NCBI GenBank assembly: GCA_048939765.1
Contig: JBHLPF010000046.1
Location: forward strand, 1-21,459
Direction of reading: 5' to 3'
Length of the DNA stretch: 21,459 nt
Source: Promethearchaeota archaeon
Lineage (GTDB): Archaea > Asgardarchaeota > Thorarchaeia > Thorarchaeales > Thorarchaeaceae
The notes under the pieces are model-generated. The model worked only from the letters and a program-made list of their open reading frames with translations, had not been told where the DNA came from and searched no databases. Position numbers and translations under genes: made by a program. Below are positions 1 to 21,459 of this stretch, in pieces (positions within the stretch are counted from its first letter, which is position 1; each line of letters opens with the position of its first letter).

Positions 1-237
1 AGATGCAACAGAGTCTACCGTCGAATACCTATGTCTGGCAAATGTACAAGATGCGGTGAGGGATTATTGCTCACGGTCAGTCAGAGAAATATCTCAAAGT
101 ATCTTGGAGTTGCTGAGAAGATGATGCGCGAGCATGACCTCAGTCAATATCTTCAACAGCGCCTGAAACTCATCAATGCAGCTCTTGATTCACTCTTCAT
201 TTCAGAACAGACTGAACTCACAGACTTCTTTGAATGA
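1..237 (+). CDS. polC: DNA polymerase D large subunit (DP2), 3' fragment (5' truncated by window edge)
   Basis: Frame 1 is open from base 1: RCNRVYRRIPMSGKCTRCGEGLLLTVSQRNISKYL, matching the DP2 C-terminal Zn-finger (C..YRR.P..GKC..CG..L.LTV). It ends in the PIP-box-like QTELTDFF. Confidence 0.92.
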   Translation, partial: RCNRVYRRIPMSGKCTRCGEGLLLTVSQRNISKYLGVAEKMMREHDLSQYLQQRLKLINAALDSLFISEQTELTDFFE

Positions 238-242
238 GCCAA

Positions 243-1091
243 TTATTCCTCGAGCGCCAGTTTGAGCAGGTCCCTATCCTCAATCATTCCAATCAGGCTG
301 TTTGTTGCAGAGAGTACTGGTGCCTGATCTATGTCGTTCTTTCTAAATATCCTTACACACTCTGGAATTGTGCTTACTTCGTTGACGCTGATTATGTTCT
401 TAGTCATCACATCCCTTATCGGGACATTTGGAAGTCGAAGCAGTTTCTTAGTGACCACCAAAAAGTCCTTTGAGTCCCAGCTCCATTCAACAGAGGAGTC
501 AGTACCGCTGTATGTCTTTGATACATTGTCCTCGGTAGTCACTTCAGATAATCGGATGAAGTCACTGACTGTAATCACTCCTGTGACTCCACCATCCCGG
601 TTTACAAGAACCAGCGCATTCTTGCCTGCCATCTCCATCAGCATATACGCGAGTGGGCAGGGGGTTTCTTCCCAAGCGGCACTGATATATGGTTTCATAT
701 AGTCGCCGACCTTCACGTCCTGGAATTTCTCGTTCTCCTCTAGGACCGCTCCCAAGATGTCAGGAACCGTTACTAGGCCTACCAGCTCCTCATTATCCAC
801 CACAGGAAGTCGCCTGAACCCTTTATCCAGCATAAGCTTAGTCGCAGTCTTCACCAGTGTCCTTGGCGAAACTGTCTGAGGGTCTCTCACCATCAGCATG
901 GCCAGTTGTGGTTCATCTGCCTTTCTCAAGAGATCACTCCTAGTGACCATTCCTACAAGGGTCTTTGTGCCCTTCTTCACGACAGGGATCCCATTAACCT
1001 GCTTTTCTGCCATGATTTGCAGGACGTCCTCTCTAGTTCCAGGGACGGAGGCATATACCACATCAGATTGCATGCACTCTGCGACTTTCAT
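243..1091 (-). CDS. Tandem CBS-domain protein (4 CBS motifs, two Bateman modules)
   Basis: Repeated CBS motifs (IPVV..LVGMVTRSDLL; RRLPVVD..LVGLVTVPDIL; GVITVSDF; APVL..LIGMIEDRDLL). Start taken at ATG 1091 (MKVAECM) behind GAAGGT; the ORF track extends to 1166. Confidence 0.88.
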   Translation of the reverse strand: MKVAECMQSDVVYASVPGTREDVLQIMAEKQVNGIPVVKKGTKTLVGMVTRSDLLRKADEPQLAMLMVRDPQTVSPRTLVKTATKLMLDKGFRRLPVVDNEELVGLVTVPDILGAVLEENEKFQDVKVGDYMKPYISAAWEETPCPLAYMLMEMAGKNALVLVNRDGGVTGVITVSDFIRLSEVTTEDNVSKTYSGTDSSVEWSWDSKDFLVVTKKLLRLPNVPIRDVMTKNIISVNEVSTIPECVRIFRKNDIDQAPVLSATNSLIGMIEDRDLLKLALEE

Positions 1092-1267
1092 GCTGATACC
1101 TTCATTGTTGGTTTGCTTTACTCGGGTATTGTAGAAGCGGCGCGTCATAGCATTGGCTTTACTCAACCAATTGGCCCTGCGGCAATGTCGAAATAGATAG
1201 GGCCGGTAGCACCTACTCCCTTTGGCTTTAAAATGTAGTGGCCTGCCAAATTATATGTTTCAAATGG

Positions 1268-1828
1268 TCACCATGGGTTCTTCTTGATTCCTAAGAGGTA
1301 ACTCATGACATTGCTCACCCAATGAATAATCAATGTGGTGATAATAAGTAAAACTGCATAGATTCCTTCAGGCCGGAGAATTGGATAGGCAAAGAGGAGT
1401 GCCATGATTATGAATCCAAGCTGATCCAGTACTGGAGAGGGCCCTCCGCTCTGCACGTTTGCTCTTCTCTTCAAGAAGGATCCAATGAGGTCACCCGCCA
1501 GTGCTCCAACAGAGAGAAGGAAACCAGCAGGCACAGTCATGAATAGCACATACTCCATACTCGGAGTTACAGTGACAAATTCTGCCAAAATCGGCATCAA
1601 ATATGGAGCTAGAGTATACTGTCCAAGACCAGTCAAAGTGCCAAAGAACACACCAACAATAAATCCCTGTATCGTCTTACCATCGCCTAGGATTCTGTGA
1701 CCATCTCGCATAACTCTGCCACCATCAATTGGCCTGCCGCCTCCAAATATCACAGGAGTTGCGTTGGCAATCCAGGCCGGCAATCCTAACCACACTGATA
1801 GTTCTAGCAGAGCTAGTGCTTCATACAT
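1268..1828 (-). CDS. carS: CDP-archaeol synthase (CDP-2,3-bis-O-geranylgeranyl-sn-glycerol synthase, DUF46)
   Basis: PAWIANATPV, GGGRPIDGG, GDGKT, GDLIGSFLKRR, PVLDQL and C-terminal LGIKKNPW are the CarS signatures; multiple TM segments. Confidence 0.93.
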   Translation of the reverse strand: MYEALALLELSVWLGLPAWIANATPVIFGGGRPIDGGRVMRDGHRILGDGKTIQGFIVGVFFGTLTGLGQYTLAPYLMPILAEFVTVTPSMEYVLFMTVPAGFLLSVGALAGDLIGSFLKRRANVQSGGPSPVLDQLGFIIMALLFAYPILRPEGIYAVLLIITTLIIHWVSNVMSYLLGIKKNPW

Positions 1829-1879
1829 TTGGCGTGACCCCTACAGAACCCAATTAGTTGCTCATTTCATTGTTTCTTT

Positions 1880-2578
1880 TTAATCCGGTTCCAGCGCCAA
1901 TCCTCTTTCTGTGAGGAAAAGCCTACACATGGAGGGTTCGCTTTCTGGTCTTAATCTTTTCAGTATCCTCTCCCCAGTTCTTTTTCCAACACGCATCTTC
2001 AAAATATAGTCTGACCAATAATCAAGGATATTGCTGGCAACAGGTTCAAAACCCTCAGTTCCATCCATGCTTCCCCTCACTTGGTTTAGAACAAGCACTG
2101 CAACATCTCTTTCTCTTGCTAGACCCTTCAAAACCCCCGCCTGTCGGTTGAGTTCCCGATGGTTGAGATAGTTAGTGTCGCGGTCGTCTAACACTGATCG
2201 ATATAACCGAGTCAACGTGTCAATGACAACAAGCCTGGTTTCATCATGTGCGTATAACTCAATATCGTCAATCAAGGCACTCTGTTCTTCGAAGTCTTTA
2301 GGAGATAGAATCATCATTTTGTCTTTGATGTGTTCAAACTCTTTTCCCGAAATCTGTTCCAGCCTTTCAATTGGAGAAGCGGACTCTGAATTGATATAGA
2401 TGGTTCTTGCACCAATTCTATCTGCGGCACTGGCAAATTGAAGGGCGACGGTTGTCTTTCCTGATGCTGCCTCTCCATAGAAATGAATAAACAGACCGGT
2501 TGAAAGCCCGCCGTTGAGAATCCTGTCCAGGACTGACACACCTGACGGAAGAATCAAATCACCCTTCACCGGTTTCAT
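1880..2578 (-). CDS. radB: RadB-like RecA-family recombination protein
   Basis: SGVSVLDRILNGG, Walker A YGEAASGKT, Walker B LVVIDT, VLVLNQV; ATPase core only, with no RadA N-terminal HhH domain. ATG 2578 chosen; alternative TTG 2593. Confidence 0.85.
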   Translation of the reverse strand: MKPVKGDLILPSGVSVLDRILNGGLSTGLFIHFYGEAASGKTTVALQFASAADRIGARTIYINSESASPIERLEQISGKEFEHIKDKMMILSPKDFEEQSALIDDIELYAHDETRLVVIDTLTRLYRSVLDDRDTNYLNHRELNRQAGVLKGLARERDVAVLVLNQVRGSMDGTEGFEPVASNILDYWSDYILKMRVGKRTGERILKRLRPESEPSMCRLFLTERGLALEPD

Positions 2579-2624
2579 GTTGTCACAAGACAAGTGATAA
2601 GCCTAACTCAGAAGGAGTGCTGTA

Positions 2625-3392
2625 ATGCCAAGGTACGAGGTAGCAATTGCTACAAGGAACCCAAGAGTTCGCTATCTTGCTGTGAACCTCATGAAGCGGC
2701 TTGGTATTGGTTTCATAATTTGTGCTCCTGATGAAGAAAAATGCGATGCATCACAAGTTGTAATAACGACTGAAACCGAGGCCTCACAATTCCATGCAAA
2801 CCGTCTGGTAGTGATGGACGAGGATTCCAATGACGATGCTACCGCTATTGAAATCATGTTGGCGCTCCTAGATATCAGAAACCCCTCAGTCATAGCCATT
2901 GGCATTGACCCAGGAATGAAATTCGGTTTGGCACTCGTTGCCGATGGCGTAGCCATCTATGCAATCACAGCATCTAGCCCGCGGATAGCCGCCAATTATA
3001 CGTTTCATTGGATATCCGTCATCCGCACACATTTCCGGAGTCCTGTGCTGGTGCGCGTCGGTACCGGATCCAGATTATATTCAGCACTCTACCTACGCGG
3101 AATCAAAGACAGAGCCAACAAAAGATTCCACGTCGAAATGGTTGATGAGCGGCATACAACCAGAAAAGGAGAATCGGACAAATCATCCGCCACACTAATA
3201 GCCTCCCGAAAAGGTCGTCCTGTTTCTGATGAGGATTTCGTGCTTGATACAAAGGCTGGATATGTTCGTTCATTGAAACGTCTTGTCACCAAAGTCACAG
3301 AAGGCAGACTTATTCTTACTTCCGCACAGGCTAAATCCATTTTGCTGAATGAAGTTACTCTGGACGAGATTCTGGACAACAGTCATCAATAG
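2625..3392 (+). CDS. Uncharacterised protein with YqgF/RuvX-like RNase H-fold domain
   Basis: AIGIDPGMKFGLALV, VDERHTT and DKSSATLIA parallel the three YqgF motifs (D.G..IG.A; DERL(S/T)T; D..SA..I). SD-like AGGAG upstream. Confidence 0.65.
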   Translation: MPRYEVAIATRNPRVRYLAVNLMKRLGIGFIICAPDEEKCDASQVVITTETEASQFHANRLVVMDEDSNDDATAIEIMLALLDIRNPSVIAIGIDPGMKFGLALVADGVAIYAITASSPRIAANYTFHWISVIRTHFRSPVLVRVGTGSRLYSALYLRGIKDRANKRFHVEMVDERHTTRKGESDKSSATLIASRKGRPVSDEDFVLDTKAGYVRSLKRLVTKVTEGRLILTSAQAKSILLNEVTLDEILDNSHQ

Positions 3393-5320
3393 TCCGCAGC
3401 AAAGAAGGCGCCTATTTGTTCAGCTATAATGCTGGGGTTGTCGGGTATCACCTGTACCACTTCTGCCAACCAAGATGGCAGGAATCTCTTCAGATAGGGT
3501 GTGGCGAATCTCTGGTCTAGAAAGATAATTGCTCCCTTGTCATCAAGTCTTCTGACGGGTCTCCCTGCAGCCTGAATCGCTCTTGTCATTGCTGGAAGAA
3601 CATAGGCATATTCCCTCCCCTTCTTGTTGAAACGAGCATCATAATACTGTATCAAAGACTCTGTACTCGGTGTTGGTCTTGCATACGGCACCCCCACCAC
3701 AATAACGCTTTCCATCGTTGGGCCAGGAAAGTCGCCGCCCTCAGAGTTCCGTCCACCTTGAACACCCAAGAGGACTGCTCCTCCCTCCTCTCCCTTCTGC
3801 TTGAAGCTCTCAATCATCTTGTCGTTCTCTGTTCCTTTCATTCCGGGTTTCTCTTGAAACAACTTCACTTTCAACCGTTTCTCAAGACCAACATTCAACA
3901 GTGATTTGCCAATAGAATAGCTCGTTGTGAAGATGGCCGTATTGCCTGGCGTTGCATGCGCCACCGCCACACAGTGATTGACCATTCTCTTGAACATGTC
4001 ATCATTTCGAGCTTGATAGGTGGTTTCCACATCTTCAACTATCAAACATAACCTATTGCGTGCTGCAAATGGACTGTGATATGTACTTGTTATGGCACCC
4101 TTGCCGAATCCTAGCATTTCTGAATAGGCGGTCATTGGAGAAATGGTTCCTGATACAGCCACAGAGTTGTGAATGCGATTCAAGATTGGACTGGTCACAG
4201 AAGTCGGGTCCAAGGCGAGTAGTTCAAGAGATACCCTCTTATTCTCTCCTCTTCCCCGGCTTGAGGCTAATATGAACGTGTAATCATCGCGCTCTATGCA
4301 GTTTGCCCATCTCATCATGAAGTCTGCTACCCTGTGAATAAACGAACGTGGGAACTTACCAGCCTTGAGGAGTCCTCTTCGTATATTGATTCCCAAGTCC
4401 CTCATATGCACCAGAACATCTGTTTCAGGGTCCAATCCTGAAATTTGAAAGACTTGATCAAATACTGTCTGTGGGTCAATTCCCTTCTCATCAGTTTCTG
4501 CCATGCCCACAGTCTGGTCCAGAATCCATTTTGCGAGCCCTCGAGAGAACTCCTCTGATGTGGAGTCATTATACGTCGTGGCTTCTCGCATAGCTTGCCT
4601 AATCGTCCCAATTGTGAGAGAGTCACTCGCTGAACTAAGAGCCGTAGATGGTACGTTATGCGCCTCATCTTGGACAAGGACCATCTTCGACAAGGGAGTT
4701 TCAAGCTCGGGCATGAACGTTTCCATAATCCATGGATCAAAGACATAGAGATATGATAGTGCTATCACGTCAACGACTTTTGCCAGCCTTTTGGCAAGTT
4801 CATACGGACAGATAGACCTGCCTCTTCCTATCTCCACCATTTCCGGCGCAGTCAATACTCGTTTTGGCATGTCTTCAAGTAAGGTCGCTGGCGATCCCGC
4901 AATTCTGAGATTCTCATAATAGATGCATCGTCGAGTTACCTTTAGCTGACCACAGACTTCACTTATTGGCGCCACAAAGTCTGCATTCTCAAGGACGAAC
5001 TCGTTTATACACATATGACGTCGACCACGAAAAGAAACCCCGCTAACATCGTTCTTCTCAAGGATGGCATCCAGCTCCTCAACAACACGATCCAATTGTC
5101 TATGAGTTCTGGCGCAATAGAGAATTTTGCCCTTGGTTTCTCTTATCCATGGGAGAACTCCACTGAGCGTTGCGCAAGTCTTTCCAAATCCATTTGGGGC
5201 CTCCGTACATATGTGCGTCCCCTCTCTTACAGCGCTCTCAATACCTGCCATCATCTCTTCTTGACCGGCTCGAGCACTCGGATAAGGAAAGAAGTCGTGG
5301 TATGTATGCTTCTCAGTCAT
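3386..5320 (-). CDS. xpd: XPD/Rad3-family Fe-S DNA helicase
   Basis: Q motif (FPYPSARAGQ), EAPNGFGKT, RTHRQL, four Fe-S cysteines (HMC, EVC, RRC, CPYE), DEAH, SGT, SEGGDF, QAAGRPVR. Start ATG 5320 or GTG 5374. Confidence 0.9.
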   Translation of the reverse strand: MTEKHTYHDFFPYPSARAGQEEMMAGIESAVREGTHICTEAPNGFGKTCATLSGVLPWIRETKGKILYCARTHRQLDRVVEELDAILEKNDVSGVSFRGRRHMCINEFVLENADFVAPISEVCGQLKVTRRCIYYENLRIAGSPATLLEDMPKRVLTAPEMVEIGRGRSICPYELAKRLAKVVDVIALSYLYVFDPWIMETFMPELETPLSKMVLVQDEAHNVPSTALSSASDSLTIGTIRQAMREATTYNDSTSEEFSRGLAKWILDQTVGMAETDEKGIDPQTVFDQVFQISGLDPETDVLVHMRDLGINIRRGLLKAGKFPRSFIHRVADFMMRWANCIERDDYTFILASSRGRGENKRVSLELLALDPTSVTSPILNRIHNSVAVSGTISPMTAYSEMLGFGKGAITSTYHSPFAARNRLCLIVEDVETTYQARNDDMFKRMVNHCVAVAHATPGNTAIFTTSYSIGKSLLNVGLEKRLKVKLFQEKPGMKGTENDKMIESFKQKGEEGGAVLLGVQGGRNSEGGDFPGPTMESVIVVGVPYARPTPSTESLIQYYDARFNKKGREYAYVLPAMTRAIQAAGRPVRRLDDKGAIIFLDQRFATPYLKRFLPSWLAEVVQVIPDNPSIIAEQIGAFFAADY

Positions 5321-5426
5321 AGAGTTCTCACTATTCTGGAAGTTGTACCATTGATAACGCTGTTGCTCTGCCACCAGCCGTTACTGCTTTATTACAGAAC
5401 ACATCTTGAATAGCTGGGTGTCACTG

Positions 5427-5771
5427 ATGGAGTTTGATGACATTAGGCAGTTCGTGTCTGATACCAGTCAAGGCAAGATTATGTTTAGAATAATGGATTT
5501 TGAAAACGGCACACTTGTTCTAATCTCTGATTCTAACAAGTTTCGACTTGGTCTTTCGGCAGTGGCTATACCCCCAGGCCATGGGAGGTCAGAACCAACA
5601 TCAACTGGATTATTCTCAGCTGGATTGGATGCAGCCCTTGTCCGCACCATTGCCGAGAGAGTGTCCGCAATGACCAATCAGTCATGCATGGTTGTTGTGG
5701 CAATGAGCACGTTGAATCAAGTTATTGTGATGGAACTGATGACTATCTTAAAGAACCATCTTCTGACTTGA
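5427..5771 (+). CDS. Proteasome assembly chaperone PAC4 (PSMG4)-like protein
   Basis: FRIMDFENGTLVLIS..RLGLSAVAIP..PTSTGLF..RTIAERVSAMTNQSCMV parallels the remembered PAC4 pattern (F.VM.L.DS..LWV..L..LAVAM..PVSTSL..LAQRLA.KT.KQVFV). ATG 5427 behind GGGTG. Confidence 0.6.
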   Translation: MEFDDIRQFVSDTSQGKIMFRIMDFENGTLVLISDSNKFRLGLSAVAIPPGHGRSEPTSTGLFSAGLDAALVRTIAERVSAMTNQSCMVVVAMSTLNQVIVMELMTILKNHLLT

Positions 5772-5970
5772 TGTGTTCTATGACTTCTCGAACCCATCTC
5801 CCAGCACCTTCAGTGGCATACACATGATCAAGAAAGGAGTCCCAGTCTACATCCATTGCATTGGTCCAGTTGTCAAACTCTTTCTGGAGATTGTCAGATG
5901 CAAGTCGATGATACTGACAAAAGTGGCCTCCGACATCATTGGGCCGACCGCAGATTGGGCACTCACTCAT
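5743..5970 (-). CDS. Small CxxC-x10-CxxH zinc-finger protein coupled to topA
   Basis: MSECPICGRPNDVGGHFCQYH followed by a Trp-rich helical region; ATG 5970 overlaps the last codons of topA. Confidence 0.7.
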   Translation of the reverse strand: MSECPICGRPNDVGGHFCQYHRLASDNLQKEFDNWTNAMDVDWDSFLDHVYATEGAGRWVREVIEHIKSEDGSLR

Positions 5971-8089
5971 CAGCTGCTCCCTCTCTCTTTTCTGCTGCTT
6001 TCTCTCGACGTTTCTCGAGTTCCCTAAGCTCATCCTGCCGTCCAGGGCACTCTGTCCAGTTCACACAGGTCTCCCAGGGACGTCGTCCTGAAATCTTGAT
6101 CATGTGATGTCCGCAGTATGGACATTTCTTGTTCAACGGCAAAATAGACCCCTTCTGCGGCAGTGGGTATGTCTGATCGCATCCTCCATCCTTGTATTGA
6201 GTACATCCTACGAACCTTTTCCCAGTTCGTGGAGATCGAATAATGACAAGCTTGCCCACACCGCATTTGGGGCAAGGCCCTATCTCCTCGCTCTCTTTCC
6301 AATAGCGTTGCAGCCCGTTGACGAGCGTCTTCCCAATGCTCTCTTCCTGTGACTGGAACACCCCAAGTAGCTCCTGTAGGTCCTCTCGTGCATGTGATAA
6401 CACCCTTTCTCGGTCAAGACGGTCCTCTAGAATGCCTTGCATCTCCTCCTCCAATCGCCTTGTGAACTCTGCAGAAAGTATCTTTGGGACATACTGGCTA
6501 AGGGTTTCATGTAAAGCGTATCCAAGTGTGGACAGTTCGAACTTGTCGCCAAGTGTATATCCCCTTGACCTCACCGAATCAACAATCGAAGACCTTGTGG
6601 CTTTTGTCCCCAGGTTTTCTTTCTCAAGTATCTTGAGTAGACTTGATGGGTTAAAGCGTGGAGGTGGTGATGTGAATCGCCCCTCCTCTCTAACAGACTC
6701 AAGGTGTACTGAGTCCCCCTCAGCTATAGTCGGCAAAATCCTCTCGTTGAGTTTGACATATGGCTCATAATAGTCCATCCATCCTCTCCTGAGGATTTTG
6801 AGCCCTCTTGCATAGAGCAGGTGGTCTTTGCACGAGATGTCTGCTCGCATGCTCTCTTTTACTGCATTCTCGCCAAATAGAGCGAAGAACCGGCGGACAA
6901 TGAGGTCGTACACTTTAGTTTCGCTTGGGGTCAATCTCTTTGCTGGTCTGGCTCCTGTCGGATGAATGGCCGGGTGTGCCGGATCGTCTTTCTTCCCTTG
7001 GGCTGGGGTGAGCTTCCCAGCAACGAGGACCTGTTTAGCAAGCCCTGCATATTTCTTGTGTTTGCTCAGATTGTCAAGTATCTCTCTCACATTGATGCTG
7101 GAAGGTATCTTCTGACTACCAGTTCTTGGATACGAAATGAGAGCTTCAAGGTATAGCTTTTGAGCAATTGCTAGCGTTCTACTTGGTTTGAAACCAAAGT
7201 GTCTATAGCTCTCAGACTGTAGCCCAGACAAGTTGAAGGGGACGGGAGGCGTCTGAGTGTTCCTCTTGCTATTGATCCCATCAACAATGCCCGATTCTCC
7301 CTTCAAGTCATCTGCAATTGCAAGCGCTTCTTTCTTCACTGCAATCCGTTTCTTCGAGTATTCAAGTTCCAACTCGTGCCCATTGAGCACCCCCAGTGTC
7401 AGGATAGTCCAATACGGAGTGGGCACGAAACTGTTTATCGATTGATCACGTTCGGCGACAAGTGCAAGAGTCGGACCTTGAACCCTTCCTGTAGAGACTA
7501 TCTTGAACCAGCCTGAGGCCTCTTTTATCGCCAAGGTGAGGGCTCTGGTCAGATTGATTCCATATAGCCAATCCACCTCATGCCTGGCTGCACCAGCCTC
7601 TATCATGGGAAAGTCTAGGGTGTCTGACATGTTATCATAGGCTCTCTCAAGCTCTGCCTTGGTCAAAGTCGAGAATATCATTCTCTTTGCCTTACCAGCA
7701 TCTGTTTTGCATGCATAGGCGAGGGTTAGGTATCCGATGAGGCTTCCCTCAATGTCGAAGTCTGTAGCAATGACATACTGGTCTATGTCCTTAGATAGGT
7801 TCTTGATCAGGCGAATTATCGGCTTGATTCCAGTCGCCTTTTTGTCGACCTCATATCTTGGTACCCACTCTGCTGACAGTCTGGGATATTTCCAGCCTTT
7901 CTCAGTCTGTCGGAGCTCGAACAGGTGACCAAGAGCATATACAACAATCAAGTTGTCGCCAGTCCTGTTGCACTCGAAATAGGAGGCGCCTCGCTGCTTC
8001 ACCTCTTTGGGTGCCCCACTCTCATCCAGTGCTTGAGCTATCCGTTTTGCTGCGGTTGGCTTTTCAGAGATTATCAGAACCCTTGACAG
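5963..8089 (-). CDS. topA: DNA topoisomerase IA (archaeal TopA/Topo III) with two C-terminal zinc ribbons; probable CTG start
   Basis: GHLFEL, IATDFDIEG, STGRVQGPTL, catalytic ISYPRT, AHPAIHPT, LGTKATR, CPKCG and CPYCG ribbons. The frame continues 29 codons upstream of the called GTG 8002 to include the TOPRIM motif VLIISEKPTAAKRIA, bounded by TAG at 8092-8090. Confidence 0.95.
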   Translation of the reverse strand: MSRVLIISEKPTAAKRIAQALDESGAPKEVKQRGASYFECNRTGDNLIVVYALGHLFELRQTEKGWKYPRLSAEWVPRYEVDKKATGIKPIIRLIKNLSKDIDQYVIATDFDIEGSLIGYLTLAYACKTDAGKAKRMIFSTLTKAELERAYDNMSDTLDFPMIEAGAARHEVDWLYGINLTRALTLAIKEASGWFKIVSTGRVQGPTLALVAERDQSINSFVPTPYWTILTLGVLNGHELELEYSKKRIAVKKEALAIADDLKGESGIVDGINSKRNTQTPPVPFNLSGLQSESYRHFGFKPSRTLAIAQKLYLEALISYPRTGSQKIPSSINVREILDNLSKHKKYAGLAKQVLVAGKLTPAQGKKDDPAHPAIHPTGARPAKRLTPSETKVYDLIVRRFFALFGENAVKESMRADISCKDHLLYARGLKILRRGWMDYYEPYVKLNERILPTIAEGDSVHLESVREEGRFTSPPPRFNPSSLLKILEKENLGTKATRSSIVDSVRSRGYTLGDKFELSTLGYALHETLSQYVPKILSAEFTRRLEEEMQGILEDRLDRERVLSHAREDLQELLGVFQSQEESIGKTLVNGLQRYWKESEEIGPCPKCGVGKLVIIRSPRTGKRFVGCTQYKDGGCDQTYPLPQKGSILPLNKKCPYCGHHMIKISGRRPWETCVNWTECPGRQDELRELEKRREKAAEKREGAADE

Positions 8090-8181
8090 CTATCTCGCCT
8101 CACATACGTATGGTACAGAATTCCATCCCACGATAGTCTTAAAAGCAGACCGCCAAACGAAACCGCTCAAGGTGTGCTGAC

Positions 8182-8601
8182 TTGCCCTGGTGGCCAAAAT
8201 TCATCATTAAGCCAAGAGTACGACTCACAAGACCAAGGTTTGGGATGCCCCAAAGGCCTCCGGATATTGTTCTGTTTGGACTTGCTTTCATAGCTATTCT
8301 GTTCATACTAGGTGGCAACATTTACACTCTGATTCGGACGCCACCGGCCATTGCTGGTAACCCCTCCGGCAGCGGCGCACCTATTCTCATTGCACCAGGG
8401 ATTGACGTTCAGCTCGGGATGGAAGGTATCGTGGCCTCAGTCGTGGTTATGATTGGAGTCATTGGTCTTGGTCTCATGTATTATTCCTCAAAGTATGTCT
8501 TTCAGCCTGGCTATGCCACAAGGCTTCTCGTGTTGGGAATGATCCTCGCTGGAGTGGCTTTCCTAGTCTTTAGTTACATGTTCGCACTCAAGATAGGATG
8601 A
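8182..8601 (+). CDS. Oligosaccharyltransferase subunit OSTC/DC2-like (OST3/OST6-related) membrane protein
   Basis: Three TM helices; KPRVRLTRP, FILGGNIYTLIRTPP, QLGMEGIVAS and C-terminal ALKIG parallel human OSTC (PNLKLKKP, FLITGGIIYDVIVEPP, QYIMEGLASS, RMKLPG). TTG start behind AGGTG. Confidence 0.8.
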   Translation: MPWWPKFIIKPRVRLTRPRFGMPQRPPDIVLFGLAFIAILFILGGNIYTLIRTPPAIAGNPSGSGAPILIAPGIDVQLGMEGIVASVVVMIGVIGLGLMYYSSKYVFQPGYATRLLVLGMILAGVAFLVFSYMFALKIG

Positions 8602-8621
8602 CAATATTCCTGTATCATACC

Positions 8622-9344
8622 CTATTTCAAGAAGATGATGTCGAGATTGACACGAGACTCCAGATTTGAGATGAGCTCACGCGCTATCGCCAGTTTCTCT
8701 CTCTTTCTTTCATCTGCTGCGAAATTGGATTTATGTCCTGGTTTGGACCATTTCCCGACTATGGCACCAAAGTCCATTCCTGCCAGAACCACACAAGCTG
8801 GATTATAATGCGAAACAAGATAGCATGCTCTGTCTCCATCTGTAAACCCTCCCCAGAGAAAGACATGTTCCGTAGGCTCAACTTGTGTGCTTCCAAGTAT
8901 GGTGTATAGTCCTGGAACAAACTCCGAAACTTTGTCCGTGTTATCTCCATGCGCATGCACTATTGGTATTGCTCCCCTCCGAATAACCTCTCTCAGGGCA
9001 TCAAGGTCACCGTCTAGATCTGTCACAAGTATATCGCATTTGTAATCGAACTCCAGCAAAGCAGAGGCTGCACCATCAGAAGCCACATAGACCGCGTTGG
9101 TGAGCCCTCTTGACGGGATCGTTGTCCTGAGATGCCGCTCCAATGAAGGTCCTGCACCACATATTACAACATTCTTGTTTTCGATTGTCTTCTCAAGTCT
9201 TCCAAGGATTGGGCCCTGCAGGTGGTCTTTGAGAAGCGAGTCTAAGAGTGATGTGGCATCACGGTCTGCTTGAGGATCAAGTGCTAGCCTGTGGACAATC
9301 CGATTGTAATGGGGTTCCCAGTCCTTCCATTCCATTCGAATCAC
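8622..9344 (-). CDS. mptE: 6-hydroxymethyl-7,8-dihydropterin pyrophosphokinase (DUF115)
   Basis: GAGPSL, ASDGA, VTDLDG, VHAHGDN, GGFTDGDRA, GMDFG, KREKLAIA; start overlaps the folP stop (GTGA). Confidence 0.92.
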   Translation of the reverse strand: MIRMEWKDWEPHYNRIVHRLALDPQADRDATSLLDSLLKDHLQGPILGRLEKTIENKNVVICGAGPSLERHLRTTIPSRGLTNAVYVASDGAASALLEFDYKCDILVTDLDGDLDALREVIRRGAIPIVHAHGDNTDKVSEFVPGLYTILGSTQVEPTEHVFLWGGFTDGDRACYLVSHYNPACVVLAGMDFGAIVGKWSKPGHKSNFAADERKREKLAIARELISNLESRVNLDIIFLK

Positions 9345-10555
9345 CCTAGATTCTTCTCTCGTTTCTCCATCAGGTTTCTGATGGCCTTGCCAACTTTAGG
9401 CAGCCCAAAGTAATCCATTCGAAGTAATTTGCCAGTGAGTCTTTCAAGCTGAAGCGGCGTTCCCATGACTAGGATACCTGTCCGGTCTACCCCAGAGTCA
9501 ATCACATCAGCATGATAGGCTGCATCTCCGCCTAGTGCGAGTATTTCTTGCTTGATAATCAGAGCTGCTGGAGTCTTGATGTTCTTGAGAAGGAGACTAA
9601 GAGTGACAGCTTTCCTAGAGAGGGCTCGTCTGATATCGACTCCAGTACCAATCTGTTCAATGGCTATCTCGGCCGCCCTCTCGTCTATAATCCCCAGAAG
9701 CTCGATATCTCGTTCAGTTTCTCTAGTCCAATTCCTAAGTTTCTCTCCCACAGACGCAGCCTGTTTTGCCTCCATGACGTCATGGGCTCTGATAATACTG
9801 GCACCTCTAGCTACTGCGACCGATGTAGCTCCAATGGTCCCTGTTAACCGGTCTTTCGGATCCGTCTGCCCAAGCAGATCTCCGATGAATGCCTTTCTTG
9901 AAACTCCAACGAGAACGGGATGGCCCCACATAGTAAATCGTTTCAGATGCCGAACCAGTTCGAAATCAGTTTCGAGAGGTTTTCCAAACCCAATCCCTGG
10001 ATCCACGATAATCCGTTCGTTTGCGATGCCTACGCCGTGAGCCAACTTCAGACTTTCACTAAGTGCACGTAGCGACTGCTTAATGGTATTACAAGGTTTC
10101 TCACACAGTGACATCAATACTACTGGAACATCTCTTTTTGCAACGAGTGTTGCCATCTTTGAATCTGCTCGAAGACCTGATATATCATTGACAAGTGATG
10201 CACCAGAATCCAGAGCAAACTCAGCTACTTTGGATGAAGTAGTGTCAATTGATACCGGAACGCTAGCACTATCCACAACTTCTTCAAGGCTATCTCTCAC
10301 TCTTTCCAGTTCCTCTTTTGCAGACACCTTCTGAGTGCCATACACACTCTCAGGAGCAGTGGAGGCTCCACCAACATCAATCATATCTGCGCCATCATTT
10401 TCCATCAATTTGACTGTCTTGGGGATTTCCTCCTTTGAGGTCACAACAGAGCCGGAGTAGAAGGACTCTGAAGAGAGGTTTATGACTCCCATCACACGAG
10501 CTGTAGAATTGATTCCAACTTCAAGACGATCAATTTTGACTGTATAGGGAGTCAC
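9341..10555 (-). CDS. folP: Dihydropteroate synthase with C-terminal accessory domain
   Basis: MGVINLSSESFYSG, IDVGGAST, SIDT, VNDISG, DPGIGFGK, GVSRKAFI, IRAHDV; about 130 additional C-terminal residues. Confidence 0.92.
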   Translation of the reverse strand: MTPYTVKIDRLEVGINSTARVMGVINLSSESFYSGSVVTSKEEIPKTVKLMENDGADMIDVGGASTAPESVYGTQKVSAKEELERVRDSLEEVVDSASVPVSIDTTSSKVAEFALDSGASLVNDISGLRADSKMATLVAKRDVPVVLMSLCEKPCNTIKQSLRALSESLKLAHGVGIANERIIVDPGIGFGKPLETDFELVRHLKRFTMWGHPVLVGVSRKAFIGDLLGQTDPKDRLTGTIGATSVAVARGASIIRAHDVMEAKQAASVGEKLRNWTRETERDIELLGIIDERAAEIAIEQIGTGVDIRRALSRKAVTLSLLLKNIKTPAALIIKQEILALGGDAAYHADVIDSGVDRTGILVMGTPLQLERLTGKLLRMDYFGLPKVGKAIRNLMEKREKNLG

Positions 10556-10673
10556 TATAAATGACCTCAGTCGGGGGTATAGGTGAACACAATAAAGGAT
10601 AACGGAATCTCAAATGTACCATCAAAGTCTTAACATGTTCATAGCCACCTTAGCCCACCCCTGGTGAAATTTG

Positions 10674-11819
10674 ATGAACACACCGCTCAAGCAAACTCAA
10701 CTCTACGATTGGCACAAAAGCCACGGCGATATAGTCCCCTTCTCAGGTTGGGAGATGCCAGTCCGCTATACAGACATTCGCGAAGAGCATATGGCTGTGA
10801 GGAATGGTGTGGGCATCTTCGACACGTCACACATGTTTCGTTTCTTCATAAAGGGCCCACAGGCCTCAGAGTTTCTTCAGACAATGACTTCGAATAATGT
10901 TAGCAAGCTAAATGTAAATGGCGGTCAGTATACCACATGTCTGAATGAGCAAGGGGGCATTCATGATGACCTCATGCTATATCATGTTGATGAACAAGAG
11001 TATATCTGGGTCACCAATGCAGTCAATGGACCCAAGATCAGTATCCATCTCAATAAGCACCTCAAGGATTTCGATGTTGAGGTAGACGACCGTACAGACG
11101 AGATTACCATGATAGCAGTCCAGGGTCCGAAGGCCATGGCATTACTAAGCAAGATTGCCGGACGAGATCTGAGTGAATATGGCAGGTTCACAAGCAATCT
11201 TGTAGACCTCTCTGGATACAGAGTCTACCTGTGTCGCACGGGGTATACTGGAGAGGATGGAGCTGAGCTTCTGGTGCTTGATACTCCATGCAGTGTTGAG
11301 GGAAAGAGAAAGGCAATTGAATTCTGGGAACTCCTGCTTGAACAAGGCCAGGAGTTTGGAGTCAAACCCTGCGGTCTTGGAGCTCGTGACTCAACACGAC
11401 TGGAGGCCGGCCTGGTACTATATGGAAATGACATTGACGAGGAAACTTCCCCCCTGGAGGCAAAGATTCCGTATGCAGTCAAGTTCAAAGTGGACCCTCA
11501 CTATATTGGCTATGATGAGCTCAAGCGACAGAAGGAAGAGGGGGTCGCAAAGACCCGAATAGGATTGGTCATGATTGATCGTGGTGTGCCCCGGAAGGAC
11601 TATGATGTGTTCTTTGAGAGTGATTCAATCGGGAAGGTCTCTAGTGGAGTGATGTCGCCGCTTCTTCGGAATGGAATCGGCTTGGCCTATGTGAAGCCAG
11701 GCGTCGTGGAGGAGGATGACATCATCGAGATTGATATCAAGGGACGCCTCAGAAAGGCCAGAGTGACGAAGTGGCCCTTCTATGACCCAGAGAAATACGG
11801 CTCAACACGGTCTTCTTGA
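10674..11819 (+). CDS. gcvT: Glycine cleavage system aminomethyltransferase T
   Basis: FSGWEMPVRY, EEHMAVRNGVGIFDTSHM, RTGYTGEDG, PCGLGARDSTRLEAGL, PFYDP. GGTGA SD upstream. Confidence 0.96.
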   Translation: MNTPLKQTQLYDWHKSHGDIVPFSGWEMPVRYTDIREEHMAVRNGVGIFDTSHMFRFFIKGPQASEFLQTMTSNNVSKLNVNGGQYTTCLNEQGGIHDDLMLYHVDEQEYIWVTNAVNGPKISIHLNKHLKDFDVEVDDRTDEITMIAVQGPKAMALLSKIAGRDLSEYGRFTSNLVDLSGYRVYLCRTGYTGEDGAELLVLDTPCSVEGKRKAIEFWELLLEQGQEFGVKPCGLGARDSTRLEAGLVLYGNDIDEETSPLEAKIPYAVKFKVDPHYIGYDELKRQKEEGVAKTRIGLVMIDRGVPRKDYDVFFESDSIGKVSSGVMSPLLRNGIGLAYVKPGVVEEDDIIEIDIKGRLRKARVTKWPFYDPEKYGSTRSS

Positions 11820-11875
11820 CTAGCCGTTTGATTTAAAGGTAGCATGCATACTCCGGGAAACAACGGTGGGCCATC

Positions 11876-12277
11876 ATGACTGAAGGAACCAGTGTCCCTG
11901 ATGAATTGAAATACAGTAAGGATCATGAATGGATCAAGATCGAGGGCGATCTTGCAATTGTAGGCATAACAGACTACGCTCAGCACTCACTCCATGAGAT
12001 CACATTTGTGGAGCTGCCAGAAGTTGGCTCCAGTGTTGAAGCGCATTCTGAATGCGGTCTGGTTGAGTCCATGAAGGCTTCTTCTGACATATTCTCGCCC
12101 CTCTCTGGAGAGATTGTTGAGGTCAACTCCAGCCTCGAGGATGCTCCTGAGCTGGTTAACGAGGAGCCTTATGGTAAAGGTTGGATGTTCAAGATCAAGC
12201 CATCCAATCTTGATGCCGAGATAGACGCTCTTATGGATGCCAAGGCCTACAGCGAACTCATAGCTTCCGCTGAATGA
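11876..12277 (+). CDS. gcvH: Glycine cleavage system H protein
   Basis: YSKDHEW, VGITDYAQ, lipoyl-lysine motif VESMKASSDIFSPLSG, PELVNEEPYGKGW. Confidence 0.96.
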   Translation: MTEGTSVPDELKYSKDHEWIKIEGDLAIVGITDYAQHSLHEITFVELPEVGSSVEAHSECGLVESMKASSDIFSPLSGEIVEVNSSLEDAPELVNEEPYGKGWMFKIKPSNLDAEIDALMDAKAYSELIASAE

Positions 12278-12447
12278 CATTCTTGGCTTCTGATCCAAGA
12301 TTCTCATTTCCATAGAAGCGCCGCCGTCTGATGACGTTAATTATTGTTTCAAAACCAGCTGTACAGCAGTAATACTAACAGCAACCTTTTTAGCACAACC
12401 AGAATCTGCACGGATGACTTCGAGTCAGAACGGAGAGAACACTCCAT

Positions 12448-15222
12448 ATGTCCAGATATGAGAAGTTCAAACGGTCGGCAGGTAGGTTCCTTAAGCAAGT
12501 ATTCCATCGACCGAAGGCAAAGATTTCACGTGGTTCCGTGGTCGTGGTCACGGCTTTGGTCATCATTTTCTTCGCAGCGTTAATACTGCGTCTATACCCA
12601 CTTCTTAACTCACAACCAATTCTCCGGGCATTCGATCCATGGTTTCAATTGAAGGTCACTGATTACGTGGTCGATAACGGTTATGGGGCCTTCTTCACGT
12701 GGTTTGATCAAACAACATGGGTCCCATTTGGTCGTGACATCACCACTACGACATATGTTGGAGTACCTTTCACAAGTGCATTCTTCTACTTCATACTCAA
12801 TGGAATTGGAATCAGTGTTGATGTTCTGACAGTGTCCCTAGTCATGCCAGCCTTTCTAGGAGCGCTCACAGCGGTTGCAGCATTCTTCTTGGGACGCGAA
12901 CTCATGAACAACACAGTAGGCCTTCTCAGTGCACTCCTCCTAGCGTTTATTCCAGCATTCATTCAGAGAACAATAGCCGGTTTCTTTGACAATGAGTGCG
13001 TAGGGGTACTCGCCATCGTAGTTTCTACATTCTTCTATATTAGGAGCTTAAAACGAGGCTCTCTACCCTCGGCGATAGGTGCTGGTCTGGCTTTGGGCTA
13101 TCTCCTCATATCATGGGGAGGGGGCGATTTTCTCCTTGGCTTGCTCGCTCTCTATGCAGGCTTGATGCTTATCACCGGACGCTATAGCAGGCGCCTTCTA
13201 AGCTCATATCTGATCACTGTGACACTTGGTATCTTCATTGGAGGGCTCATACCACGTAATGGGTTTGAGAACCTCACAACATTTTCCATTTTGGCTCCAA
13301 TCGGTGTTGGAATACTGCTTGCAGGCTACGAGATATGGCTACGTGTTGAGAGCTATAGAGAAACCACTGCAACATTCCTAGCACCTCACATGAAGCCAAT
13401 CTTGATAGGGCTAATCACTCCGATAGCGGGAATTGCCGCATATCTTGGATATGCAGGAACAGTAGAGCTTGGTATCCGACCCTTCACATCCAATCCAATA
13501 GTGACATTGGGGAGCAAGTTTCTTACAGTCATTAATCCTTTTACCCGTCTGGACCAGAGAATCTTTGCCTCAGTTGCAGAGCATTTGCCTAGTCCATGGG
13601 GAAGCTTCTATCATACAATGAACATTCTGATCTTCTTCTTCCCCCTCGGAATGTATTTCCTCTTCAGGCGCGGTCGCGATGAGGACTGGCTGATGTTCCT
13701 CTTTGGTCTGACTTCCGTATACTTCACAGGTAGCATGATTCGGCTTAGTTTAATTCTGGCACCTGGCGTGGCTGTTCTCTCAGCGGTTGCAGCAAATGGA
13801 ATTCTATCACCGTTTGCGAAGGTAGTCACGCAGAAGTCCGTCTTTGAGAGGCGGAGATTCAGAATGAGCTCGTCCTTGACATCGGAGCACGCTATTGTGG
13901 CCTTTGCATTTGTGGCACTGCTTCTCTCACTCAATCTGTATCTTGGAGCGGACTATGTCAACAGATACCTAGGCCCACCTGAGTTTGCACAGGACTCACT
14001 CTCAGATGGTGCACGCTTCACGGACTGGCAGACCTCTATGACCTACGTTCGTGATGTTCTACCAGATGACGCCATTGTGGCTAGCTGGTGGGACTACGGA
14101 TATTGGATAAATGGGGCCGGAGAGGCAGAAACGATAGTCGATAATGCAACATGGAATCGGACGCAAATTGCGTTAATGGGCTATGCTTTGATGGCGTTAA
14201 ACCTGACAGAGTCCTTGAAGACATTCAAGCTGTGGAATACCACACATGTGTTGGTCTATTTCGGCCATCGAACTTCATGGGCCGGCGGCGATGATGGCAA
14301 GTGGCCTTGGATGGTTCGAATCGCTGAGGACAGGTTCGGTCCCAACCTCATAGACGATGCATTGTACTTGGGAGACAATCCTGAAACTACGGATGTCATT
14401 GAAACAGAGTATATGCTTGATCCCTTCTTCGATTCTACGCTCTACAAGCTGATGGTATTTGGCGAGCCGGTCACTCAAGAGGAAGGTCAAGCCATGGGTC
14501 TCTCGACTGACAGGGTCGCGATGGATCAATACTATCAACAGGACGAGAGATGGATATCGCATATGCCAGTTGAGTTGCATGGGGCTTTCATAAATCCGTT
14601 CACAAGCTCCAATCTCGGAACCGTCAAGATATACGAGATTGACTACACAATGTATGAGCAATACCTGAATCGTACCGCTGCTGACTGGATAGCACCAGAC
14701 CTGTCCCCGGCCTATCCCTCTTTAAGCGGGATAAAACTTGATGGTAATATATCCGCCTGGGAGTCAAACAATCTGAACACCTATGATGTTGTGTTTGGTG
14801 GCAAGTACGGGGCAACCGTACACACTGCAATCAACTCGACCCATATCTACTATGGAATACAGATGGACAACTACACGAAGGGTGAGGATGCTTTCGGATT
14901 GCAGATTGCTCCGCTTGGCTCTCCTGGCGATGGAGATATTCGTCTAGTAGACTATAATGGGCACGAGTTCTATGATGGGCATATCGCCTATGACGGGTCG
15001 TGGGTTGAAGACTCCTCAGGTACGAATTCTTCACAGTTTGCAAGTGGAGAGAATGTGATCGAGTTCATGATTCCACTGGGTAGTGACGATACGCAGGACG
15101 TAGCTATGATTCCTGGAATGAACTATCAGATTCGGTTGTTGTTCTGGAACAATGTCAAGAGTGGCGAGCCAACATTCGACTCCGACTGGGTTACGTTCTG
15201 GGTCGAAGTAGAACTGTACTAG
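12448..15222 (+). CDS. aglB: Oligosaccharyltransferase catalytic subunit AglB/STT3 with C-terminal DOMON-like extension
   Basis: FDPWFQ, W.PFGR, GFFDNE, SWGG, SVAEH, SMIRL, ASWWDYGYWI, DNATWN, GGDDGKWPWMVRIA; many TM segments followed by a soluble domain. Confidence 0.95.
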   Translation: MSRYEKFKRSAGRFLKQVFHRPKAKISRGSVVVVTALVIIFFAALILRLYPLLNSQPILRAFDPWFQLKVTDYVVDNGYGAFFTWFDQTTWVPFGRDITTTTYVGVPFTSAFFYFILNGIGISVDVLTVSLVMPAFLGALTAVAAFFLGRELMNNTVGLLSALLLAFIPAFIQRTIAGFFDNECVGVLAIVVSTFFYIRSLKRGSLPSAIGAGLALGYLLISWGGGDFLLGLLALYAGLMLITGRYSRRLLSSYLITVTLGIFIGGLIPRNGFENLTTFSILAPIGVGILLAGYEIWLRVESYRETTATFLAPHMKPILIGLITPIAGIAAYLGYAGTVELGIRPFTSNPIVTLGSKFLTVINPFTRLDQRIFASVAEHLPSPWGSFYHTMNILIFFFPLGMYFLFRRGRDEDWLMFLFGLTSVYFTGSMIRLSLILAPGVAVLSAVAANGILSPFAKVVTQKSVFERRRFRMSSSLTSEHAIVAFAFVALLLSLNLYLGADYVNRYLGPPEFAQDSLSDGARFTDWQTSMTYVRDVLPDDAIVASWWDYGYWINGAGEAETIVDNATWNRTQIALMGYALMALNLTESLKTFKLWNTTHVLVYFGHRTSWAGGDDGKWPWMVRIAEDRFGPNLIDDALYLGDNPETTDVIETEYMLDPFFDSTLYKLMVFGEPVTQEEGQAMGLSTDRVAMDQYYQQDERWISHMPVELHGAFINPFTSSNLGTVKIYEIDYTMYEQYLNRTAADWIAPDLSPAYPSLSGIKLDGNISAWESNNLNTYDVVFGGKYGATVHTAINSTHIYYGIQMDNYTKGEDAFGLQIAPLGSPGDGDIRLVDYNGHEFYDGHIAYDGSWVEDSSGTNSSQFASGENVIEFMIPLGSDDTQDVAMIPGMNYQIRLLFWNNVKSGEPTFDSDWVTFWVEVELY

Positions 15223-15268
15223 ATCAAAGTGCGATTGGTCACGGCCAATCGCCATCGGTTTCTTTCAA

Positions 15269-15442
15269 CTATTCAGACTGAGCCTTCGCTCTTCGTTTGG
15301 CATCTCTTCGGTATTTCCCGTATCGGTCTTGAGGACTATATTTTGGAGGTTTGGGGGACACCACTGGCCCTCCACATACTGGGCACTTTTCCTCCTCCAG
15401 AGTATATTGGTCACAGTCTATACACTTGAAGAGGCGGGTCAT
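15269..15442 (-). CDS. nop10: H/ACA RNP protein Nop10
   Basis: KCIDCDQYTLEEEKCPVCGG..PPKYSPQDRYGKYRR; conserved position after aIF2a. Confidence 0.93.
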   Translation of the reverse strand: MTRLFKCIDCDQYTLEEEKCPVCGGPVVSPKPPKYSPQDRYGKYRRDAKRRAKAQSE

Positions 15443-15446
15443 ACCA

Positions 15447-16241
15447 CTACTTCCTGTCAAACTCAAACGAGCCGTCTTTCCCTTCTACGATTTTCGTGAC
15501 TCTCTTCAGAATCTCTGAAAGGATCTGCTCTCCCTCTTGATAATCAGGGCTCTGTATCCTTAGCTTGTATCTTGGAGAACCAAGTGTGTAAATCTCAACA
15601 GTTGATTTTTCCCTCGACTGTCCCAGAGTGAGACCCTCCGATAGCGCCTTTCTAATGACCTCTACGCCCTCTGGACCTGGAACAAGGATCTTCATCTCAC
15701 CTTCAATCTCAATCGACGGAATCTCAATTCTCGCTTTGGCGAGGTCGGCAATCTGTTTCTTGAGCTTCTTTGTTGACTCAACATGCTCCAGTGCTTCCAC
15801 ACCAATGTCAGAAGCCAGCTCAAGACCCTTGTAGATCTCCCCGAAGGCATCCTCCATCGGCCAGCCTATCTTCTCATATACCTTCTCAAGAGTAATGCCA
15901 TTCTCTTTTGCTATAAGTTCAAGGAGCTTCTCTGCTTTCTGTGCTCGTTTCCATTCATTGTTCTTTGCTCTCTTAGCTTCCGTTGAGACCCTTCTCAGAG
16001 AGCAGTCGATGTGCCGTTTCTGGATATCAACCTGTAGGACCTTTATAACCACGCGTTGGTTCTCGTGAATGTGATTTCGAATATTCCTGACCCACGTGCT
16101 ACTAATCTCTGATATATGGATAAAGCCCTCTTTGTCGCCAAACTCTGGAAGCTTGACATATGCTCCGTATGGGGCTACTTTAGAAGCGACCGCAATAGCA
16201 TACTCATCTGGTTGCGGCCATTCTGCACGTTTCAGGACCAT
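15447..16241 (-). CDS. eif2a: Translation initiation factor 2 subunit alpha (aIF2a)
   Basis: S1 domain YGAYVKL..EGFIHISEISSTWVRNIR, HIDCSLRRV, GSPRYKL. Confidence 0.95.
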   Translation of the reverse strand: MVLKRAEWPQPDEYAIAVASKVAPYGAYVKLPEFGDKEGFIHISEISSTWVRNIRNHIHENQRVVIKVLQVDIQKRHIDCSLRRVSTEAKRAKNNEWKRAQKAEKLLELIAKENGITLEKVYEKIGWPMEDAFGEIYKGLELASDIGVEALEHVESTKKLKKQIADLAKARIEIPSIEIEGEMKILVPGPEGVEVIRKALSEGLTLGQSREKSTVEIYTLGSPRYKLRIQSPDYQEGEQILSEILKRVTKIVEGKDGSFEFDRK

Positions 16242-16334
16242 TATCTCTTCTCCTCTGGGGAATCCACATGGGTCTGCTAATATAGATTTGGGAGTGAGAG
16301 AAGGAATTGACAGGTTCTGTAGAATCCTTCGCTC

Positions 16335-16535
16335 TCATGATAATTCTTCGATTTCCCGTGCTATGGCTTCAAGTTTGGCCTTGCCGCCACTAGGCTTTGC
16401 TAGAACCTTTTCACACTTCAGGCATTTCACTTCGGTCGTAGCGTGTGCGAAGATAATCTGCTCGTTCTCGCAATCTAGACACTTGACCTTCAGAAACCGG
16501 GATCTCGGCTGCTGAACTATCTCTCCCTTAGTCAT
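16335..16535 (-). CDS. rps27e: 30S ribosomal protein S27e
   Basis: PRSRFLKVKCLDCENEQIIFAHATTEVKCLKCEKVLAKPSGGKA. Start ATG 16535 or GTG 16544. Confidence 0.95.
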   Translation of the reverse strand: MTKGEIVQQPRSRFLKVKCLDCENEQIIFAHATTEVKCLKCEKVLAKPSGGKAKLEAIAREIEELS

Positions 16536-16544
16536 TATCTTCAC

Positions 16545-16826
16545 CTATACCCGAAGAACTTCTAGCTTCTTCAGTCTCATGCCTTTCGTCTGGAAAGTGT
16601 GTTCGCAATCCTTGCACTTGTATTTGAGCACAGTCTTCTTTGTCGTCTTTGCAAAACGCTTCTGGATGTTCTTCGGGAATGACCCGTAACCTTTTGTCTT
16701 CCTCTTCATCCTGCGCTCGCCCTGAGCCATGCTTCGTCTCTTACCTGCCTTGTATGTGGATATGGCATGTATAGTATGGCTTTTGCATCTAGGACAGTAT
16801 TTTCTGAGCTCGCCTTTGATCTTCAT
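16545..16826 (-). CDS. rpl44e: 50S ribosomal protein L44e
   Basis: YCPRCKSHTIH, GERR..RKTKGYG, KTTKK..LKYKCKDC; ATG 16826 behind GGTGAT. Confidence 0.95.
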   Translation of the reverse strand: MKIKGELRKYCPRCKSHTIHAISTYKAGKRRSMAQGERRMKRKTKGYGSFPKNIQKRFAKTTKKTVLKYKCKDCEHTFQTKGMRLKKLEVLRV

Positions 16827-16915
16827 GCGAATCACCACTTTCGGGCTCTGGGACCCGACTCTGTGTTGTTTATAACCCTTAGGGCATGTGCCTTTGAAAC
16901 TATGCGGAGGCTGTT

Positions 16916-17113
16916 CTATATCCACTCGAACTGGGTTGCGATATGGGCCATTATTGTGGCAATCAGTAGTAGAGCTGCAAATATCACAACCATTGTGGGA
17001 CCCACCTTGATTCCAGGTGTCTCGTCCTCGAAGAAACGTATAAGTCCGGCTCCGCCTGATGGCATCGGACCTTCTCCACGTTTCTTCCTGCGTTTCTTTT
17101 GGGTCTTAGGCAT
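16916..17113 (-). CDS. secG: Preprotein translocase subunit Sec61beta (archaeal SecG)
   Basis: Basic N-terminus, GAGLIRFFEDETPGIKVGP, single C-terminal TM; AGGAG SD. Confidence 0.9.
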   Translation of the reverse strand: MPKTQKKRRKKRGEGPMPSGGAGLIRFFEDETPGIKVGPTMVVIFAALLLIATIMAHIATQFEWI

Positions 17114-17189
17114 GCCTTTGCATCTCCTGATTGGTCATTTGACCCCGCTCTGAGTTTTTAATCCTTCCGACATGCGAACAAATCAGAAT

Positions 17190-17723
17190 CTACCCAATCT
17201 TTCTTATTACAGCCATAGCTGTATCATGCAATACCTTTGAGATGTTCGATATCATTTGCATGGTCTGTTGTTGTTTCTGCATCGCATTTTGCAGATCTAT
17301 GTTTGCCAATTGAGAGTCCTCGCCCATTTCTGACAATTTTCCTTCCCAATCTTTTATTCTTGCATCAAGTTCTTCCGATTGATCAATGTATGACTTTGCT
17401 TTCTCCACAGAAGTGAGGACGGAGTCTTCTCTCTCTACTACCTTGAATTTATTCGATTTCTCATCATATTTCCAGACATCACCGGTCTTCGTATTCAATA
17501 TGAATTCACCAGCAATCTGATATTTGCCAGATTTCTCTTCACTCCTGGAACTCAGATCACCAAGGACTGATTTCCGTGGCTGACTTGAGCTTGATGTACC
17601 AATAGATTTCCTTTCCACAGACGGAGGGGTCTGGGAAACAGGATTCCCGCATTTAGGACATTTCTCCACTCCAGCAGGAATGGATGTTCCGCATTCACGA
17701 CAATACAGACTTCGTCTACTCAT
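17190..17723 (-). CDS. Zinc-ribbon protein with C-terminal T3SS needle/filament-like helical segment (function unknown)
   Basis: N-terminal CRECG..CPKCG, Ser-rich linker, small beta motif (ILNTKTGDVWKY), coiled coil, and C-terminus DLQNAMQKQQQTMQMISNISKVLHDTAMAVIRKIG. Confidence 0.7.
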   Translation of the reverse strand: MSRRSLYCRECGTSIPAGVEKCPKCGNPVSQTPPSVERKSIGTSSSSQPRKSVLGDLSSRSEEKSGKYQIAGEFILNTKTGDVWKYDEKSNKFKVVEREDSVLTSVEKAKSYIDQSEELDARIKDWEGKLSEMGEDSQLANIDLQNAMQKQQQTMQMISNISKVLHDTAMAVIRKIG

Positions 17724-17774
17724 GAGTAATCACTACTTTCTGCAGTGCCATACGAGGATTTGAGTCCTTCTTGG

Positions 17775-18071
17775 CTATCTGTTATCCAGACATTCACAAG
17801 GAGTCTTGCCACATCTTGAACAGGCATTATTGTACTTGTTAAGTAACACTTCCCCCAAGTCAATCTCCAGGAGATTTGCAATTGAGATCACCCATGCAAA
17901 GACATCTGCAATCTCACTCTCGATGTATTCCAATCCTCTATCTTTGGAGATCGCATCACTCAGTTCAGCGAGCTCTTGGAATGTTCTCAGAAGAGTGCGT
18001 TCCAATCCTCGATCTTTGTCCCTCTCAATATAGATCCGACGAATCAGGTCTTGAGCTTCCTTGATATCCAT
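17775..18071 (-). CDS. MazG-like nucleotide pyrophosphohydrolase
   Basis: QELAELSDAI..SEIADVFAWVISIANLLEIDL..KY and C-terminal CSRCGKTPCEC typical of archaeal MazG-like proteins. Confidence 0.85.
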   Translation of the reverse strand: MDIKEAQDLIRRIYIERDKDRGLERTLLRTFQELAELSDAISKDRGLEYIESEIADVFAWVISIANLLEIDLGEVLLNKYNNACSRCGKTPCECLDNR

Positions 18072-18106
18072 TGCATCATCCCCCTTAGGGGCCGCTCTAT
18101 AGGCTC

Positions 18107-19438
18107 TTACATGAACCTCAGATGTGCATATGCATCAGTTTCAGTGTCGAACGCATAGTGCACCTTCTGGTAGTCTTTTCGAAACTCGGAAACATCAGCA
18201 GCAATCTTCTCTTTCTTCTCTCCTTTTATCACCAGACGAGTCATGAACTCTGCAACAGCGTCCATCTCAGACTCCTTCATTCCAAGACGAGTCAATTCGC
18301 TTGTTCCCAAGCGGATGCCACCAGGAGATCTATAATCTCTGCCTCTCTTCTTGTCCCAGGGCAAGAGATTCCTATTGATAATGATATTTGCGTCCTCGAG
18401 CTCTTCCTCAACTACGCTCCCATCCTTCATTGGGGTTTCAGTCACGTCTACTAGAATGACATGTGACTCCGTGAAGCCCTTATGCTCACCAATGACGCTC
18501 CAGCCTCTTTCGTGGAGTGCCTGTGCCAAAGCTTTGGCGTTCTTGAGAATCTGATCCATATACTCAACACCGAACTCCATCATCTCCGCAAGCACCACTG
18601 CGAGACCCGCGACGTTGTGAAGGTGATGATTGCTGAGTAGCCCTGGGAACGATGCTCTCTTGATGCGCTCTGCAAACTCCTCTTTTGCCAACACAATTCC
18701 ATGCTGTGGGCCAGGCATTGTCTTATGTGTAGATGCGGTCACAATGTCCGCTCCTTCCCCAAAGGGGTCTTGGAACCTACCTGCAGCAATTAGACCAGAC
18801 ACGTGGGCAGAGTCATATCCAATTGTCATCCCATACTCATTCGCAATACTGCGAAATTCCTTCACAGGATGTGGGAATGGAAAAACGCTGCCTCCAAAGA
18901 GAAGAAACTTGATCTCATCGCCTCTCTCATGAAGTTTCCTAATCAGGTCTATACTTGCATCAACGTCAATGTTGAACTCCTCCTCATCAAACACCCAGTT
19001 GCGCACCTTGTGCCCTCTTATCTGACCGGCAGTCCCTCCAAGGTCTTTTCTTGCATGCGAGATATGGCCCCCATGTGCAATAGAGAGTGCCATCATCCTT
19101 TCACCAGGATCCATTGCAGCGGTGTACATTGCCAGGTTTGCTACGACCCCTGATATGGGTCTTACATCCACAAACTCGGCATTGAACAGCTTCTTTGCAA
19201 GGTCAATGCAGATTAGTTCAACTTCATCGATGTACTTGCATCCTGCATAGACCCTCTCACCGGGCCAGCCTTCTGCATAGCGGTCTCGAAAGTCACATAC
19301 AATGGCAGACCTGACAGCAGGGGATGATACGTTCTCACTAGCAATTAGGTTGATAGTGTTCTGCATCCACTTGTCATGTTTTTCTAACAAATCGAAAACT
19401 GAATCGTAGAGTTTCTTATGTTCGGTCAACTCGGACAC
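18107..19438 (-). CDS. glyA: Serine hydroxymethyltransferase
   Basis: INLIASEN, RYAEG.PG.R.Y.GC, GGHISH, YDSAH, PLP lysine in STHKTMPGP, GGIRLGT. Confidence 0.97.
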   Translation of the reverse strand: MSELTEHKKLYDSVFDLLEKHDKWMQNTINLIASENVSSPAVRSAIVCDFRDRYAEGWPGERVYAGCKYIDEVELICIDLAKKLFNAEFVDVRPISGVVANLAMYTAAMDPGERMMALSIAHGGHISHARKDLGGTAGQIRGHKVRNWVFDEEEFNIDVDASIDLIRKLHERGDEIKFLLFGGSVFPFPHPVKEFRSIANEYGMTIGYDSAHVSGLIAAGRFQDPFGEGADIVTASTHKTMPGPQHGIVLAKEEFAERIKRASFPGLLSNHHLHNVAGLAVVLAEMMEFGVEYMDQILKNAKALAQALHERGWSVIGEHKGFTESHVILVDVTETPMKDGSVVEEELEDANIIINRNLLPWDKKRGRDYRSPGGIRLGTSELTRLGMKESEMDAVAEFMTRLVIKGEKKEKIAADVSEFRKDYQKVHYAFDTETDAYAHLRFM

Positions 19439-19503
19439 TCCTGAGCCTAGACGATGGGTCGCTAGTTGTGTCCTCGTTATATGGCTTACGACCCGACGTG
19501 GTA

Positions 19504-20043
19504 TTATGCGTCTTTAACCTCACGCAGCTGGAAGACTAGATTGCTGAATATCTCTTCGATATTCTCTCCTGTCTTTGCTGAAACTTCGAAATATTTCACG
19601 TCTAACCAATCAGCGAGCATCTTCCCCGCCTCAACTGGTACTTTTCTATCCTTCAAGTCTACTTTGTTTGCCAGCACGACTACACTAGCCTTAGGACAGA
19701 CTGCTACAAACTTCATGAACCAATCATGAATGGTCATGAATGAGGAAGGTCTTGACACGTCGTATATGATCAGACCTATCAGGGCGCCATCCATATAGCG
19801 TTGTCTCAACTCGTTATACGAAGGCTGACCAGCCAAATCCCATAGCACAACTCGGATGCGCAAATTTCGACCAGACGGATTTGTGTGATCAAGCGATTTT
19901 ACATAGAAAGAAGTCCCAATTGTAGACTTGTACTCTTCTCTGAATGTGTTATCAGTATATCTTCTGATGCAGCTTGTCTTTCCCACTGCATAATCCCCAA
20001 GTGCGACAACTTTCAGCAAAATGGGGACTGGTTTTTCTTCCAT
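19504..20043 (-). CDS. Rab-like small GTPase (Ras superfamily)
   Basis: G1 GDYAVGKT, G2 YKSTIG, G3 WDLAGQ, G4 NKVD, G5 SAK; no C-terminal cysteine prenylation motif. Confidence 0.92.
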   Translation of the reverse strand: MEEKPVPILLKVVALGDYAVGKTSCIRRYTDNTFREEYKSTIGTSFYVKSLDHTNPSGRNLRIRVVLWDLAGQPSYNELRQRYMDGALIGLIIYDVSRPSSFMTIHDWFMKFVAVCPKASVVVLANKVDLKDRKVPVEAGKMLADWLDVKYFEVSAKTGENIEEIFSNLVFQLREVKDA

Positions 20044-20182
20044 TCAGTGAACTCCTATTTCGGCATCTGCAGTAATCTCGATAAAACTAGATAATAACCA
20101 TTCTAGGATACAGTACAAGGGCACTTTCGAATAACTGCCAGATTCTTCTCTATGTTCGCACTAATTCTGGTCATTGATTTCC

Positions 20183-20214
20183 TAACTTGTTGGTCGTGGA
20201 ATTTCAGTTCCCAC
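20183..20214 (+). repeat. Degenerate direct copy of the tRNA-Lys 3' half (tRNA relic or att-like site)
   Basis: TAACTTGTTGGTCGTGG at 20183-20199 is identical to 21247-21263; it is followed by a degenerate T arm ending in TCCCAC. Confidence 0.75.
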
Positions 20215-20302
20215 TTTCAATGATAATGCAAAAGAGAAGGTTAGGCTACATCTTCATTCAAGGTGGACTCCAATAACGGTGCCATTGTTAATGAACAATG
20301 TC

Positions 20303-20340
20303 AGAAAAAGAAAGATTGTGACGAGCAATCAACTGATTGC
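20303..20340 (-). terminator. Probable ssb terminator (inverted repeat plus U-rich tract)
   Basis: GCAATCA-nn-TGATTGC (20325-20340) followed on the minus strand by TCTTTCTTTTTCT, starting about 50 nt after the ssb stop. Confidence 0.45.
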
Positions 20341-20390
20341 CCGTCCGCAACTAATCAGCTGCAATGAAGCCTTGGTCTTGTCAGTGGTTT

Positions 20391-20933
20391 CTAGTACCGA
20401 CGACGATTGTCTCGTCCGCCGCCACCGTAGCCACCACTACGACGATCTCTGCCGCCGTAGCTATCACGGCCACCGTAACCACCACCACGGCGGTCACCAC
20501 CACCATAACCGCCACCGCCTCGGCCGCCACCACTGTAGCCGCCTCGCCGTCGGTTGTCTTCATGCTCCTCGGCAGACATATCAAGATCCATATTGACTTC
20601 GTCAATTGCCTCTCTAGCATCAGAAAGTTCACCATACTTCCCAATGTTGAGTCGTAGGTTGCCTCTGAATAGACCTGTGTAGCCGTTTTTCAGTGTGTAA
20701 GTGTTTCCAATCTCCACTTCGTCGATGTGTGCATCCCAAAGGGGTACTGATACGACTGCAGTTGAATCGCCAACTACAGCGTCCATCACGCGATGGCTCT
20801 CTCCGTTGTCACGAGAAGTAACCTCGCGCTCTTCACCAGTTTCCAAGACTTTGAAGGAAATGGTGACATTCTTCATTCGTGGCTTTAACTCAGCCACAGT
20901 AGCCTCAATAGGCTCTCTATCGTCGTAACTCAT
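20391..20933 (-). CDS. ssb: Single OB-fold single-stranded nucleic acid binding protein (crenarchaeal-type SSB) with Gly/Arg/Tyr-rich tail
   Basis: VAELKP..NVTISFKVLE, VGDSTAVVSVPLWD, NGYTGLFRGNLRLNIGKYG; tail of RGGGYGG-type repeats. Confidence 0.88.
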   Translation of the reverse strand: MSYDDREPIEATVAELKPRMKNVTISFKVLETGEEREVTSRDNGESHRVMDAVVGDSTAVVSVPLWDAHIDEVEIGNTYTLKNGYTGLFRGNLRLNIGKYGELSDAREAIDEVNMDLDMSAEEHEDNRRRGGYSGGGRGGGGYGGGDRRGGGYGGRDSYGGRDRRSGGYGGGGRDNRRRY

Positions 20934-21149
20934 AGTTCATACTCTCATGTGAGAATAACAGGTCCTACAAAACTAGCGCGATCTTCCGTGGAGTGCGATG
21001 TTGGATTGAATCCTCAAAGAAACCAGTCTGAAAAGCAGCTCTTTCGTGGTATTCCTGCACCTCTAAGGCGCGAGAATTCGCTTAAGATGTTATTTATTGG
21101 ACTGAATCTTACTGATCAGGCAAACTGGAACTTGACTCACCACAACCTC

Positions 21150-21156
21150 TATAAAC
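21150..21156 (+). promoter_or_regulatory. Putative TATA box for tRNA-Lys
   Basis: TATAAAC about 30 nt upstream of the mature tRNA 5' end. Confidence 0.5.
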
Positions 21157-21181
21157 TCAAGACGGTGAAGCACCGCTGCGT

Positions 21182-21287
21182 GGGCCAGTGGCTAAGCCAG
21201 GTATAGCGACAGTACACTCAGATCTTCTCTGGTGTGTTGAAGCTCTTAACTTGTTGGTCGTGGGTTCAAATCCCACCTGGCCCGCCA
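21182..21287 (+). tRNA. tRNA-Lys(CTT) with 29-nt non-canonical intron at position 30/31 (21213-21241); CCA encoded
   Basis: Acceptor GGGCCAG/CTGGCCC, D stem GCTA/TAGC, spliced anticodon stem ACAGG/CTTGT with loop CT-CTT-AA, T arm GTGGG-TTCAAAT-CCCAC, discriminator G plus CCA; the intron forms a bulge-helix-bulge. Confidence 0.93.
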
Positions 21288-21301
21288 CTTATTCTATTAC
21301 C

Positions 21302-21459
21302 TCAATTCTCTGAAAATACTCTGCCCATAACAAGCATATTGTGATGTTTGCCATCTTCACCTAGGTATGCATCACGTAAAATTCCCTCGACTTCAAATCC
21401 TAGCTTCTTGTAGAGTTTGACTGCCGCTTCATTTTCCTCTACAACTTCAAGACCTATTC
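21302..21459 (-). CDS. GNAT acetyltransferase (RimJ/RimL-like), 3' fragment, not in the ORF track
   Basis: Manual translation IGLEVVEENEAAVKLYKKLGFEVEGILRDAYLGEDGKHHNMLVMGRVFSEN-stop contains the GNAT motif N..A..LY.KLGF..EG. Confidence 0.88.
   Translation of the reverse strand, partial: IGLEVVEENEAAVKLYKKLGFEVEGILRDAYLGEDGKHHNMLVMGRVFSEN

Follow-up and report, generated by a model that had tools for sequence, protein, structure and literature searches.

What does a helix resembling the end of a type III secretion needle subunit do in an archaeon, where it forms the C-terminus of a small zinc-ribbon protein encoded among housekeeping genes? The question is raised by one open reading frame in the window, a stretch of 21,459 nucleotides that constitutes the whole of the DNA analysed, which on the minus strand at 17190 to 17723 encodes from an ATG start 177 amino acids and a stop, and which belongs to one Thorarchaeota genus. 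A preliminary description of the locus proposed a horizontally acquired polymerising module, possibly serving an undescribed archaeal filament or export-related system. The reading that now seems best, at about even odds (roughly 0.5), is that the protein ends in an old, captured needle-like docking or oligomerisation helix that may work without a type III secretion system.

The last 48 residues of the frame read exactly as quoted at the outset, and the layout then given (ribbon, Ser-rich linker, small beta motif, C-terminal helix) agrees with the Pfam match and with the predicted model. The sole Pfam match of the protein is the N-terminal ribbon (17637 to 17705, minus strand; residues 7-29), where Zn_Ribbon_1 (PF13240) passes with 27.4 bits against a cut-off of 25 and the CxxC...CxxC cysteines C8, C11, C22 and C25 are invariant in 19 orthologues; there is a weak likeness to the eL40 ribbon (E 0.04). 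A Ser-rich and variable linker follows (17526 to 17633; residues 31-66), poorly conserved in the alignment and disordered in the AlphaFold2 model with pLDDT below 50, and then a predicted four-strand beta unit (17424 to 17525; residues 67-100, with strands at 68-71, 74-77, 83-87 and 92-97) specific to this Thorarchaeota family, in which F74, N77, T80, G81, D82, W84, Y86, D87 and E88 are invariant among orthologues. Searching with the beta-unit region gave no match outside its own Thorarchaeota family, and candidate matches in another Asgard family (f30) were dismissed as unrelated zinc-ribbon coiled-coil proteins. The rest of the protein is predicted to be a helical hairpin, in which helix 1 (residues 102-135; 17319 to 17420) has its last approximately 20 residues (IKDWEGKLSEMG) within the conserved module and is joined by a three-residue loop to the C-terminal helix 2 (residues 139-177; 17193 to 17309), modelled up to residue 176 of 177 and carrying the very strongly conserved tail QLANIDLQN...SNISKVLHDTAMAVIRKIG. 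The model, made from the 19 orthologues, has a low overall pLDDT (59.8), the layout nevertheless being clear, and a multimer prediction for four copies of residues 100-177 scored 0.01, which counts on neither side as to binding. The 177 residues contain no hydrophobic stretch resembling a signal peptide or a TM segment, as had been said.

That the gene is real is hardly in doubt. Orthologues in other Thorarchaeota MAGs are 62-90% identical with the same architecture, and at 11 of 11 Thorarchaeota loci the gene sits between SHMT-MazG and Sec61beta-L44e-S27e-eIF2alpha, directly upstream of Sec61beta. In the window the Sec61beta gene (16916 to 17113, minus strand; PF03911, E 5.8e-14) begins 76 bp downstream on the same strand, confirming the adjacency first noted, and upstream is a 98-aa MazG-like gene (17775 to 18071, minus strand; PF03819, E 6e-9), the product of which ends in a Cys-rich C-x-x-C...C-x-C stretch. 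Some Thorarchaeota have extra genes between the MazG-like and zinc-ribbon genes, including a paralogous zinc-ribbon ORF. An assembly chimera or a spurious frame, for which the slightly low GC and nothing further could be cited, is refuted by at least eight independent MAGs and 11 loci with the same architecture and position, and its probability is negligible. Of the window's 21 ORFs this one ranks last in both GC (0.419) and GC3 (0.393), against an overall GC of 0.473, so it is indeed AT-richer than its neighbours, but the deficit is modest. Within the phylum, 400 genomes of which were scanned, the full zinc-ribbon/beta/tail protein was not seen outside the archaeon's own genus, where 9 of the 16 other genomes gave a match (eight of them strong) and the remaining seven, at 62-92% completeness, gave none. 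It is an accessory gene of one Thorarchaeota genus.

The tail is spread far more widely. When 1.84 billion representative proteins were scanned in full with HMMER, it turned up in 1468 protein clusters at E<=1e-3, of which 781 were at E<=1e-10, so that the similar tails which the preliminary description placed in uncharacterised bacterial proteins do exist, and by these scores the likeness to bacterial proteins is far above chance. Nearly all of the matches cover only query residues ~113-177. Proteins bearing the tail are 72 to 1113 aa long with unrelated N-terminal parts, among them signal peptides, a peptidoglycan-binding domain and long disordered regions, and all fusions to the module are N-terminal. 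Counted from the protein end, QLAN stands at a distance of 40-41 residues in 220 of the 229 proteins retrieved, and the tail stops 0-1 residue short of the C-terminus in 220 of the 229 relatives. The consensus is ...W-E-x-x-L-x-S-x-G-D-D-A-Q-L-A-N-I/V-D-L-Q-N ... S-N-I-S-K-x-L-H-D-T-A-M-A-V-I-R-K-I-G, and over the last ~45 residues, from the G-D-D loop to the final glycine, nearly every position is at least 85% conserved, polar faces of the helix included, which on the alignment is more than a simple coiled coil would need. The archaeal protein matches the module profile (A1, ~60 residues at the extreme C-terminus) with E 2.1e-35, its residue 177 matching the last G of that consensus. No family model in Pfam or NCBIfam covers the module; with 150 tails NCBIfam returned noise (sll1863_fam, GrpE, SMC) and one TIGR02105 match at E 0.032, and none of the 25 families that most often match tail members is a needle family. 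Literature searches found no paper describing the module, none on DUF5407 and none linking Asgard archaea with needle-like proteins.

Among species-representative genomes the bacterial hosts are Myxococcota, Bdellovibrionales, Acidobacteriota, Actinomycetota, Armatimonadota, Bacteroidota, Gemmatimonadota, Nitrospirota, Dehalococcoidia and Burkholderiales, and the archaeal hosts are Thermoplasmatota, Thorarchaeota and other archaea. Every one of the 80 tail loci returned comes from a metagenome-assembled genome, in some cases on a contig longer than 1 Mb, and no cultured isolate carrying the canonical tail is among them. About one third of bacterial members have a signal-like N-terminus, which is absent in the rest. 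For one bacterial member the prediction (pLDDT 91.5) is a long antiparallel hairpin of an N-terminal helix and the tail with a small insert at the tip, which is an axial-protein topology, although structure searches do not tell it from generic coiled coils.

Several features of individual members deserve recording. The strictly C-terminal rule has exceptions in P0121 (870 aa) and P0123 (449 aa), which have three or four tandem internal and progressively diverged copies of the tail. At locus L032 two giant tail-bearing genes are adjacent (2854-6195 and 6373-10587; P0203; 1113 and 1404 aa), and the 1113-aa protein has, by eye, a motif reminiscent of a calpain-type cysteine protease. In about 25-30% of bacterial tail proteins there is a second conserved helix (residues 12-60 of P0048, for example), D-V-N-A-L-V-Q-x-V-L-R-E-S-Y-L-E-x-x-x-D-L-x-F-Y-A-x-K-V, lying 100-150 residues upstream of the tail and predicted to pair with it. 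Proteins of ~180 aa with both helices share 65-76% mutual identity in the alignment, and loci of this two-helix type are from Acidobacteriota, Actinomycetota and Armatimonadota.

How and when the archaeon came by the tail can in part be read from codons. Over 48 codons the tail of the window has a median of 73% protein identity to bacterial tails of many phyla, the same codon is used in only 32% of the identical residues with synonymous sites saturated, and the GC3 of tails runs from 0.31 to 0.98, following the host. Because the synonymous sites are saturated and GC3 is host-like, the likeness reflects neither recent transfer nor contamination; the tail is, on this codon evidence, old and under strong purifying selection on the peptide. 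Searches of 72,556 plasmids, 50,697 phage records and 2.9 million IMG/VR contigs showed no mobile vector carrying it. The horizontal acquisition first proposed therefore survives only as a plausible foreign origin, to which the fusion in one genus and the occurrence of Asgard tails on unrelated N-termini both point, whereas a recent transfer is contradicted by the codons and by a position fixed across the genus.

Within Thorarchaeota the tail is consensus-like in some species and 17 residues shorter and strongly diverged in others, while the gene keeps its position; diverged tails retain little beyond S-N-x-x-K ... R-N-x-K, and in a tree of the N-terminal 104 residues the consensus-like and decayed tails interleave such that at least two changes are needed. 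Other Asgard lineages have the tail on unrelated N-termini: one family carries a ~150-aa protein with a consensus tail, and in a sister genus the proteins are of 124-136 aa and their ending is closer to that of a needle subunit. In an Asgard genome of another family (G537) a 101-aa open frame (L119, 609-911, plus strand), about the size of a needle subunit, has as its best Pfam match PF09392, positions 4-70 of 71, at E 6.7e-4 and 20.2 bits. Since the tail is on different proteins across the Asgard lineages, the module reached these archaea, or was fused in them, more than once.

Whether the tail is related to needle subunits has a different answer when asked directly and when asked through intermediates. 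Directly, neither PF09392 nor TIGR02105 matched the 177-aa protein even at E<=10, the curated cut-off thus not being reached, and a whole-genome scan with PF09392 gave nothing at the zinc-ribbon gene. Canonical tails at best score 15-17 bits with PF09392 against a cut-off of 29.4, and hhalign of 223 tails with 119 MxiH/PrgI-type needle subunits gave P 1.3e-3 over the last 20 columns, no better than the reversed controls (about 4e-4). Among 150 tail proteins the weak Pfam matches are to KxDL (68), DUF4164 (29) and T3SS_needle_F (23, best E 0.007). KxDL (PF10241) has no match on the 177-aa protein, and its best tail match (E 0.005) is below the cut-off of 27.2 bits; the weak KxDL matches are read as coiled-coil noise, but the weak needle matches are then not unique. 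EspA (PF03433) matched neither the 177-aa protein nor the tail proteins scanned.

The indirect route runs through a set of bridge proteins from five tail-rich Myxococcota/Bdellovibrionales genomes, chosen only for sub-threshold PF09392 matches, so that the link which they provide to SctF, the injectisome needle subunit, is partly built in and has scores all under the Pfam cut-off. Such matches in the five genomes are at 15-27 bits to the C-termini of ~280-900-aa proteins, two of which are canonical tails. PF09392 is the top Pfam match (E 8e-5 to 0.016) of bridge proteins of 327-535 aa, and one bridge protein is weakly matched by EspA (E 0.043). A profile of nine bridge C-termini with no canonical tail among them (A6) has the zinc-ribbon gene as its sole match in the archaeon's genome, at E 3.2e-9 and 38.8 bits over profile positions 10-79 of 80 and residues ~105-176. 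The same nine-sequence profile matches canonical tails at E 1e-7 to 1e-9, and of 301 genomes from the phylum to which G005 belongs, 208 have matches, up to 17 per genome, a count that includes one unpublished genome (G1004) on which nothing else said here depends. In hhalign the tails meet a 33-sequence alignment of the bridge superfamily with P 1.4e-16 over 56 columns (reversed, 0.06 and 0.035), and the superfamily meets MxiH-type SctF with P 6.5e-5 over 44 columns (reversed, 0.44 and 0.23), an alignment that includes the loop and ends at both C-termini. The SctF alignment used covers the MxiH/PrgI subfamily only, a diverse-SctF search of 400 genomes in the class of G010 having given one match. 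Proteins of the bridge superfamily (loci L085-L096 and L120-L149, Myxococcota/Bdellovibrionales) are about 200-1400 aa long.

On these statistics the tail of the window is certainly a member of the bridge superfamily, and the superfamily is probably, not certainly, related to proteins of the SctF/EspA class. The tail is seen from the profiles to be one very strongly conserved branch of a large, undescribed C-terminal-helix superfamily that is greatly expanded in Myxococcota and Bdellovibrionales. Homology of the tail itself to SctF we would regard as fairly likely. The likeness to needle and filament subunits proposed in the preliminary description is thus partly supported, as a remote and indirect homology that appears through the bridge families and fails in direct profile tests, and not as membership. 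Comparisons with known structures add little to this. Profile A1 against PDB sequences gave nothing significant, an SsaG-type needle fragment being aligned end to end at E 0.9; Foldseek against the PDB returned zinc-ribbon fragments only for the 177-aa model and generic hairpins (E>0.1) for the bacterial core model; in a wide VIA-align search dynein stalk, IpaB, flagellin, FliJ and YscO scored Z 9-11, as did many unrelated coiled coils, a range which for long helices is below a meaningful level; and a shape search of the ESM Atlas returned unrelated families.

Does the tail go with a type III machine? The archaeon's assembly, which is 88.5% complete, lacks FHIPEP (SctV/FlhA), so that the original observation of no T3SS genes nearby extends to the whole assembly, and the tail is single-copy in that genome. 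FHIPEP is also absent from seven of nine single-copy tail genomes tested (the seven being Acidobacteriota, Actinomycetes, Dehalococcoidia, Rikenellaceae, Bacteroidales, Thermoplasmatota and an unclassified archaeon), and wherever contigs allow the check no tail or bridge gene adjoins FHIPEP. The tail module is independent of the type III machine. Two bacterial tail loci viewed in full have unrelated neighbours, and clustering the neighbours of 80 tail loci gave no partner common to several phyla. One neighbour cluster is limited to 14 Myxococcota/Bdellovibrionales-type loci (L012, L014-L017, L020, L021, L023, L024, L029, L040, L055, L059 and L077), around tail proteins of ~305 aa, and contains PilY1, a GspH-like minor pilin with N-methylation motif, TPR proteins, an 866-aa protein without a Pfam match and uncharacterised proteins of 261 and 270 aa.

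These genomic facts weigh upon the proposal that the archaeal protein is a subunit of an undescribed filament or export-related system. A needle-like hairpin topology placed strictly at the C-terminus and a distant link to polymerising proteins would both suit a filament. Yet the gene is single-copy in a genome with no export gate, has no conserved partner gene and only housekeeping genes as conserved neighbours, encodes no signal peptide, has no counterpart in the 7 of 16 same-genus genomes already mentioned and has a decayed tail in others. Such a system is therefore very unlikely, and that part of the original proposal is not upheld. A functional link to Sec61beta is not supported either, the adjacency being conserved within one genus only and having no counterpart in the bacterial loci examined.

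The Sec61beta neighbourhood enters again with the suggestion that the tail owes its needle resemblance to convergence, is unrelated to type III proteins, and binds a conserved cellular target such as a translation or translocation component. Within the genus the gene is always beside Sec61beta-L44e-S27e-eIF2alpha, the zinc ribbon is weakly eL40-like, conservation as high as this is what one typically sees in proteins that bind a universal partner, and with the direct SctF tests negative KxDL, DUF4164 and other coiled coils match weakly at least as often as needles do. However the bridge-family statistics withstand reversed controls, the adjacency is conserved at genus depth only, bacterial members are without such a neighbourhood, and since about one third of these seem to be exported and the remainder do not, one cytoplasmic partner for all is unlikely. 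Convergence of this kind seems to us rather unlikely overall.

The same mixture of exported and non-exported members makes a single constant partner in the cell less likely and favours like-with-like association: the module itself is the one partner present in every host and compartment, which suggests a helix that docks onto itself or onto its like. We hold self- or like-with-like association tentatively, at a little short of even odds. In needle subunits of the MxiH/PrgI type N-terminal additions are tolerated and the C-terminus must stay free, which the N-terminal placing of all fusions to the module parallels. By the captured-helix reading a zinc ribbon and small beta unit would have been fused to a captured C-terminal helical-hairpin module; the hairpin would most likely act alone as a docking or oligomerisation helix, packing against its own copies or against the same module on other proteins and requiring its free C-terminus; and the ribbon and beta unit would be displayed at the opposite end as payload. 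Self-assembly alone is no explanation for the conservation, since as judged from the alignments the 70-90% across phyla exceeds that of true needle subunits, and it is this excess that keeps alive both the conserved-partner reading and a further one that turns on predation.

That further reading starts from a needle-subunit-like assembly helix common to predators and their potential prey, in which hosts without a type III system would keep one tail protein as a decoy or plug, an anti-predation mimic that caps, co-assembles with or sequesters the tail proteins of predators and so blocks their delivery or assembly. Tail proteins of Myxococcota and Bdellovibrionota would in the same proposal be missing distal parts, or cargo, of a needleless type III-like predation machine. 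Consistent with it, in what is a non-random sample of genomes, five predator-type MAGs of Myxococcota/Bdellovibrionales, all of which have two FHIPEP genes, carry 13, 7, 5, 3 and 4 tails, and five of the seven FHIPEP-less genomes, those in which copies were counted, carry exactly one each. A need to match the module of the attacker would yield near-identical tails in unrelated hosts, and the patchy accessory distribution, with tails that decay in some Thorarchaeota species while the gene stays in place, would suit a defence. But an arms race normally diversifies an interface and does not freeze it, the archaeal protein lacks an export signal, and neither experiment nor gene context supports the idea, for which we know of no precedent. 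We think it improbable, both as to the mimic and as to the predator parts; if true it would be a previously unknown kind of anti-predation defence.

What matters beyond this one locus is that the tail is a large protein module beyond the reach of Pfam and NCBIfam, found in many bacterial phyla and at least three archaeal lineages with a cross-phylum conservation comparable to that of ribosomal proteins. If the needle/filament link is true, a type III axial-protein helix would have been reused many times outside any secretion system, which would be new for these proteins. The Asgard gene is best taken as a case in which a bacterial module of long standing has been joined to a domain peculiar to its lineage, and not as evidence of eukaryote-like traits.

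Among known systems the module may first be set against the SctF needle subunits of injectisomes (MxiH, PrgI, YscF, SsaG and EscF; PF09392, TIGR02105). Both have a helix-loop-helix hairpin, about 70-90 aa long, whose conserved helix closes the protein at the C-terminus, the pattern S-N-x-x-K-x-x-x-D-x-x-x-x-I-x-N/K ends 1-2 residues before the C-terminus, and a sub-threshold profile link runs via intermediate families. In contrast to SctF the tail has no direct profile match, has a G-D/E-D loop in place of P-x-x-P, has N-terminal fusion partners that reach about 1000 aa, varies far less between phyla, was never beside FHIPEP where checked and occurs in genomes without the type III export gate, its archaeal neighbours being housekeeping genes. 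With the filament and tip proteins of EspA/SseB type (PF03433) the module shares occurrence in larger proteins with a needle-like C-terminal helix, and the single bridge family at E 0.043; it differs in having no EspA match of its own and no LEE-like or SPI-2-like context. The flagellin and hook-associated axial proteins come to mind for bacterial tail proteins with the 'VNALVQxVLRESY' helix, given the predicted pairing of terminal helices and the insert at the tip, but there is no sequence match, structural Z scores of 9-10 are not above those of generic hairpins, and the 177-aa protein is without that N-terminal helix. Small archaeal zinc-ribbon proteins (PF13240; eL40-like ribbon) resemble the four-cysteine N-terminal ribbon and have no counterpart to the rest.

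With the bridge families the relation is clear, their last ~56 residues being homologous to the tail and their helix likewise strictly C-terminal behind variable N-termini, although their consensus is ...K-S-S-T-x-L-M-Q-E-x-Q...S-N-x-x-K-x-x-H-D-M-x-M-T-x-I-R-N-I-R and not QLAN...RKIG, they are much less conserved, and in the genomes covered here they were seen only in FHIPEP-bearing bacteria. For these bacteria the system to compare is that of M. xanthus, which has a type III-like predation machine without secretin, needle or translocon, together with a Tad pilus that depends on the machine for its minor-pilin tips (PMC12075869). The expansion of needle-like helices in Myxococcota bears on the missing needle and translocon (PMC12075869), and it is in this same phylum that some of the needle-like helix genes adjoin those for PilY1 and minor pilins.
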